Shown one piece after another: positions 1-64,000 of a stretch of DNA of 64,000 nucleotides. The DNA comes from a virus. Taxonomy: Duplodnaviria; Caudoviricetes. Numbering within the stretch: position 1 is the stretch's first letter; every line of letters begins with the position of its first letter. The DNA lies in the IMG/VR virus record IMGVR_UViG_3300017766_002535, positions 1,580 to 65,579 of that record; one strand, 5' to 3'. A program made the position numbers and the translations under genes. The notes under the pieces were generated by a model that did no database searches, was not told the DNA's origin, and was given only the letters and a program-made list of their open reading frames with translations.

Positions 1-1
1 G

Positions 2-3000
2 GCGCAGCGCCGCACCGACCAGGGCCTCAAGCCGAAGGTGGCGCAGAAGCCTGCCGATATCGGCCTGTTCGGCGACGAGATGGATCAGGCGGACTTGCTC
101 GATCGCGTTGAGCGGGCATCAGCCAACGTCGAAGCAATCGAGGCGGCGCTTGGTGACGACGCGGACAAGGTGGCGTTCGTCGACATCGCCCGCGCTGGCG
201 AGATCATGGCCGACAACCCCGGCATGGACCCAGCGACGGCGTTCAGTCAGGCCGTCGCCATAGGCGGCGTCGAGCAGGGATTCATCACCGAACAGGAAGC
301 GGAGGCGGCCTATGGCCCCGAGATCAACGACGCGCTGGAAGCCGAGCGCGAGAGGGCATCTCAAAGCGGCGAAGACGCTCTCGGCGAAGTCGCTGAAACC
401 AGCGAAGCCGGCGGCCGTGATGCAGCGCAAACTGGCGAGCTTCCGGGCAGCAGCGAAGATGGCGGCCAAGCCGCCGTCGATGACGTCGGAGCCGATGCCG
501 TCGCATCTGGCACCGCCGAGCAACCTGCCGCCGGCCGGGGTGAAGCCGCTGGGGATCGAGCCGGCGACGCCGTTGGTGACCAGCCAGCCGCCGAAACTGC
601 CGACGACGCCGAGTTAGCGCGCCGGTCTGCCGTTGCCGCGGCGTCCGACAACGTAAGCTATGGCCAGGGACCCCATTTTGCGGCAGGCGCCAGCGCGTTC
701 AAGGCCGGCGAGCCGCGCGAGCTGCCCGGCTACTTCACCAAACCGAAGCACAAGAACGCCAAGGATTGGTTCCGTGGTTACGACCGTGCGATGGCTGATG
801 CTCGCGACGCCCCGACCTGGGCCGAGATTCTCGCCACCCTGCCGATGAGCCCGGATGGCAGGACCCGCCAGTTCGAGATCGCGTTCGGCCTGATGACCGA
901 GATGACCGGCCTGCGCCAGCCGTCCTACAACGACCTGACCCCGGGCCAAAAGCACGAATTGATGAGCCGCCTTGTTCCGGCGGCAAAAGAGCCTATTATC
1001 CAGGCAGAGGACAACGCCGATGGAGTTCAAGCTCCCGTATATGCAGGCGATGCGCCAGCAAGCCCCGAAGATGTTCAACCGGCTGAGTCGGTCGGGCGAG
1101 CTGGAGGCGTTCGTGGATCAGAAGGCGACGGAAGCCAGCGCGATGTTCCACGAGCTGACGGCGAACGCGCCGAAGACGCCGGGCGGGTATCCGAGGGAGC
1201 CCGAGGCGAGCTTGGCGATCGAGCAAGTGATGGCGGCGATGCTCGACTTTCCGAAGCACGAACAGTCGACGCGGCAGATGGACGAACGAAGCGCGCTGCT
1301 CGACCAACCGCAGACGTAGGCGACAACTTCGTCATCGAGCCCGGCGCGCTCGATGAAGGCCGCGGCCAGAAGGCTAAGGCTCGCGACAACATCAAAGCCA
1401 TCGCTGCGATGCAGCTGATCGAGATGGAAGGCCGCCCGGCGACCGCCGCCGAGCAGGCCGATCTCGCGCGCTATGTCGGCTGGGGCGGCATCAAGAACAT
1501 CTTCCCCGACGATCAGGGCGCCTACGGCGACGGCTTCCAAGAGCTTGGCCCGAAGCTGCGCGGGCTGCTGTCCGATGAGGAATACGCCACCGCCCGCCGC
1601 TCGATCCAGTACGCACACTATACCGCCGAGGATGTGGTGCGCGGCATGTGGGATGCCGTCGCCAAGATGGGCTTCACCGGCGGTCAGGTGTTCGAGCCCG
1701 GCATGGGCGTGGGCAATTTCGCCGGCATGATGCCGCAAGACATCGCGGCCAATAGCCACTACCAGGGCGTTGAACTCGATCACGTCACCGCGCGCATCGC
1801 GAAACTGCTCTATCCCAAGTACGGCGTGCGCCAGGACGATTTCACCAAGACCCGGTTGCCCGAGAACAGCTACGACCTCGTGATCGGCAACCCGCCGTTC
1901 GCCGACGTCGCGATCAAGAGCGATCCGAAGTACAAGCAGGGCTTCCTGCTCCACGACTATTTCTTTGCGAAGTCGCTCGATGCCGTCCGACCGGGTGGCC
2001 TGCTGGCGTTTGTCACCAGCGCCGGCACCATGAACAAGATGGACCCGAGCGCGCGGGAATACCTCGCCGACCGGGCGGACCTCGTTGGCGCGATCCGCCT
2101 GCCGGGCGATGCCTTCCTCAAGAACGCCGGAACGGCAGTCACCACCGACATCATTTTCTTGCGCAAGCGCCTGCCGGGCGACGTGGCTGGCGACCGCTCG
2201 TGGATCGAGACCACCCCGATCACGCTGCCCGGCAAAGAGGGCGACGTGCAGGGCAGCGTGAACAGCTATTTCGCTGGCAATCCGCGGATGGTGCTCGGCC
2301 GTCAGGACTTCAACGACCGGCTCTATCCCGGCCGTTATTCGGTCAAGTCGGTGCTCGGCTCCGACCTCAAGGCGGATCTGGCCGCGGCGATCGACAACCT
2401 GCCCGCCGACGTCATGTCGCCATGGCAGGACGTCAACACCGAGCAGCACCAGCACGATTTCGACACCGCCGAGAAGAAGGAAGGGACCTATTACGTCGGT
2501 CCCGACGGCTCGCTGCATCAGGTGACGAACGGTGTCGGCCAGAAGGTGGGCCAGCGCGGCAAGGGCGTCGAGAACGGCCGCACCGCCGCCGACATGGAGC
2601 GCATCAAGGCCCTGGTCCCCGTGCGCGATGCCCTGCGCGCGGTCTATGCTGCCGACCTCAAGGGCGACACCGCCAACGCCACGCGCGCCCGGCAGGCCCT
2701 CAACAAGACCTATGACGATTTCGTCAGCAAGTTCGGCCCGATCAACAAGGCCGTGCTGCAGACGCGCCGGCCGAACGTGATCCAGATGGAGGCCGCCCGC
2801 GCCGAGGCCCGCGAGGAGGCCCGCTACGCTGACGCCGTGTTCCGCGAAGGCGACTTCGACGCCACCGCATTGCTCGACGCCAAGACGCCGCTGTCCGTCA
2901 TCGCGCGCAAGCGCCAGGAGGCCCGCGACGAGGCCGCCAAGAAGGGGCTGACGTTCGACGAGGGCGATTTCGACCCGGATGAGGTGCCCGACGTCATCAT

Positions 3001-6000
3001 CGACAAGCGCCCGAACGTCGATCCGTTCATGGACGATCCCGAGAGCTACCGGCTCCGGGCCATCGAGCAGTACGACGAGGGCACCGGGACCGGCCACAAG
3101 TCGGATGTGTTTTTCAAGAACATCATCACCCGCGAGGTGGTGCCGAAGATCAATTCGGTCAACGACGGCCTGCTCTACAGCCTGAGCCAGTATGGCCGCG
3201 TCAACATCCCGGCGATTGCCGAGATGGTCAAGAAGACCGACGCCGAGGTTGTCGAGGCGCTGGGCGATCAGGTGTTCAAGGTGCCCGGCACCAAGGACGC
3301 CTTCCAGACCCGCGACGAATACCTCTCCGGCAACGTGCGCAAGAAGCTGGAACAGGCGCAGCGCGCGGCCGATCGCAACCCGGAGTTTCGCCGCAACGTC
3401 GCCGCCCTGGAAGCCAACCAGCCGACGCCGCTGGCTCCGTCGCAGATCCATGCCTCGCTCGGCATGCCGTGGATCCCGCCGGCAACCATCCAGCAGTTCG
3501 CCCGCGAAGAACTCGGCATCGACAACACCAAGGTTCGATACACCTCGGCGCTGGCGTCGTGGACGGTCTCCGGCGACACGGATTCCGTTGCCTCCCGCTC
3601 GACCTGGGGCACCGAGGACCGCCGCGCGCCCGCGCTGTTGCAGGACGCGCTCAACCGGCAGACCACCAAGATTTACGACACAGTGTTTGTCGACGGCAAA
3701 AAATCTCAGGTGCTCAACATCGCCAAGACGGAAGCCGCGAACGACAAGCTGACGCAGATGCGGGAGAAGTTCTCCGGATGGATCTGGACCGATCAAGCGC
3801 GCTCCGACACGCTGGCCGCCTATTACAACGAGAATTTCAACAATCTCGTGGTGCGGGAGTACAACGGTGACTATCTGACGACGCCGGGAATTGCCTCCGA
3901 TTGGTCATGGCGCCCGCATCAGAAGCGCGTCATTGCCCGCATCATCCAGTCCGGCAACACCTATGTCGCGCATGCCGTCGGCGCCGGCAAAACGTCCGAG
4001 TATATCGGCGCCATCATGGAAATGCGCCGGCTCGGCCTTGTGCGCAAGCCGATGGTCGCTGTGCCGAACCACATGCTCGCGCAGTTCACCCGGGAATGGT
4101 ATCACCAGTACCCGACCGCGCGCCTCGCCATCGCCGACGACAAGCGGTTCCACACCGACCGCCGCAAGCAGTTCATCGCCAACGTGGCGATGGAGGACCT
4201 CGACGCCATCATCATCACGCACTCGTCGTTCGGGATGATCCCGGTTTCGGATGAGTTTCAGAACAGCGTTGTTGAGCGGGAAATTGCCCAGTACCGCGAA
4301 GTGCTCGCCAGCCTCAAATCCGAGGGCGGCGACACCCGCATCACCCGGTCCCGCATCGAGAAGCAGATCGAGCGGCTTGAGCAGCGCCTTGTCAGCCGCA
4401 AGGGCCGCAAGGACGCGACGTTCACGTTCGAGGAGATGGGCGTAGACCACCTCACGATCGACGAGGCGCACCTGTTCCGCAAGCTGGACTTCTCCACCGC
4501 GATGTCGAACCTCAAGGGCGTCAGCCCCGAAGGCTCGCAGATGGCGTGGGACCTCTACGTCAAGTCGCTCTATCTCGACACGATCCGACCCGGCCGCGGG
4601 CTCGTGCTCGGCTCCGGCACGCCGATCACCAACACCATGGCCGAGCTTTATACTTTGAGCCGCTACCTGCAGCCCCAGGTGCTCGCCGAGCGCGGGCTGG
4701 AAAAGTTCGACGCATGGGCCGGCGCCTTCGGCGAATCGGTCTCCGAGCTGGAACAGGACCCGGCGGGTAATTACAAGCCGGTCTCGCGCTTTGCCAAGTT
4801 CGTCAACGTCGCCGAACTGTCCGCGATGGTGCGGCAGATCATGGATGTGGTGACGTCCAAGCAACTCGAACAGTATGTGACGCGTCCGCAGATCAAGGGC
4901 GGCAAGCGAACTCTGCATCTCGTTGAGAGGTCACCCGAGCAGCTGAGGTTCCAAGAAAAGCTCGCCGCTCGGATGAAGAAGATTGCCGAGCGCAAAGGCC
5001 CTCCACAAAAGGGCGACGACATTATTTTGAGCGTCATCGAGGACGGTAGACACTCGGCGATCGACATGCGGTTGGCTGGCGGCGACAAGAGTTCGTCACC
5101 ATCCAAACTCGACTACATGATCAATAGGGCATTCGAGATTTGGAAGGATACCAAAAATCAGAAGTTCTTCAAGGTAGCGAAGGGCGGCGGGTACGATACG
5201 AAACCAGCGATGAGCGGCCCCGCCACGCAACTGATCTTCAATAATCTTGGTATATCCGGCTCCCGTGGCCTTGCTGTGCCGGAGTACATCCGTGCCGAGA
5301 TGGTGCGGCGCGGTGTGCCAAAGAATGAAGTGGCGTTGATCTACGATTACAAGTCGGCGACCGCGAAGCAGCGCCTGTTCAACGACATGAACGAGGGCAA
5401 GGTCCGCATCCTGATCGGCTCCGTTGCCAAGATGGGCGTTGGCACCAATGTGCAAAAGCGCCTGTATGCGATCCACAACATGGACCCGCTATGGTACCCG
5501 GCAGACGATGAGCAGCGCAACGGTCGCGGCATCCGCCAGGGCAACATGAACCCTGAGATCGAGATCAACGACTACGCGACAAAGGGCACCTACGACTCCA
5601 CCATGTGGGGCATGATGGCGAAGAAGGGACGCTTTATCGAAGGGTTTTTCGAGGGCGACCCGTCGCTCCGCGACATGGAGGACCTGGGCGAGGCCAGCCA
5701 GTACGAGCTGGCAAAAGCCATGACCACCAACGACCCGCGCCTGATCCGCTTCACCGAGTTGAAGCAGGAGCTTGAGCGCGCCAACCGGCGCAAGTCGGCC
5801 TTCGACAGCGACGTCTACGCCACCCGGCAGAACCGCCAGCGGTCCAAGGCGCAGATCGAGCACTACACTCAGCGCGTCGAGGACACGAAGAAGGACATCA
5901 AGCAGCGCGTCGACACGCGCGGCGACGCCTTCTCCGGCAAGGTCGGCAAGGAGACCTTCGACAAGAGGGCTGATTTCGGCGTGGCGCTGTTCAATCGGTT

Positions 6001-9000
6001 GGGCACGCTGGAAGAAAGTGGCTCGCTGGCCGGCGGCGTCAAGGTTGCCACGGTCGGCGGTTTCGACATCTATGCGACGGTCAAAAAGTCGAACCTTATT
6101 AAAGATCAGACCAACGTCGACGTGTTCATGTCGCTGAACGGGAACGCGACCCGCGAGGTGAGCTACGAGACGTCATCGCTCGGCACCGTCCGCTCCATCG
6201 AACACATCCTGCACGGCTTCGAGACCGACCTTGCCGAGTATGAGGAACGGCTGGCGAAGGCCACCAAGTTCGTCAAGGATTCGGAAGCCAAGGCGAACGC
6301 CAAGTTCGAGGGGCAGGCCGACATCGACGCGCTGACCAAGCAGGTTGCCGACATGGCGGCCGATCTGGCGAAGCCGGTCGAGGAGACCGCCGCGCCGGTG
6401 GAGATGACCGAGGAGGGCGACGAGGAGCTTGCCTCGCTCTCGGATATGTCCGGCGTCACCTTGACGCCGCAGGCCGAGGAAATGTACGCGCGCATCCGCG
6501 ATATGCTGGCGTTCACCGTGCGCAAGATCGCGGGCGATGTCCCGTTGGATTTCCACATTGGGCTGATGCCGGTGGAGCCGCCGCCAGGGTATCCGGCTGG
6601 CATGAAAAACGAGGCCGGCGGCCAGTACAGCCTCGGCAGTTCGCTAATAAAGTTGGCGCTGACCACCGACGCCGACCAAATGGCAAAGTCGGCCTTCCAC
6701 GAGTCGTATCACCACATCGAAAACAAACTGCAGACTCCGCGCGAGCGGGAGTTGATGCAGTTGGAGACGCCCAGGCTGCGCCAGTACATCAAGGGGCGCA
6801 CCAAGCTGACCGACGCCATGATTGACGGGCTGGCTGGCTTCGAGGTGCGCGCCATTGCTTTCCAGACCTACGCTCACGATCGAGCAAACAAAAAGAAGGA
6901 TGCCGGCGCAGGCATCCACATCGGCGTGCGGCGTTGGTTTGATCGACTGCTCGATCTGCTCGATCGTATCCGGAACGGCCTGCGTGGGCTTGGCTTCCAG
7001 ACCTATAAGGACGTATTCAAGGATGCCTTCGAGGGCAAGTTCGCCGGGCGCGCCAAGCAGGAAGGCATCAACATCGATCCGAAGTCGGTCGCGGCGATGG
7101 ACGAGGCGACGAGCGGCGATACGCTGGCATCGCTCGCGGACATCTACAGCGCGGTCGACACCCGCATCCGCAGCAAGTTCGGCGAGCGCTTCACCGAGTT
7201 GCGCGTCAAGCTGCAGGACCGCTTCATCCGCGTCCGCAACGTGCAGGACTCCTTCGGCGGCGTGCCGCTGGCGCAGAACGCCTACATGGCTGAAACCCTG
7301 CTGCCGGGCCGCACCGGCTTCCGCCTTGAGGAGCTGGAGCGCACCAAGATCGAGCCGATGATTGCCGAGATGGAATCGCGTGGCGTCTCCCTGGAGGAAG
7401 TCAGCGATTATCTCTACGCCAAGCACGCGCCCGAGCGGAACGCGGCGATGGACGCGATCAACCATCCGAACCTTGACGGCACCGGCGGGCGGGATCTGCG
7501 CGGCAAGGGCTCCGGTATGTCGGATGAGGAGGCGGCCGAGATCATGGACCGGATCCGCAACGGCAACCGTCTGGCGGATTTTGAGGCCGTCGAGGCGATG
7601 GTGCGCGACATCCAGCAGGGCACGCTCGATACGCTGGTTGAATACGGTCTCATCAGCGAGGAGACGGCAGCAGCCTGGGCGTCGCAGTATGATCACTATG
7701 TCCCGCTGCAGGGCTTCGACGAGGCGTTCGAGGATGAAACCTTGGCCGGGCAGCGCGGAGCCGGCCTCGATACTCGCGCCAAGGAATCCAAGCGCGCGTT
7801 CGGCCGGTTGAGCAAAGCCGCCGGGCCGCTGCCCTACATCCTGATGCAGGCACAGCTGGCGATCGTGCGGGGCGAGAAGAACCGGGTAGGCAACACCTTC
7901 CTCCGGTTGGTGCGGGCGCATCCGAACCCGGCCCTGTGGTCGATCAACACGCCAAAGCTGGTTCCGACCATCGACCACAACACCGGCCTCGTGACGATGA
8001 TTGCCGACACGAACTGGCACAACGATCCCAACGTGTTCGTGACCAAGATCGGCGGCCAGATCAACGTCATCCGGCTCGAAGGCAAGGACGGCCAGAACAT
8101 CGCCCGTGCGCTCAAGAATATGGGCGTCGAGGAGCTTGGCTGGGTTCTCAGCTTCATCCGGCCGCTCACCGTGACGATGGCGCGGCTTTCGACGCAGTGG
8201 AATCCGAACTTCATCCTGCCGAACTTCGCCCGCGACCTCGGCGAAGCCTACATCAACATGCAGGCGCAGGAGCAGGCCGACTTCATCAAAAACTTCACCA
8301 AGCACCTGATCCCGGCGATTGGGGGCTCCTTCCAAGCCATGCGCGGCCAGGGCGGCGGGCGCTACGCTGACGCCTTCCGTGAATACGACAAGGCCGGCGG
8401 CCGTGTCCGCTTTTTCGGCCTCGACAATGCCGCCGACATGGAAAAGGCCATGCGCCGCCAGATGCGCGCGTTGCAGGGCGGACCCGTCGCCAACATTCAG
8501 GAGATGGGCAAGCAGATCGGCGATGCGCTCGACCTGATGAGCGGGCCGATGGAGAATGCGACCCGGTTGGCCGCTTACATGGCTGCGCGCGATGCCGGCA
8601 TGACCATCCCCGAGTCCGCAAACCTCGCTCTGAATATCACGGTCAACTTTGCCAAGGGCGGCGAGCTTCGGGCTGTGATGAACTCGCTCTATATGTTCTC
8701 CCAGGCTGCGCTGTCAGGCGCGCGGCGCAACATCCACGCCTTGAAGAACCCGCACGTTCGCCGCGCCACCTATGTCTTGGTCGGCATCGGCGCCCTCAGC
8801 GCCGTCCTCGGCTTCGGCGCCGGTGGCGACGACGAGGCCGGCGAGAGCTACTACGGCAAGATCCCGCATTGGGAGCGCGACAAGAACCTGATCATCATGT
8901 GGCCCAAGGGCTTCGGTCGCGATGGCGGATACATCAAGATCCCGACGCCGTTCCTGTTTGGCACCATGAAGGTGATCGGCGATCGGCTTGCCGGTTTGGC

Positions 9001-9814
9001 GATGGGCAAGGACAAGATCGGCGAGTCGGTCGGCGCCGTGCTCAAGTCGCTGATCGACAGCCTCAACCCGCTCGGCGAGGAATCCGTCAGCCTGTTTTCG
9101 CTGGCGCCGAGCGTGACGCGCCCGCCGCTGCACATCGCCACGAACAAGAACTGGAACGGCCGCCCGGTCTATCCGGAGCGCGACTTTGAGAAGAACAAGC
9201 CGGAATCCGAGCAGTTCTTCGAGACGACGCCGGGCTATGCCAAGGACGCGGCGCGGGGCCTGAACAAGCTTGGCGGCGGCTCGCCCTACAAATCGTCGGG
9301 AACGCTCGACGTGCATCCAGGCTCAATCCAGCACACGCTGGAAAGCATGACCGGCGGCCTCGGCAAGTTCATCAGCGACGTTGCGGGGACCGCGGAGCGG
9401 GCATGGAAGGGCGAGGCATTCGATCCGACCAAGGCGCCGATCATGCGCCGGTTTGTCGGTTCCTCCGGCACCGGGCAGGCGGACAGCGCCCGTTACTATG
9501 CCGAGCGCGATGAGGCCCGCAAAAACGGTGGAGACGCCATCAAAAATGCTCGCAAAGATAGAGCGAAAGGCGTCAATAGGGACGACGCTGATTCGTTCCT
9601 GAAAGACAATACCAATTCGACCCGGGGCGAACAGATATTCAAGAGTGCCGACGCCCTGATGAAGCCGCTGCGGGATCGTAAGAGCCGCATCGAGGGCAAG
9701 GACTCATTCAGCGATACAGACCGCGCAGCGGTCGAGGAAATCAAGCAGCGCATGCGGGACATCCAGAACCGGGCGCGGAAAGAGTATCGAGAGCTAAAGC
9801 AGGGGGCACCGTGA
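2..9814 (+). CDS. Giant polyvalent internal-virion (ejection) protein, C-terminal part; DarB-like N6-adenine MTase + SF2/SNF2 helicase + HExxH metallopeptidase + LPD38-like C-terminus; open at left edge
   Basis: Frame is open from base 2 (AQRRTDQGLKPKVAQK...), so the track start at 38 is not the real start; 3270 codons. Motifs: FEPGMGVGNF (~1690) and NPPF (~1889) for the MTase; AHAVGAGKT (~3968), TIDEAH (~4455), SGTP and EQRNGRGIRQGN for the helicase; FHESYHHIE (~6695); YYGKIPHWERDKNLIIMWP...YIKIPTPF (LPD38-like). Confidence 0.9.
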   Translation, partial: AQRRTDQGLKPKVAQKPADIGLFGDEMDQADLLDRVERASANVEAIEAALGDDADKVAFVDIARAGEIMADNPGMDPATAFSQAVAIGGVEQGFITEQEAEAAYGPEINDALEAERERASQSGEDALGEVAETSEAGGRDAAQTGELPGSSEDGGQAAVDDVGADAVASGTAEQPAAGRGEAAGDRAGDAVGDQPAAETADDAELARRSAVAAASDNVSYGQGPHFAAGASAFKAGEPRELPGYFTKPKHKNAKDWFRGYDRAMADARDAPTWAEILATLPMSPDGRTRQFEIAFGLMTEMTGLRQPSYNDLTPGQKHELMSRLVPAAKEPIIQAEDNADGVQAPVYAGDAPASPEDVQPAESVGRAGGVRGSEGDGSQRDVPRADGERAEDAGRVSEGARGELGDRASDGGDARLSEARTVDAADGRTKRAARPTADVGDNFVIEPGALDEGRGQKAKARDNIKAIAAMQLIEMEGRPATAAEQADLARYVGWGGIKNIFPDDQGAYGDGFQELGPKLRGLLSDEEYATARRSIQYAHYTAEDVVRGMWDAVAKMGFTGGQVFEPGMGVGNFAGMMPQDIAANSHYQGVELDHVTARIAKLLYPKYGVRQDDFTKTRLPENSYDLVIGNPPFADVAIKSDPKYKQGFLLHDYFFAKSLDAVRPGGLLAFVTSAGTMNKMDPSAREYLADRADLVGAIRLPGDAFLKNAGTAVTTDIIFLRKRLPGDVAGDRSWIETTPITLPGKEGDVQGSVNSYFAGNPRMVLGRQDFNDRLYPGRYSVKSVLGSDLKADLAAAIDNLPADVMSPWQDVNTEQHQHDFDTAEKKEGTYYVGPDGSLHQVTNGVGQKVGQRGKGVENGRTAADMERIKALVPVRDALRAVYAADLKGDTANATRARQALNKTYDDFVSKFGPINKAVLQTRRPNVIQMEAARAEAREEARYADAVFREGDFDATALLDAKTPLSVIARKRQEARDEAAKKGLTFDEGDFDPDEVPDVIIDKRPNVDPFMDDPESYRLRAIEQYDEGTGTGHKSDVFFKNIITREVVPKINSVNDGLLYSLSQYGRVNIPAIAEMVKKTDAEVVEALGDQVFKVPGTKDAFQTRDEYLSGNVRKKLEQAQRAADRNPEFRRNVAALEANQPTPLAPSQIHASLGMPWIPPATIQQFAREELGIDNTKVRYTSALASWTVSGDTDSVASRSTWGTEDRRAPALLQDALNRQTTKIYDTVFVDGKKSQVLNIAKTEAANDKLTQMREKFSGWIWTDQARSDTLAAYYNENFNNLVVREYNGDYLTTPGIASDWSWRPHQKRVIARIIQSGNTYVAHAVGAGKTSEYIGAIMEMRRLGLVRKPMVAVPNHMLAQFTREWYHQYPTARLAIADDKRFHTDRRKQFIANVAMEDLDAIIITHSSFGMIPVSDEFQNSVVEREIAQYREVLASLKSEGGDTRITRSRIEKQIERLEQRLVSRKGRKDATFTFEEMGVDHLTIDEAHLFRKLDFSTAMSNLKGVSPEGSQMAWDLYVKSLYLDTIRPGRGLVLGSGTPITNTMAELYTLSRYLQPQVLAERGLEKFDAWAGAFGESVSELEQDPAGNYKPVSRFAKFVNVAELSAMVRQIMDVVTSKQLEQYVTRPQIKGGKRTLHLVERSPEQLRFQEKLAARMKKIAERKGPPQKGDDIILSVIEDGRHSAIDMRLAGGDKSSSPSKLDYMINRAFEIWKDTKNQKFFKVAKGGGYDTKPAMSGPATQLIFNNLGISGSRGLAVPEYIRAEMVRRGVPKNEVALIYDYKSATAKQRLFNDMNEGKVRILIGSVAKMGVGTNVQKRLYAIHNMDPLWYPADDEQRNGRGIRQGNMNPEIEINDYATKGTYDSTMWGMMAKKGRFIEGFFEGDPSLRDMEDLGEASQYELAKAMTTNDPRLIRFTELKQELERANRRKSAFDSDVYATRQNRQRSKAQIEHYTQRVEDTKKDIKQRVDTRGDAFSGKVGKETFDKRADFGVALFNRLGTLEESGSLAGGVKVATVGGFDIYATVKKSNLIKDQTNVDVFMSLNGNATREVSYETSSLGTVRSIEHILHGFETDLAEYEERLAKATKFVKDSEAKANAKFEGQADIDALTKQVADMAADLAKPVEETAAPVEMTEEGDEELASLSDMSGVTLTPQAEEMYARIRDMLAFTVRKIAGDVPLDFHIGLMPVEPPPGYPAGMKNEAGGQYSLGSSLIKLALTTDADQMAKSAFHESYHHIENKLQTPRERELMQLETPRLRQYIKGRTKLTDAMIDGLAGFEVRAIAFQTYAHDRANKKKDAGAGIHIGVRRWFDRLLDLLDRIRNGLRGLGFQTYKDVFKDAFEGKFAGRAKQEGINIDPKSVAAMDEATSGDTLASLADIYSAVDTRIRSKFGERFTELRVKLQDRFIRVRNVQDSFGGVPLAQNAYMAETLLPGRTGFRLEELERTKIEPMIAEMESRGVSLEEVSDYLYAKHAPERNAAMDAINHPNLDGTGGRDLRGKGSGMSDEEAAEIMDRIRNGNRLADFEAVEAMVRDIQQGTLDTLVEYGLISEETAAAWASQYDHYVPLQGFDEAFEDETLAGQRGAGLDTRAKESKRAFGRLSKAAGPLPYILMQAQLAIVRGEKNRVGNTFLRLVRAHPNPALWSINTPKLVPTIDHNTGLVTMIADTNWHNDPNVFVTKIGGQINVIRLEGKDGQNIARALKNMGVEELGWVLSFIRPLTVTMARLSTQWNPNFILPNFARDLGEAYINMQAQEQADFIKNFTKHLIPAIGGSFQAMRGQGGGRYADAFREYDKAGGRVRFFGLDNAADMEKAMRRQMRALQGGPVANIQEMGKQIGDALDLMSGPMENATRLAAYMAARDAGMTIPESANLALNITVNFAKGGELRAVMNSLYMFSQAALSGARRNIHALKNPHVRRATYVLVGIGALSAVLGFGAGGDDEAGESYYGKIPHWERDKNLIIMWPKGFGRDGGYIKIPTPFLFGTMKVIGDRLAGLAMGKDKIGESVGAVLKSLIDSLNPLGEESVSLFSLAPSVTRPPLHIATNKNWNGRPVYPERDFEKNKPESEQFFETTPGYAKDAARGLNKLGGGSPYKSSGTLDVHPGSIQHTLESMTGGLGKFISDVAGTAERAWKGEAFDPTKAPIMRRFVGSSGTGQADSARYYAERDEARKNGGDAIKNARKDRAKGVNRDDADSFLKDNTNSTRGEQIFKSADALMKPLRDRKSRIEGKDSFSDTDRAAVEEIKQRMRDIQNRARKEYRELKQGAP
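312..617 (+). CDS. Nested +1-frame small basic protein (overprinted in giant gene), paralog of 63314-63466
   Basis: GGAGG at 301-305, 6 nt before ATG 312. Host-frame third positions are raised in A/T (~37% by my count). Shares [RK][WF][KR]P..H.[KR].A..L and [FM]R..A[KR].AAK motifs with the nested ORF at 63314. Confidence 0.55.
   Translation: MAPRSTTRWKPSARGHLKAAKTLSAKSLKPAKPAAVMQRKLASFRAAAKMAAKPPSMTSEPMPSHLAPPSNLPPAGVKPLGIEPATPLVTSQPPKLPTTPS
1020..1319 (+). CDS. Nested +1-frame TnpV-like protein (99 aa) overprinted in giant gene
   Basis: GAGGA at 1007-1011, ATG at 1020. The nested frame has typical high-GC codons while the host frame is ~59% A/T at third positions (58/99 codons). Pattern MRQQAPKMFNRLSRSGELEAFV...A...F..L...AIEQVMAAML resembles TnpV (PF14198) by eye. 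Confidence 0.75.
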   Translation: MEFKLPYMQAMRQQAPKMFNRLSRSGELEAFVDQKATEASAMFHELTANAPKTPGGYPREPEASLAIEQVMAAMLDFPKHEQSTRQMDERSALLDQPQT

Positions 9815-10722
9815 CGAACACTGTAAGCCGTACCGTCTCCGATGAGACGTTGGACTGCATCATCCAGATCGAGAGCGCCGGCCGACCGTCGATCAAGGCG
9901 CCGACATCGAGCGCACTGGGGCTATTTCAATTCCTCAACGCGACCTGGGACGGCGTGGTCAAGAAGCACCGCCCCGACCTTCTCGAAGGCCGAACTCGAG
10001 ACGAGGTGCGCGCGCTGCGCACCAAGGCTGAGATCGCCATCGAGCTGGGTGCCCGCTTCACCGAGGACAACCAACGCGCCATCGGCATGGATTGCAGCGG
10101 CGGGGACCTGTACCTCGCGCATTTTCTCGGCGTTGGCGATGCGCGCGACTTCTACCGTGCGAACCCGAACACGCCTGCCGACAGGCTGGTGAAGCCCGAG
10201 GTGATCGCCGCGAACCGCTCGATCTTCATTGTCGACGGTCAGATGCAGACCGCAGGCCAGATCCGGGCCTGGGCGGCGCGCAAGATGGCCTCTGCAGGCG
10301 CGAAGGCTCGTGCGGCGACCGGCGGCAAGGGCTGGATCGCGACGTATTACAAACCGCGCGCCAAGCCCAAGCCGGTCGAGGTCGAAGCCGTCGAGGACAT
10401 CCCCGATCCCCAGGACGCGCCGGAGACCCCGTTGCCTGAGCCGACCGTGGTTGTCCCGGTCGACGCTCCCAAGGAGGTGGTCGAGCAGCAGATCGAGGAG
10501 AGCGCCGCGCGCGATGCGGAGTCGAGCCCGTCATGGCTCAAGCGCAAGTGGAAGGCGGTCACCGGCTGGTTCAGCGGCGGCGCCGGCCTCGCCGGCGTGG
10601 GCCTGTTCGACTGGAAGATTCTGGCGGCCGTGACCGTCGCGTTCCTCGTTATCTCGATCGCGATCATCCTATTCATGGGTCCCGGCAACGTGCGCGCCTG
10701 GGTGCGGAAACAGGTGTCGTAA
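9811..10722 (+). CDS. Endolysin, lytic transglycosylase/lysozyme-like fold with C-terminal transmembrane segment
   Basis: IIQIESAG (catalytic Glu), ALGLFQFLNATW, LYLAHFLG; Pro/Glu linker; hydrophobic C-terminal ILAAVTVAFLVISIAIILFMG; GTGA overlap with the giant gene stop. Confidence 0.85.
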   Translation: MTNTVSRTVSDETLDCIIQIESAGRPSIKAPTSSALGLFQFLNATWDGVVKKHRPDLLEGRTRDEVRALRTKAEIAIELGARFTEDNQRAIGMDCSGGDLYLAHFLGVGDARDFYRANPNTPADRLVKPEVIAANRSIFIVDGQMQTAGQIRAWAARKMASAGAKARAATGGKGWIATYYKPRAKPKPVEVEAVEDIPDPQDAPETPLPEPTVVVPVDAPKEVVEQQIEESAARDAESSPSWLKRKWKAVTGWFSGGAGLAGVGLFDWKILAAVTVAFLVISIAIILFMGPGNVRAWVRKQVS

Positions 10723-11276
10723 TGTTCGATTGGAGCTGGTGGAAAATTGCCTACTGGCTGGTCGGAACGCTCGGCGTCACCGGGACCATCGCGCTCGCGG
10801 TTCTGTTCCCGGCCGCCTTCGGCGTCGCGTTCAAGGCGGTGGTTCGGTTTTTTACTATCGTGCTGTCTTATCGCATCGGCTGCGCTGTGGTTGCAGCGGT
10901 GCTGGCTGCGTTCGTGGCGGACTATGTGAGGCACAGCATCGAGGACGACAAGCACGCCGCCGCGGTGGCCGCGTTCGAGGAGAAGCAGAAGCAGCGGGAC
11001 GCCAAGATCGCGGCGGATACCGAGAAGTGGGTGCGCGAGGAGACGGCCGCGCAATGGACGGCAGAGCGGGATTCGCAAAATGAGGTGGACAGTTTCAAGA
11101 AGGATTTGCCGGTTAGCGACGTGTTCCGCGTTGGCGCTGACGCTGTGCGGCTGCGCGGGATCGCTGGGGAAGCTGTCAGTGGATCTGGCAGCACTAAAAG
11201 CGTGCCAGCGCCTCGGCGGGCCGGTCCAGCCCCCGCCGATCACCGAGGAAACCGATTACCGGGAGCTGGCGGCTGA
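10722..11276 (+). CDS. Rz-like inner-membrane spanin
   Basis: TAATG overlap with the endolysin; N-terminal TM helices followed by an Ala/Glu/Lys coiled coil; overlaps the lipoprotein gene. Confidence 0.7.
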   Translation: MFDWSWWKIAYWLVGTLGVTGTIALAVLFPAAFGVAFKAVVRFFTIVLSYRIGCAVVAAVLAAFVADYVRHSIEDDKHAAAVAAFEEKQKQRDAKIAADTEKWVREETAAQWTAERDSQNEVDSFKKDLPVSDVFRVGADAVRLRGIAGEAVSGSGSTKSVPAPRRAGPAPADHRGNRLPGAGG

Positions 11277-11370
11277 TGCACTGGCGAAGCTCAAACAGGC
11301 CAATCGCGGCAGCGCGGCACACGCCCGCTGCGAGCGTAAAGTCATCGACGACTACGCAAAGGCCCAATAG
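11080..11370 (+). CDS. Rz1-like outer-membrane lipoprotein spanin
   Basis: Basic N-terminus, hydrophobic stretch and lipobox LCGC, Pro-rich core; partly overlaps the i-spanin in another frame. Confidence 0.75.
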   Translation: MRWTVSRRICRLATCSALALTLCGCAGSLGKLSVDLAALKACQRLGGPVQPPPITEETDYRELAADALAKLKQANRGSAAHARCERKVIDDYAKAQ

Positions 11371-11371
11371 C

Positions 11372-11845
11372 ATGTTCACCCGGATGATGGACGCGATCGA
11401 TACCGCGCTCGACTGGCCGATCAACCTGATCGTGAGGCACTTCGAGAAGCGGCTGTTTGAGCTGGCCATGACAACCATCATGCTGGGTGAAGCCATCCTG
11501 CTGATCTTGTCCCCAGGTTCCCTTGCGGCGAGTTCCTTCCATTTTATGTCGGAAACTATGCCTCTGGCGGCGTGCATCGTGCTGTTCGCGCTGTTCGGCA
11601 TAGCGAGAATCGTTGCGCTGGCGCTGAATGGTCACTGGCTTCCGTATGGCGCCTATGTGCGCGCTGGCGGGGCGGTGGTTGGTGCGCTGATGTGGGGTCA
11701 GATGGCCGCTGCGCTGCTTGAGTGGGGCCAGCAGACGATGAAGCCGGTCTCGCCAGGAATCCCGGTCTACGTCACCCTCGCCCTGTTCGAGATAATTTCA
11801 ATGTATCGAGCATTGATCGGGGCGCAGGCCGTTGGAAAGACTTGA
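11372..11845 (+). CDS. Multi-TM holin-like membrane protein
   Basis: About 4 hydrophobic helices; in the lysis cassette directly after the spanins. Confidence 0.55.
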   Translation: MFTRMMDAIDTALDWPINLIVRHFEKRLFELAMTTIMLGEAILLILSPGSLAASSFHFMSETMPLAACIVLFALFGIARIVALALNGHWLPYGAYVRAGGAVVGALMWGQMAAALLEWGQQTMKPVSPGIPVYVTLALFEIISMYRALIGAQAVGKT

Positions 11846-12215
11846 CCGGATCATAAATTGGGCTTTCGACACGATCGCCAAATCGCCGCCGATCCCACTG
11901 CCGTCGTTGCTAGCGGTGATTATCGTGCTGCTGTTGGTGTTTCCGTTGGTCCGCAAGGCGCTGCGTTCGCCCGCGCCGGATCCTGTGGATCATGACGCCA
12001 CCAACTCCGTGACGCTCAATGCCGGCGGCATCTACACCATCTTGGTCGACGTGCAGATCGAGGTTGCGAAGCTCCGCAAGGAAATTGGCAATCTGACCGG
12101 CAAGACGCTCGTGCTGACTGACAAGGTGAACGTCATCGACAAAATGCTGCGGCGCCGGTCGGGGCGGTCGAAGAAGCTGACCGCCCCGGCAGAGGATGAG
12201 CCGGAGTCGATGTAG
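11832..12215 (+). CDS. Single-TM membrane protein (holin/antiholin-like)
   Basis: TTG start, TM LLAVIIVLLLVFPLV, coiled coil, basic tail; last gene of the lysis cassette. Confidence 0.5.
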   Translation: MERLDRIINWAFDTIAKSPPIPLPSLLAVIIVLLLVFPLVRKALRSPAPDPVDHDATNSVTLNAGGIYTILVDVQIEVAKLRKEIGNLTGKTLVLTDKVNVIDKMLRRRSGRSKKLTAPAEDEPESM

Positions 12216-12626
12216 TTAACCGCCCTCCGGCGGCTTTGCTGCGATTTCCTGCTCGATGGCCTTCAACATCTGCTGTTCTCGCGGTGGCGCGTTCGCTGTG
12301 GTCTCGGCCTCATCGAGGTCCGAAACATCCCTCATGATTACGGTTGCCTCGGCCGTCAACAGGTTGATGTTGCGCATAGCGCCGGCCAGCCGGATCAGCT
12401 TGCGCTCGGCCGTCTTGCGCTCGATGTCACAGGTTCGGAGCTGGTTTGTCATCAGCGCCACGCGATCGTTGAGCATCTGGATGGTGCGGCGATCTTCCTC
12501 GGCCGCTGCCTTGAGGCGCTGATTCTCGTTGTGCATGGCCTGTATCTCGACCAGGGCGGCGGCACGGTGTTCGGCCGGCGTCGGCGGCATGTAGGGCCGG
12601 GGATTCGGTGCCTGTTGATTGCTCAT
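12216..12626 (-). CDS. Hypothetical coiled-coil protein
   Basis: 136-aa ORF with heptad pattern; its stop abuts the convergent lysis gene. Confidence 0.7.
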   Translation of the reverse strand: MSNQQAPNPRPYMPPTPAEHRAAALVEIQAMHNENQRLKAAAEEDRRTIQMLNDRVALMTNQLRTCDIERKTAERKLIRLAGAMRNINLLTAEATVIMRDVSDLDEAETTANAPPREQQMLKAIEQEIAAKPPEGG

Positions 12627-13030
12627 CGTTTACTCCGTTTCTGAAACGGGCGGGATGCCCATTTGGACTTCTTCGGCTCGCGCTGGTCGCGCGGCGTGTT
12701 CATGGTGCGGGTGTGCTCGACGTAGCCGGTGGCGACGCGCCGGCCCTTGGCCATGCGCGGTATGTCATAGGTGGCAGTCTTCTCCCGTGCTGGAGGGATC
12801 AGTCTCGGGACGAGATTCCAGTGTTCGTCGGGGCCGTTGTAGGGGGCCGCGTGCGGAATCGGATCATGGTCCCATTGGAACAACGATAGGATCTGATCCT
12901 CCGACAGCGCCTTGGCCTCCTCGTGGTTGAGGATCAATTCCAGCTTGCCGTCGACCTCGTGGCGCATCTGGCAGAGCGCGGCAACGAGCTTGGTCTTGAA
13001 GCTGATGTAGCCGCGCGCGCGCTTACTCAC
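12623..13030 (-). CDS. HNH-like protein, probably degenerate
   Basis: FQWDHDPIPH...GPDEHWNLVPRLIPPAREKT resembles the HNH core, but the last His/Cys is absent; start inferred at GTG 13030. Confidence 0.5.
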   Translation of the reverse strand: MSKRARGYISFKTKLVAALCQMRHEVDGKLELILNHEEAKALSEDQILSLFQWDHDPIPHAAPYNGPDEHWNLVPRLIPPAREKTATYDIPRMAKGRRVATGYVEHTRTMNTPRDQREPKKSKWASRPFQKRSKR

Positions 13031-13177
13031 GCCACGCTCTTTTGGCTGCGTCGAGTTCTCTGCAAGCTTCGAGATAGGCATACTTGAATGCTTGCCCGAT
13101 CTCTCGACCCAGCACGGTGAAAAAACCAGCTGCCATGGCAGGCAAAACGAGCACAAGGATTAAGAGCTTTGGAGTTT

Positions 13178-13594
13178 TCATCGCTTCAACTTCTCCACGT
13201 GCGGCCTGCAGATCAAAACGACCCGCATGCAGGTTTCAACGTCCATCATCCCGATGTGACAGTCTTCCGGCTTGATGCCGAGCTGCACAGCGAGCCATCG
13301 GTAGCCCAGGCCGCGCGCCTTCCCCTTGTCCATCCCCCGCGCCACCTTCGCCTCCCACAGCGGATCAAATACCGCGTGCGCGTGCTGCTTGGCCTGCCGG
13401 AGCTTCGCGTCCGCCAACCGGCCGAGCGGCTTGGTGGTGCCCTCGTGGCACCCGACATAGACATCGGTGCATTTCGGGCATTGGTACATCGGCTTGTCGG
13501 CGAGGTGCTTCATCCACGGGTAGATCGTGGCGCCGGTGACGAACACCGACGGCGTGTTGCAGTACGGGCAGATCGGGGCGGCTTGATCGGTCAC
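13178..13594 (-). CDS. DUF3268-family zinc-finger protein
   Basis: CPYC...YQCPKC..YVGCH.GT.KPLGRLAD..LR..K..AH..FDPLW...HIG pattern. Confidence 0.8.
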   Translation of the reverse strand: MTDQAAPICPYCNTPSVFVTGATIYPWMKHLADKPMYQCPKCTDVYVGCHEGTTKPLGRLADAKLRQAKQHAHAVFDPLWEAKVARGMDKGKARGLGYRWLAVQLGIKPEDCHIGMMDVETCMRVVLICRPHVEKLKR

Positions 13595-14037
13595 AGCAGG
13601 TGATCGTAGGTTTCGCCGATGAACTGCTTGGCCTCCTCAGCGAGGTCGGGTCTTACGATTGGTGTTCCGGTTTTGTGGGTGGCCGAAGTCCAGCCACACA
13701 ATCCGGTCGGATTCCCGTTCTTGATGCCAAGGGTTTTGATGTGGTACCGGGCGCGATGTTCAACATGGTTGGCTGCGGTCACGATGAAGTAGGCGGCATA
13801 TGTTCGCCCGCTGGAGGTGTTGGCTTTGCCGCGATCAACGAGCCACTTCACGTCGCCATCGTACCAGCCGTAGCCGACGTCGACCAACAGCATGTCGCCG
13901 GGCTTGTGGACCAACTCCTCGTTGGTGGCGAAGCACTTCTCGGCAGCTGGCTTGTTCGGATAATGCCGCCAGCAATTCGGGCAGAAATGAACGGCGGAAA
14001 AGTCGGTGGGTAGACTATGGCTACGAATGGATGTCAT
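13591..14037 (-). CDS. Hypothetical protein
   Basis: 148-aa ORF with 4-nt overlaps on both sides; N-terminal CPNC. Confidence 0.7.
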   Translation of the reverse strand: MTSIRSHSLPTDFSAVHFCPNCWRHYPNKPAAEKCFATNEELVHKPGDMLLVDVGYGWYDGDVKWLVDRGKANTSSGRTYAAYFIVTAANHVEHRARYHIKTLGIKNGNPTGLCGWTSATHKTGTPIVRPDLAEEAKQFIGETYDHLL

Positions 14038-14477
14038 CGTCGGTATCCCTCATATCGCTTGTCAGCGGTGATTTCGTTGAACCTGTCCTGCACTTCCTTG
14101 GGCGAGTTGCCGAGCCATTCGGCCACCTTGTCGATCGCCGCCTTGAACAGCGGCAACCACTCCTCCTGCGTCATGCTCTCGAACGCGATGGACTTCGTGG
14201 TGATGTGCAGCTTCCCGGTGCGATCGAGGAAGGTGTCAACATGGTGAAGCGCACGCTTCAACCCCTCGCTGGCCTTCTCCCGAGTATCGTAGGTGTCGTC
14301 GTTCTCTGCCACGAGCTGGCAGAGCGCCCACCACATATTCAGCTGCTTCGTGTTCCGCGCGCCGTTGGTGTCGGCAACGAACTCGCTGCCATCCTTCCGG
14401 CTTTGCAGAAATTCGAGAGATGCGGCGCCGACAGGAACCGCACAGTTGCCCTCGCGGCGCCAGATCCCTTTAGCCAC
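14034..14477 (-). CDS. DUF1367/NinB-like recombination accessory protein
   Basis: RNTKQLNMWWAL...KSIAFESMTQEEW..LF motif; next to ERF. Confidence 0.6.
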   Translation of the reverse strand: MAKGIWRREGNCAVPVGAASLEFLQSRKDGSEFVADTNGARNTKQLNMWWALCQLVAENDDTYDTREKASEGLKRALHHVDTFLDRTGKLHITTKSIAFESMTQEEWLPLFKAAIDKVAEWLGNSPKEVQDRFNEITADKRYEGYRR

Positions 14478-15672
14478 GGTTCACCCTCTCGATATGAGCG
14501 TCGAGCAGATCGGCCGCCTTCTTCCAGACGTAGGGCGAGACGGTCTCGCGGGCCGGAGCCATGATGCTTTCCTGCTCGGCGGCGATCTCCTCGACTTTGC
14601 CGCACTGCTCGAACGCCTCCTTGAGCGACATGAGCCAGTCCTTGTCGGCGTCTGACAGCTTGCGATCGAGCGCCCAGGGGATTTCGCCATCGTCCTTGGC
14701 GGTCTCCTTGGTGACCAGCTTGGTGTAGCCGGGGAAGTCGCTGCCGGCCGCCGGGCCGCTGCTGATCTTGTCGGCGGGCTTGTCGGAGAGCGCCGCGATG
14801 CGCGCATCCATCGCGTCGAGCAATGTATCATAAACCACCGGGAAGCGACCTTTGAGCTTGTCGAAGGCTCCTGAGTTCAGGCCGTACCAGCTATCGACCT
14901 CGGCGGCGGACTCGGCCTTGGCGACGAAGCCGTTGAACCGGGTAGCCCACGCCTCCGGGGCCTCGCCGTCGATGATGGCGATCGAGTGCGGCGGGAGCTT
15001 GCCGTTCGGCGCTGGGACCGGCCTGCGCTGGCCCTGCGGGCGCGGGCGCTGCTGCTGTTCGCCTGCGCCGCCGTTGTCCGCGTCCTCGGCGTCGTCGGTC
15101 GGGATCTGGAACAACGAGAGCAGGAAGTATTTTCGCGCCGACGTGTGGCACTTGTTGAACGCCTTATCGTCATACTTTCCGTTCGACGTTCGGCACATCG
15201 AGACGCCGGTGATGATCGGGCGCTCCGGCCAAATCTCCCCGCTCTTGTGAACGATGGTGAACTCGTAGCGCACCGCCATCGCCCGGCCTTCATCGAACAT
15301 ATCGCGGTCCATCTCGTTCTGGAACACGACGACGCCATGCTTGCCCATCAGCGGCGTCAACTCGCCCATCAGGTCTTGCATGCGGGCATAGTTGTATTTG
15401 TGGAAGTCGTTCCAGCCCTCCTTGGCGACCGGCTTGATCTCGGCCATCACGCCGGCGATGGCGTCCGCCAGGGCGGCAAAGCCGGTTGTCGGAAGCGACA
15501 CACGCTCCCGCTCGGCACGAGGTTGGGCGGGTGCGCTGGCCTGCTGCTGGTGGACAGCCGGCAGATCATTCGTCCGGATCGACTCGACCGTGATTTCGTG
15601 GTCGCGGTCGCGCGGGTCGGCTTGGGTGGTCTCCGCGGGCGGTGCAGGCGCGCGGGTGGGGCGGCTGTTCAT
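14470..15672 (-). CDS. erf: ERF-family single-strand annealing protein
   Basis: LADAIAGVMAEIKPVAKEGWNDFHKYNYA...KCHTSARKYFLLSLFQIPTDD ERF domain with an extended C-terminus. Confidence 0.85.
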   Translation of the reverse strand: MNSRPTRAPAPPAETTQADPRDRDHEITVESIRTNDLPAVHQQQASAPAQPRAERERVSLPTTGFAALADAIAGVMAEIKPVAKEGWNDFHKYNYARMQDLMGELTPLMGKHGVVVFQNEMDRDMFDEGRAMAVRYEFTIVHKSGEIWPERPIITGVSMCRTSNGKYDDKAFNKCHTSARKYFLLSLFQIPTDDAEDADNGGAGEQQQRPRPQGQRRPVPAPNGKLPPHSIAIIDGEAPEAWATRFNGFVAKAESAAEVDSWYGLNSGAFDKLKGRFPVVYDTLLDAMDARIAALSDKPADKISSGPAAGSDFPGYTKLVTKETAKDDGEIPWALDRKLSDADKDWLMSLKEAFEQCGKVEEIAAEQESIMAPARETVSPYVWKKAADLLDAHIERVNRG

Positions 15673-16349
15673 TGGGCATTCCTTATTTCGTCGTAGTTCT
15701 TTGCGTGATGGACGATAGCCTCGCGGTCGAATCCTTCCGCGACCATCGCAGTGTAGATCAATGCCGCCAATCTGGCGTCACCCAGGGCGCCATGCGCCTT
15801 GTCGACAATCGGGATGTTGAAGTAGCGGCAGGCATCCGTCAGCTTCGGCATGCCGCCCGCAGGCTCGCCCTTCTTGGTCCGCAACACCTCGCCGTTCTCG
15901 TCGTATTTGTAGAGCCAGCGGCCGGTCTGCTTGGCGTGCGACATCAGCCCGCGCATGATGCACAGGCTGCGCGTTTGCTCGAACAGATCATCCAGGCCAG
16001 CGCGGCGCAGTTCGGCGCGCATCATCTTGCAGTCGAACTGCGCGCCGTGGGCGATGACATCGCGCCCTTCGAGAATGGCTTGGGTGTAGATCGCCAGCGG
16101 CATCTGGATCGGCACGCCGTGCTCGCGCAGGAACTCGACGGTCAGGCCGTTGACGGCGCTCGCTCCCGGCTCAATATCCCAGCCGTCGGGCTGGATATAG
16201 GTCTGGTACTCGCGCTCGACCTTCAAATCGGCGTCGAGGAAGATCAGTCCGATTTCGCACACGCGCGGTTGCCCCTCGGCATCAGCCGGGCGCTTGTAGT
16301 CCATGATCCCCGACGTTTCGGTATCGAGAACAAGGGTCTTGTTGGGCAT
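15669..16349 (-). CDS. DnaQ-like 3'-5' exonuclease (DEDDh)
   Basis: LVLDTETSG (ExoI), AHGAQFD (ExoII), AHGALGDA (ExoIII). Confidence 0.9.
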   Translation of the reverse strand: MPNKTLVLDTETSGIMDYKRPADAEGQPRVCEIGLIFLDADLKVEREYQTYIQPDGWDIEPGASAVNGLTVEFLREHGVPIQMPLAIYTQAILEGRDVIAHGAQFDCKMMRAELRRAGLDDLFEQTRSLCIMRGLMSHAKQTGRWLYKYDENGEVLRTKKGEPAGGMPKLTDACRYFNIPIVDKAHGALGDARLAALIYTAMVAEGFDREAIVHHAKNYDEIRNAQ

Positions 16350-17464
16350 CAGATCACTCCCCAATGTCGCTTCACTCCGGGGACGTCCCGGCCCGCCGTA
16401 ACCATCGCCTTCGCCAGCACCGTCAGCGCCGACTTGAGTTCAGGCGAATCCTTGAGCGCGGCGTAGAGCGCATCGAAATCCTCAACGCCGTCGAAGTGCC
16501 ATTTCTCGGTTTGGCGCGGCTTGTAGCTGCCATAGGTGGGCTGCACGCGCTCGGGGACCTTGGGAATCTCCACCTCCTCGACCACCGGCGGCTGTTCGGG
16601 CTGGCCCGCAGCGATGGCGCGGTCAGCCGCACGCGCGGCGGCCTCGTCGATCTCCTCCTGCTTCTTGATGGCGGCCAGTTGCTCGGCCGCGACCCGCCTG
16701 CGTTCGGCGGCCTCGAACTCCGCGACCTTAACCCGGATGGCGCCCTCTGCCTCCTTGGCCCGCTTCACCAGCGGGAGCCACTTGTTGCGCTCCTCCTCGT
16801 AGATCATCTGCAGCGGCGTGACCTTGGCTTTAGCGGTCTTCTCCACCGCAAGGCGACGGTCTCGGATCACGTTCGCCGCGCCGGCAGCAATCGCAGCCTC
16901 GGCCGCCGTGGTAACCGGCAGATCCCGCGCCGCGCCGATGGCGTTGTCGATGCTCTCGGCGGCCTCGACCTCGGGCAGCACCTCCGGCGGCTTGTTGTCG
17001 TCGCGCTCGATGACGCGCATGGTGCGCTGACCATCTTCGTCATGGGCGACTCGGTATTCGGTCTCCGTCTTTTCATCGCGAAAGACAACGCTCTCTACGG
17101 CCAAATCCGGCCAGGGCTCGCCGCGCTCGGCGACGGCCTGATACAACTCGTAGCTGATCGGGTGGCCGCACATCCACGTCCAGCTATCGACAATCTGTTC
17201 GGGCGACATCTCATGTTGGCCGCGAACGCCAACCACAACGCCACCCTCGGACCAGAGCGCCACCGGATCGTAGCCGAGGATGACGTTCTTGCCGTTGGTC
17301 GGGTGCTTCTCTGTCAGCGGAATCCGGTAGTAGCCGGCGTCCATCATCGTCGGCTCCATGTTGTTGAGCCCGAGGCGCGTCAGCTCGGCGCGGCGCGCGG
17401 CGACCGTCGGCAGGTTGGCTACCTCAAGTCGCTTCTTCCAGTTGTCGTAGGCGGCGGCAGTCAT
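16349..17464 (-). CDS. Conserved phage hypothetical protein with coiled-coil C-terminus (recombination module)
   Basis: 371 aa, TGATG coupling to the exonuclease; long Ala/Glu/Arg helices. Confidence 0.75.
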   Translation of the reverse strand: MTAAAYDNWKKRLEVANLPTVAARRAELTRLGLNNMEPTMMDAGYYRIPLTEKHPTNGKNVILGYDPVALWSEGGVVVGVRGQHEMSPEQIVDSWTWMCGHPISYELYQAVAERGEPWPDLAVESVVFRDEKTETEYRVAHDEDGQRTMRVIERDDNKPPEVLPEVEAAESIDNAIGAARDLPVTTAAEAAIAAGAANVIRDRRLAVEKTAKAKVTPLQMIYEEERNKWLPLVKRAKEAEGAIRVKVAEFEAAERRRVAAEQLAAIKKQEEIDEAAARAADRAIAAGQPEQPPVVEEVEIPKVPERVQPTYGSYKPRQTEKWHFDGVEDFDALYAALKDSPELKSALTVLAKAMVTAGRDVPGVKRHWGVI

Positions 17465-17583
17465 GGCAGAATCCTTATGATGACGATGATGACGCCAGCG
17501 ATGGCAGCGCCACCGCCAACGCCAGAGATCATGGTGATGGCGAACGCAAACGGCATGGCCTTCACGATGCGGGGGATACTCAT
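17461..17583 (-). CDS. Small membrane peptide (40 aa), not in ORF track
   Basis: MSIPRIVKAMPFAFAITMISGVGGGAAIAGVIIVIIRILP; ATGA overlaps with both neighbours. Confidence 0.55.
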   Translation of the reverse strand: MSIPRIVKAMPFAFAITMISGVGGGAAIAGVIIVIIRILP

Positions 17584-17801
17584 GTTGACCACTTTGAGTT
17601 CGGGTTGGAGATCATGCGCGGCGCTTCGTGAAACGCCGGGCGGTCGGGAGCCAGGACGAGATCGTATATTTCATCCACGACGGCCCAGGCGAACAGGTAG
17701 GATTCCGTCCAGTCGGCACCGAGGGCGCGCATGTTGCGCACCTCGCGGTGTTCCGCCATGCCTGAGACGCGGTGAGCGAAGGCGTGAAGGGGCGTGGTCA
17801 T
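17580..17801 (-). CDS. Hypothetical early protein
   Basis: 73 aa from ATG 17801, coupled by 4-nt overlaps. Confidence 0.55.
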   Translation of the reverse strand: MTTPLHAFAHRVSGMAEHREVRNMRALGADWTESYLFAWAVVDEIYDLVLAPDRPAFHEAPRMISNPNSKWST

Positions 17802-18031
17802 ACTACTTCCTCGACCTTGACGATCTTCCATGTGAACGACGCCCAGCGGTCCGGCGTCTGCCGGTGATGATCGGACAGCAGATCTACCTGACGCATTTCG
17901 CCAGCCCAATCTATCGATGCCTTGGCCGCGTCCTGTTCGGTGCGCGGCCAGCATTGATCGTAGCGCAGCATGTCGATCGGGAAGACGCCCGAGCCCTCAA
18001 CGGTGATGCGGTAGCGGCGGGGTTTCTTCAT
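17798..18031 (-). CDS. Small phage protein (FPIDMLRYD.CWP motif)
   Basis: 77 aa, globular composition, overlapping start/stop. Confidence 0.65.
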   Translation of the reverse strand: MKKPRRYRITVEGSGVFPIDMLRYDQCWPRTEQDAAKASIDWAGEMRQVDLLSDHHRQTPDRWASFTWKIVKVEEVV

Positions 18032-18222
18032 TTGCGTGCCCTCGTGATGGTGATGTTGAAAGCCTGCCCGTGGTCGGTCCTGACCGTAACAATCGGGCAT
18101 CCGCTGGTGTTTTCGGAAACGGAGAACGTGAACCCGTTCCCCTCATAGTGCTTGCCGAGCGACACAATGATGTCGTTGGCAAGCACGCAGCGATCGTCAG
18201 TTGCGGGAATCGTGCGCGCCAT
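18028..18222 (-). CDS. Hypothetical early protein
   Basis: 64 aa (MARTIPATDD...), TGATG coupling. Confidence 0.6.
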   Translation of the reverse strand: MARTIPATDDRCVLANDIIVSLGKHYEGNGFTFSVSENTSGCPIVTVRTDHGQAFNITITRARK

Positions 18223-18608
18223 CAGATGCACTCCACCGGGCAAGTCTCGTGGATGATGAAGGGCGAGAGAGCGCCCCAGCGAGGATCGCCATCGGGGTCG
18301 TCGGCGCCGCCGGGCTCCGGCGTGTCGCTGATGAGAATCAGGCCATCCACCTGATCTTGATGATAGAGCAGCTTCTCGACGACGGGATCGAGCGGCTTGA
18401 CGATCACGCCGCCCCAAATCTCGTTGAGCCCGTTATCTTCCAGCACGCAAGCCGTGCCCGGAGCGATGGCAACCTCGCCGCCGCGCGTCGTGACGTGAAA
18501 CTCGCAGCCGAACGCCACGACGGCGCCCGGCTTGAGGCGGGACAGCTCGAACCATGTGAGACGTTCGTTCATGGCTCTGTTGGCCTCGGGGATGACGGTG
18601 CTGCTCAT
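18222..18608 (-). CDS. Hypothetical early protein
   Basis: 128 aa, coupled overlaps. Confidence 0.65.
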   Translation of the reverse strand: MSSTVIPEANRAMNERLTWFELSRLKPGAVVAFGCEFHVTTRGGEVAIAPGTACVLEDNGLNEIWGGVIVKPLDPVVEKLLYHQDQVDGLILISDTPEPGGADDPDGDPRWGALSPFIIHETCPVECI

Positions 18609-18907
18609 GCCTCACCGCCTTCCACCGGGATGGTCGACTTCATGGTCTCCAGCCAAACCTTGAGATCAGCTTCAGCCTGGGCGGCCTCGGTGCGCTTGTA
18701 GGTGCGGCCGGTGAAGGTCGAGGCCATCGTCAGCCCCTTCTTCATCGTGTAGCCGCGCGTGGGGATCATGCGCGTCGTCCGCATCATTTTGATCGCCTGG
18801 ATCAGCGTGGCAACCTGAATGCACATGACGGCCTCTTTCCCGCTCGCGACCGAGAGGGAACCGTCTTTGTTGTATGTGAAGGAGGGATTTTGCGACCCTA
18901 TTGTCAT
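18605..18907 (-). CDS. First leftward early gene, hypothetical
   Basis: ATG 18907 preceded by GGAG; downstream of the leftward promoter. Confidence 0.65.
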   Translation of the reverse strand: MTIGSQNPSFTYNKDGSLSVASGKEAVMCIQVATLIQAIKMMRTTRMIPTRGYTMKKGLTMASTFTGRTYKRTEAAQAEADLKVWLETMKSTIPVEGGEA

Positions 18908-18942
18908 GGGGCGGCTCCATAGTTTGAGATCAAGATCAGGTC

Positions 18943-18972
18943 TTGACGAATCGGACACTATACCCTTACAAG
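18943..18972 (+). promoter_or_regulatory. Possible rightward promoter overlapping the leftward one
   Basis: TTGACG at 18943-18948; only a weak -10 (TACAAG at 18 nt spacing). Confidence 0.35.
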
Positions 18973-18983
18973 GGGTAAGTCAA
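18955..18983 (-). promoter_or_regulatory. Leftward sigma70-type promoter with a 17-bp pseudo-palindromic operator as spacer
   Basis: Minus strand TTGACT (18978-18983), 17 nt, TAGTGT (18955-18960); spacer TACCC-N7-GGGTA (18961-18977). Confidence 0.65.
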
Positions 18984-19024
18984 ACGCAACAGAGGGCGGG
19001 TACCGCCCGCAAGGTAGGTTTCAC

Positions 19025-19249
19025 GTGAAAGGACCGACGCCACTTGGCGTTTACCTCTATTCCAACCGCATCTCAAGCGAGCAATTCGCTGAGATGATGG
19101 CTAAGGAGCTGAAACTACAGGCGTTTTCCGCCCGAACCGTCGAGAAGTGGCGTTCGGGCGAGCGCATCCCGAACTCCAAAAACATGCGCGCAATCAAGAC
19201 GTTGACCGGCATTACCGCCGACCAGATGCTTGGGGATGAAGCCGCATGA
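19025..19249 (+). CDS. Cro-like HTH transcriptional regulator
   Basis: SARTVEKWRSGERIPNSKNMRAIKTLTGITADQM XRE/Cro pattern; first gene of the rightward operon. Confidence 0.8.
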   Translation: MKGPTPLGVYLYSNRISSEQFAEMMAKELKLQAFSARTVEKWRSGERIPNSKNMRAIKTLTGITADQMLGDEAA

Positions 19250-19623
19250 CCACCCCGGTCCCGCTGGTTCTTGACCTTTGGGCGCTCGGCCATTCGGCTG
19301 GCGACATCGTTGGCCGGCTCGACCTCCCCAACGTCAAGCACGTCGAGCGCGTCGTCAGGAATGCGCGCAGTATCCGCGATCCGCGCGCCGTGCTCCACGC
19401 CGACAGCAATGGCCGCCTGATCGGCCGCGCCGCCTATAGCTCGGTGTTGGCCGCCGTCGAGGTGGTGCCGTCGATCGTGGCGCTTCGGCTCCCGGTCGAG
19501 AAGGGTTCGCCAGGGCGGCCAGTCTCGTTGATTTGCAAGAACGGTCACCCGCGCGCCGGCAACGTGATCGACCGCAGCTGCAAAACGTGCCGCCAGCTCC
19601 GCGACAAGGACCGCAAGCGATGA
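19246..19623 (+). CDS. Hypothetical protein with C-terminal CKxGH...CxxC zinc ribbon
   Basis: ICKNGHPRAGNVIDRSCKTCRQLR. Confidence 0.65.
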   Translation: MTTPVPLVLDLWALGHSAGDIVGRLDLPNVKHVERVVRNARSIRDPRAVLHADSNGRLIGRAAYSSVLAAVEVVPSIVALRLPVEKGSPGRPVSLICKNGHPRAGNVIDRSCKTCRQLRDKDRKR

Positions 19624-20315
19624 ACCAGAACACCAGCAGCGCCGTAATGCAGCAGCGCACCGAGGCGCACGATAGCCTCGATGATTTCCCGACGCCGCCA
19701 TGGGCAACGCGTGCGCTGATGCACTATCTGTTGTCGCCAAAGCTGACGCGGTACGGTGGCCGGGGCCTCGTTCACATGACTGCGTGGGAGCCGTGCGCCA
19801 ATCGCGGGTTCATGGTGCTGCCGCTGAAAGAGGTTTTCTCTAAGGTCATCGCCAGCGACATCTTCGACTATGGCATGGGCTATCACGTCCACGACTTCCT
19901 GATGCCGTTCACGCCGTTTCACAGCGCGGAGCCGGTTGATTGGGTCATCACCAACCCGCCGTTCCGCCTTGCCGAACAGATTATCTTGCGCGGTCTGGAG
20001 ATCGCCAGCCAGGGCGTTGCGGTTCTCGTGCGATCCGCCTTCGAGGAGGGAGTTGATCGCTACCACAAACTCTATGCGGCAAACCCGCCGACGTTGATGG
20101 GCGTCTTCACCGAGCGTGTCATCATGCACAAGGGAGTGCTGCGCGATCCGAGCAAACTCTACCTCGATGAGCGTACCGGCGAGATGAAGCGACCATCAAC
20201 CGCGACGTCCTACAAGTGGATGGTGTGGGCAAAGGGCCGCGACCCGCTACCGCAAATCTGGATTCCGCCATGCCGGCGGCAGCTTGAGAGACCGGGGGAT
20301 TATCCGAATGGCTGA
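19620..20315 (+). CDS. Solitary DNA adenine (amino) methyltransferase
   Basis: DDFPTPPWAT, AWEPCANRG (SAM binding), DWVITNPPF (catalytic). Confidence 0.85.
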   Translation: MNQNTSSAVMQQRTEAHDSLDDFPTPPWATRALMHYLLSPKLTRYGGRGLVHMTAWEPCANRGFMVLPLKEVFSKVIASDIFDYGMGYHVHDFLMPFTPFHSAEPVDWVITNPPFRLAEQIILRGLEIASQGVAVLVRSAFEEGVDRYHKLYAANPPTLMGVFTERVIMHKGVLRDPSKLYLDERTGEMKRPSTATSYKWMVWAKGRDPLPQIWIPPCRRQLERPGDYPNG

Positions 20316-20433
20316 GATCATCGGCGCTATGAGTGTTGGCTTCGCTATCGGCCTGTTGGTCGGTGGCGTCACGGCCTACAACAAAGGCTGGAGAGCTGGC
20401 ATCAATTGGGCGATGGCAAACTTTGGACGCTGA
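20308..20433 (+). CDS. Small membrane peptide (41 aa), not in ORF track
   Basis: MAEIIGAMSVGFAIGLLVGGVTAYNKGWRAG...; fills the gap between coupled genes. Confidence 0.5.
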   Translation: MAEIIGAMSVGFAIGLLVGGVTAYNKGWRAGINWAMANFGR

Positions 20434-20435
20434 CA

Positions 20436-20756
20436 ATGACAGACCTGTTCGATTGGGAGCCACCGAAGCAATATCCGGTGTCGCCAGGGTTCAAGAAGGC
20501 TGGGACATCGGAAGATGCTGCGAAGGCAATCGAGCCGCGCGCCGGCACGCTCCGCGCGCTCGCTCTGCAACAGCTGCGGTGCGTCATGCCGAATGGCTTA
20601 ACCCCCGACGAAGTTGCGAAGAAGATCGGTCGCACTGTTCTTGCTGTGCGCCCCCGCATGACAGAGTTGTCGCATGCTGGCTTGATCGAGCCCACCGGGG
20701 AGCGCCGGAAAAATTCGTCAGGCGTTTTTGCCGATGTTTGGAGGGCCACGTCGTGA
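20436..20756 (+). CDS. Winged-HTH DNA-binding protein
   Basis: GLTPDEVAKKIGRTVLAVRPRMTELSHAGLIEPTGERR. Confidence 0.75.
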   Translation: MTDLFDWEPPKQYPVSPGFKKAGTSEDAAKAIEPRAGTLRALALQQLRCVMPNGLTPDEVAKKIGRTVLAVRPRMTELSHAGLIEPTGERRKNSSGVFADVWRATS

Positions 20757-21225
20757 CAGATTTTCTGATCGAGGGCTTGAAGATCATCGCGCACCTTGGT
20801 CCGCGCGAGATGCGCGCCGAGGAGATCGACGCTATGTGGGCCGACTTCGGCAAGATGGTGTCGAAGAACATTCACCATCCAGATTTTGTCGAGGTGCTGA
20901 CCCGCGCTGGCCTCAAGTCCAAGACCACCATCGAGATGGTGGGTTATATCCGCGCCTTCATTCTGACCGGGAGCAAGCCATGAACGATCGTGCTCAGTCG
21001 CAGCCAGTCAATGTTGAACGCATCTACGGCAGCTCCGATGCCGTTAGCAAGATCGCGGGCGCCATGCTGAAGGCCGCTGGCGCCGAAATGGAGCGCCACA
21101 GCGCCAACCCGGATGCGCTCGCGATGCTGTTGGCGGCGGTCAAGCTGTGCATCGTTGGAATTGACAGGGATATCGACCCTGGATTCCGGGGCAAAGTCAT
21201 CGAGATGCTGGAGCCCCGCCCATGA
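20753..21225 (+). CDS. Two coupled small hypothetical proteins (20753-20983, 20980-21225)
   Basis: GTGA/ATGA overlaps, helical composition. Confidence 0.6.
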
Positions 21226-21896
21226 CTGGCAGTGTCAAGACAACGGCGCAAGTGACGTTGGCCGACAAACTCCGCCCCTTGCGGAAACTCGCCGATGAGG
21301 GCAACGGCGCTGCCAGAGATGATATCTGGGATGTCGTCAGCCAGAACCTCACTACGATTCTGGATATCGTTTGCGCCGCTCCTGCTCAGTGCGACGTGCA
21401 GACTGCAACAGAGCCCGCCGCATGGCGCTACGAACGGCGCCTTCGCATCCACGAGATGGAAGACTACGGCGCCGACCACGGCTGGCAGGTTGCGTACTCA
21501 GGGAAAGAGCCGACCGATCTGTGGGTGCCCGTGCGCAACGTTACGCCACTTTATGCCGCCTCACTTGCGGTGCCATCGGCTCAGTGCGACGTGCAGAACG
21601 CGCATGACAAATTACTGGCTGCTGTGAAAAATTGCGACAGCTACGCAAATCCAGATAGCGGGCTGGCTAAGCGTGTCGCCGCCTATGAGGCCACCGGCGC
21701 CATGATCTTCACCGGCCCGACTGCTCGATGGGCGCAGCCGTTCGGCGAGACATGCAAGGCCGGTCACCCGTGGACCAGGGAATCCACCCGATGGACGAAA
21801 GGCCCACGGCCGCAGCGTCAGTGCCGGATCTGCAACCGCCTCCGAACCGGCTTCAAGGGCATCTACAAGCCGCGCCAGCCGCGACCCCAGCCGTAA
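21222..21896 (+). CDS. Mosaic protein: EPAAW...PLY module plus C-terminal CKxGH...CxxC ribbon
   Basis: EPAAWRY...VTPLYA module flanked by AQCDVQ repeats; TCKAGHPW...QCRICNR. Confidence 0.65.
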   Translation: MTGSVKTTAQVTLADKLRPLRKLADEGNGAARDDIWDVVSQNLTTILDIVCAAPAQCDVQTATEPAAWRYERRLRIHEMEDYGADHGWQVAYSGKEPTDLWVPVRNVTPLYAASLAVPSAQCDVQNAHDKLLAAVKNCDSYANPDSGLAKRVAAYEATGAMIFTGPTARWAQPFGETCKAGHPWTRESTRWTKGPRPQRQCRICNRLRTGFKGIYKPRQPRPQP

Positions 21897-21927
21897 CGCA
21901 GCCGCCGGCTACCCGCTGGCTACAGGA

Positions 21928-22729
21928 GTGACAATGACGCCTTTGGAACTCGCCATCCAGCATCAGGATGAGATCAACCGCAGCCTGAAGAAGATCCAGG
22001 CCGATGCCGGCTGCATCCGTCAACTCCTCGTCGGCCGCACCGTGCGCAAGCGCAAAGAGCACCCGGAGTTCTTCGTGACCGAGGTGCGGCAGGGATTGTC
22101 CGGCTCGATCACGGTCTATGGCAAGACCGCCAGCAACAAGGGCAAGCGGCGCACCGTGATGCTCGGCGGCGTCCGCGACATCGAGATCGTGGAGCCGAAG
22201 CCGTGATCCGCCCCAACTCGCCAAAGCCGGTCTACCCAAAAATCTGGCGTCGTCGCGAGCCCAAAAAGCCCGGTGACGGCATCTCCCGCCTCGAATTGAG
22301 CGTAGGCGCCCAAGACCCCGACGACGCCAACGGCCGCAAGATGCGTCAAGCCGCGTCACAGGCCAAGAATAGGACCAAGCGTCGCCCGATCACCCTGCCC
22401 GCAACGCCGTGGAGCAATAAGCCATGATCCGCGACGTCCTCCATGTCGCCAGCCCTCACATGCGCCCGCCCTGGTCGGGCCGCTCCCGGCCGCTGACCCG
22501 CGACGAAACCCTCATCCTCGTGCTCGCCGCACGCGCCGATCGCCCGCTGCGCTATCGCGATGTCTACCACGTCGTCGGCGGCGAACCGTGGAGCAAGCTG
22601 AACAGCCTCAAGGTAGAGGGCGCGCTCACCCACCTCGGCTACGATCGCTGGGAAATCACCGAAAAGGGCCGAATCGCCGCCGCGCTGGCGCTGACCAAGG
22701 ACCCCGAACTCGCAAAGGCAGTCTCATGA
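21928..22729 (+). CDS. Three small hypothetical proteins (21928-22206, 22203-22427, 22424-22729)
   Basis: SD GGAG before 21928; 4-nt overlaps; the third is wHTH-like. Confidence 0.6.
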
Positions 22730-23190
22730 CCGACAAGCTCCCCCGCATCCTCCCCCGCATCGCTTTCTCTGTCCGCCAGCCATGGGCCTGGGCGATCTTC
22801 AACGGCAAAACGCTCGAAAATCGCGAGTGGAAGCGGTGGATAAAGGATTGGAAGTTCCGAGGCCGCGTCGCGCTGCACGCGCCGGCAGGCATGACCAAGG
22901 ACGAATACGCCAGCGCCTACGAGTTCATGCGCCCGCTCGGCATCGTCTGCCCGCCGCCAGCGACACTGATCCGCAGCGCCATCATCGGCTCAGTCGAGAT
23001 TGTCGACAACATTTGGGAGAGCGACGATCCGTGGTTCATGGGCGCCGGCGCCTTCGTGCTGCGCGACCCGGTTCCGTGCCTGCCGATCCCAGCCAAGGGC
23101 GCGCTCGGCTTCTTCGAGTGGAAGCCGTCGGACGGCGAGATCGCCGAGCCCCTGAAATGGATGCTGCCCAAGCCGGAGGCGATGCTGTGA
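22726..23190 (+). CDS. ASCH-domain protein
   Basis: FSVRQPWAWAIFNGKTLENREW...RGRVALHA...AIIGSVEIVD. Confidence 0.85.
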   Translation: MTDKLPRILPRIAFSVRQPWAWAIFNGKTLENREWKRWIKDWKFRGRVALHAPAGMTKDEYASAYEFMRPLGIVCPPPATLIRSAIIGSVEIVDNIWESDDPWFMGAGAFVLRDPVPCLPIPAKGALGFFEWKPSDGEIAEPLKWMLPKPEAML

Positions 23191-23420
23191 CCCTGATTGA
23201 CGTCGGACCCTGCCCAGCCTGCAACGGCGAGGGCTGCCACATCACCACCGGAATCGTCTACGAGCCCGGCTGCGGCCACCCGCACCGAGGCGACGTCGAC
23301 CATGGCCCGTGCCCCGAATGCCAGGGCACCGGATCCGTCGAGGTCGAGGTCGAGACCCGCACCCTCGATGATCTCGAGTTGGAGGACTTCGACATGCTCG
23401 AAGCCGCGTTGACCCGATGA
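23187..23420 (+). CDS. DnaJ-type zinc-finger small protein
   Basis: CPACNGEG ... CPECQGTG repeats. Confidence 0.7.
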   Translation: MTLIDVGPCPACNGEGCHITTGIVYEPGCGHPHRGDVDHGPCPECQGTGSVEVEVETRTLDDLELEDFDMLEAALTR

Positions 23421-23824
23421 CGGTCTATGTCGATGACGTCAGGCACAAATTCGGCAACATGGTCATGTGCCACCTATGGGCCGACACCGAGGCCGAGCTG
23501 CTGGCCATGGTCGATCGCATCGGCGTCCAGCGCAAATGGATACAGGGCCACCCGACGTCGATCGGCAAGGCCAAGAACGCCAGCTGGGTCCATTTCGACA
23601 TCGCGATGAGCAAAAAGGCCCTCGCTATCGCCGCTGGCGCCGTCCTGACCGACAAATACGGCCCGATCGAGCATGTAGCCCGGCTCAAGATCGCCAGTGG
23701 CGACCCGACGCAAGTTGCGAGTGGTCGTGGACGGCTCGAAACGATTGCTCAATGCCGCGCCATCTTCAACCCCAACGTCTCACCCCAAGCCGCCCAAGCC
23801 GCGGAGAGGGGCGACCCGTCATGA
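23417..23824 (+). CDS. DUF4031-family protein
   Basis: MTVYVDD...MCHLWADTEAELLAMVDRIGVQRKWIQ...HFDI. Confidence 0.85.
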   Translation: MTVYVDDVRHKFGNMVMCHLWADTEAELLAMVDRIGVQRKWIQGHPTSIGKAKNASWVHFDIAMSKKALAIAAGAVLTDKYGPIEHVARLKIASGDPTQVASGRGRLETIAQCRAIFNPNVSPQAAQAAERGDPS

Positions 23825-24165
23825 GCACCTGGGGAGGAGGCGCCGACGCCCCGAAAGAGCCCTGCCCGATCTGCGACAAGCTGATCGACCCTCGTGGCCG
23901 TCGGGACCACAACATCGCCAAGCATGGAGCCCGGCCCCGGGCGAAGACCCGTGCACGCCGTGCCGCTGGATTGCCCAAGGTCGATCCGGCTGAGGTCGAG
24001 CACCTGCTTTACCGCACCGTGGTCACCACCTTCCCATCCGGAGCCCGTTCGATCGTCACCACCGGCCCAGGGGTCCATGAGGCACACTTCGAACTGCCGT
24101 ACCACGAGGACGACATCTACGCCCGGCTGCTGGACCCCGCCGCAGGACAAGGAGAGACCAAATGA
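23821..24165 (+). CDS. C2H2-like zinc-finger small protein
   Basis: CPICDKLIDPRGRRDHNIAKH. Confidence 0.6.
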   Translation: MSTWGGGADAPKEPCPICDKLIDPRGRRDHNIAKHGARPRAKTRARRAAGLPKVDPAEVEHLLYRTVVTTFPSGARSIVTTGPGVHEAHFELPYHEDDIYARLLDPAAGQGETK

Positions 24166-24392
24166 CCCGCTTCACCTTCACCGAGGACTTCGAGCGCGAC
24201 GTCTTGCTGACGCGCGCCGCAATCCAGAGCCCCGGCGCGCTGTTTGCCCTCTGCATGCGCCGCCCAGGCTTCGAGGGAGGCCCTGACGCCGTGCTGGCCT
24301 ATGGCGACTGGATGGCCCATCCCGATCGCCGCCCCTACCGTCAGCGCATCGCCGATGAGCTGGAGCGCCGCGCCGCAGGACAGGGAGAGACC
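24138..24392 (+). repeat. 22-bp direct repeat (1 mismatch) flanking gene 24162-24398
   Basis: CGCCGCAGGACAAGGAGAGACC (24138-24159) and CGCCGCAGGACAGGGAGAGACC (24371-24392). Confidence 0.85.
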
Positions 24393-24706
24393 CGGTGAGC
24401 GTTAGACCGAGACCCGTCAGCTTCAAGGCCCATGGCGTTACCGTGGACGGAGAGCCCGTCGCCAGTGGATGGAAGCCCACCCGTTGGCAGGCGCTATTCT
24501 GGCTGCAGGCCACAGGTATCAAGCCGGCCTACATGGTCCGGCGCATCCGGAAGCGACGCATCGGCGAGCCCGAGTGCCCGGATGCTGTGGACATCTCGGC
24601 GCCTGTGCCAGCCCCGCCGAATGGCACAGCGACACAACCCGGGCGTGATGGCACAATCCGGGCGGCACGCGAATCGGCGCAACCCGCGCAATCATTGAAG
24701 AACTGA
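24162..24706 (+). CDS. Two small hypothetical proteins (24162-24398, 24395-24706)
   Basis: Each is preceded by a copy of the SD-containing repeat. Confidence 0.6.
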
Positions 24707-24718
24707 GGGAGAGGCACA

Positions 24719-25135
24719 GTGTTGGCACACGAGGTGTTGCGCATGGCGGCGAAGCTGGTCGCCGCGGGCTGGAGCGATGGCGCTGAGCCTGCCCGGGACG
24801 CGGCTGGCGACCCGGTGCAGCTTTACGTCGGGACCGGCGGCGGGACGTCCAGGGCTGGCGTGAACCCGGCTGCGGCCCGGTTCTCGGCCTATGGGGCGGT
24901 CGCCGCGGTGCTGGCGCGCCACCCAGTTCAGGGAGCCAACGTCATGTGGACGAAGCTGGCCGATACCGCCGCGGGCCTGATGGTGGGCCGCAGGGGCGGG
25001 ACGAACCACGTCCACCCGCTGGTCGGGTTCAACGCCGCCGAGGGCCGGACGGCCGCCGAGGTGGTGTCGCTGCTCGAGATGGTGGCGAACGAGCTCGATC
25101 CGGCCAGGGCGATCGAAGCGGGGAGGGCAACCTGA
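24719..25135 (+). CDS. DUF6197-like phage protein
   Basis: AAKLVAAGW...ARDAAG...FSAYGAV...FNAAEGRTAAEVVSLLE pattern. Confidence 0.55.
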   Translation: MLAHEVLRMAAKLVAAGWSDGAEPARDAAGDPVQLYVGTGGGTSRAGVNPAAARFSAYGAVAAVLARHPVQGANVMWTKLADTAAGLMVGRRGGTNHVHPLVGFNAAEGRTAAEVVSLLEMVANELDPARAIEAGRAT

Positions 25136-25549
25136 TGGGCACGCGCAAGAGTTGGGAAATCACCGATGGCGACACAAACTGCGACGGACACCCTGCCGGG
25201 ACCATCGTCTACGACCCGAAGGGTTACGACTACGGGTTGGCGGGCGACGACACCCGCATCACCGGCATCGAGCACGTCAGCGTCACCCTCGACCCCGAGG
25301 GCGGCTACCCAACCTTCACAATCCGCAAGTCGAGCCTCAAGGAGCGGCCATGAGGACCCTCCTGTTCGGCCTCGCCGTGATCGCTTGCTGCATCGCTGGC
25401 GCCATTTACGCCTGGGCGCCGGTTGGGCTCGGCATGCTTATGGGAGGAAACTGATGATCACGTCCGAAACCGCCCTCGCCATCGCCAACCAGAAGGCCAT
25501 CGTGCTGGCGCTGTGTGAGAAGGCGCGCGCCGAGCTGGGAGAATCGTGA
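25135..25549 (+). CDS. Three small hypothetical proteins (25135-25353, 25350-25454 membrane peptide, 25454-25549)
   Basis: SD sites and overlapping start/stops. Confidence 0.55.
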
Positions 25550-25977
25550 TGGACGAGATCAACCGCAGGCGCCTGGAATGGATGCGCGACGCCAAGACCG
25601 GGGCCGTCCTACCGCCCGGCCTATTCGACGATTCCAACAATTGGGGCGAGGCCGCGAGCGGCGCCGTCAAGGCCGCGCTCGACGAGATCGAGCGACTCCA
25701 AGAGGGCTGGGGCCTCGCCGGCTTCCCGACGTGGCAACCGATCGACACCGCGCCGGTCGAGCCGTGGGACAATGTGCCGAGCTACTACCGCTTCAAGTGT
25801 TTATTGCAGATTCCGTCCGGACATCCCGGCAATCCGCCAGAGGTTTGCGAGGGTGAGGCTTATTACACCACTAAACCACGTCACCCTGAACGGCGGATCC
25901 TGCGCTGGCGCAATCAGCGCGGCATGTGCTTCCCGAAATATTGGATGCCGCTGCCTGCGCCGAAGGTCGAGCCATGA
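25546..25977 (+). CDS. DUF551-like domain protein
   Basis: WQPIDTAP ... KYWMPLPAPK. Confidence 0.7.
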   Translation: MMDEINRRRLEWMRDAKTGAVLPPGLFDDSNNWGEAASGAVKAALDEIERLQEGWGLAGFPTWQPIDTAPVEPWDNVPSYYRFKCLLQIPSGHPGNPPEVCEGEAYYTTKPRHPERRILRWRNQRGMCFPKYWMPLPAPKVEP

Positions 25978-26636
25978 CGCACCCTGGAGACGGACCGCTG
26001 CTGACCCACGCGACCAGGGTGAAGCTGTCCTGCGCGATCGTTGATGGTATCGGCGCGGTCCTCATTGGATATGCAGTCGTCCGGTTTGTCGCCACCGGCG
26101 GTCATTGGTATCTGTGCGCCGCGCTCGTGCTCGGGCGTGTGTGGGCGTCGCAGGTTGGCATCCCGGAGCGGATGCGATGAAGCACATCGCCATCTTCCTG
26201 ATCTACGCCGGCGTGGTGGTGATCGCATTCGCGTTCATCGCCCGGCGATGGGAGCGACCGGACCGCATCGACGACATCATGCACGGGAGCCAAGAATGAT
26301 TGGCAACTATCTTCTCGCCGCTGTCGTGGGCATCAGCGGCATCATCTGCATGGCGTGTGGAGCCTACGCTTGGTATCGCGTGCTGACTTACCCGCCGAGG
26401 ACCAAACGATGATCCAGATCACCTACAGCCTGTACGCGCTCGAAGCGACCGCCGAGCGGCTGTTCCCCGCGTCGCGCCATCGCTCGGCCAGGATCCGCAA
26501 GAAGCTCATCAAGCGCCATGGAGCCGAGTTCAGAATGGTGCCGTGCATGTGGCGCACGCCGAACGGCATCGTCGCCCATCCGTCGTTCAAAGCCGAGATT
26601 GAGCGGCAATTCCGTCAAATAGCAGGTGCAGCATGA
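25974..26636 (+). CDS. Cluster of small mostly membrane peptides (25974-26180, 26177-26299, 26296-26412, 26409-26636)
   Basis: Chained ATGA overlaps; hydrophobic segments in the first three. Confidence 0.55.
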
Positions 26637-27430
26637 AATTCGGCTCAATAGGAAGGGCGCTGGTTCGTTATTTCGGACGGCCCGCTACCTCGGTGCCCCC
26701 CGAAATACCGATCACCAACTCCATGTGGGGCCAACAGGCGCAGCTCACACCCGCCGCGCTCGATCGCGTCGAGGAGGCCGCACAGCGCCTCTATGGCGGA
26801 CAGCCGTTGAAACTCGTCACTGGTGCCGAGCTTCTTCGTGGCTACACCGAGCCCTACGAGCCCGCCGTGCGCATCGAGAGCGGCGCGGTCGACACGCGCC
26901 CCGGCATCAAGCCGCCCGACGTCTGGACCTGGGAGGCATGGTCCAAGGAGTTCGAGAGCCTGCGTCTCGATGGTTGGTCGCCATGCCGCTTTGCGCACAT
27001 CACCAATAAGGCCGAAGAAGGCGAGCGCGCTGTGTTTGTGTTCGGCGTGGTACGCGGTGCCTTTGGCCTGTGGCAACAGACCTTCGATATCTGGCGCCCG
27101 TTCGCGGCTGCGCCCGATCACACTAACATTCTGACGGTGGTGACCCATCTGCGCACAGGCTACGGCATCGCCGTGTTCGGCACCAAGGTTGATGCCGCCC
27201 AAGCTTGCACACTCGCCGAGCAATGTTCATCTTGGGAGCAGGTCGCTGACTCCAATAAAATCGCGTGGGGCATCGCCATGAGGCGCACGCGCGATGCGTG
27301 GCATGATTTGGGCATTCGGTCTGCAGTCGACTTCACCGCCTTTGATCAATCGACCGGCGCAGGCCCGCTGTCCATCATGGGCCTGTCCTACGAATCCGCC
27401 TCAGAAGGCAAACCGGAGAAACCATCATGA
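26633..27430 (+). CDS. Hypothetical protein
   Basis: 265-aa globular ORF, coupled overlaps. Confidence 0.7.
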   Translation: MKFGSIGRALVRYFGRPATSVPPEIPITNSMWGQQAQLTPAALDRVEEAAQRLYGGQPLKLVTGAELLRGYTEPYEPAVRIESGAVDTRPGIKPPDVWTWEAWSKEFESLRLDGWSPCRFAHITNKAEEGERAVFVFGVVRGAFGLWQQTFDIWRPFAAAPDHTNILTVVTHLRTGYGIAVFGTKVDAAQACTLAEQCSSWEQVADSNKIAWGIAMRRTRDAWHDLGIRSAVDFTAFDQSTGAGPLSIMGLSYESASEGKPEKPS

Positions 27431-28680
27431 AGACTGACCATCAGTTTGTGCCCCGAGACACCGACCGCCTGTGCAACGTCTGCAATCGGCCTAGGCGTGA
27501 ACACGCCGATTCCCCGCCCGATCAGATCCTCGACGTCCGCGTTAGCGTGCCCTACGGCATGATAGTTACGAACGTGGAAGGCCAGCAGCAGGAGGGACCA
27601 AGCGGCTTCGTCACAAAGTTCGCCATCCTAGACATCCACCCCGCGATCGACCGTGACCCGCCGCCCGCGCCGATCTTCGAGGCCGGCAAGACCTACCGCA
27701 CGCGGAATGATCTGCCGGCCTGTGTCATAAACATCCGAGACGACAGGGCTCTTGAGGGCTGGGTTGAGTTCAAACAGGGCCGCACCAAGGTTTGCTGGCA
27801 ACCTGACGGCCGCATGAACCCGCCCGGCGTCACCGACTGCGATCTCGACCTGATGCCCGGTGCCGTCGAGCCAGAAGGCAAACGAGTGTGGTGGCTCGAA
27901 ACTCCCGACGAGGCCAAGCGCATCCGTCACGAGATGGAGCAAGGTCGCCGCGGGCTGATCGGCCGGCTCGACAGGCAGGACGGCGCCATCGCCAAGCTGT
28001 CCGAGACCCAGGCCCTCGACGTCGCCGCGACCGACGGCCGCATCAACGAATTGACTCAGCGCCTTACCGCTCAGGGCAAGTCGCTGGACGTCGCAGGCCG
28101 CACCATCGACAGCCTGCGTTCGTCGGCCGTCGAAAACCTGCAGGCCACCGACGCTCGCCTCGACCGCCTCAGCGGCATTATCGACGAGTTGGACAAGCGG
28201 CTCACCGCCCTCGCCGCTCACACCGGCCGCGCCGCGATTGTCGCGCGCCTCGAAGCCTTGGAGGACGCCCGCGTGTGGATCGACACCATCAACATCTACA
28301 AGCGGATGCAGAGTTATGAGAGCGCCCTAACCGGCGTAAACGGGGTCAATGCCCGCCTCGATGGTGTGGACCGCCGCATGACAAACCTTGGCCACAAGGC
28401 CGATGGCGCCCACGCGCGGATCGGCGCTGTGATGCAGATCGTGGAGAAAATCAGGAAGCGTCACGACGATTTCTTCTGCATCGAGCCCGATGGTTCTCAG
28501 CCCAAGCGCACCATCAAGGGCGGTTGGCTCAATGTATGGGCGGTGGATGGTGGTGGCCGAGCAATGAACCCCACGCTGTTCGACACAAAGGATGAGGCTG
28601 ACAAACATGCGGCAGAAGATAGCGGCACCCGCATCGCCTGCATCCAGATCCCCGACATCACCGAAGGAGAGGGCCTGTGA
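27427..28680 (+). CDS. Modular protein with long central coiled coil
   Basis: FEAGKTYRTRN...W.PDG...DLDL N-half; ~230-aa heptad region; GWLNVW...RIACIQI...EGEGL C-half. Confidence 0.7.
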   Translation: MKTDHQFVPRDTDRLCNVCNRPRREHADSPPDQILDVRVSVPYGMIVTNVEGQQQEGPSGFVTKFAILDIHPAIDRDPPPAPIFEAGKTYRTRNDLPACVINIRDDRALEGWVEFKQGRTKVCWQPDGRMNPPGVTDCDLDLMPGAVEPEGKRVWWLETPDEAKRIRHEMEQGRRGLIGRLDRQDGAIAKLSETQALDVAATDGRINELTQRLTAQGKSLDVAGRTIDSLRSSAVENLQATDARLDRLSGIIDELDKRLTALAAHTGRAAIVARLEALEDARVWIDTINIYKRMQSYESALTGVNGVNARLDGVDRRMTNLGHKADGAHARIGAVMQIVEKIRKRHDDFFCIEPDGSQPKRTIKGGWLNVWAVDGGGRAMNPTLFDTKDEADKHAAEDSGTRIACIQIPDITEGEGL

Positions 28681-29218
28681 TCGTCACCGAGGAGGAAGCC
28701 AAGACCAAGCGGTGCCAGGAGAGTTTCGGGCCGCCACTGTCTCAGGACGGCCGCACCATCAACGCGTTCGGCGCTGGCGGTGCCTACGCCATCCAAACCT
28801 CGCCAACGCACTGCATCGGCTCGGCCTGCATGGCGTGGCGGGAGATTCTAAAAGCCGAGCCCGCATTTAAAGACGTCTGCACCACCCACAGCGACAAACC
28901 ACCAACGCATGGTGAGGGGTGGACATTCCTTGAAGGGGACAACACCGGATCATCGTGGTCGAGGGAGATGCCCGCGAAGCCAGCCAAAGGCTACTGCGGC
29001 AAGGCAGGCAGGCCGTGACCGTCGCGGGTCTGATTGCCTTCCTACAAACCAAGCCGCAGGACCTCCCTGTGGCCTACCGCTGCTATAGCGAGTGGAATAT
29101 GCTGAGGGCCGAGGACATCGACATCAAGGCCCTCTGTCCGCCGCGCGTGGATGGGTGGGTGCATGACCGACGGCCCGATGTGACGCCGCAGGACTATCTG
29201 ACCTTCCCCGGAAATTGA
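28677..29218 (+). CDS. Two small proteins (Cys-rich 28677-29018; 29015-29218)
   Basis: EEEAKTKRC...CIGSACMAWR...GYCGKAG; GTGA coupling. Confidence 0.65.
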
Positions 29219-29302
29219 CGGGGGTAACCCACCAAAACTGTGTCACGAATCGCTTGACTGTGCCATGGTTACCATCCTTCCAACCATCAGGAGACCATCC
29301 CC

Positions 29303-29665
29303 ATGGCCCAGGCCATTACTGACATCCTTGGTCAGCTTCGCGGGGGCTATGCCCTCCATGAAGCCTCCAAGCGATTGGACGAAGTTGTCCGCGCTGTCCG
29401 CGCCACCGGCAAGAAGGGGTCCGTGACCCTCACCATCGACATCACGCCCGACAAGACCGACGATCGCATCATCAAAATGCAGCCGTCCGTCAAGTTCAAG
29501 GCTCCCGAGAAGGGTTTCAGCGAGGGTATCTTCTTCGTGGCGCCGGATGGCCGGCTCACCAAGGAAGACCCGGCGCAGCTCGACCTGCTGGCCGAACGCG
29601 AGCGCGAAGGCGTCCGCAGCATCGCTGCCGGCGAGAAGGCTTTGAGCGAGGTCGGCCGCGGCTGA
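29303..29665 (+). CDS. Small protein of the type usually found upstream of DUF2303 (YfdP-like)
   Basis: SD GGAG; LDEVVRAVRATGKKGSVTLTIDI...IFFVAPDGRLTKEDPAQLDL. Confidence 0.7.
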   Translation: MAQAITDILGQLRGGYALHEASKRLDEVVRAVRATGKKGSVTLTIDITPDKTDDRIIKMQPSVKFKAPEKGFSEGIFFVAPDGRLTKEDPAQLDLLAEREREGVRSIAAGEKALSEVGRG

Positions 29666-29718
29666 CCATCCACCGAATACCGGCCTCGCGTACCATGTGC
29701 GCGGGGCCGAAATCTTAC

Positions 29719-29798
29719 GCCGAGGGTAGCTCAGTCTGGTAGAGTGCTTGGGTTGTAACCCGAGAGGTCGGTGGTTCAAATCCATCCCTGAGGCTCCA
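29719..29798 (+). tRNA. Atypical tRNA (Thr-UGU-like) with an 8-nt anticodon loop and 8-pair acceptor containing tandem G.A mismatches
   Basis: D arm GCTC-AGTCTGGTA-GAGT; anticodon stem CTTGG/CCGAG around GTTGTAAC; variable AGGTC; T arm GGTGG-TTCAAAT-CCATC; encoded CCA end. Confidence 0.75.
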
Positions 29799-29838
29799 TC
29801 CATCTTAACCATCCATGTCCATCATAAGGGAAGCACCC

Positions 29839-30720
29839 ATGTCCGAGACCACCGACGTCACCAATCTTGTTCGCGCTGCCGACCAAGCCAAGCAGCGCCC
29901 GTTCATCATCGAAGGCCCGAACAACCGCCAGTTCATCGCCAAGCCGGATGGCTGCGATGGCTGGTCTACCGACGAGATTCAGCCGCGCCCGAACGAACAG
30001 GCGCCGTTCCTGCCCAAGCACATCACCCAGGCCGTGCAGCTGCAGACGCTCATGTCCATGTGCGACTACATGAACCGCTTCAAGAACAACGACAGTGTGA
30101 TCTTCGCCGACATCGCGGCCAACCGCATCCTCGGCATTGTCGACTATCACACCGAGGCGACCGAAGCGGTCGAGCCGAAGGCCAGCCACACCAAGCACAC
30201 CGCCGCGCTGACGCTGCCGTTCTCGGTTGAATGGCAGACGTGGACCGGCGTTGACGGCCGGCTCATGAGCCATGTGGACTTCGCCACCTACCTCGAAGAA
30301 AATGCGATGGACGTCCTACCGCTCCCGCCGGCTCGTGACGCCCATGGCGCGCCGATCGAGGACGCGCCGACCACCCTGCTCGAACTGTGTCGCGAGATGC
30401 AGTTGAAGGGATCCTACGGTGCCACCAGTTCGGTGCGCAATGGCGACTACAACTACATCGAGATGCAGAAGGGCGACGACATCACCACCAAGCGCGGCCT
30501 CGTGGTGCCGCAGTCGTTCCAGCTGATGATCCCGGTGTATTTCGGCGAGGCCGCCGTGCAGATGACCGCCTTCCTGCGCAAGAGCAGCACCGAAGGCGTT
30601 CTCAAGCTCGGCCTCAAGCTGCAGCGCCCCGAGGAAGCCCGGCAGAATGAGTTTCACCGCATCGTCGGCGAAGTCGCCGGAATGGTTGGGCTGACCACGC
30701 TGTACGGTAAACCAGCGTAG
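29839..30720 (+). CDS. DUF2303 (YfdQ-like) protein
   Basis: IFADIAANRILGIVDYH...HTAALTLPFSVEWQTW...FATYLEEN...F.L.IPVYFG...LKLGLKL..PE pattern. Confidence 0.85.
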   Translation: MSETTDVTNLVRAADQAKQRPFIIEGPNNRQFIAKPDGCDGWSTDEIQPRPNEQAPFLPKHITQAVQLQTLMSMCDYMNRFKNNDSVIFADIAANRILGIVDYHTEATEAVEPKASHTKHTAALTLPFSVEWQTWTGVDGRLMSHVDFATYLEENAMDVLPLPPARDAHGAPIEDAPTTLLELCREMQLKGSYGATSSVRNGDYNYIEMQKGDDITTKRGLVVPQSFQLMIPVYFGEAAVQMTAFLRKSSTEGVLKLGLKLQRPEEARQNEFHRIVGEVAGMVGLTTLYGKPA

Positions 30721-30765
30721 TCAGAAGGCGCGGTTCTTCCGCCAACAAGCGCGACCTCCAAACTA

Positions 30766-30787
30766 CGGGCGGCGTCCGCGCCGCCCG
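30766..30787 (+). terminator. GC hairpin after DUF2303, possible weak terminator
   Basis: CGGGCGGCG-TCCG-CGCCGCCCG; poor U tract. Confidence 0.4.
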
Positions 30788-30813
30788 CCTTGTCCTCCAG
30801 CAAGGTTGCCAAC

Positions 30814-31026
30814 ATGAAAGATACATCAGACCAAGAAATGCTCGCCAAGATGACGGATGCCGAGCCGCGATTCACCCTACGTGGCCAGGATGTATTCTCG
30901 GCCTACCTCGTCAGCATGTGGGCAGACCTTGCCGAAGCAGCAGGATCGCCGGCCGACAAGGTGGCGCATGCGCGCCAGCGCGCTAGAGCCATGCGTAACT
31001 GGCTCAATAAGAAGGTGCCGGATTAG
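30814..31026 (+). CDS. Small phage hypothetical protein
   Basis: EPRFTLRGQD...WADLA...A..MRNW..KK.PD. Confidence 0.65.
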   Translation: MKDTSDQEMLAKMTDAEPRFTLRGQDVFSAYLVSMWADLAEAAGSPADKVAHARQRARAMRNWLNKKVPD

Positions 31027-31028
31027 CC

Positions 31029-31499
31029 ATGCCGATTCGCCCTGAGAACGCCGCCCGCTACCCGAAGGAATGGAAAACCGTTGTGGTGCCGCGGATTCGC
31101 GCCCGCTCCGGCAACCGCTGCGAATGCACCGGGCAGTGTGGCCAGATCCACAGCCACCCTGCGCACGGCATCGGCTCTCGCTGCCAGCGCATCAACGGCG
31201 AGTTCGGCTACCACGACAAACGCAGCGGCCACTGGACGCAGCTTGCCAAGGATGAATCAGGTCTCGACATGCGCGCCGAGGTCGCCGATCTCGTTGATGG
31301 CGAGAACGTGGTCAAGATCGTGCTCACCGTGATGCACCTGAACCACGACCCGGCCGATTGCCGCGACGAGAACCTGCTGCACGGCTGCCAGGGCTGTCAC
31401 AACCGCTACGACGCGCCGGTGCGCGCCGCCGGCATCAAGGCCCGCCGCCGCGCCCAGCGCGCCAGCGGCGATCTATTCCAATGTGAGGAGACGGCATGA
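31029..31499 (+). CDS. HNH endonuclease-like protein
   Basis: RCECTGQCG ... LTVMHLNHDPADCRDENLLHGCQGCHNRYD. Confidence 0.75.
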   Translation: MPIRPENAARYPKEWKTVVVPRIRARSGNRCECTGQCGQIHSHPAHGIGSRCQRINGEFGYHDKRSGHWTQLAKDESGLDMRAEVADLVDGENVVKIVLTVMHLNHDPADCRDENLLHGCQGCHNRYDAPVRAAGIKARRRAQRASGDLFQCEETA

Positions 31500-32509
31500 C
31501 CGGCGAGCACATCAAACACCAGCCGTTGCCCTGGTTCGCGTTCAACATCGCCGAGTATGTGACCGACACCATGAAGCTCGGCGCCGAATCCCACGGCTGC
31601 TACCTGCTGCTGATGCTCGACTATTACGCCAACGCCGAGCCCTGCCCGGATGATGATTTCGTGCTGGCGGCCGTCTGCAAGTTGCCTGAGGAGGCGTGGA
31701 AGAAGCACCGTCGGGTGCTCGAACCGCACTTCGACGTGCGCGACGGTCACTGGTTCCACAAGCGGATCGAGCGCGAGCTAGCCGAGAGTAGCCGTCGGCT
31801 GGCTGCGGCTAAGGCCCTCGCGGTCGCAGGGGGGAAGGCGCGTGCAGCGCAGCGAGCCGGAAAAGCGGCTGAAACGCCCGCAAAACCCGACGCTACAGCC
31901 GCAGCCCAGCCGGCGGCCCAGCCGGCGACCCAGCCACAAGCCCAGCCGGCGGCCAGCCGCGCACCCAGCCGTGGGCCAGCACATTCTACACTTAACAAAG
32001 AAGACTCTCTCTCTACGGCTGCGCCGGTCGAAACTGATTTTGAGGAAGGGCTAGAACCGCCGGAACAGGAGCCGATCGGCAACCCGATCCCGCCGAACTG
32101 GCGACCGAGCGATCAAGCCATCGTGCTATATCTCGAAGAATCCACCCAGGAGGAGCTCGAGCGCGAGGTCACGACATTCGTGAATCGCAACCTGTCCGAG
32201 GGCGGGTTCTCCGCAAACTGGAACGCGGCGTTCTCGACGTGGTGGATCCGGTTCAAGGATCACCGGGCCAAGCAGGCGAAGAAGGCGCCCGCGCGCATCG
32301 AGGTCAACAACAAAACGCCGGCAGAGGTTGTGGAGCAGCAGGCGGCGGACTTCGACGCGGCAGTGAAGATCTTCGCGAAGGGCATGCAGTGGCCCCGTGG
32401 TCTTGGCCCTGAACCCGGCCAGCCCGGCTGTAAGGTCCCGCAAAGCATTATCCTCAAGCACGGGATCGACCCTGCCACGGGCATGCGAGCAGCCAAGGAG
32501 ACCGTGTGA
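31496..32509 (+). CDS. DUF1376/YdaU-family replication initiator
   Basis: FNIAEYVTDTMKL...HGCYLLLMLDYY...P.DD..LA..CKL...W...R..LE.HF; C-terminal W.P...F..WW domain. Confidence 0.85.
   Translation: MTGEHIKHQPLPWFAFNIAEYVTDTMKLGAESHGCYLLLMLDYYANAEPCPDDDFVLAAVCKLPEEAWKKHRRVLEPHFDVRDGHWFHKRIERELAESSRRLAAAKALAVAGGKARAAQRAGKAAETPAKPDATAAAQPAAQPATQPQAQPAASRAPSRGPAHSTLNKEDSLSTAAPVETDFEEGLEPPEQEPIGNPIPPNWRPSDQAIVLYLEESTQEELEREVTTFVNRNLSEGGFSANWNAAFSTWWIRFKDHRAKQAKKAPARIEVNNKTPAEVVEQQAADFDAAVKIFAKGMQWPRGLGPEPGQPGCKVPQSIILKHGIDPATGMRAAKETV
31896..32045. promoter_or_regulatory. Candidate replication origin: CAGCC iteron-like repeats plus A/T-richer tract inside the initiator gene
   Basis: CAGCC at 31896, 31907, 31919, 31931, 31943, 31954, 31966 (11-12 nt period), then ACATTCTACACTTAACAAAGAAGACTCTCTCTCTA. 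Confidence 0.45.
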
Positions 32510-33409
32510 TGGTCGATGCCGCGACGAGACTGTCATCCAAGGCGCACAGCCGCATGACCGACGCGAAGCTCGCCATCAAGCGGGCCGACAGGTTCATCGC
32601 CAGCTACCCGGCGGCGAGCGCAACGCCGGTGGTGCGTGACATCCGGCTGGCGCTCGCCGACTTGTTGAGCGAACTCGAATCACCCAGCGCCGTCCATTCC
32701 GGATAGCGTCAACACCCAGGAGACCACCATGAAGAAGCCGAAGAAGACCAAATACTCGAAAGGCTGGGAGACCCGCCGCAAGAACGCGAAGAAGCTCGGC
32801 GTCTCGCCGCATGCGTTTGCGATCAACACCACCGGCGACGACAGGCCGCCCGCGATGTCACCCCGCGCCCAAGCAATCCAGGCAGTCAAATCGGCTATCG
32901 GCCACGGCCCCGCCGGTGCGCAGGCGCTGGATATGCGCAACGTCGCCGCCAACACGAGCGGCGAATCTCCCGGCCACGGCGAGATCGTCGGCGGCGCCGA
33001 CGCCAAGCTGGCCGATGAACTGGTGAAGCTCGCCCGCTCGAAGGGCGGCACCGACAAGGTGCAGGCCAAACTGCGCATCATCCAGGCGCAGGCCCGCTAC
33101 GAGGGAGAGTCGGCGCAGGACACCGCCCACACCAAGCGGCTGGTCGACATCCAGCGGAAGATGGCTGATGCCGTCGTCTGCGGCTTCATCGCCGAGATCG
33201 AGATGGCGCAACGCCTCTATGGCGGCCTTCCGAAGGATTTAGTCTGGAGCATGTCGTCGTTCACCGCGATCCGCATCGTCGACGCGCTCAACGCCGCCGG
33301 CTACACCTCGAAGGGCCGCAAAGAGCCTCAGCCCTCCGCTGATGTGTTGCGGCAGATCATCGCGGAGCGAGAGCGGCCCATGGGCAAGCGCCACGGCAGC
33401 ACGGGCTGA
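32506..33409 (+). CDS. Two hypothetical proteins (32506-32706, 32729-33409)
   Basis: SD GGAG before 32729; plausible composition. Confidence 0.65.
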
Positions 33410-33417
33410 TCGAATAC

Positions 33418-33445
33418 CCGGCGGCGCTGACCATCGCGCCGCCGG
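33418..33445 (+). terminator. 10-bp GC hairpin between genes
   Basis: CCGGCGGCGC-TGACCATC-GCGCCGCCGG; no U tract. Confidence 0.35.
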
Positions 33446-33493
33446 CAGTTGCCTACCGCGTCTCGTTTCACCATCCAGCCGGACACCAGATCA

Positions 33494-34150
33494 ATGTTGC
33501 AAAGTGCAGGGGCCATCCAAGTGAACACACCAATCAAGTCGATCTCTGCCGTCAAACCATCGCGCGGCAGTGGACAGACGCGGGCGAAGAACAGGCGCGG
33601 CGGCGAGAACGTCCGGTGGAAGCGGCTCACCGCCAGCATTGACGAAGCGATGGCCGAGGCGCGGCGGTTGCCGCCCGACAAAATCGACCAAGCCATCGCG
33701 CTGATGGCTGCCAACTCAAGGCTGACATCGCCGGTGTCACGACTGGTCTATTTCAAACACCTGACGGTCGCCCAGGGCATGGCGGCGCGTCGCTACGCCA
33801 CGATCGTTCGTACCTTCGAGCGATACCACGTCGCCAACGCCACACGCTCGGCCAGGGCGCAGGACATCGACAAGCCGCGCGCCGGTGACGATCAGGAGAT
33901 CCAGCGCCACCTCAACCGCGGCACGATCAACGACTACGAGCGGGAGGCCAAGAAAGCCCGCAAGGAGTACGACAAGGCGCAGAAGATGCTGGCGGCCTTC
34001 TCCAGCAGCACCACCGGCCGCAACGAGGCCAAGAACATCATTGATGATCTGTGCCTGTCCGACATCGAGCCGCCGGCTCAGTACCGCAAGAACGTCGCCG
34101 CAGTGCTGCAGGCGCTGGCCGATGCGTTCGGGGTCAAGGAGCGACGCTGA
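33494..34150 (+). CDS. Putative late-transcription regulator (DUF6456/antiterminator-like); start uncertain
   Basis: RLVYFKHLTVAQGMAARRYA motif and C-terminal L..LA..FG; lies between replication and packaging genes. Confidence 0.45.
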   Translation: MLQSAGAIQVNTPIKSISAVKPSRGSGQTRAKNRRGGENVRWKRLTASIDEAMAEARRLPPDKIDQAIALMAANSRLTSPVSRLVYFKHLTVAQGMAARRYATIVRTFERYHVANATRSARAQDIDKPRAGDDQEIQRHLNRGTINDYEREAKKARKEYDKAQKMLAAFSSSTTGRNEAKNIIDDLCLSDIEPPAQYRKNVAAVLQALADAFGVKERR

Positions 34151-35961
34151 TGGTTACTGGAATTGGAGGGAATCACCCACCAAGGACCAAAGCGCAGGCG
34201 GCCGAGGAGCTGGCCGCACTCCTCTGCCGTGGCGGGATCTACACCACGCCCGGCGTGCTGACCGAGCTGTTCGATGGGCATTGGTCGAAGCTGACGGTGC
34301 TGGCGCACGCGATCCACGACGATTGGAAGCCGCCGGCGAGCGCGTCCAACGCGGTGCTTTTGCAGGAGGGCAAGTGATGCCGAAGCTGACAAATCGGCTT
34401 CTGAAGCGCGCATGTCGGATCGCCGTGGAGGCCAGCAAGGTCCAGGGCGAACTAACGGAAGCCTTTAACGAGCGTTACGGCTGCACCTATTCGGACGTGG
34501 ACGCTGACCCACTGATTGATTCGCTCGATTACGGCGGGAGTGTCGTGACGGTCGATGACTGCGATCAGATTATGACGGACGCCGGGTGCCCACCGCTTTC
34601 GTCGCGAGACCAAGGAGGACAGCCTTGAGCAAGGATCCAACCCCGAAGGCTGACATGCTCCGCGCCAAGCGCGAGGCCCGCTACGGTAATAGCCAAGCGA
34701 CAGTCGGCGATATGGACCTGGGGCCGCTCCCATCTAAAACCCGCAAGCTGATTCCCTATGCGGGAGCCCCCAAAGGGAACGCCAACGCCGGCCGCACACG
34801 CGCGCCGGTCGACAAATCACCCGAAGCTGTGGCGGCCAGGAAGGCCGTCGCGGCCAAACGCAAACCAAGGAAGGCGAAGACGACATGAGGGGTTTTAGAA
34901 GCATCGGCCATGTGATGATGTCAGCTGCAGCCGCAGTTGCGGCGCTTGGTGCCGTGAATCTACGCCGTGAATCTCCTGCGGTCGCCCGCGACGGCAACCC
35001 GCGAGACCCGAGGCGGCCGATGAAAGCCGAGCCGCGCTACGAGCCGCTGCAGCCGCGCGTCACCACATACTTCCATGGCAACGGGAAGCGGGAATGCGAT
35101 CGGCGCCGCAGACAGATCGCCCTCGGCCAGCTGCGCCACGAGAACGGCGTGGCCGCTGACGTGCCGATGATCTTCCCGACGAGGCGAGCGGCCTTGAGCA
35201 AGGAGTCCGCCGCCCGCGTCGCCGCCAGGGCGGCTTGGACCGGCGATATGATCGGGATGCAGGTTCACCCCGCCGCCTTGAGGTCGGTAGATGCGTCGTC
35301 TTAGCCGTATCGTAGCCGTCGGCTGGCTGCTGGCTGGGTCTGTGGCTGGGGTTGCGGCTACCTCGGCGCAGACCGTCGGCGAGGGTGGAACCGAGCCTAT
35401 CTTTCGCTGCGTCGTCGACTATCTGAGGGTCGACGGCCTGCCGCTGGTACAGCACAGCTGGTGCACGCGTAAGACGCCCGGCGGCCCGATCATCCCGCTC
35501 CTGTCCCTGGAAGGGCAGGGCCATGTGTTCGGCATCAAGCCGTGGACGGCGCCACCGGCGCCGCCGATCCCGAAGCAGCAACGGAGGCTGGAGTGACCGA
35601 CGTGACGAACGGGGTAACCCCATGCCCAAGGTGCCCGAATCCGAATTTCTGCTACGTGCAGGGGTGCTTGGGTCCACCGAAGCAGGATGAGCCCGCCAAG
35701 CTCGGCCCCGTCACACCCATGTTTCCGGACAGCCCGCCGGAGGAATCGTCGCTGCAGCAGGCCATGCTGGACAGCGGCGCGAAGCCCGTCGAGGGCGTGG
35801 TGCCAACCTTCCGGACCAACGAGGGCACGGTGTTTCTGGCGTCGCCTGCCGACATCGATCGCGCCAGCATGATGGATTCGGTCTCGGCCACCAAATTGGC
35901 GCGCGCCACCAAGGTCAGCAACGCCGAGATCGACCGGCTCATGAAGGAGGACCGGGACTGA
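34150..35961 (+). CDS. Six coupled small hypothetical proteins (34150-34377, 34377-34628, 34625-34888, 34885-35304, 35291-35596, 35593-35961)
   Basis: TGATG/ATGA overlaps and SD sites; 35291 has a signal-peptide-like N-terminus. Confidence 0.6.
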
Positions 35962-36257
35962 TGAAACTGGCAGACATCCTGCGCGCGGGTAAGGAGCACA
36001 TCAAGACTTTGGGCTGGGTCCAGGGCGACGAGAACGTGTTTCAGCTGCATAGCATGAAGCGCTGTGCGGCCACCGCGATGGCCCCTGTTAATTGGTCTTA
36101 CGAGGAAACAGAACGAGCTTGCCGGTTTTTTGAGGCGGCCAACGGCATCGAGAGCGGCGTCATCGCCGACTGGAATGACGCGGACGGCCGCACCGTCGAG
36201 GAGGTGCTGGCCGCCTATGACAAGGCTATCGCCGACGCCGATGCGAAGGGGGCCTGA
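35961..36257 (+). CDS. DUF6197-like phage protein
   Basis: LGWVQG...CAATAM...IADWNDADGRTVEEVLAAYDKAI. Confidence 0.65.
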   Translation: MKLADILRAGKEHIKTLGWVQGDENVFQLHSMKRCAATAMAPVNWSYEETERACRFFEAANGIESGVIADWNDADGRTVEEVLAAYDKAIADADAKGA

Positions 36258-36499
36258 TGGGCGTCCCGATGAGCTACGGCGAGTGTGACGACGGGCCGTG
36301 GCACAAGAAGCACCTCGCGCACCACGAACCGACCTACCTTGTGCCGATCGAGGAGTTCTCGAAGAAGGTGTATCCAGGCGTTCAGCGCGGCGCGCCGGGC
36401 TATGTGTTCGGGGTCTATACCTTCGATAAATCAATGGGGATGTGGCTCTGGACGCCGCCGAGTGAACCGGCAAAACGTGTGGACAACAAAACCCGCTGA
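36257..36499 (+). CDS. Hypothetical protein
   Basis: 80 aa, TGATG coupling. Confidence 0.6.
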   Translation: MGVPMSYGECDDGPWHKKHLAHHEPTYLVPIEEFSKKVYPGVQRGAPGYVFGVYTFDKSMGMWLWTPPSEPAKRVDNKTR

Positions 36500-36539
36500 T
36501 TGTGCCTGTGCCACAAGGCGATTGACGGCACAGCGATGA

Positions 36540-36935
36540 CACGGCAGGGTCCCACTTAACCAAGGGCGGCGATTCGCTTCGTCTGGTGGGAGGTCGATAG
36601 ACCTGAAAACACCCACAAGTCCTCTGTTGCATCGAAGGAGGACGGCATGCCTCCCGGCCGGAGTAAAGCCCGGCCAACCATTTCTGCCTCGGCGGACCGT
36701 GCCTGTGGGAGGCATGGCGAGAGCCACCGGTCTCACGTTTTGCCGGTCTGCCGAGGCGGGGACCAGTTTGGGGCTGTGGGTTTGTTGCGTTCGTCCCCGC
36801 GGTCCCCCGTTGATACACCGTGCGATGGAAGAAGGTGGAACGGCCCCGGCGGATGTACCCGGGGCCGTTTCCATGTCTGGCGCACGTCACCGCTACCGCT
36901 CCACCGAGCCCGCGCTCGGCCGGGACGCCGTATAG
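36540..36935 (+). ncRNA. Candidate structured non-coding RNA or late-operon leader
   Basis: At least 8 helices by eye, including 13-bp GCCTCGGCGGACC/GGTCTGCCGAGGC (36686-36757) enclosing a GAGA-tetraloop hairpin, and a 14-bp hairpin at 36836-36873. Confidence 0.5.
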
Positions 36936-36969
36936 GGGCGGTTTTCACTTAAACAGAAGGAATGCGGCC

Positions 36970-37431
36970 ATGGCCGAGGTTGGAATGAAGGCCGCTGCTG
37001 GCCAGCTCGTGATGGGCGCGGACGCCAATGGCGCGGCGCAGTTCCTGCGCGCCGACGGCGCAGCGTCGCCGATCCCGGCCGGCGCTACGATCATGAACGC
37101 GTCCAGCGGCAATATTGCCAACAACTCGGCCGCCGCCACGCTCGACGTCACCGCTCCCGAGTTGGCCTATGTCACCGGATTCGAGATCACCGCGGCCGGG
37201 GCCACCGGCGCCGCGATCGTGGTGGCCACCCTGGCTGGCGTGATCGGCGGGACCATGAGTTTCATCTTCGGCGTTCCGGCTGGCGCGACGGCGATGGCGA
37301 GCCCGCTTGTCGTGCAGTTCCCGCAGCCTATCCCTGCCGCTGCGGCTGGTACGGACATCGTGCTGACGCTGCCCGCCCTCGGCGCCGGCAACACCAACGC
37401 CGCCGTAGTGCTGCACGGCTTCAAGATCTGA
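36970..37431 (+). CDS. Ala/Gly/Thr-rich beta-sandwich structural (decoration-type) protein
   Basis: SD AAGGA; beta-rich small-residue composition. Confidence 0.6.
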   Translation: MAEVGMKAAAGQLVMGADANGAAQFLRADGAASPIPAGATIMNASSGNIANNSAAATLDVTAPELAYVTGFEITAAGATGAAIVVATLAGVIGGTMSFIFGVPAGATAMASPLVVQFPQPIPAAAAGTDIVLTLPALGAGNTNAAVVLHGFKI

Positions 37432-37433
37432 CA

Positions 37434-38123
37434 ATGGCCAAGCTCGACGCCGCCACCCGCGCAGCGATCGAGCGGGCGGCGGCCGAGCACGGCATCGAGC
37501 CCGCGTTGGCGCTGGCGATCGCCGAGCGCGAGAGCAACTTCGATCCCCGGGCACGCAACTCGAAGACGATCCGCGGTATGTACCAGATGCGCGGCGACCA
37601 CCGCGCCAAGCACGGCATCGGCGATTCCGACGATCCCTACCAGCAGACCAAGGGCTGGGGCGCGTTCTTCGGCGAGGTGAAGAAGGAGATGGCCGGCAAG
37701 CTCGGCCGCGACGTGACCGGCTCCGAGGGCTACCTGGGCCACCATTTCGGCGGCGTCCGCGCCGGTCGCATGCTCAAGATGGACCCGAACACCCCGGTCG
37801 ATCAGGTGTTCACGCCTTACGAAATGTCGATCAATCCGCATTTCGCCAAGGCCGGGACCGTCGGCAGGCTCAACTCGAGTATTCTGACCGACATCGACAA
37901 GCGGCAGGCCAAGTTCGGCGGCGCCGCGCCCGACCTGGGGCTGATCGACTTCGCCAAGATGGGCGAGCCGGTCGATATGGGTGGCGAAGATCGCAGCTTA
38001 AACGTCGGGAACCCGGCGGCCCATGACTTTTCACCGGCCTCATCCGAGGTCGCAAATCTTAACACGTCCGCGCCGGCCGCTTCGAGCGCCCCGGACTTCA
38101 GCCAGTTCGGAGTTCCAGCGTGA
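37434..38123 (+). CDS. Second lytic transglycosylase (SLT family)
   Basis: AIERAAAEHGIEPALALAIAERESNFDPRARNS..IRGMYQM...YLGHHFG. Confidence 0.85.
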   Translation: MAKLDAATRAAIERAAAEHGIEPALALAIAERESNFDPRARNSKTIRGMYQMRGDHRAKHGIGDSDDPYQQTKGWGAFFGEVKKEMAGKLGRDVTGSEGYLGHHFGGVRAGRMLKMDPNTPVDQVFTPYEMSINPHFAKAGTVGRLNSSILTDIDKRQAKFGGAAPDLGLIDFAKMGEPVDMGGEDRSLNVGNPAAHDFSPASSEVANLNTSAPAASSAPDFSQFGVPA

Positions 38124-38806
38124 CCATCGACCCAGCCAAATTCGAGCCCCAGGGCAAGCCGACCCGTGAACAGGTCCGCGCCGTGTGGGACGCCCACCCG
38201 AAGCCGAGCACCCGCAAGGTCCGCAATCTGCTGGTGGCGCGCGGCTTCGACATCTCGTTCCGCACGATCGCCCGATGGGTCAAGAACGAGTGGCGCGAGG
38301 ATGCCGCGCCGGGAGCTAAGCCGCTGGCCGAGAAGGGCGAGGTCCGCGCCGTCAACAAGGCCATCACGGCCGCGTTGAAGGCGGTCCCGAAGGAGACCGT
38401 CAAAGAGGCCGACATGATCGCGGAGGCCGGCGGCATCGAGGGCGCCGTGACCGGCGGCAAGCTGCAGGACGCGGACTATGCCCGCATCGAGGCGCGCATC
38501 AAGGCGCTGGAGCCGGAGTCGAAAGACAGGCTGCTGGAAATTCAGGAGCGCGCGCGGCTGGTCATGAACATCGTGCTGACCGAGGAGGCCACGCGCCGCG
38601 CCCACGTCATGGTGCTGATCCCGAAAGATACCGGGTCCTTCATCAAGGAGGTCAACGAGGCCGCGACCTCCGGAGGGCCGGTTGCCGTCAAGGTCGAGGC
38701 GCCAAACGCTGGCAACGGCGACGACGCCCGCGTGATCGAGGGCAAGGTCAACCCGCCGAGCGCGTTGTCCTTGAAGCTCCGGATGCTGCGTGAGGCCGTC
38801 GCATGA
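38120..38806 (+). CDS. Probable terminase small subunit
   Basis: N-terminal HTH (PSTRKVRNLLVARGFDISFRTIARW), helical body, upstream of TerL. Confidence 0.55.
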   Translation: MTIDPAKFEPQGKPTREQVRAVWDAHPKPSTRKVRNLLVARGFDISFRTIARWVKNEWREDAAPGAKPLAEKGEVRAVNKAITAALKAVPKETVKEADMIAEAGGIEGAVTGGKLQDADYARIEARIKALEPESKDRLLEIQERARLVMNIVLTEEATRRAHVMVLIPKDTGSFIKEVNEAATSGGPVAVKVEAPNAGNGDDARVIEGKVNPPSALSLKLRMLREAVA

Positions 38807-39033
38807 AGAGGTGCGACCGCTGCCAGCACGGAATCGACGACACTGATCCTGCGGGCACTGCGTTTGTGTTGTGCGCGTTGATCCCGCCCGCGCCGGTCCC
38901 GGTCTCCAAGGTGGTTGAGAATCAGCTTGTCACCGAGATCCAGTGGCTTCGGCCCGCGATGAAGCGGGAGGCTTGGTGCGGCCAGTTCAAGCTGAGCTGG
39001 ACGAAGCTATTCCGCCGTGGCCCGCGAACTTAA
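38803..39033 (+). CDS. Small Cys-rich protein
   Basis: RCDRCQHG...LCALIPP...WCGQFK. Confidence 0.6.
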   Translation: MKRCDRCQHGIDDTDPAGTAFVLCALIPPAPVPVSKVVENQLVTEIQWLRPAMKREAWCGQFKLSWTKLFRRGPRT

Positions 39034-40798
39034 AGGCACGCGGTACCTACCCAGGGCAAACCCGGACCTCGCTGAATATATCCAGCGAGAGCTGCGGTAT
39101 CTCGACTTCGATGGGACGATGGACTTCTACCTCGAATGCGAGAACTACCTGTCCGACTACGACAAGGCGCTGCTCAACGCCAACGACCGCTACTATCTGC
39201 TGACGCAGACCTGCAAACGCCTCGATGCGATCCATCCGTGGCTGTTCGAGCGGTGCCGCGAGGTGGAAAAGAGCACCGACGGTCACCTCGATCTGTGGGC
39301 GCGGTATCACTACAAGTCGTCCATCGGCACGTTCTCAGGGTGTATCCAGGAGATCATCATTGATCCCGAGATCACCATCGCTATCATGTCGTGCACAAAC
39401 GCCATCGCCCAGCCGTTCTTGGTGCAGATCCAGCAGGAGCTGGAGAATAACGAGGACCTGAAACGCATCCACTCCGATGTGTTCTGGCAGGAGCCGAAGA
39501 AGGAAGCCGCGCGCTGGTCTCGCACCACGGGGATCGTGGTCAAGCGCAAGTCGAACCCGAAAGAAGCCACCATCGAGGCGTTCGGCGTCATCGACGGCAT
39601 GCGAACCGGCAAGCATTATGGCTTGCTGAACTATGACGATCTTGTCACCGAGACGATGATCGACAACCCCGACATGATCAAGAAGGTCACGCAGCGGTGG
39701 GAGTTGTCGGACTCGCTCGGCCCGACGCACGCTCCGACCCGCAAGTGGCATTGGGGCACGCGCTATTCGTTCGCTGACACCTACGGCGTGCTGCTCGAAC
39801 GCAAGGTGCTCAAGGAGCGCCGCTACCCGGCGACCGAGGATGGCACGCTCAAGGGCAAGCCGGTGCTGCTGACCGACGAGAAATGGGCCGGCGTCAAACT
39901 GGCGCAGCGTTCGACCGTCAACGCGCAGATGTTGCTCAACCCGATCGCGGGCAACGAGTCGACCTTCGACACCAAGCAGTTCAGGCATTACGACGTGATC
40001 CCGTCGATCCTGAACGTCTACATCATGATCGACCCGTCGAAGGGCAAATCAAAGCGGTCGGATCGCACCGCCATCGCGGTGGTCGGGATCGACGTCGGCG
40101 GCAACAAATATCTGCTGGATGGTTACTGCCATCGCATGAAGTTGTCCCGCCGCTGGGAGCTGATCAAGCAGCTCAAGAAGAAGTGGGAAAACCACGCTGG
40201 CGTGCAGATGGTGCGCGTAGGCTACGAGCAGTACGGCATGCAGTCCGACCTCGAAGTGATCGAGGAGAACATGGCCCGCGAGGGCAATCACTTCGAGATC
40301 GAGGAGTTGAACACTCCGCGCGAGGGACAGCACTCCAAGAACGATCGCATCCAGCGATTGGAGCCCGACTTTAACCGCGGTGTCTTCTATATGCCGGCGA
40401 CGGTCTACCACCCGGAATATGGTGGCGGCATCGGTAACCAAGCCCTGTGGGACGTTTGGTCCGACGAAGATTTCAAGCGCCTGGAAGATGCTGGCGCCAA
40501 GGACAATCCGCCGGTCGGAACCATCGTCTATCGCCCGCAGCAGGGCATGACGAACAAGCAGAGGTTCTGCGAAGCCACGCACCAAAAATATCGCATCGTC
40601 ACCGCGCTCAAGCGCGTCAATGAAGATGGCGATATGTACGATCTAACGCGCGTTCTTATGGAGGAACTGCGCTTCCATCCGTTCGCCCCGCACGATGACC
40701 TCACCGACGCTGTGAGCCGGATCTACGACATGGAGCCCTTGAAGCCTGTGCCGTTCGAGTCGGTCAACGCGGAGATGAAGGCTCATCCCGACGCATGA
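39017..40798 (+). CDS. terL: Terminase large subunit
   Basis: Walker A-like ARYHYKSS, Walker B LLNYDD, coupling motif GTRY, nuclease IMIDPS..SDRTAI and HDDLTDAVS. Confidence 0.9.
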   Translation: MARELKGTRYLPRANPDLAEYIQRELRYLDFDGTMDFYLECENYLSDYDKALLNANDRYYLLTQTCKRLDAIHPWLFERCREVEKSTDGHLDLWARYHYKSSIGTFSGCIQEIIIDPEITIAIMSCTNAIAQPFLVQIQQELENNEDLKRIHSDVFWQEPKKEAARWSRTTGIVVKRKSNPKEATIEAFGVIDGMRTGKHYGLLNYDDLVTETMIDNPDMIKKVTQRWELSDSLGPTHAPTRKWHWGTRYSFADTYGVLLERKVLKERRYPATEDGTLKGKPVLLTDEKWAGVKLAQRSTVNAQMLLNPIAGNESTFDTKQFRHYDVIPSILNVYIMIDPSKGKSKRSDRTAIAVVGIDVGGNKYLLDGYCHRMKLSRRWELIKQLKKKWENHAGVQMVRVGYEQYGMQSDLEVIEENMAREGNHFEIEELNTPREGQHSKNDRIQRLEPDFNRGVFYMPATVYHPEYGGGIGNQALWDVWSDEDFKRLEDAGAKDNPPVGTIVYRPQQGMTNKQRFCEATHQKYRIVTALKRVNEDGDMYDLTRVLMEELRFHPFAPHDDLTDAVSRIYDMEPLKPVPFESVNAEMKAHPDA

Positions 40799-40806
40799 GG
40801 TAAGCC

Positions 40807-42023
40807 GTGCCGCCTTTCGTTCCGCCCAGGGTCAAGACCTTGGAGATTCCCTACAAAACTCAGGTGCTGCGCGCCGAGCCCGACTTCGAGGCGCTGCGCC
40901 GCAAGGAGCCGTTCTACGAGTTCACCGGCCGCACCTTCACCGGCAACCCCGCCAACCAGGGCGCGTCATCCGACGTTCCCAACATTCGCTGAGGACACTC
41001 GATGTCACAAATCACCCTTGTCGGACCAACCTACCATTCGCAGGAATTTAACACCGGCGATTCGGTCGAGCGCGGTCACAGCCCGAAAAAGCTGGTCGAC
41101 GACATCAACACCATGATGACCGAGCTTTATGCGGCCGACGCCGCTGCTGCTGCGGTAGCTGCTGTGGCCGCGCCGGTGGTGTTCGTGGACGTCGTAGTCT
41201 CCTCGGCCGAGCTGCTCGCGCTGTTCGCCACGCCCAAGACCCTGGTGGCGGCGCCGGCTGCGGGCCTGATGAATGTGTTCGAGGGCATCGTCATCTCGAA
41301 GCCCGCGGGCACGGCCTACGCTGGCGTCGCCACCGGAGAGGATCTGGCCGTTGGTTACACCGACGTCGCCGCGCCGCTCGCGACGGTCGAGACAACGGGC
41401 TTCCTCGATCAGGCGACCGTGCAGACCCGGTATGCGCCGGCCTACAGCGCCGCCTCCGGGGTGAACTCGATCACGCCTGCCGCCGCCGCGATCGTGCTCG
41501 GCCTGCTGGTCGGCGAAATCATCACCGGCACAAGCCCGCTGAATTGCCGGGTTTACTACCGCGTGATCCCGACGGTGCTCGCGTGAGTGGCGCCGTAGGC
41601 GACGAAGGCAGCATCGTCTCCTCAACGGAGATCGTCACCGCCGGCAAGCAGCACATGACCATCGAACAGCGGTACATTCCGCCGCTCGATGGCACCGTCG
41701 ACGAGGTGGACGGCTTCGACATGAGCATGGCGCGAGCCATCGCCGAGGTGCTGGTTCACTATTATCCGGGCTACGACTGGTACGTGATGGGCGAGTCGCG
41801 CCAGGGCATCGTCGCCTTCAGCATCCCCGACCTGATGGGTCCGACGCTGAAACAGGTCATCCGGCTCGCGCAGTTCTCCGACCTCAACAAGAAGCTGATC
41901 CGCGACACCGGCGGCGCGATGCTGGAGCGCATGGGCCTGCGCCGCGGGCCGATGGACCGGGCTGAGTACGCGAGGGCCAAAGCCAGTCGCCACCTGTTCG
42001 ACTTCGGGGATGTGAAACAGTAA
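40807..42023 (+). CDS. Three genes between TerL and portal (40807-40992; 41002-41586 beta-sandwich structural protein; 41583-42023)
   Basis: SD GAGG sites; composition typical of virion accessory proteins. Confidence 0.6.
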
Positions 42024-44654
42024 ATGCTCAAGCGATTGACGCCACCAGGGGAAGACGGCGCGCCCGGCAGGTTCAGCGGTCGCGGTGCAGCGCAGGCTGG
42101 CAGCTCCTTCAGGAGCGGTGGCGATCCGCGCGGCGAGGATGCGGTCGAGCGACCCTATGAGGACGATGAGATCGAGAACGCCGCCGAGGCCGGCGCGGTC
42201 GACGGCGCCGGCCAGGACTTTGACGACGGCGATGAGGATGAAGACGATTTCGAGAAGCCGAGCGATGGCGACTTTCTCAAGATGGTCACCGAGGCTACCT
42301 CGCAGGCCGAGTTTTACTCGAACCAACTGAACAAGCGCGCATGGGAGCGCGCCTACAAGGCGTATAGGCAGGAGCATTTCACCGGCTCGAAGTACACGAC
42401 GCCGGATTTCCGCAACCGCTCGAAGCTGTTCATCCCGAAAACCCGCAGCGCCGTTCGCAAGGATCTGGCCGCGACGTCCGCCTCGATGTTCGGCACCGTG
42501 GACCCGATCGAGTGCGCGCCCGGCAACGAGAGCGACCCGAAGCAGGCGGGTGCCGCCGCCGTCATCAAGCAGCTCGTGAACTATCGCACCGATACCGCCA
42601 ACGGATTCCGGGCGGCGATGCCATGGTTCCTGACCGTGATGGGCGCCCGGCAGACCTCGCTCATGACCGGCTTTTGCATTTCCAAGCAGTCGTGGAAGCT
42701 GGAAATGCGCAGGAGCGTCGAGACCTTCGACGACGACGGCGAGGAGCGTCAGCGCGACGTTTGGAAACCCTATGTGGACCGGCCGGATAGCTCGCTGATC
42801 CCGCCGGAGAACGTCACGATCGACCCGTGCTGCGACTGGACAAACCCGGCGCAGGATTCGGCCTACTTCATCATCAAGTGGCCGATGCGCATCGACGAGA
42901 TCAAGCGCCGGCAGCGCGATCCGCGCCAGCCGTGGAAGAAGGTTTCCGACGCCACGCTGCGCTCTGCGAGCGAGGGAGCCAAGATGGAAGCCAGCGCCAT
43001 CCGGCGCGCGCGCGACCAGGGCCTCGACCGCTTCGAGCAATCGAGCGGCAACGCTGAGTTTGACGTCATTTGGGTCTACGAGACCTATATCCGCACCGCG
43101 GGCGAGGATTGGACGTTCTTCTCGGTCGGCGACAAGGCGATGCTGACCGACCCGGCCCCGGTCTCCGAGGTTTATCCCGAGCAGGGCGGCGAGCGGCCGA
43201 TCGTGATGGGCTACGGTTCGCTGGAAGCGTTCTGCGTGTTCCCGCAGGCTGCCGTCGAAAGCTGGCAACCGCTGCAGCAGGAAGTGAACGACGTTCGCAA
43301 CCTGACCATGGACGCCTTCAAGCAGAACGTCATGCCGGTGACGAAGGTGCTGCGCGGCCGGCAGATCGACCTCGACCAGCTCAAGCGGCGCGGTCAAGGC
43401 ACCTCGATCATGGTCACCGGCAAGGACGATGTGACCTGGGAGCGCCCGCCGGACGTGCCCGCCTCGGCGCAGGCCATCAAGCAGCAACTCGACATCGACT
43501 TCGATGACCTCGCCGGGCAGGCCAATTACGGCACGGTGCAGGACAACAACGCGCTCGGCAAAACGCTCGGCGGGCTCAAGCTGGCCGCGGGCGCTGCGAA
43601 CGCGGTGCAGGAATACGACCTCCGCGTCTGGATCAATACTTGGGCCGAGGGCGCGGTGCGCCAGATCGTGAAGCTCGAACAGTTCTACGAATCGGATGAA
43701 GTCGTGCTCGGCATTGCCGGCGAAAAGGCTGAGCTGTTCCAGAAGCACGGCATCAACGAGATCGACGACACGCTACTCGAGAACAACATCACGGTGCGGG
43801 TCAGTGTCGGGCTCGGCGCCGGCGACCCGGCCCAGCGGTTGCAGAAATTCCAGGCCGCAGCGACCGTGGCCATGCCGCTGATGGCGATGGATCCGCGCTT
43901 TGTCTCGGGCGAACTCACGATCGACGGCGAGGCCGTCATGAAGGAGACCTTCGGCGCCGGTGCGGGGTTCGGCGACGGCGGCAAGCGGTTCATCCGCAAG
44001 GGCGAGCCGAAGGGGCCGGATCCTGCTGCTCAGGATGCCATGGCGGCCGAGGGCGAGGAGAGGCGAGCCAGCGCCAAACTCAAGGGCGCGCAGGCCGACA
44101 AGGCGAAGGCGGACGCCAAGGCCGGGATCATCAAGGCGCTCTCAGCAGCGGCAAAGATTGGTCTCGACCTCAAGGCTATGGGCATCGACGAGAGCAAGAT
44201 CGAGTTCGACAAGTCGATCGCTCACATGGATCAGGTCGGGCGCGCGATGGACATGGGCCACAGCCAGGGCCTCGCGCTCAAGGCGGCGCAGATGGCCGCG
44301 AAGGGGCTCAACGTCGACGGCTCGCCGATCGACATGCCCGGCACCGCGCCGGGCGCGGATTATCCGGACGGCAAGGTGCCCGATGCTGTGCTTGGCAAGG
44401 TGCCCGGAGCCGCCGGTGCTGAACCTGGGGCTGATCCCGCTGCGGCTGCGCCGCCGGCCGAGGGCGCGGAGCCGACCAGCATCCCGATGCCGGAGGGCAT
44501 GCCCGAGCCCACCGCGCCGCCAGCCGCAACCCAGCCGCCGGCTGGACCCACTGCATCAACCGAACCCGCGGCGCCGAAAAAGCCCCGCAAGGTGCGGATC
44601 ACCGGCCGCGACCCAGCATCGGGCCGGGCCACCGCCTTTGAAATCGACGATTAA
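42024..44654 (+). CDS. Portal (head-tail connector) protein with long Pro/Ala-rich C-terminus
   Basis: 876 aa after TerL; SKLFIPKTRSAVR, PENVTIDP, RPIVMG...; acidic N-terminus; P22/T7-type layout. Confidence 0.85.
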   Translation: MLKRLTPPGEDGAPGRFSGRGAAQAGSSFRSGGDPRGEDAVERPYEDDEIENAAEAGAVDGAGQDFDDGDEDEDDFEKPSDGDFLKMVTEATSQAEFYSNQLNKRAWERAYKAYRQEHFTGSKYTTPDFRNRSKLFIPKTRSAVRKDLAATSASMFGTVDPIECAPGNESDPKQAGAAAVIKQLVNYRTDTANGFRAAMPWFLTVMGARQTSLMTGFCISKQSWKLEMRRSVETFDDDGEERQRDVWKPYVDRPDSSLIPPENVTIDPCCDWTNPAQDSAYFIIKWPMRIDEIKRRQRDPRQPWKKVSDATLRSASEGAKMEASAIRRARDQGLDRFEQSSGNAEFDVIWVYETYIRTAGEDWTFFSVGDKAMLTDPAPVSEVYPEQGGERPIVMGYGSLEAFCVFPQAAVESWQPLQQEVNDVRNLTMDAFKQNVMPVTKVLRGRQIDLDQLKRRGQGTSIMVTGKDDVTWERPPDVPASAQAIKQQLDIDFDDLAGQANYGTVQDNNALGKTLGGLKLAAGAANAVQEYDLRVWINTWAEGAVRQIVKLEQFYESDEVVLGIAGEKAELFQKHGINEIDDTLLENNITVRVSVGLGAGDPAQRLQKFQAAATVAMPLMAMDPRFVSGELTIDGEAVMKETFGAGAGFGDGGKRFIRKGEPKGPDPAAQDAMAAEGEERRASAKLKGAQADKAKADAKAGIIKALSAAAKIGLDLKAMGIDESKIEFDKSIAHMDQVGRAMDMGHSQGLALKAAQMAAKGLNVDGSPIDMPGTAPGADYPDGKVPDAVLGKVPGAAGAEPGADPAAAAPPAEGAEPTSIPMPEGMPEPTAPPAATQPPAGPTASTEPAAPKKPRKVRITGRDPASGRATAFEIDD

Positions 44655-44668
44655 CAGGAGAGACAGCC

Positions 44669-45408
44669 GTGGCTCAGTATTCGACTAACAATCTGCAGGC
44701 GGGCAGCTTGCAGACCCTCACATCCACCGCCAAGACGATCGTCGGCCTTTCGGCCGCGACCGCCACCTTGCGCCGGGCCTATCTCTACGAGTGGAAGGTT
44801 GGCGCCGCCAACGTGCCTAACGCCGCCGACTGCGAGATCGTGTGGGATCTGATTCGGTCTTCGACGCTCGGCACCGGCACCAACGCCACCCCGAGCCCGC
44901 TCGATGCGGCTGATGCTGCCGCCGGCACGGTGTCGACGGTCAACCTGACCGCCGAACCCACCACCGGCGTCTCGCTCGGCGTCTGCGCACTCAACCAGCG
45001 CAACTCGCAGCGCTGGCTCGCTCGCGATGACAAATCGCGCCTCGTCATTCCGGCGACCAACCTCGCCGGGATCGCGCTTCGCGCCAAGTCGACCACCTAC
45101 GCCAACACAGCGTTGGCAGAAGTGAATTTCGAGGAATAATGCGCCAACCGCAGGGCTTCCTCGAAATCACCGGCCCTGGCCCCGGGGCCAGGGAGGCGGA
45201 CACCTACACATGCGCGCATTGTCAGAACGTGCGTGAGGTAAAGGCGATGGCGCCAGCCGCCGATATGCCGGACGTGTGCCACCTGTGCGGGGACAAGAAT
45301 CGCCCGAGCTTCATCTGCGAACAATGTCGCGGCAAAGGTTGCGATCCGTTCGAGGAGAAGTTGAAGCGCTTCGAGGAGCGCGCGCGATTCCGATGTGAGA
45401 TTGCTTGA
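44669..45408 (+). CDS. Beta-rich structural protein (44669-45139) and Cys-rich zinc-binding protein (45139-45408)
   Basis: SD GGAG; CAHC, CHLC, CEQC motifs in the second. Confidence 0.6.
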
Positions 45409-47162
45409 TGGCGCATTTTCTTAATGTTTGCAGGTTTCGGCCCACCGCTGGCGGCACCACCGATTGGACCTACTCATCTTTTGTCACGGGGTATAACAGC
45501 CCGGCTCTGGCTGGCGTGGTCAACGGCCTTCCCTACAAATATCGCGCGGAAAGCGCGGATTTGGCTGAATGGGAGATCGGCGAAGGCGTCTACAACGCAG
45601 GCGTTCTAGCGCGCACCACGGTTCTCGCCAACTCTGCTGGGACCGGAACATCCGCCGGGCAAAGTGGGGCGGGATCGAAGATCAATTTTTCGACGGTGCC
45701 GCAGGTCGCGATTGTTGCGCTGAAAGAAGATTTGCCAGGGCTGAACTTCGCGAACGTCTTCACGGATACCACCGAGGCGACCGGCGCAGGCACCACAGCC
45801 TCTGCGCTCTTTGCCGGCGGCGTCGAGATTGCCAAGAAACTATTTGTCGTCGGCAGCCTTCTTCTCGGCAACCACACCACCGTAGGCATGGCCACATGGA
45901 TTGCCGGTAACGGCAACCAGCTTCCGGCGCTGTTTGTTGATCGCACCATCTCTGATCCAGAGATCAACGACAACGACATGGTTTTCTATACCGAGCTTAC
46001 GGCGGTGAGCAATACTGGCATCGGCAACCAGTACGCCTCGATCAACATCAGGCCGATAATCGTCTCCACGATCTACAATTGGCAGCACCGCATCGGCATC
46101 GAAGACTTCATGACCTACAATGGGTCAGGAACGCTTGGTTACGATACGACCCTGGTCTCCGGTGTAACGTACAACGGTCCAGTCACCGAAAGAAAAGCCT
46201 TTTGGGTTGCTGACTTTGCCGGAACGGGTTCGTGCGTCGATCAATATGGCCTCTACGTCAATTCGCTGACCAAGGGCACGAACAATTGGGCGGTCTACAC
46301 CGCCGGTACGACGGCGAGCTATTTTGGTGGACCTGTCACCGCCAACACGTCACTCACTTCTCCAATCATAAAGTCTGCTGGCAGCCTGATCTTCCAAGTC
46401 GACGGGGGTGATGAGTCGGTCCGTATGGACACCGCCGGGAATGTTCTTCAAGGCATCACCGCCGTCCCCGCTTTGGGCGACACTGGCAACGGAGTTCGTT
46501 ACGCCATCCAGGGTGCGTCAAACACCTATGGCTATATTCAATTGATGAACGACACCGCTGGTACGGTCGAGTTTGGTCGATTGTGCTTTGGCTCCCCGAC
46601 GTATTCCGATGCTGAAAAGCGCGCTATTGTCATCAGTGCGGGATCATCGACATCAAGCACCGCGACGCCGACAGGCAGGTTGTACTTTTTTGTAAACAGC
46701 GGGAGCGGGTTGAGCATCGCCCTGACCCTTCAGCAGGGCTTGGGTGTTGGTACTGGTACGGATCCCGGCCTGGGTGCCATCCTGTGCAATACCAGCATCA
46801 AGAGTCAGGGCGCCACGGCCGGGATCGGCTACGCGACCGGCTCGGGCGGCACCGCGACCGCGCAGGCGACGGACAAGAGCACGGGCGTCACCTTCAACAA
46901 GATCAACGGCACCGTCACGATGAACGCCGCCTCGTTGGCGGCCAATACGGCGGTCTCATTCACGCTGACCAACAGCGCCATCGCGGCGACCGATTATGTC
47001 CACTGCCAGCACGAAAGCGTAGGAACCATCGGCGCCTATATGATCAACGCCCGCGCTACCGGCTCGGGTACAGCGCAGATCACAATTCGTAACGTCACCG
47101 CTGGCGCGCTCGCTGAGGCGATCGTGCTGCGGCTCATTGTTATCAAATCCGTCAACGCGTAA
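45408..47162 (+). CDS. Fibre/spike protein (receptor-binding or head fibre)
   Basis: Gly/Thr/Ala-rich beta protein, lower-GC middle, C-terminal GIGYATGSGG..TQAT.KSTGVT.NK module. Confidence 0.7.
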   Translation: MAHFLNVCRFRPTAGGTTDWTYSSFVTGYNSPALAGVVNGLPYKYRAESADLAEWEIGEGVYNAGVLARTTVLANSAGTGTSAGQSGAGSKINFSTVPQVAIVALKEDLPGLNFANVFTDTTEATGAGTTASALFAGGVEIAKKLFVVGSLLLGNHTTVGMATWIAGNGNQLPALFVDRTISDPEINDNDMVFYTELTAVSNTGIGNQYASINIRPIIVSTIYNWQHRIGIEDFMTYNGSGTLGYDTTLVSGVTYNGPVTERKAFWVADFAGTGSCVDQYGLYVNSLTKGTNNWAVYTAGTTASYFGGPVTANTSLTSPIIKSAGSLIFQVDGGDESVRMDTAGNVLQGITAVPALGDTGNGVRYAIQGASNTYGYIQLMNDTAGTVEFGRLCFGSPTYSDAEKRAIVISAGSSTSSTATPTGRLYFFVNSGSGLSIALTLQQGLGVGTGTDPGLGAILCNTSIKSQGATAGIGYATGSGGTATAQATDKSTGVTFNKINGTVTMNAASLAANTAVSFTLTNSAIAATDYVHCQHESVGTIGAYMINARATGSGTAQITIRNVTAGALAEAIVLRLIVIKSVNA

Positions 47163-47172
47163 GGAAAGCAGC

Positions 47173-47463
47173 ATGAGAACGATCGACCAAAAATCCGATG
47201 GTGAATTTTCCGTCGCCATGTTGGTGAAGGAAACGGCGGGAATGGCCCCCAATGGCATGACGCTGACGCAGATGCGCAGCCGAATCCGCATCATCGACGC
47301 GGTGGAAGCCGCTGGAGAGACCAAGCCTATCTCGCTTGAGGATGCCGACTTCTCAACTCTGGTCGATGCCATCAACTCGATGAGCTGGCGCGTCGCCGAC
47401 AAGAAGTTGCTGGGTATCATCGATGCTATTCTAACCGCGCCACAGGCTGCGGCGGCGGCATAG
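47173..47463 (+). CDS. Probable fibre assembly chaperone
   Basis: Small helical protein right after the fibre; ISLEDADFSTL...W....L..IDAI. Confidence 0.45.
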   Translation: MRTIDQKSDGEFSVAMLVKETAGMAPNGMTLTQMRSRIRIIDAVEAAGETKPISLEDADFSTLVDAINSMSWRVADKKLLGIIDAILTAPQAAAAA

Positions 47464-47467
47464 TCTT

Positions 47468-48157
47468 ATGTCGTTGCTGGGGTTTGATGCACTCGGGCGC
47501 CTTGCGCTCGGTGAAATACCGTCTCCAAAGCCAACCTTTGTAGGCGGTGACAGTCAGACACAGCAGAAGGTCAGGCGCGGGCTAACCGCCGCGTTGATTG
47601 CGACGGTTGGTGTAGGCTTTGTCGCCCCGCCGCTGCCGGCCCAGGCTCTGGCGTTTTCGCAATTCATCGATCAGAAGCCTCGGCGCATTGTCTCTACCGA
47701 TGAGCAGTTTTGTGCTCTGTTCGAGTCGCCGGAGCCGATCTCGGTCCCATTCGCCGGGTTTTGCGAGTTCGGCCAGCCGCAGCAGATCCGGTTCAACCAC
47801 GCGGCGCAGACCGCAAGCGTCGCGTTCGAGATTGCGCCTACCGTCGTCGACCAGGGCGGCGGCGGCGATGAGCCGAAGCGATCCGATCGGCGCAAGAAAA
47901 CCGGATTCGAGCCGGTCAAGAAGATCTTCCGGGCTCCGGACCCGGAGCCTGTGCCAAGGGTATGGACGCCGCCGCAGCCGGCGTTGCGGCCAATCCAGCC
48001 GCCGCGGCCCGCGCCAGAGCTTGTCGACCAAGATCTAATCCCGCATGACCTGACCGGGATCATGATGCAGATGCGCGCGGCAGAGGAAGCCTCGCGACAT
48101 ATCCAAGACGAACAGGACGCGGCGGATATCGCTGACATCCTCGACCTTCTCGACTGA
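47468..48157 (+). CDS. Hypothetical protein (MSLLGFDALGRLALG N-terminus)
   Basis: 229 aa, Pro-rich, acidic C-terminus. Confidence 0.6.
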   Translation: MSLLGFDALGRLALGEIPSPKPTFVGGDSQTQQKVRRGLTAALIATVGVGFVAPPLPAQALAFSQFIDQKPRRIVSTDEQFCALFESPEPISVPFAGFCEFGQPQQIRFNHAAQTASVAFEIAPTVVDQGGGGDEPKRSDRRKKTGFEPVKKIFRAPDPEPVPRVWTPPQPALRPIQPPRPAPELVDQDLIPHDLTGIMMQMRAAEEASRHIQDEQDAADIADILDLLD

Positions 48158-48178
48158 CCTCCAGCAGATGAGAGACCA

Positions 48179-48544
48179 ATGACTGACGACGCTATCAGCG
48201 CGGCTGCCCGCGCGTTCCTGATCGAGAGCTACATCGACCTCAAGGTGCAGCTGGAAAAGGGCACCGGCACGCGGCCGATGCTCTATTTGCTCGCGGACGC
48301 GCGCAACAAGGCCGTCATCGCCATCCGCAAGATGGTCGAGATCGATGTTTCCGAGAAGGCCGCGCTGATGGCGCTACAGCAGGAAATCCGGCTGTACGGC
48401 GACATGATGGATTCCGCCCGGCAAATGCTTTCGCGCGGCAGGGAGGCGGATCGCGAGATCGCCGAGGAAGACCGCATAGAGCTTTCCGAAATTTTGACCC
48501 CCGAAGAAGCCCGCGAGGCGGGCATCCAGCAAACTGAGGACTGA
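48179..48544 (+). CDS. Small helical head-module protein preceding the scaffold
   Basis: Position and size typical of portal-scaffold intervening genes. Confidence 0.6.
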   Translation: MTDDAISAAARAFLIESYIDLKVQLEKGTGTRPMLYLLADARNKAVIAIRKMVEIDVSEKAALMALQQEIRLYGDMMDSARQMLSRGREADREIAEEDRIELSEILTPEEAREAGIQQTED

Positions 48545-48549
48545 CATCC

Positions 48550-49791
48550 ATGGCACCCAACCTGACCGTCTCCGAGCTTAACGAAGATCAGATCGCCGAG
48601 CAGATCGAGCGCGACAACGAGCGCGACGCCGGCGCCGGGATCGAGGACCAGATCGAGGCCGGCGCTGCCGATGACGCCGATGGCGACGGCGAACGCCGCC
48701 AGGACGATCCGCCCCGCGAGGCGCCGATCCAGATGTCCCCGCAGGATCAGAGGCGGCTCGACATGGCGAACCGCTTCAAGCGGCCGGGCGTCGAGCAGCC
48801 GTTCGACGGCGACATGACCCGCGACGAGAACCTGTACGGCGACGTCGCCGCCCAGCAACTCGAACCGGACCCGGATTTGCCGGAGCCGGGCGTCCCCCCG
48901 GCTGACCAGCGGACGGCGCCGCCGGCCGAGCGCACCTTCACCATCAAGGTGCGCGGCAAGGACGTGGTGCTGACCGAGGCCCAGGTTCTTGAGCGTGCAT
49001 CAAAGGTGGAAGCCGCTGACAGTTATCTTGCAGAATCGCGAGAACTGTTGGAGAGTGCAAAAACCATTCGGGCCGATCGTGCTGGCCCCGACCGTCAACA
49101 CCCCGACGGTCAACGTAGCGCGGCAGACGACGAACCGGACGAGACTGACCATTCGGCCCCCGCGCGCCGCCCTGCGCTGGATCTGAAAAGTGTCGTCGAG
49201 GAAATCCAGTTCGGAGACCCCGAGAAAGCTGCGCGTCAGCTGGGCGAGGCCATCAATACGGCCGCATCCCAAATGGCGAATGAGGGTCACGTCACTCGGC
49301 TGGTCAGAAATGACCTCGCCAAGTCGAAGTTGGACCTCAAGGCTTTCGCGGACGATAACCCCGATATTGCCAACGATGAAATCGCGAGCAACGTGATCGA
49401 GCAATCGATCTACAAGATCTACCGCGAGGAAATCCAGGCGCTCGGGGTCGACGAGGCGCAGATCCCGAAGGACCCGAAGGCCCTTGCCGACTGGCACCGG
49501 CTCTATCGAGTTCACGGGCACACCGTGTCGAAGCCCGCCGAGGTTTTGCAGAAAGCCAAGGCCACGCTCGACAAATTCCGTGGCGCAACGTCAGCACCAA
49601 AACCGGCCCCACGCAAAGATGCGGCTCGCGTTTCAGTCAACGTCGATCGCACCGAACGCCGAATGGCCATCCCTGTTCAACCGTCACGCGCTGTTGCTCC
49701 GCGCCCCAACGCTCCCGCCCCGACACAATCTTCGTCGCGGTCGGATGCCGTCAAGGACATGCGGCGCGCACGCGGCCAGCCGGTCGTCTGA
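48550..49791 (+). CDS. Capsid scaffolding protein
   Basis: Acidic disordered N-terminus, FTIKVRGKDVVLT, helical core, basic C-terminal tail; directly before the capsid gene. Confidence 0.8.
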   Translation: MAPNLTVSELNEDQIAEQIERDNERDAGAGIEDQIEAGAADDADGDGERRQDDPPREAPIQMSPQDQRRLDMANRFKRPGVEQPFDGDMTRDENLYGDVAAQQLEPDPDLPEPGVPPADQRTAPPAERTFTIKVRGKDVVLTEAQVLERASKVEAADSYLAESRELLESAKTIRADRAGPDRQHPDGQRSAADDEPDETDHSAPARRPALDLKSVVEEIQFGDPEKAARQLGEAINTAASQMANEGHVTRLVRNDLAKSKLDLKAFADDNPDIANDEIASNVIEQSIYKIYREEIQALGVDEAQIPKDPKALADWHRLYRVHGHTVSKPAEVLQKAKATLDKFRGATSAPKPAPRKDAARVSVNVDRTERRMAIPVQPSRAVAPRPNAPAPTQSSSRSDAVKDMRRARGQPVV

Positions 49792-49820
49792 CCGGCGGCA
49801 TCACAAGAAGGATCACCATT

Positions 49821-50813
49821 ATGACCGGCCAAGTTTGGGCGGTGGCATCTGAGGGCGGCTATATGTACAGCGATGAGCTGTCCAAGACGCTGCGCCGTCA
49901 GGTCCAGCCGCTCACCAAGTTCCGCCAGCTCTGCGACGCCGAGGATGGCACCGAAAAGGGCCTGAACCGCGGCGAGCTGTTCAACTGGAACGTCTACAGC
50001 AATGTGGGCACCCAGGGCCGTCGTCTGACGGAAAACCAGACGATGCCCGAAACCGGCTTCTCCATCCTGCAGCACTCGCTGACGGTGACCGAAGCCGGCA
50101 ACAGCGTGCCCTACACCGGCAAGCTGACCAACCTCGCCAAGCAGGAAGTCGTGTCGATCATCGACAAGACCTTGAAGGACGATGCGCGCAAGTATTTCGA
50201 CATCGAAGCCTACCTGCAGTTCAAGTCGACCCCGCTGCGGTTCGCGCCTACCAGCGGCAACTCGGCAACCCTGATCACGCTGGACACCAACGGCGTGTGC
50301 TCGACCACCAACAACCTCGCGTTGGGAACGGGACACATCAAGGCGGCCGGCGACACGATGAAGATGCGCAACATCGCGCCCTACATCGCCGACGACTACG
50401 TGTCGATCGCGGAGGTGACCACCTTCCGCGGCGTCAAGAACTCGCTGGAGACCTTGCACCAGTATACCGAGACCGGGCTGGCGCACATCTTCAACGGCGA
50501 AATCGGCCGCTATGAATCGTTCCGCTTCATCGAGCAGACGTTCATTCCGTCCGGTGGCGCCGCCGACAGCACCACCTACGATCCGTGGACCCGCACCGCG
50601 GACGCCTGGAACAATGGTCTGTCCTCGTGGGCGTTCTTCATGGGCGCCGATACCGTTACCGAGGCCGTCTGCGTGCCGGAAGAAATCCGCGCGAAGATCC
50701 CCGGTGACTATGGACGTTCGCGCGGCATCGCTTGGTACTACCTGGGCGGTTTCGGTCTGGTTCACCCCGACGCGACCAATGCGCGCGTCATGATGTGGGA
50801 TAGCGCGGCCTAA
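49821..50813 (+). CDS. Major capsid protein (HK97 fold; N4-gp56/DUF4043-like family)
   Basis: LSKTLRRQVQPLTKFRQ...LTENQTMPE...EAGNSVPYTGKL...GEIGRYESFRFIE...DYGRSRGIAWYYLGGF. Confidence 0.85.
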   Translation: MTGQVWAVASEGGYMYSDELSKTLRRQVQPLTKFRQLCDAEDGTEKGLNRGELFNWNVYSNVGTQGRRLTENQTMPETGFSILQHSLTVTEAGNSVPYTGKLTNLAKQEVVSIIDKTLKDDARKYFDIEAYLQFKSTPLRFAPTSGNSATLITLDTNGVCSTTNNLALGTGHIKAAGDTMKMRNIAPYIADDYVSIAEVTTFRGVKNSLETLHQYTETGLAHIFNGEIGRYESFRFIEQTFIPSGGAADSTTYDPWTRTADAWNNGLSSWAFFMGADTVTEAVCVPEEIRAKIPGDYGRSRGIAWYYLGGFGLVHPDATNARVMMWDSAA

Positions 50814-50826
50814 TCAACCGTCGTGG

Positions 50827-50844
50827 CGCGGTCGAAAGGCCGCG
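50827..50844 (+). terminator. GNRA hairpin after capsid gene
   Basis: GCGCGGTC-GAAA-GGCCGC; no U tract, so possibly an mRNA stabiliser. Confidence 0.35.
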
Positions 50845-50875
50845 TCCATCCACCCATCAGAAAGAGAGAGAAGCT

Positions 50876-51391
50876 ATGAGCTACGAGCGCGTTGGGTGTC
50901 AGACCATCCGTTACACGGTTGGCAACGACACCCCCATTCAGTTCGGTGCCGATGGTGAAGCCAAAAGCTACGCCTTCATCGGCCCGCCCGGCAAAAAGGG
51001 CCTCGTGCGTGACATCGAGGTTCGCATCACCGAGGACATGGTGGGCACCACCACCGTCCCCGAAATCGGCATCGGCGACGCCGCTTCGGATCTTGGCTCG
51101 CTCGACAACGAGTATGGCCGCTTCCGTCTCGGCTCGACGGCGATCCTTGGCTACACCACCACCACCTTCACCAGTGGCATGGTGCGTGCGTCGTCCCTTG
51201 TCGATGGATACCCGCGCGAGCCGGGCGCGGCGACCCTGCCCGGCCGGCAGTCGACGAACTATTCCGAGCACGTCGTGCTCGAGAAGGCGTTCATCCCGGC
51301 CGACACTGCGTTCTTCATCAGCCTCGTGCCCGGCTCCGGCGGTTCCGAGACCGGCGCCGGCATGATCGCGGTGGAGATCGACTGGTCCTGA
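50876..51391 (+). CDS. Capsid cement/decoration-type protein
   Basis: 171-aa beta-rich protein right after the MCP. Confidence 0.6.
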   Translation: MSYERVGCQTIRYTVGNDTPIQFGADGEAKSYAFIGPPGKKGLVRDIEVRITEDMVGTTTVPEIGIGDAASDLGSLDNEYGRFRLGSTAILGYTTTTFTSGMVRASSLVDGYPREPGAATLPGRQSTNYSEHVVLEKAFIPADTAFFISLVPGSGGSETGAGMIAVEIDWS

Positions 51392-51401
51392 CGATATCGC
51401 C

Positions 51402-51427
51402 CAGGGGCCGGTAACACCCGGCCCCTG
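51402..51427 (+). terminator. 10-bp hairpin after decoration gene
   Basis: CAGGGGCCGG-TAACAC-CCGGCCCCTG. Confidence 0.45.
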
Positions 51428-51456
51428 CCTGCAACAAGGCCAGAGGGACCAGACCA

Positions 51457-52420
51457 ATGGCTTACTACCAAGGCCGAGACGAGAACACTGTCATCCCTGC
51501 CAAGAACCCGAAGCCAGCCAACGCCATGCGTGCTGACACCGGGAACGCCGGCCTGGATGGTTACAGCGTTCTTTCACGCGCAAGCCGCTACAGCGGCATG
51601 CGTCCCGCAGTCGGCGGCGAACCGGAGTTTCCGTTCCCGCATCTTCAGGAGGATTGTTAATTGACCAAGAACAGCAAAGGCGTTGTCACGTCGTCGCTGC
51701 CTCGCGGCGATAAGGACAACGTGTCCTATCCGCAGGACAACGCAGGCGGCATGAAGCTGCCGAACGAAACCGGCGGCAAGATGGGTGGCTCGACCACCAA
51801 TCTCTCGCACTCCCTGTCCGGCGCTTCCGCCGTGCAGAAGTAAGGAGCCAACCATGACCATCGATACCCAGCTCGATGCTCCCGAAGCGGCGCCGGTGGC
51901 GCCGCCGAGGGTGCGTATGGACCGCTCGCGTGCGTATGCGTCTGTCACAGGCGACCGCGTTCCAGGCGACCGGCACGCCGCCGTGTTCTTCATTCAGGAC
52001 GGCATCCCCGCCGATTCCGAGGGCTATTTCATCTTCGACCACCCCGACATGCTGCGGAAGGGGAAGGACGGCGATAAGGCCCGCCAAGCCGCCGAGCGCA
52101 AGATCAAGAAGGCGCTGGCGCAGCAGGCCAAGGCTCCGCAGCGCGCGCCCCGCGCCGAGGACGATGACGACGAGTCGGAGGGCCGCGCCGATCGCGACGA
52201 GGATGAGGGCGACGACGGAGATGATCTCCTTGAGCCGATCAACCTCGAAGCGTGGCTGCGCGGCGAGCAGGACGTGGAATGGCAGGAGGTCACCCAGGAG
52301 ATCGCCCGCCGCTACAAGGTCCGCAAGTCGAATATCGCCGATGCCGTGGAGTTCTTGGTCAAGGAGGGCGTCGTTCCGAAGGCGCAGCTCCGCAAGAAGT
52401 TCCAGAAGTTCGCGGACTGA
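51457..52420 (+). CDS. Three small/hypothetical head-completion region proteins (51457-51660, 51661-51843, 51854-52420)
   Basis: SD sites AGAGG, GGAGG, AAGGAG. Confidence 0.6.
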
Positions 52421-52426
52421 TCCCCC

Positions 52427-53335
52427 GTGGCAATGACCTACACATCGCTGGTGGCGCCGAAAGGCACCACCGGCAGTATTGCGAACTGGGTCAACTACTC
52501 GAAGTTGGACCTCCCCGCTGTCGTCGACGAAGCGCAATCGCTGCTGTTCTCGCTGTTGCGCATTCGCGAGATGCGGAAGGAATGGACCTTCGGCATGGCC
52601 GTGGGCGAGGCGCAGATTGCGCTGCCGGCGCGCTTCCTCGACCCGATCGGCAGGCTCCATGACATCACCAACGGCATCCGTATGCCGCACCGGATCGAGA
52701 CCGATATTGTCGGCGCGCGGGTGTACGAGGCAACCTCCGGCGACTTCGCCGCGGATCCGTTCACCACGGTAAACGGCTCATCGAGCGTCGCGGTAGAGCT
52801 GGCCGCCCATGATCTTACCCAGGGCTCGACCCTTACGATTTTGCTCGCCACCGCCGTCGGCGGGCTGACGTTGAACGGCACCTTTCCGGTCACCAGCATC
52901 ACCGATGACGATAATCTCGTGATCGACGTGGACGAATTTGCCACATCCGGCGCGACCGGCGGCGGTGCGGCGGCGGAATACACCGCCAACAAGCTGATCT
53001 CGGGCTCGCCGTCGTCGTGGACGATCTTCGACGAACAGGTGAAATTCGATTGCGCGTTCGATACCGCGACGCAGTTCAAACAGCTTTATTTCCGCGCGCC
53101 GCTGCCGCTGGCCGCCACCACCAACGAATCGAACTGGCTGACCAGCCGCTATCCGAAGCTCATGCGCGTGGCCTGTTCGGCTTCCGCCGCGGATTACATG
53201 AAGGATGATGCGGAGTATCAGAAGCATCTCGCCTCGCTGACCGCACTGGTTCAGTCGACCAATGCCGAGAGCGATCTGACTTATCGCGGCGCCGAGTTCG
53301 GCACCGACACACCGACGCCGGGGGATTATTACTAA
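52427..53335 (+). CDS. Head-tail adaptor protein with an inserted beta module
   Basis: P22 gp4/T7 gp11-like position and N/C halves (LRIREM...ALPARFLDPI...; NWLTSRYPKL...A....M); 80-aa insert. Confidence 0.7.
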   Translation: MAMTYTSLVAPKGTTGSIANWVNYSKLDLPAVVDEAQSLLFSLLRIREMRKEWTFGMAVGEAQIALPARFLDPIGRLHDITNGIRMPHRIETDIVGARVYEATSGDFAADPFTTVNGSSSVAVELAAHDLTQGSTLTILLATAVGGLTLNGTFPVTSITDDDNLVIDVDEFATSGATGGGAAAEYTANKLISGSPSSWTIFDEQVKFDCAFDTATQFKQLYFRAPLPLAATTNESNWLTSRYPKLMRVACSASAADYMKDDAEYQKHLASLTALVQSTNAESDLTYRGAEFGTDTPTPGDYY

Positions 53336-54321
53336 TGGCCGCCGACACCAACACGCCAATCCTCAATTTGTTGCTGCAAGGCACCGGCAACAACGCGAAC
53401 TCCTGGGGCACCAACCTCAACGATAGCGTGATCACGCCGCTTGAAAATGCGGTAGCTGGTTGCTTGACCATTTCCGGGCTGACCGGCGGCGCCTACACGC
53501 TGACCCAGGCCAACGCGGTTTATGGCACCATCATCCTGACCGGCACGTTGGCCTCCGACCTCACCATCACGGCGCCGTCGACCGCGAATAACTGGCGGTT
53601 CATCAACAACCTGACGCACGCCGGATTCTATGTGCTGATCAAGGTGGCGGCGCAAACCGCCGTCAACATCCCGCACGGCAAGCTCACCGAGATTTCGTGC
53701 GACGGCACCAATATGCACCGCCACGATCGCGAGAACGTCGGCGAGTATTTCTACCATGCAGGCACCACCGTTCCCGGTGGCGCGCTCGAATGCAACGGGG
53801 CTACGCCACTCCGCGCCAGCGCGGTTGATCTGTTTGCCGAGATCGGTACCACCCACGGCATCGGCAACGGCGCCACCACCTTCACGTTGCCCGACGGCTT
53901 TACGCTCGGCAAGTTCCTGCGCTCGCGCACGGCGGCGGTCGCGGCCGGCACGGCACAGACCAACCAGAACGCGTCCCACACGCACACGTTCAGCGGCGCT
54001 CTGACTGCCGGGACGATGGCGATAGACAGCGGCGGTGCTCACACGCACACCGCGACCAGCACGGATTCGGGCCACACGCACAGCTATCAGTCGCCGAACT
54101 TGTCTCCCGGCGCCGGTCCATCGGGAACGGTTGTCGGATCGACCACCAGCGGCAACACGGGCTCCGGTACGGCCAACATCACCACCACGGTCAATTCCGG
54201 CGGCGCGCACACGCATACTATCAGCGGCGTCCCCGGCTTGGGCACGCTGGCAACGGTTTCGCAGGGTGGCACCGAGGCGCGGCCGGAGAACATCTCGGCC
54301 GTTCTATGTATTCGATATTGA
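53335..54321 (+). CDS. Tail fibre with phage tail-collar domain
   Basis: VGEYFYHAGTTVPGGALECNG...LFAEIGTTHG.GNGATTFTLPD...FLR; HTH repeats; EARPENISAVLCIRY. Confidence 0.85.
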   Translation: MAADTNTPILNLLLQGTGNNANSWGTNLNDSVITPLENAVAGCLTISGLTGGAYTLTQANAVYGTIILTGTLASDLTITAPSTANNWRFINNLTHAGFYVLIKVAAQTAVNIPHGKLTEISCDGTNMHRHDRENVGEYFYHAGTTVPGGALECNGATPLRASAVDLFAEIGTTHGIGNGATTFTLPDGFTLGKFLRSRTAAVAAGTAQTNQNASHTHTFSGALTAGTMAIDSGGAHTHTATSTDSGHTHSYQSPNLSPGAGPSGTVVGSTTSGNTGSGTANITTTVNSGGAHTHTISGVPGLGTLATVSQGGTEARPENISAVLCIRY

Positions 54322-54415
54322 GGGCTTCGTCGGTGCTGGGTGTCGACGGGGGGAGGGTGAGCCGCGCGTCATCGCCTGGAGGCATGGCGCGCGGTGAGCC
54401 TTACGGTGGTGACAA

Positions 54416-56203
54416 ATGGCAAAGCTGATCCCGCTTCCGATCACGCCGCCACCCGGAGTGGTGCTGACCGAATCCGGCCGCGTTGCCGAGGGGCGCTACA
54501 TCGCGTCGCAGAATGTCCGCTTTGTGAAGGGCCGTCCGCAGAAGATCGGTGGCAACGAGATCGCCACGGAAACGGCGGCATCGGGCCAGCTCCGATCCAT
54601 GCACGCATGGCGCGACAATAACCAGAACAATTATCTGGCTGGCGGGACCTATCGCAAGCTCTATGTCTACGACACGATTTGGGCGCAGAACGATGTCACG
54701 CCGTATCGCGACGAAGGTACGCTCGCCAACAATCCGCTGACCACCACCAACGGAAGCCCGATTGTCACGGTCGCCGATACCGGGCATGGCGTGATCACCG
54801 GCGATACCGCAATCTTGGCCGGAGCCACAGCGGTTGGAGGGATCACCCCGAACGGCACGTTTGTCGTTCTCGATGTGCCAAACGCCAATTCTTGGCGGTT
54901 CACATTCACGTCCAACGCGACTTCGGGAGCAACCGGCGGCGGCGCGGCTGTAACCTTCAAATACGAGGTTACCATCGGCGTTGAACTCGGTGCTTTCGGC
55001 TATGGCTACGGCATTGGTGGCTATGGTCTCGGCACCTACGGCACGGCGCGGACAGAATCGACGGTCTCCATCGAGCCGCGTATTTGGTCGCTAGACCACT
55101 TCGGCAAGCTCTTGATGGCGGCCTACAATGGCGGCTCGATCTACCTGTTCGACCCGACCGACGCGCAACCATGGGGCCGCGCGACGTTGATTTCGAGCGA
55201 TCCCGGCTTGCCCACCAACGTGCGCGCCATGTTCGTTACGCCGGAGCGGTTCATCTTTGCGCTGTGCGCCGACATGCAAGTGGCATGGTGCACCCAGGGC
55301 GACTACGAGGTTTGGACGCCGGCCACGGGCAACACCGCCAATATCCGCACACTGACCGAGGGCACCAAGCTGGTCAGCGGGCGGGTGCTTTCTGACTTCA
55401 TCTCGCTGGTGTGGACGGACGCTGCGCTCTATCGCTTCCAATACACTGGCGCCACCTATGTCTACAATTCGTCGATGGTGGCGAAGGATTGCGGCCTGCT
55501 CTCGCCGAATGGTGTCGTCACCGCGGGGGGTGTTGCTTACTGGATCGGGCAGGATACCTTCTGGATGTTCAACGGCTCAGTGGTGCCGATGCCGAACGTC
55601 GAGGATATCAGGAAGTATGTGTTTGATCTGATCGACATCAATTCCGGCTATCAGTGCAGCGCCATCTATTGGCCGCAGCACAACGAGGTGGCGTTCTTCA
55701 TCACGGTTGAAGGCGAGACCACGCCAACCATCGGCGTGCTGTTCTCGATCGAGAATCAATGCTGGGCGCCACTCGACTTTGGTCGCGTCTCCGGTACGCA
55801 CTTCACCCAGGGCGACACCCGACCATACATGGCCAAGTCGGACGGCTTCATCTACCAGCACGAGATCGGCTTCGACGATAACGGCGTGGCGCTGCCGTGG
55901 AGCCTGACGCTCGCGCCATATGCCCTCAGTGAGGGCGGCACCCACATGGACGTCGAGTACGTCATTCCTGATTTCAAGGATCAGATTGGCGACATCGAGA
56001 TGACGCTCGACACCTACGATTACCTCAACGATTCCACGTTCGAGGACACCGAGACGGAGACCGTCGTTCCGACCGATAGCGGCTCAATCGATTTCCGCGT
56101 GTCAGGTCGGTACATCGGCATGATGCTCGGCTGCACCTCGCTCGGTTGTTATTTCCGAATGGGCAAGCCGGTGGCGTGGATCAAGCCGAGCGGAGTCAGG
56201 TAA
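54416..56203 (+). CDS. Tail nozzle / DNA-stabilization protein (P22 gp10/T7 gp12-like beta-propeller)
   Basis: 595 aa; NVRFVKGRPQKIGG, WSLDHFG, F..LFALC...VAWC.Q.DY..W.P...NTA; same 80-aa insert as the adaptor. Confidence 0.8.
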   Translation: MAKLIPLPITPPPGVVLTESGRVAEGRYIASQNVRFVKGRPQKIGGNEIATETAASGQLRSMHAWRDNNQNNYLAGGTYRKLYVYDTIWAQNDVTPYRDEGTLANNPLTTTNGSPIVTVADTGHGVITGDTAILAGATAVGGITPNGTFVVLDVPNANSWRFTFTSNATSGATGGGAAVTFKYEVTIGVELGAFGYGYGIGGYGLGTYGTARTESTVSIEPRIWSLDHFGKLLMAAYNGGSIYLFDPTDAQPWGRATLISSDPGLPTNVRAMFVTPERFIFALCADMQVAWCTQGDYEVWTPATGNTANIRTLTEGTKLVSGRVLSDFISLVWTDAALYRFQYTGATYVYNSSMVAKDCGLLSPNGVVTAGGVAYWIGQDTFWMFNGSVVPMPNVEDIRKYVFDLIDINSGYQCSAIYWPQHNEVAFFITVEGETTPTIGVLFSIENQCWAPLDFGRVSGTHFTQGDTRPYMAKSDGFIYQHEIGFDDNGVALPWSLTLAPYALSEGGTHMDVEYVIPDFKDQIGDIEMTLDTYDYLNDSTFEDTETETVVPTDSGSIDFRVSGRYIGMMLGCTSLGCYFRMGKPVAWIKPSGVR

Positions 56204-56455
56204 ATGCGGAGCGTAAACATCTCGCCGCTGATCGGTCGGGTTAAAGACCTTGCGGCGTCCGAGGCGTTTCGAGAAATAGAACTCGCGTCAGCCGAGTTCA
56301 ATATTGTTGATATGGTGGCCTCGTTCGAGGTCACCGGGGTTTTCACAGAAACGAGGACACTCAATGTCGGGGTCTCGACACTCGCGGAGACGCAGGCGTT
56401 CATCGCCACACTCATCAACGATTTCAAGCGCGGCGGCGAATCCCGCTCCACTTAA
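56204..56455 (+). CDS. Small tail-associated protein
   Basis: 83 aa directly after the nozzle. Confidence 0.6.
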   Translation: MRSVNISPLIGRVKDLAASEAFREIELASAEFNIVDMVASFEVTGVFTETRTLNVGVSTLAETQAFIATLINDFKRGGESRST

Positions 56456-56480
56456 AGTCGTCGAGGCGCCGGCAGATCCG

Positions 56481-56921
56481 GTGATCACTGTTCGCTACGC
56501 CGAGACCGAGCAGGACATGACTGCGATCCATCGGTTCTTGCTTGTCGTGGCGCAGCCAGCGCTGCTGTGCCCGGTCAACATCGTCAAAAGCCTGGAGGAA
56601 GTCATCCGCGTGACCCGCGAGGAGGTCGCGCTGATGCTGATCCACAATGACGTCATGGTCGGGACCATGGGCATCATCAACCCGACGTGGTGGTACGGCG
56701 ACGCCGGGTTTTTGACGGATCGGTGGCATTTCGTGCTGCCGGCGTTCGACAACACCCCCGCCTCGGCGGCGCTGATGGCCGAGGCGGTCAGCATCGCCAA
56801 TCTGGCCGGGCTCCGGTTCATCCACCAGGGCCGCATTCGAGAGGGGAAAAAGGGTGTTTTGCGCATGATGCCGCGCGTCTACGGCGGCGACTCTGATACA
56901 GTGGAAAACGGAGGAAGCTGA
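56481..56921 (+). CDS. GNAT-fold protein in ejection cluster (start uncertain)
   Basis: ITVRYAETEQD..I...MVGTMGII...WWYG...FLTDRWHFVLP...AALMAEA..IA. Confidence 0.6.
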   Translation: MITVRYAETEQDMTAIHRFLLVVAQPALLCPVNIVKSLEEVIRVTREEVALMLIHNDVMVGTMGIINPTWWYGDAGFLTDRWHFVLPAFDNTPASAALMAEAVSIANLAGLRFIHQGRIREGKKGVLRMMPRVYGGDSDTVENGGS

Positions 56922-56922
56922 T

Positions 56923-57828
56923 ATGTGCTTCGGCTCGGAAGAAACCAATCGGAAGACGTCCACCTCGACCGCCGACCCGGCGGTGCGCAACGCTGCGGTC
57001 GGCAACCTCGACTTCGCGACGGCACTCCGCGACAAGGGGTTCCAGGGCTATAACGGCCAGCAGGTTGCGGGCTTCTCGCCCGACCAGCAGGCGTCGTTCG
57101 GCCTGACGAACGCGATTGTCGGCAACGGCACCGGCACCAAGGCGACCGGGCTGATCGACCAGTATTCCGCCGCCCCGGCTCAGAACGTCAACGCCAGCAC
57201 CATCCAGTCGGCGATGTCGCCCTACATGAACGAGTACGTCATGCGGGCGCTGGCGCCGCAGATGGCGCAGATGGACATCACCAACGCGAAGGACAACGCT
57301 GCGGTGAACTCGCAGGCGACGTCGAGCGGCGCGTTCGGTGACGCTCGCGCAGGCATCGAGGCGTCGAACACCCGGTTCAACCAGAACGTCCAGCGCGAAG
57401 GCGTGATCGGGCAAGCCTACGACAAGGCGTTCCAGACCGCGATCGGCGCGGGCGCGACCGACGTTTCCAACAACATGAACGCGCAGACGGCCAACGCCGG
57501 CTACAACGAGGCCGCGCTGGCGCGCGCGCTCGGCGGCTCGAACGCCTTGCAGGGATTGCAGAACCAACAGCTCGGCGTTGCCGGTGCTCAGAACGCCATG
57601 GGCGGTCAGCAGACCGCGCAGGATCAAGCCAACCTCACCGCTAACTACAACCAGTGGCTTATGGCGCAGCAGCAGCCGTATCAAGCCGCGGGGCTCGTGA
57701 ACTCGACCGTCAACGCGGGCGCGAACGCGATGCCGGCACAAAAGACCGAGGTATCCGAGGCGCCGAACAATTCCGGCTGGGGCGTGGCCGGCGCCGTCGG
57801 CGGCACGCTTCTCAGCGCATTCATTTAG
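56923..57828 (+). CDS. Ejection (DNA transfer) protein 1
   Basis: Gln/Asn/Ala-rich; SSGAFGDARAGI; TQ..NL.A.Y.QW; Gly-rich hydrophobic C-terminus. Confidence 0.75.
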   Translation: MCFGSEETNRKTSTSTADPAVRNAAVGNLDFATALRDKGFQGYNGQQVAGFSPDQQASFGLTNAIVGNGTGTKATGLIDQYSAAPAQNVNASTIQSAMSPYMNEYVMRALAPQMAQMDITNAKDNAAVNSQATSSGAFGDARAGIEASNTRFNQNVQREGVIGQAYDKAFQTAIGAGATDVSNNMNAQTANAGYNEAALARALGGSNALQGLQNQQLGVAGAQNAMGGQQTAQDQANLTANYNQWLMAQQQPYQAAGLVNSTVNAGANAMPAQKTEVSEAPNNSGWGVAGAVGGTLLSAFI

Positions 57829-57840
57829 GGGCACTGGGTC

Positions 57841-59175
57841 ATGGCTGGACTTTTCGACTGGTTGACGGGCGCGATGGGCGGCGGCGACATGAGCGGCGGC
57901 TTGCCGCCCGGCATGAGCCCTGGTGGCGGTCAGATGCCGGGCATGCCGCCGGTGCAGACGCTGGACACCGCGCCTGCGCCGATGCCGCCGCCGCCGATGC
58001 CGCCCGGCGTCGACCCGATGGGCGGACAAACCGGCATGGATATGCAGGTCGGTGCGCCGCCACTCCCGCCGCCGATGAGCCCGCCCGACGGTGGGTTTAT
58101 GTCGCCAGCACCGCCGCCGCCCGCGCTGCCGCCGCCCGACGGCGGCATGATGCCCATGCGCAACGCGCCGATCCCGCCGCCGGATGGTGGCATGATGTCG
58201 CCGAGCGGTCCCGTGCCGATGCCTGCACCGCGCCCGCCAGGGCTCGGCGGCGGTCCTGCCGCGATTCCTCCTGCGGTCGCACCGACCGGCGGCGCCGGGA
58301 TGCCCCCCGGCCCGCCGATGCAGCTTCCCGGGCCGACCGGCGCACCACCTCCCGACCAGGGCGGCAACGCGCTTACGCGCGCTCTCGGGCTCGATCCGAA
58401 CCGTGCTCGCGCGGCGATGGGCGGGCTCGGCGCCGGCCTCAAGGCCGCTGGCGAGAACTCGCACAAGCCGGGGCTGGCGGCGTTCTCCGGCGGCGCTGGC
58501 GCTGCGATCGAGGGCGGCCAGAAGACCGACGACAAGACCTTCGAGAAGCAGGACAAATATCTGCAGCGCGCGATCCAGGCTCAAAAGGAGGGCAACACCG
58601 CCGCCTACCAAACCAACTACCTGAAATATCAGATCGAGGCCGCCAAGGCGAAGCTCGAAGTCACCAAGGCCACCGCTGCAGCCGGCGGCAAGGGTAGCGT
58701 CGTCAACTCGCCCGAGCAGCTGTACCTGCGCGCGGTCGGCGCGACCAATCAGGACGCCAGCATCAAGATCAGCGCCAACACCGTCAAGGAGGCGCAGAAG
58801 CAGTTCGGTGCCGACAGCAAGGAAGCCAAGGCGGCGCTGGCTGCGCACGAGAAGCAGATCGAGACCGTGCGCAACGGTCATTTCCAGACGCTCGGCATCG
58901 ACCCGAAGTCGGTCAAGGGGCTGGAATCGAAGGAGGGCTTCTCCGATAAAAATCCGGTCAAGAACTTCCCGAAGGACCCGAAGGCGGCGCAGGCCGCGTT
59001 CGACGCGCTGCCGGATGGCGCCTACTTCATCAACCCGAAGGACGGAAGGCTGTTGACGAAGAAAAGCGCCGGTGGCGCGGCGGCGCCGAATCCGGCACAA
59101 CCAGCGGGCGCGCCGATGGGTCCGCCCATGCCCCCGTCGCTGAACCCGGTCCCCCAGCTCGAAGACGCGGAATAG
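57841..59175 (+). CDS. Ejection protein 2, Pro/Gly/Met-rich
   Basis: Low-complexity N-half (PPPDGG repeats), helical C-half; between ejection protein 1 and the giant protein. Confidence 0.7.
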   Translation: MAGLFDWLTGAMGGGDMSGGLPPGMSPGGGQMPGMPPVQTLDTAPAPMPPPPMPPGVDPMGGQTGMDMQVGAPPLPPPMSPPDGGFMSPAPPPPALPPPDGGMMPMRNAPIPPPDGGMMSPSGPVPMPAPRPPGLGGGPAAIPPAVAPTGGAGMPPGPPMQLPGPTGAPPPDQGGNALTRALGLDPNRARAAMGGLGAGLKAAGENSHKPGLAAFSGGAGAAIEGGQKTDDKTFEKQDKYLQRAIQAQKEGNTAAYQTNYLKYQIEAAKAKLEVTKATAAAGGKGSVVNSPEQLYLRAVGATNQDASIKISANTVKEAQKQFGADSKEAKAALAAHEKQIETVRNGHFQTLGIDPKSVKGLESKEGFSDKNPVKNFPKDPKAAQAAFDALPDGAYFINPKDGRLLTKKSAGGAAAPNPAQPAGAPMGPPMPPSLNPVPQLEDAE

Positions 59176-59181
59176 CAGCCG

Positions 59182-62100
59182 ATGGCGTTTGAAGACTCGC
59201 TCATCGGCAACGGCGACGATTTCGACCCGCACGCGGCCACGGAAAGCCTGATCCGTCAGGTGACGCCCGAGCCGCTGCCCGGTGGTTCGCTGGATCCGCG
59301 CATGCTCAACACGCGGCTGGCGCGCAAGCTCGGCAGGCCGACACCAGTTGAGCCGATGCCGTCGGTCGCAGAACCGGGACATCTCGAGCAGCAAACCCCC
59401 GATTTTAGCGCCCAGGCGATCGAGCCTGCCGCGGCGATCAGCACCGATGCGGATTTCAGCGGTCAGGCGGTCGAGCCGCCGATGATCGGCCCGGAAGCGC
59501 CGCCTGCCACGAACAACCCGAGCCCATCCTACGCGGTCGAGTTCGGCAAGGGTGTAGCCGAGGGCGGCAAGAACATGGGTGCAGCCGCGCTCAAAGGTGT
59601 GGCCGCCGTCGGCATCCCGACCGTCGCCGCACCGGAATTGCTCGACGAGCTCCAAAACCTCAAGGACAAAACCCCGGCCCAGCTCGCGAAGCTGCAGGGC
59701 CGGGTGCTGCGCGATGTCAGCGACCGCGGCCTGCAGATGGACTATATCGCGGCTCTTCGACGGATTTCGCAGGGTGCGGACCCGAAAGCCGAGGTTGAGA
59801 CCCTAAAACCCAAGTTCGAGGCCAACAACAAGCGCGCGACCGAGCCCGTCGCCGACAAGCCTCTCTTCAAGGCCGGTCAGGCCGTCGAGGAGTTCGGCAA
59901 GGAGACCTTGAAGGCCGCGCCAGGGTTCGAGGGATCGTGGACCCGCGACATCGGCTCCGGTGCTGGCTCGATGGCCGCCGGCATTGCGCTCTCGATGGTC
60001 CCGGGCATCGGCCCGGCCGCCGCCGGAACACTGTTCACCGCTGCGGGCATGGGCGAGGCGGCAGATCGCGCCGTCAAGGGCGGTGCCACGCCGGAGCAGA
60101 CCCGGTTGGCCGCCAAGCTCGGCGGCGTCGCCGGCGCTACCGACCTCGTGGATGCGCTGATCCCGATGCTCGGCGGGACCGGCAAGGCGCTCGGCTTCAT
60201 CAAGCGCATGGGCGTCGCCGCAGTGAAGGGCGCGCTGATGGAGGGCGGCCAGGAGGGCCTGCAGCAGCTCGCGCAGAACGCGATTGCGAAGGGCATCTAC
60301 AAGCCCGATCAGGATCTATTTGAAGACGTGCCGCGCTCGATGGCGATTGCCGCCATCTTGGGCGGTGCCGGAGGCGGCATCAGCGGTGCTGCGTCTCGCG
60401 ACCGGCAGGATGCCCCCGCCGGCATTGCGCCACCGCCCGGTGGCGGCGCGGCTCCCGGCCCCAGCGGCGATCCCGCTGGCGGCCCCTCATCCCCCGACGA
60501 CATCGCCGATTTCGTTCGGCGCGCGCGCGAGAGCGCACCACCGCCCGAGGGCGAGAACACGCGAGCGAGTGGCGCCGACACGCGATCGAGTGCCCCCGAT
60601 CCGGCCTCCATGTCGGAGGCCGAGCGTCAGCGCGCCTACACGGCGTCGCGCGAATCGCACGGCGGCGCGTCCGAAACCGAGATCCTCAAGGCCGCCGGGC
60701 TCGACCCGGCCGCGATGGACGAACAGGAGCGGATTGACGCGGTAATCCGGGCCACCAAGGGCGCGGGTAGCCAGAAGCCAGCCGGCGACCCAGCCGCAGA
60801 GCAGCCGGCGGCTGGCCCACGGCAGGAGGCCCCGGAAACCGAGGGTTCCCACCTCCGGTATGCCACCCTGCGGGAGGCTGGCTATTCCGACGAGGATATC
60901 GACAATATGTCGGCGTCGCAGCGGAAAGCCGAGTTCAACGATGCCATCGCTGCCGGGATCAAGCCCGGCGCGGCGATGACGAAGCACAAGAAGCGGGCAC
61001 CGAAAGCGGCCGAGACTGCGCCAGAGCAGCCTGCAAGCAGTCCGGAGCGCCCGGTCGACACCGGCATGGGTTTCGGCAACCTGGGCAACGCCGGCAAGGA
61101 CATCGGTGACAGCCTGCGCGATCATCTATGGTCCCGCGCCGAGGCCGGAGAGGTCACCGAATCGTCAACCGGCGGCCCGAGCGCGTTGCTGCAGGGCGCG
61201 AAGATGGTGCGTGAGCGCGGCGGCCTGAAAACCCGCGACGAGTTCGTGGCCTACGCCGAGGAACAATCGAAACTTACGCCGGGATCGCCGACCTTCCAGC
61301 AGGACATGCGCGCCCTGGTCGAGAAGCACTCGAAGAACGACACCGGCCAGAACGTGCCGGAGAGCCGCGCCACGCTCAAGGCGCAGCAAAACCAGCTGAT
61401 CGCCGGCGAGCGCGCCGCGCAGATGTTCCCGAAGGGCACGCGCGAGATGCCGCTGCCGCCCGGCATGGAGCGCGTCGAGACCGAGCGCGGGATTTTCCAC
61501 TTCGACCCGAAGAAGACCACCGCCAAGAAGATCACCGAGGCCAGCGCTGCAGGCCGCGAGAACGAATTGCTCGGGCTCGGCTCCTTCTCCAAGGCTGACA
61601 TTGAGCAGCGCCAGGGCGAGCGGAACGTCACGATCGTCGAGCGCACGCCGGACGGCACCGAGGTGCGCGCCGCCGTTGGCACGGAATCCACCGCGGATCA
61701 GCAGCGCGCCGAAATGGAGAGGGGCAAGAGCCCCGGCAACACCGTGTCGTTCGAGACCGCCGAGCAGACGCTCGACGGCCGCAAGCCGAAGGGCACGCGC
61801 GCCGATCCGATTGAGATCAAGAGCGCCGCCGACGTCGACGCGGTAGCGAAGCCCGCCACCAACGAGCACACGCATGCGCAGGGTGAGGCGAACAATCGCC
61901 AGCTCGGCCACGGCAAATGGAACGGCCTGCCAATCTCGATTGAGGTCGCGCCCGGCGGCGTCCGCAAGATGGTCAACCCGGAGACCGGCGAGAACGTCGA
62001 GGTCACGCACGGCGGCGCGGCCTACGGCTATTTCCCGGGCACCGTCGGTGCCGATGGGATGCACGTCGACCTGTACCTGGGCAACGCGCCCGACAGCCCG

Positions 62101-64000
62101 ACCGTTTATGTGTTCGACGAGATCGACAGCCGCACCGGCAAATTCCGCCAGCACAAGGTCATGGGCGGATTCCGCACCGAGCAGGATGCGTTCGGCGCCT
62201 ACATCGGCACGTCGACCAAGAGCGCGGAGACGCTGGGCGCAAGCACGCCCATGTCGGTTGATGAGTTCAAGACTTGGCTGGCGGAAGGCGACACCACCAA
62301 GGCGCTACAGCCGGATGTGTTGCGCGAGAAGAAGCGCGAGGCTCGCAAGGCCGAGCGCGAAGAACGCAACACGCCGATGGCGCTGGAAGATGTGCCGGAT
62401 TCGACGATCAATCGTTTCAGCAAAAAAATGCTGGAACGGCTGTTCGATGAAAGCGGCGAGCGCATCACCGACATTGTTGTGCAGCCGGGGCGAGAGGCCG
62501 CAACCCATTTTGATCGCGCCGGTCTCACTGGCGAGAACGGGCTACTGACGCGCGAGGGTGTTCAAAGGCTCATCGCCGAGCAGGACCGGCGTAAACTGGC
62601 ATCCTCGGGACCCGTGAAGGCCGAGGATGCCAGTCCCGCGTCTGCTGAGGCCGCACGTACATCCGGCGCAGTCCCGAAGGAAACCCCAAGCCCGGCGCCG
62701 GGGGCGGAGGCCGGTGGGTCCAAGCTTGCAACGCAGAAAAAGCCGACCAGTTCCGATGAGACGGTGACGCTGCTGCAGTTCCTCGCCAGCCGCGGCGGGC
62801 TCGCGCCGGATCCGGAACTCACCGCGCTCGACATCGGCGACCACCGCGTCCAGATCCCGGGCCGCAAGGGCTTCTTCGGTCTCATCCGGCCCACGGGCAT
62901 GAAGCTCGACATGGCGCGCGAGGCGGCCGAGGAGGCCGGCTACCTGCGCGGCGAGCACAACAAGACGTCGACCGTCCGCGATTTGCTCGATGCGATCGAC
63001 GAGGGCCTGCGCGGCCAGCACAAGGTTGCCGAAGGCGACGAGGGCAAGACCACCAAGCGGCAGCGCACATCGCTCAAGGAATCGAGCGACGCGGCGCGCG
63101 ACGCGGCGATCATCGCCAACACCGAGGCGATCCAGGCTGAATACACCGAGCTTCCGGAAGGTCTCGCCGAGCAGGCCGCGACCATCATGGCCGACGAACT
63201 GCTTGACCTCGACAGCGCGGTCGAGATGGCCGCGGTGCGCGCGGTCAACGAGGATACCGATTTCGAGATCGACGACAACAGCATCGTTGAAACCTATGGC
63301 GATGGAGTGTTCCATGAAATTTCGCCCGGACCAGCACCAAAGGATGGCGGGGCTTCTGCATCAGCGGGCGATCAAGAGCAACGACCCGGTGAAGGCAAAG
63401 AAGCAAGCGGCGATGGCAAACCTGATGCGCGTGCTGGCGAGGAAGGCAGCGAAGCGGAAGGCATAGAGCGGCCATATCCCTACACGGCAGACCGCACCCA
63501 GCCGACGCAAATTGTCCCGCTCCCGATGGAGCTGGCCGAGTTTGCTGAGATCACCGACGAGTGGGCGGCGCTGTTCGCCGACCCCGATCAGCGCGTCAAC
63601 CTCGAAACCAAGCTGGGCAAGGGTCCGTTCATCCCGCTGGCGGAAGCGCAGGCGCGCGTCGACCAATGGCGCGCGGACGCTGCCGCCCAAGCCGAGAACT
63701 CTGAAACCTTCCAGGCCAACAGCACCAAGACCATCCTCTCGCTGTACGACCTGACCGGCAATTGGGCGCGTCCGTGGGCCGAGGCTGGCTACAACGTGCT
63801 GACGTTCGACATCCAGTCCGGCCAGGACGTTCACGATTTCAGTGTCGAATGGTTCAACGACAACTACGACATCACCGACGTCTACGGCATGTTGATCGCG
63901 CAGCCCTGCACCGACTTCGCGGTGTCGGGCGCGAAGCACTTTGCCAAGAAGGATGCTGCCGGCGACACCGCAAGGTCGATTGAGCTGGTTCATCAATCGC
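59182..64000 (+). CDS. Giant polyvalent ejection protein, N-terminal part (>=1606 aa, open at right edge; not in ORF track); inorganic-pyrophosphatase-like and C5-cytosine MTase domains
   Basis: I read the frame codon by codon from ATG 59182 to 63999 with no stop. GLPISIE...YGYFPGTVGADGMHVDLYLG...HKVMGGF (61924-62290); ILSLYDLTGNW..PW.EAGY.V..FDI..G.D...IAQPCTDFAVSG (63727-64000). Confidence 0.9.
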   Translation, partial: MAFEDSLIGNGDDFDPHAATESLIRQVTPEPLPGGSLDPRMLNTRLARKLGRPTPVEPMPSVAEPGHLEQQTPDFSAQAIEPAAAISTDADFSGQAVEPPMIGPEAPPATNNPSPSYAVEFGKGVAEGGKNMGAAALKGVAAVGIPTVAAPELLDELQNLKDKTPAQLAKLQGRVLRDVSDRGLQMDYIAALRRISQGADPKAEVETLKPKFEANNKRATEPVADKPLFKAGQAVEEFGKETLKAAPGFEGSWTRDIGSGAGSMAAGIALSMVPGIGPAAAGTLFTAAGMGEAADRAVKGGATPEQTRLAAKLGGVAGATDLVDALIPMLGGTGKALGFIKRMGVAAVKGALMEGGQEGLQQLAQNAIAKGIYKPDQDLFEDVPRSMAIAAILGGAGGGISGAASRDRQDAPAGIAPPPGGGAAPGPSGDPAGGPSSPDDIADFVRRARESAPPPEGENTRASGADTRSSAPDPASMSEAERQRAYTASRESHGGASETEILKAAGLDPAAMDEQERIDAVIRATKGAGSQKPAGDPAAEQPAAGPRQEAPETEGSHLRYATLREAGYSDEDIDNMSASQRKAEFNDAIAAGIKPGAAMTKHKKRAPKAAETAPEQPASSPERPVDTGMGFGNLGNAGKDIGDSLRDHLWSRAEAGEVTESSTGGPSALLQGAKMVRERGGLKTRDEFVAYAEEQSKLTPGSPTFQQDMRALVEKHSKNDTGQNVPESRATLKAQQNQLIAGERAAQMFPKGTREMPLPPGMERVETERGIFHFDPKKTTAKKITEASAAGRENELLGLGSFSKADIEQRQGERNVTIVERTPDGTEVRAAVGTESTADQQRAEMERGKSPGNTVSFETAEQTLDGRKPKGTRADPIEIKSAADVDAVAKPATNEHTHAQGEANNRQLGHGKWNGLPISIEVAPGGVRKMVNPETGENVEVTHGGAAYGYFPGTVGADGMHVDLYLGNAPDSPTVYVFDEIDSRTGKFRQHKVMGGFRTEQDAFGAYIGTSTKSAETLGASTPMSVDEFKTWLAEGDTTKALQPDVLREKKREARKAEREERNTPMALEDVPDSTINRFSKKMLERLFDESGERITDIVVQPGREAATHFDRAGLTGENGLLTREGVQRLIAEQDRRKLASSGPVKAEDASPASAEAARTSGAVPKETPSPAPGAEAGGSKLATQKKPTSSDETVTLLQFLASRGGLAPDPELTALDIGDHRVQIPGRKGFFGLIRPTGMKLDMAREAAEEAGYLRGEHNKTSTVRDLLDAIDEGLRGQHKVAEGDEGKTTKRQRTSLKESSDAARDAAIIANTEAIQAEYTELPEGLAEQAATIMADELLDLDSAVEMAAVRAVNEDTDFEIDDNSIVETYGDGVFHEISPGPAPKDGGASASAGDQEQRPGEGKEASGDGKPDARAGEEGSEAEGIERPYPYTADRTQPTQIVPLPMELAEFAEITDEWAALFADPDQRVNLETKLGKGPFIPLAEAQARVDQWRADAAAQAENSETFQANSTKTILSLYDLTGNWARPWAEAGYNVLTFDIQSGQDVHDFSVEWFNDNYDITDVYGMLIAQPCTDFAVSGAKHFAKKDAAGDTARSIELVHQS
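63314..63466 (+). CDS. Nested +1-frame small basic helical protein (50 aa) overprinted in giant gene
   Basis: GGAG at 63304-63307, ATG at 63314; MKFRPDQHQRMAGLLHQRAIKSNDPVKAKKQAAMANLMRVLARKAAKRKA; host-frame third positions 60% A/T (30/50) versus mostly G/C in the flanks. Confidence 0.7.
   Translation: MKFRPDQHQRMAGLLHQRAIKSNDPVKAKKQAAMANLMRVLARKAAKRKA

Follow-up and report, generated by a model that had tools for sequence, protein, structure and literature searches.

The giant DarB-like gene of this phage is very probably dual-coding at three places, which would yield three separate small proteins in addition to the giant one. Frame 0 would give rise to one polyvalent protein of 5,362 residues comprising InPase, C5-MTase-like, N6-MTase, helicase and LPD38 modules, and three of the inter-module linkers, when read in the +1 frame, would encode the small proteins n3 (50 aa), n1 (101 aa) and n2 (99 aa). 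Each of these is presumably translated by internal initiation from its own Shine-Dalgarno (SD) sequence and start codon within the giant mRNA and terminated at its own stop codon. Selection would then act on the sequence of the small proteins, the giant frame being only kept free of stops in these stretches, and the giant protein would thereby gain, at no cost, acidic Gly/Ala/Asp/Glu/Arg-rich spacers which are probably disordered.

The assembly is a single contig of 65,579 bp with a terminal overlap of 123 bp, of which the stretch analysed here, referred to as the window, covers 64,000 bases. The DNA appears to stem from a freshwater metagenome. The DarB-like gene spans both edges of the window as it runs on the plus strand from position 59182 to the contig end and from the contig start to position 9814, amounting to 5,362 codons if counted circularly after dropping the duplicated 123 bp. 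Its 5' part (59182–64000, codon starts at positions equal to 1 modulo 3) harbours the InPase match. The gene then passes through contig bases 1–1579, which lie outside the window, and its 3' part (1–9814, codon starts equal to 2 modulo 3) encodes, in this order, a helical domain, the n1 linker, a small domain (620–1018), the n2 linker, the N6-MTase, the helicase and LPD38. Pfam matches to N6-adenine MTase (N6-MTase/Eco57I) and helicase together with InPase and LPD38, both of which are polyvalent domains confined to phages, within one polypeptide mark the product as a polyvalent protein of the phage type. In the host frame, the start of the C5-cytosine-MTase-like module is located immediately 3' of n3 on the plus strand at 63526–64000 and the module continues past the window; it is recognised by the motifs PCTDF... 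and ENPV... only, sequence searches against Pfam and the PDB having returned no match to it. The DarB-homologous N6-MTase module starts in the host frame (1322–3400, plus strand) one codon past the stop codon of n2. P1 DarB aligns with the giant protein at 29% over 190 aa (blastp, E 5e-20), whereby its residue 1 projects to about 10 residues past the n2 stop, and blastn reveals the MTase-helicase part to resemble the DarB-like genes of Bcep22-like, Ralstonia and Erwinia phages. On its 5' side, the giant gene is preceded by genes for terminase, portal, head and tail fibre as well as by ejection-protein-like ones, the latter (56923–59172) directly adjoining it, and a transglycosylase gene is found 3'. 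By analogy, the giant protein may be of the virion type, i.e. packaged and injected; JC1 gp69 was detected in virions (PMC9144972). Its gene would be a 16.1-kb late gene of a Bcep22-like podophage. A promoter scan, which was given no weight in the argument, yielded one weak sigma-70-like site at 180–207 and none near n3.

All three nested ORFs are complete, lie on the same strand as the host gene and are in +1 relative to its 5,362-codon frame, and the coordinates, frames and SD sequences given for them in a first-pass annotation were reproduced throughout. The SD of n3 (GGAG, 63304–63307, plus strand) is located 6 nt 5' of an ATG from which 50 residues are encoded (63314–63466, plus strand), the program-listed ORF containing n3 beginning earlier, at the ATG at 62990. 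Its product (pI 12.0) is helical and rich in Lys, Arg and Ala, and the host reading across it is an acidic Gly/Glu/Ala linker. For n1, a GGAGG motif (301–305, plus strand) 6 nt 5' of the ATG precedes an ORF for 101 aa (312–617, plus strand) whose product (pI 11.9) is predicted to form two helices with an invariant RKLAS-RAAAK block, followed by a Pro-rich tail; the n1 ATG falls in the host codons TAT-G of the conserved host motif EAYG. The SD of n2 (GAGGA, 1007–1011, plus strand) lies 8 nt 5' of the ATG of a 99-residue protein (1020–1319, plus strand; pI 5.3) with a four-helix prediction; the program-listed ORF containing it begins at a TTG at 972. As had been noted before, A/T-ending codons are enriched in the host frame over the nested ORFs (59% over n2, 61% over n3 and 37% over n1, compared to 18% in the whole gene and 15% in its enzymatic 3' half), and the host reading is of low complexity there, with Gly, Ala, Asp, Glu and Arg accounting for 65–70% of it. 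In the nested frame GC3 is about 0.9, and the GC content per codon position in these stretches matches what a normal gene in +1 would show.

The length of the nested ORFs alone is not beyond chance, since 13 open runs of at least 100 codons are observed in the +1 frame of the giant gene and 13.7 are expected from synonymous-codon resampling. An SD-like motif, moreover, precedes 14% of the +1-frame start codons as background (13–14% in purine-rich linkers). What does exceed chance is the codon signature of the nested ORFs and the degree to which relatives conserve them. When all 5,362 codons were scanned for codon-usage log-odds in a sliding window, blind to the nested ORFs, the +1 frame outscored frame 0 only at 63292–63470, 341–620 and 971–1320, plus a marginal spot at 60367–60470 corresponding to 100 nt of Pro/Ala. 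When seven giant ORFs of relatives were scanned in the same blind manner, n2 was recovered in all of them and n3 and n1 in several.

For comparison, contigs with n2 homologues and further loci were drawn from viral, genome and metagenome collections. In about 16 distinct metagenomic lineages the n2 ORF is situated in +1 inside a frame which is open over the whole contig. The host frame across n2 does not contain a single stop in any of 17 loci, the third frame containing three to seven; when codons were resampled given the n2 protein, the host frame came out stop-free in 7–17% of the trials per sequence. Free-standing n2 copies, in contrast, do contain stops in the corresponding frame, namely five in locus L026 and one in L020. 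At the n2 start, an SD-like motif is present 5–9 nt before ATG, GTG or TTG in all 17 loci, compared to the background of 14%, and every nested copy, including one with a protein identity as low as 44% (L027), ends at its own stop codon. Likewise, n1 and n3 retain SD, start and stop in those loci which reach far enough, the SD site of n3 reading AGGAG, GAGGAGG and GGAG in relatives L009, L015 and L031, respectively. The SD and start codons of the nested ORFs are thus conserved in relatives. Locus L004, which carries several frameshifts including ones in n3 and the MTase, and the decayed remnants L012 and L010/L025 were excluded from the evidence on frame conservation. The claim that gene callers would miss all of these genes holds for the complete records of Bcep22, JC1 and the Ralstonia phages but not for metagenome fragments, where 32 homologues of n2 (99–100 aa, 65–86% identity) and a few of n1 (three) and n3 (one) had been called; in L028 the gene caller listed n3, n1 and n2 in a row. 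The distances between the nested genes vary: in L009 and L028 the gaps within n3-n1-n2 measure 50–316 nt, while here n3 and n1 are 2.3 kb apart, with in-frame host domains in between, and the gap from n1 to n2 is 400 nt. This variable spacing supports a continued life of the host reading as one polypeptide, as far as can be judged from sequence.

Pairwise Nei-Gojobori counts were used to obtain pN/pS for both frames. For n2, the ratio ranges from 0.18 to 0.65 in the nested frame and from 1.25 to 2.13 in the host frame. The respective medians are 0.63 and 1.33 for n1 (same direction in 35 of 36 pairs) and 0.55 and 1.42 for n3 (same direction in 10 of 10 pairs), whereby the pairs share ancestry, so that their counts represent consistent trends and not independent tests. 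Purifying selection on the nested frame is reversed in a flanking control: within 150 MTase codons just 3' of n2, pN/pS amounts to 0.03–0.3 in the host frame and exceeds 1 in the +1 frame. The pattern did not change when the sequences were re-aligned on the host protein, which guards against alignment bias. Because pN/pS of the nested reading is low and the host frame is stop-free in all nested copies, with stops occurring in free-standing ones, we consider both readings to be maintained: the nested one on account of the protein it encodes and the host one for continuity only. The earlier proposal of independently translated genes within the linkers is accordingly strengthened at the level of sequence: in the homologues the +1 frame is not randomly interrupted, SD and start are kept in 17 of 17 loci, and it is the nested and not the host frame that appears to be under purifying selection.

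A profile search retrieved 189 clusters of n2 relatives, mostly of 60–140 aa and matching from residue 1. These relatives are mostly free-standing proteins of about 100 aa which begin at the same methionine (MEFK...). Free-standing copies are encountered after DUF2280 genes in integrase-AlpA-primase islands and, in L023, before a terminase-small-like gene; another free-standing relative adjoins an integrase. A tblastn search with n2 against phage and plasmid collections gave no match, and the C-terminal extensions of longer n2 relatives contain no Pfam domain. The nested frame carries the normal codon signature of the genome, which the host frame lacks. The small genes had initially been described as overprinted on the giant gene. 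For n2 at least, this direction appears to be reversed, the linker probably being the younger reading laid over a real gene, because of the 189 clusters of mostly free-standing relatives, the normal codon signature of the nested frame and the start of P1 DarB at the n2 end. In the 152-aa protein P0039, n2 is fused to a subsequent n3, which suggests a joint action of both. Paralogy of n1 and n3 is unsupported (hhalign probability 0.7%).

In two relatives (L001 and L002) an HNH endonuclease gene (phrog_3377, E 4e-40) occupies the nested frame where n1 has its 5' end. It starts at the very ATG of n1, and the giant frame is open across its 155 codons.

A codon-usage scan of cultured phages, the sole approach by which it came to light, revealed a +1 segment just 5' of the MTase module in JC1 gp69 and Bcep22 gp75. 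The ORF in Bcep22 (L033, 11405–11728) encodes 107 aa and is preceded by the SD GAAGGAGG; that in JC1 (L032, 4404–4742), likewise with an SD, lies just before the MTase module. By tblastn, the Bcep22-type ORF was found in 41 phage records, 10 of them from Burkholderia and 31 from Ralstonia phages; in every case it is covered by the giant CDS and lacks an annotation of its own. The copies in Gervaise, GP4 and Gerry lie in +1 to the annotated CDS with CAGGAGG as SD and their stop just before the module start. Close pairs exhibit pN/pS values of 0.16–0.57 in the nested and 0.9–8 in the host frame, the distant pairs between Bcep22 and Ralstonia phages being saturated and hence uninformative. Compared with n2, the Bcep22-type ORF reaches an hhalign probability of 48% and shares a K/QAP..Y/F..G.L motif. 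Homology being only suggestive on this basis, it is regarded as a positional counterpart of n2. A second +1 segment is discernible in both phages, at 9628–9778 in L033 and at 2714–2909 in L032.

Three other explanations have to be weighed against this. We consider it improbable that the locus represents an operon and not a giant gene, i.e. that a virion gene is followed by three small genes and then by one of DarB type, and that the open frame bridging them is without function. The division of L001, L004, L005 and L028 by gene callers into small genes and a downstream large gene would fit such an arrangement, as would P1 DarB, which is free-standing and begins where n2 ends. Furthermore, GC-rich genes naturally have few stops in their -1 frame (0.0185 per codon), and this frame is also open in two free-standing n2 relatives (L022, L023). 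Yet the upstream reading runs without a stop in the roughly 16 lineages as well as in Bcep22, JC1 and the Ralstonia phages, the probability of an open frame being about 0.1–0.17 for every 100 codons and falling to about 0.01 when the three genes are taken together (250 codons), and the free-standing copies in L026 and L020 are indeed interrupted. In addition, the nested genes are set apart by inserted host domains of variable size (the distance from n3 to n1 is 2.3 kb here, compared to 196–316 nt in L028 and L009) without the frame being broken, and the frame is open even across the inserted HNH gene.

Programmed +1 frameshifting or quadruplet decoding, resulting in truncated giant proteins with basic tails, is very improbable in our view. 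It could conceivably involve an odd tRNA-like gene of the phage (29719–29798) which passes the Rfam threshold with 36.6 bits, contains an 8-nt anticodon loop (GUUGUAAC) and is assigned no anticodon by ARAGORN. A four-base anticodon UGUA could read UAU-G, the n1 ATG is situated within host TAT-G in nine of nine n1 loci, and three of four n3 loci have TAT-G or TAC-G 18 nt ahead of the gene; frameshifting could, besides, coexist with internal initiation. A conserved shift site is, however, absent, as TAT-G fits n1 but neither n2 nor n3 of L015, where TTT precedes n3. For n2, the stretch from the preceding +1-frame stop to the start lacks a Tyr codon, and the host codon over the n2 start varies (GAT, AAT, CGT, CTT, TAT, AGT). 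Moreover, a shifted frame would not require the SD to be conserved or the start codon to vary only within ATG, GTG and TTG, and the free-standing n2 relatives start at the same methionine. Finally, that the frames are open by mere chance over a low-complexity linker and non-coding is scarcely credible, being refuted for n2 and unlikely for n1 and n3, since, despite long +1 open runs at the expected frequency and the abundance of SD-like motifs in purine-rich linkers, boundaries and SDs are conserved, pN/pS is below 1 in the nested and above 1 in the host frame with reversal in the flanking control, and n2 has free-standing homologues as well as a protein-like fold prediction.

Returning to a giant gene read in two frames, its origin may lie in an older operon consisting of an upstream virion gene, the small genes and a DarB-type gene which became bridged via the stop-poor -1 frame; alternatively, the small genes may have been inserted into the linkers.

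Searches of n1, n2 and n3 against Pfam, NCBIfam and PHROGs did not reveal any significant family. The AlphaFold model of n2 displays four helices (pLDDT 73) and finds no match at E<=0.001 by Foldseek in the PDB and BFVD; that of n1, which is of low complexity, is poor (pLDDT 64). In the ESM Atlas, n2 falls into unnamed clusters with a weak lead to TnpV only. TnpV of Tn4451-type transposons is similar to n2 in that it is of comparable size, helical and found in mobile elements near recombinases. The assignment of n2 to TnpV (PF14198) was rejected as the likeness is far below the Pfam threshold both for n2 (12.5 bits, E 0.15) and for its relative P0054 (18.4 bits, E 0.0022; cut-off 27 bits). A relationship of n2 to the Dar accessory protein Ulx of P1 was discarded as well (hhalign probability 0.1%).

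Nested out-of-frame genes are classic in phages, gene E inside gene D of phiX174 being an embedded out-of-frame gene on the same strand. In lambda and in Bcep22-like phages themselves, Rz1 resides inside Rz (PMC9144972; PMC5295617). Just as n1 to n3, it is a small gene wholly contained in a larger one, on the same strand, in +1 and with its own ribosome-binding site, both products presumably being made; Rz and Rz1 presumably also work together. Here, in contrast, a single host gene of 16 kb accommodates three genes, each within the limits of one inter-domain linker. Furthermore, both frames of Rz/Rz1 are structured and constrained, whereas here the host reading appears unconstrained save for the avoidance of stops, and n2 at least would be the older and widely free-standing gene with the host linker as the novel reading. 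The host gene as such is of a type typical of phages, as described for polyvalent proteins (Iyer, Burroughs, Anand, de Souza, Aravind 2017, PMC5512222); that survey describes no second reading frame, and the words overlapping, frameshift and linker are absent from it. A literature search found no paper on nested out-of-frame genes in DarB-like or polyvalent proteins. New here would be the occurrence of three of them within a single host gene, the inserted HNH gene and the fusion of n2 with n3.

With respect to function, the P1 Dar system offers a possible parallel. It comprises DarB and the small proteins Hdf, DarA, DdrA, DdrB and Ulx (cited in PMC9144972; see also PMC9024508, PMC12810830). 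Dar function in P1 needs these five proteins, and no homologue of them is known in Lessieviruses (PMC9144972). In both cases an MTase-helicase anti-restriction protein is concerned, which is packaged in P1 and, by analogy, possibly also here, and which in P1 depends on small co-encoded proteins, and here the DarB-homologous module starts right after n2. The accessory genes of P1 are separate cistrons, however, with ulx downstream of darB, whereas those considered here are nested, and that the giant protein depends on n1 to n3 is a guess. The small proteins could correspond to these Dar accessory factors of P1. It is conceivable by analogy, if rather doubtful, that they are partners of the giant protein in assembly, packaging or the regulation of the adjacent MTase modules, the roles suggested earlier (inhibitor, chaperone or anti-defence protein) being hypothetical as well. 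A general function in mobile elements, without any relation to the giant protein, appears about as likely, and the presence of free-standing n2 relatives on short contigs with no giant gene in sight counts against a partner role. As a tentative picture, to which we give no more credence than to the partner role itself, the locus might be an operon in two frames in which a module is accompanied by a small partner encoded in the preceding linker (n3 with the C5-MTase-like module, n2 with the N6-MTase-helicase part). The partners might jointly fold, silence or package the giant protein, the linkers might serve as landing sites for small genes, even for homing endonucleases, and the missing Dar factors of Bcep22-like and Ralstonia phages might be found among such genes.

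Giant DarB-like proteins take up one fifth of the genome in Bcep22-like phages, Ralstonia phages and many uncultured podophages. What is taken for a "disordered linker" in a polyvalent protein can be a real gene translated in the wrong frame, with consequences for disorder predictions as well as annotation, the nested genes being recorded in none of the complete phage records inspected. For the growth of polyproteins, the locus may provide a model in which neighbouring cistrons are bridged via the stop-poor -1 frame of GC-rich genes. The conserved small proteins hidden in the linkers would, moreover, constitute concrete and cheaply testable candidate accessory factors in phages which are already in culture.

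The small +1-frame genes n2 (1020-1319) and n3 (63314-63466), which are nested in linkers of the giant DarB-like gene, have relatives that are joined to one another. P0039 (L038:4033-4491) is a single protein of 152 amino acids in which an n2 part is followed by an n3 part; its gene is free-standing and adjoins a tyrosine integrase gene and two HTH_17 genes. In P0079 (locus L040) an n2-like part, an n3-like part and a helical domain of host-frame type are all read in one frame, and behind the helical domain a second n2 copy follows which is read in its -1 frame. An ORF of 555 codons in a Ferrovibrio MAG (L010:6623-8290, identical to L025) crosses two n2-like gene copies in their -1 frame. ABC-3C defence genes (DUF2326, CTD10) adjoin this ORF, which appears to be a degraded piece of a giant gene within a bacterial chromosome.

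Between n1 (312-617) and n2 the host frame encodes a small domain (620-1018) which is present in the related loci L019 and L029 and absent from L009 and L028. No family could be assigned to it, the sole match being a sub-threshold one to RMF (E 0.0086). Two further relatives, L001 (62-526) and L002, carry an HNH homing-endonuclease gene that is inserted at the n1 5' end and is read in the nested (+1) frame; the host frame of the giant gene remains open throughout the insert.

In the codon-usage scan, the DarB-like genes of Bcep22 (L033:9628-9778) and JC1 (L032:2714-2909) each exhibit a second, shorter segment in which the +1 frame outscores the annotated one; the translations bear no obvious likeness to each other. 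Within the giant gene itself, +1 marginally outscores frame 0 in a Pro/Ala/Gly-rich stretch (60367-60470). No ORF with a Shine-Dalgarno sequence is apparent there, and the signal probably reflects composition only.

A tRNA-like gene is located on the plus strand at 29719-29798 (Rfam tRNA, 36.6 bits), to which ARAGORN assigns no anticodon. Its anticodon arm, CTTGG-GTTGTAAC-CCGAG, may form an 8-nt loop, or else a 6-bp stem that leaves 6 nt in the loop. The 8-nt loop could present a four-base anticodon, UGUA, which would read UAC/UAU plus one base. Since the n1 start sits in a host-frame TAT-G, a +1 shift at this site would lead into n1; this scheme does not hold for n2.

Positions 63878-64000 correspond to contig bases 1-123, an exact 123-bp overlap of the assembly ends. 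Being a multiple of three and lying within the giant gene, this overlap, if left in, inflates the gene by 41 false codons. It indicates that the genome is circular or circularly permuted.
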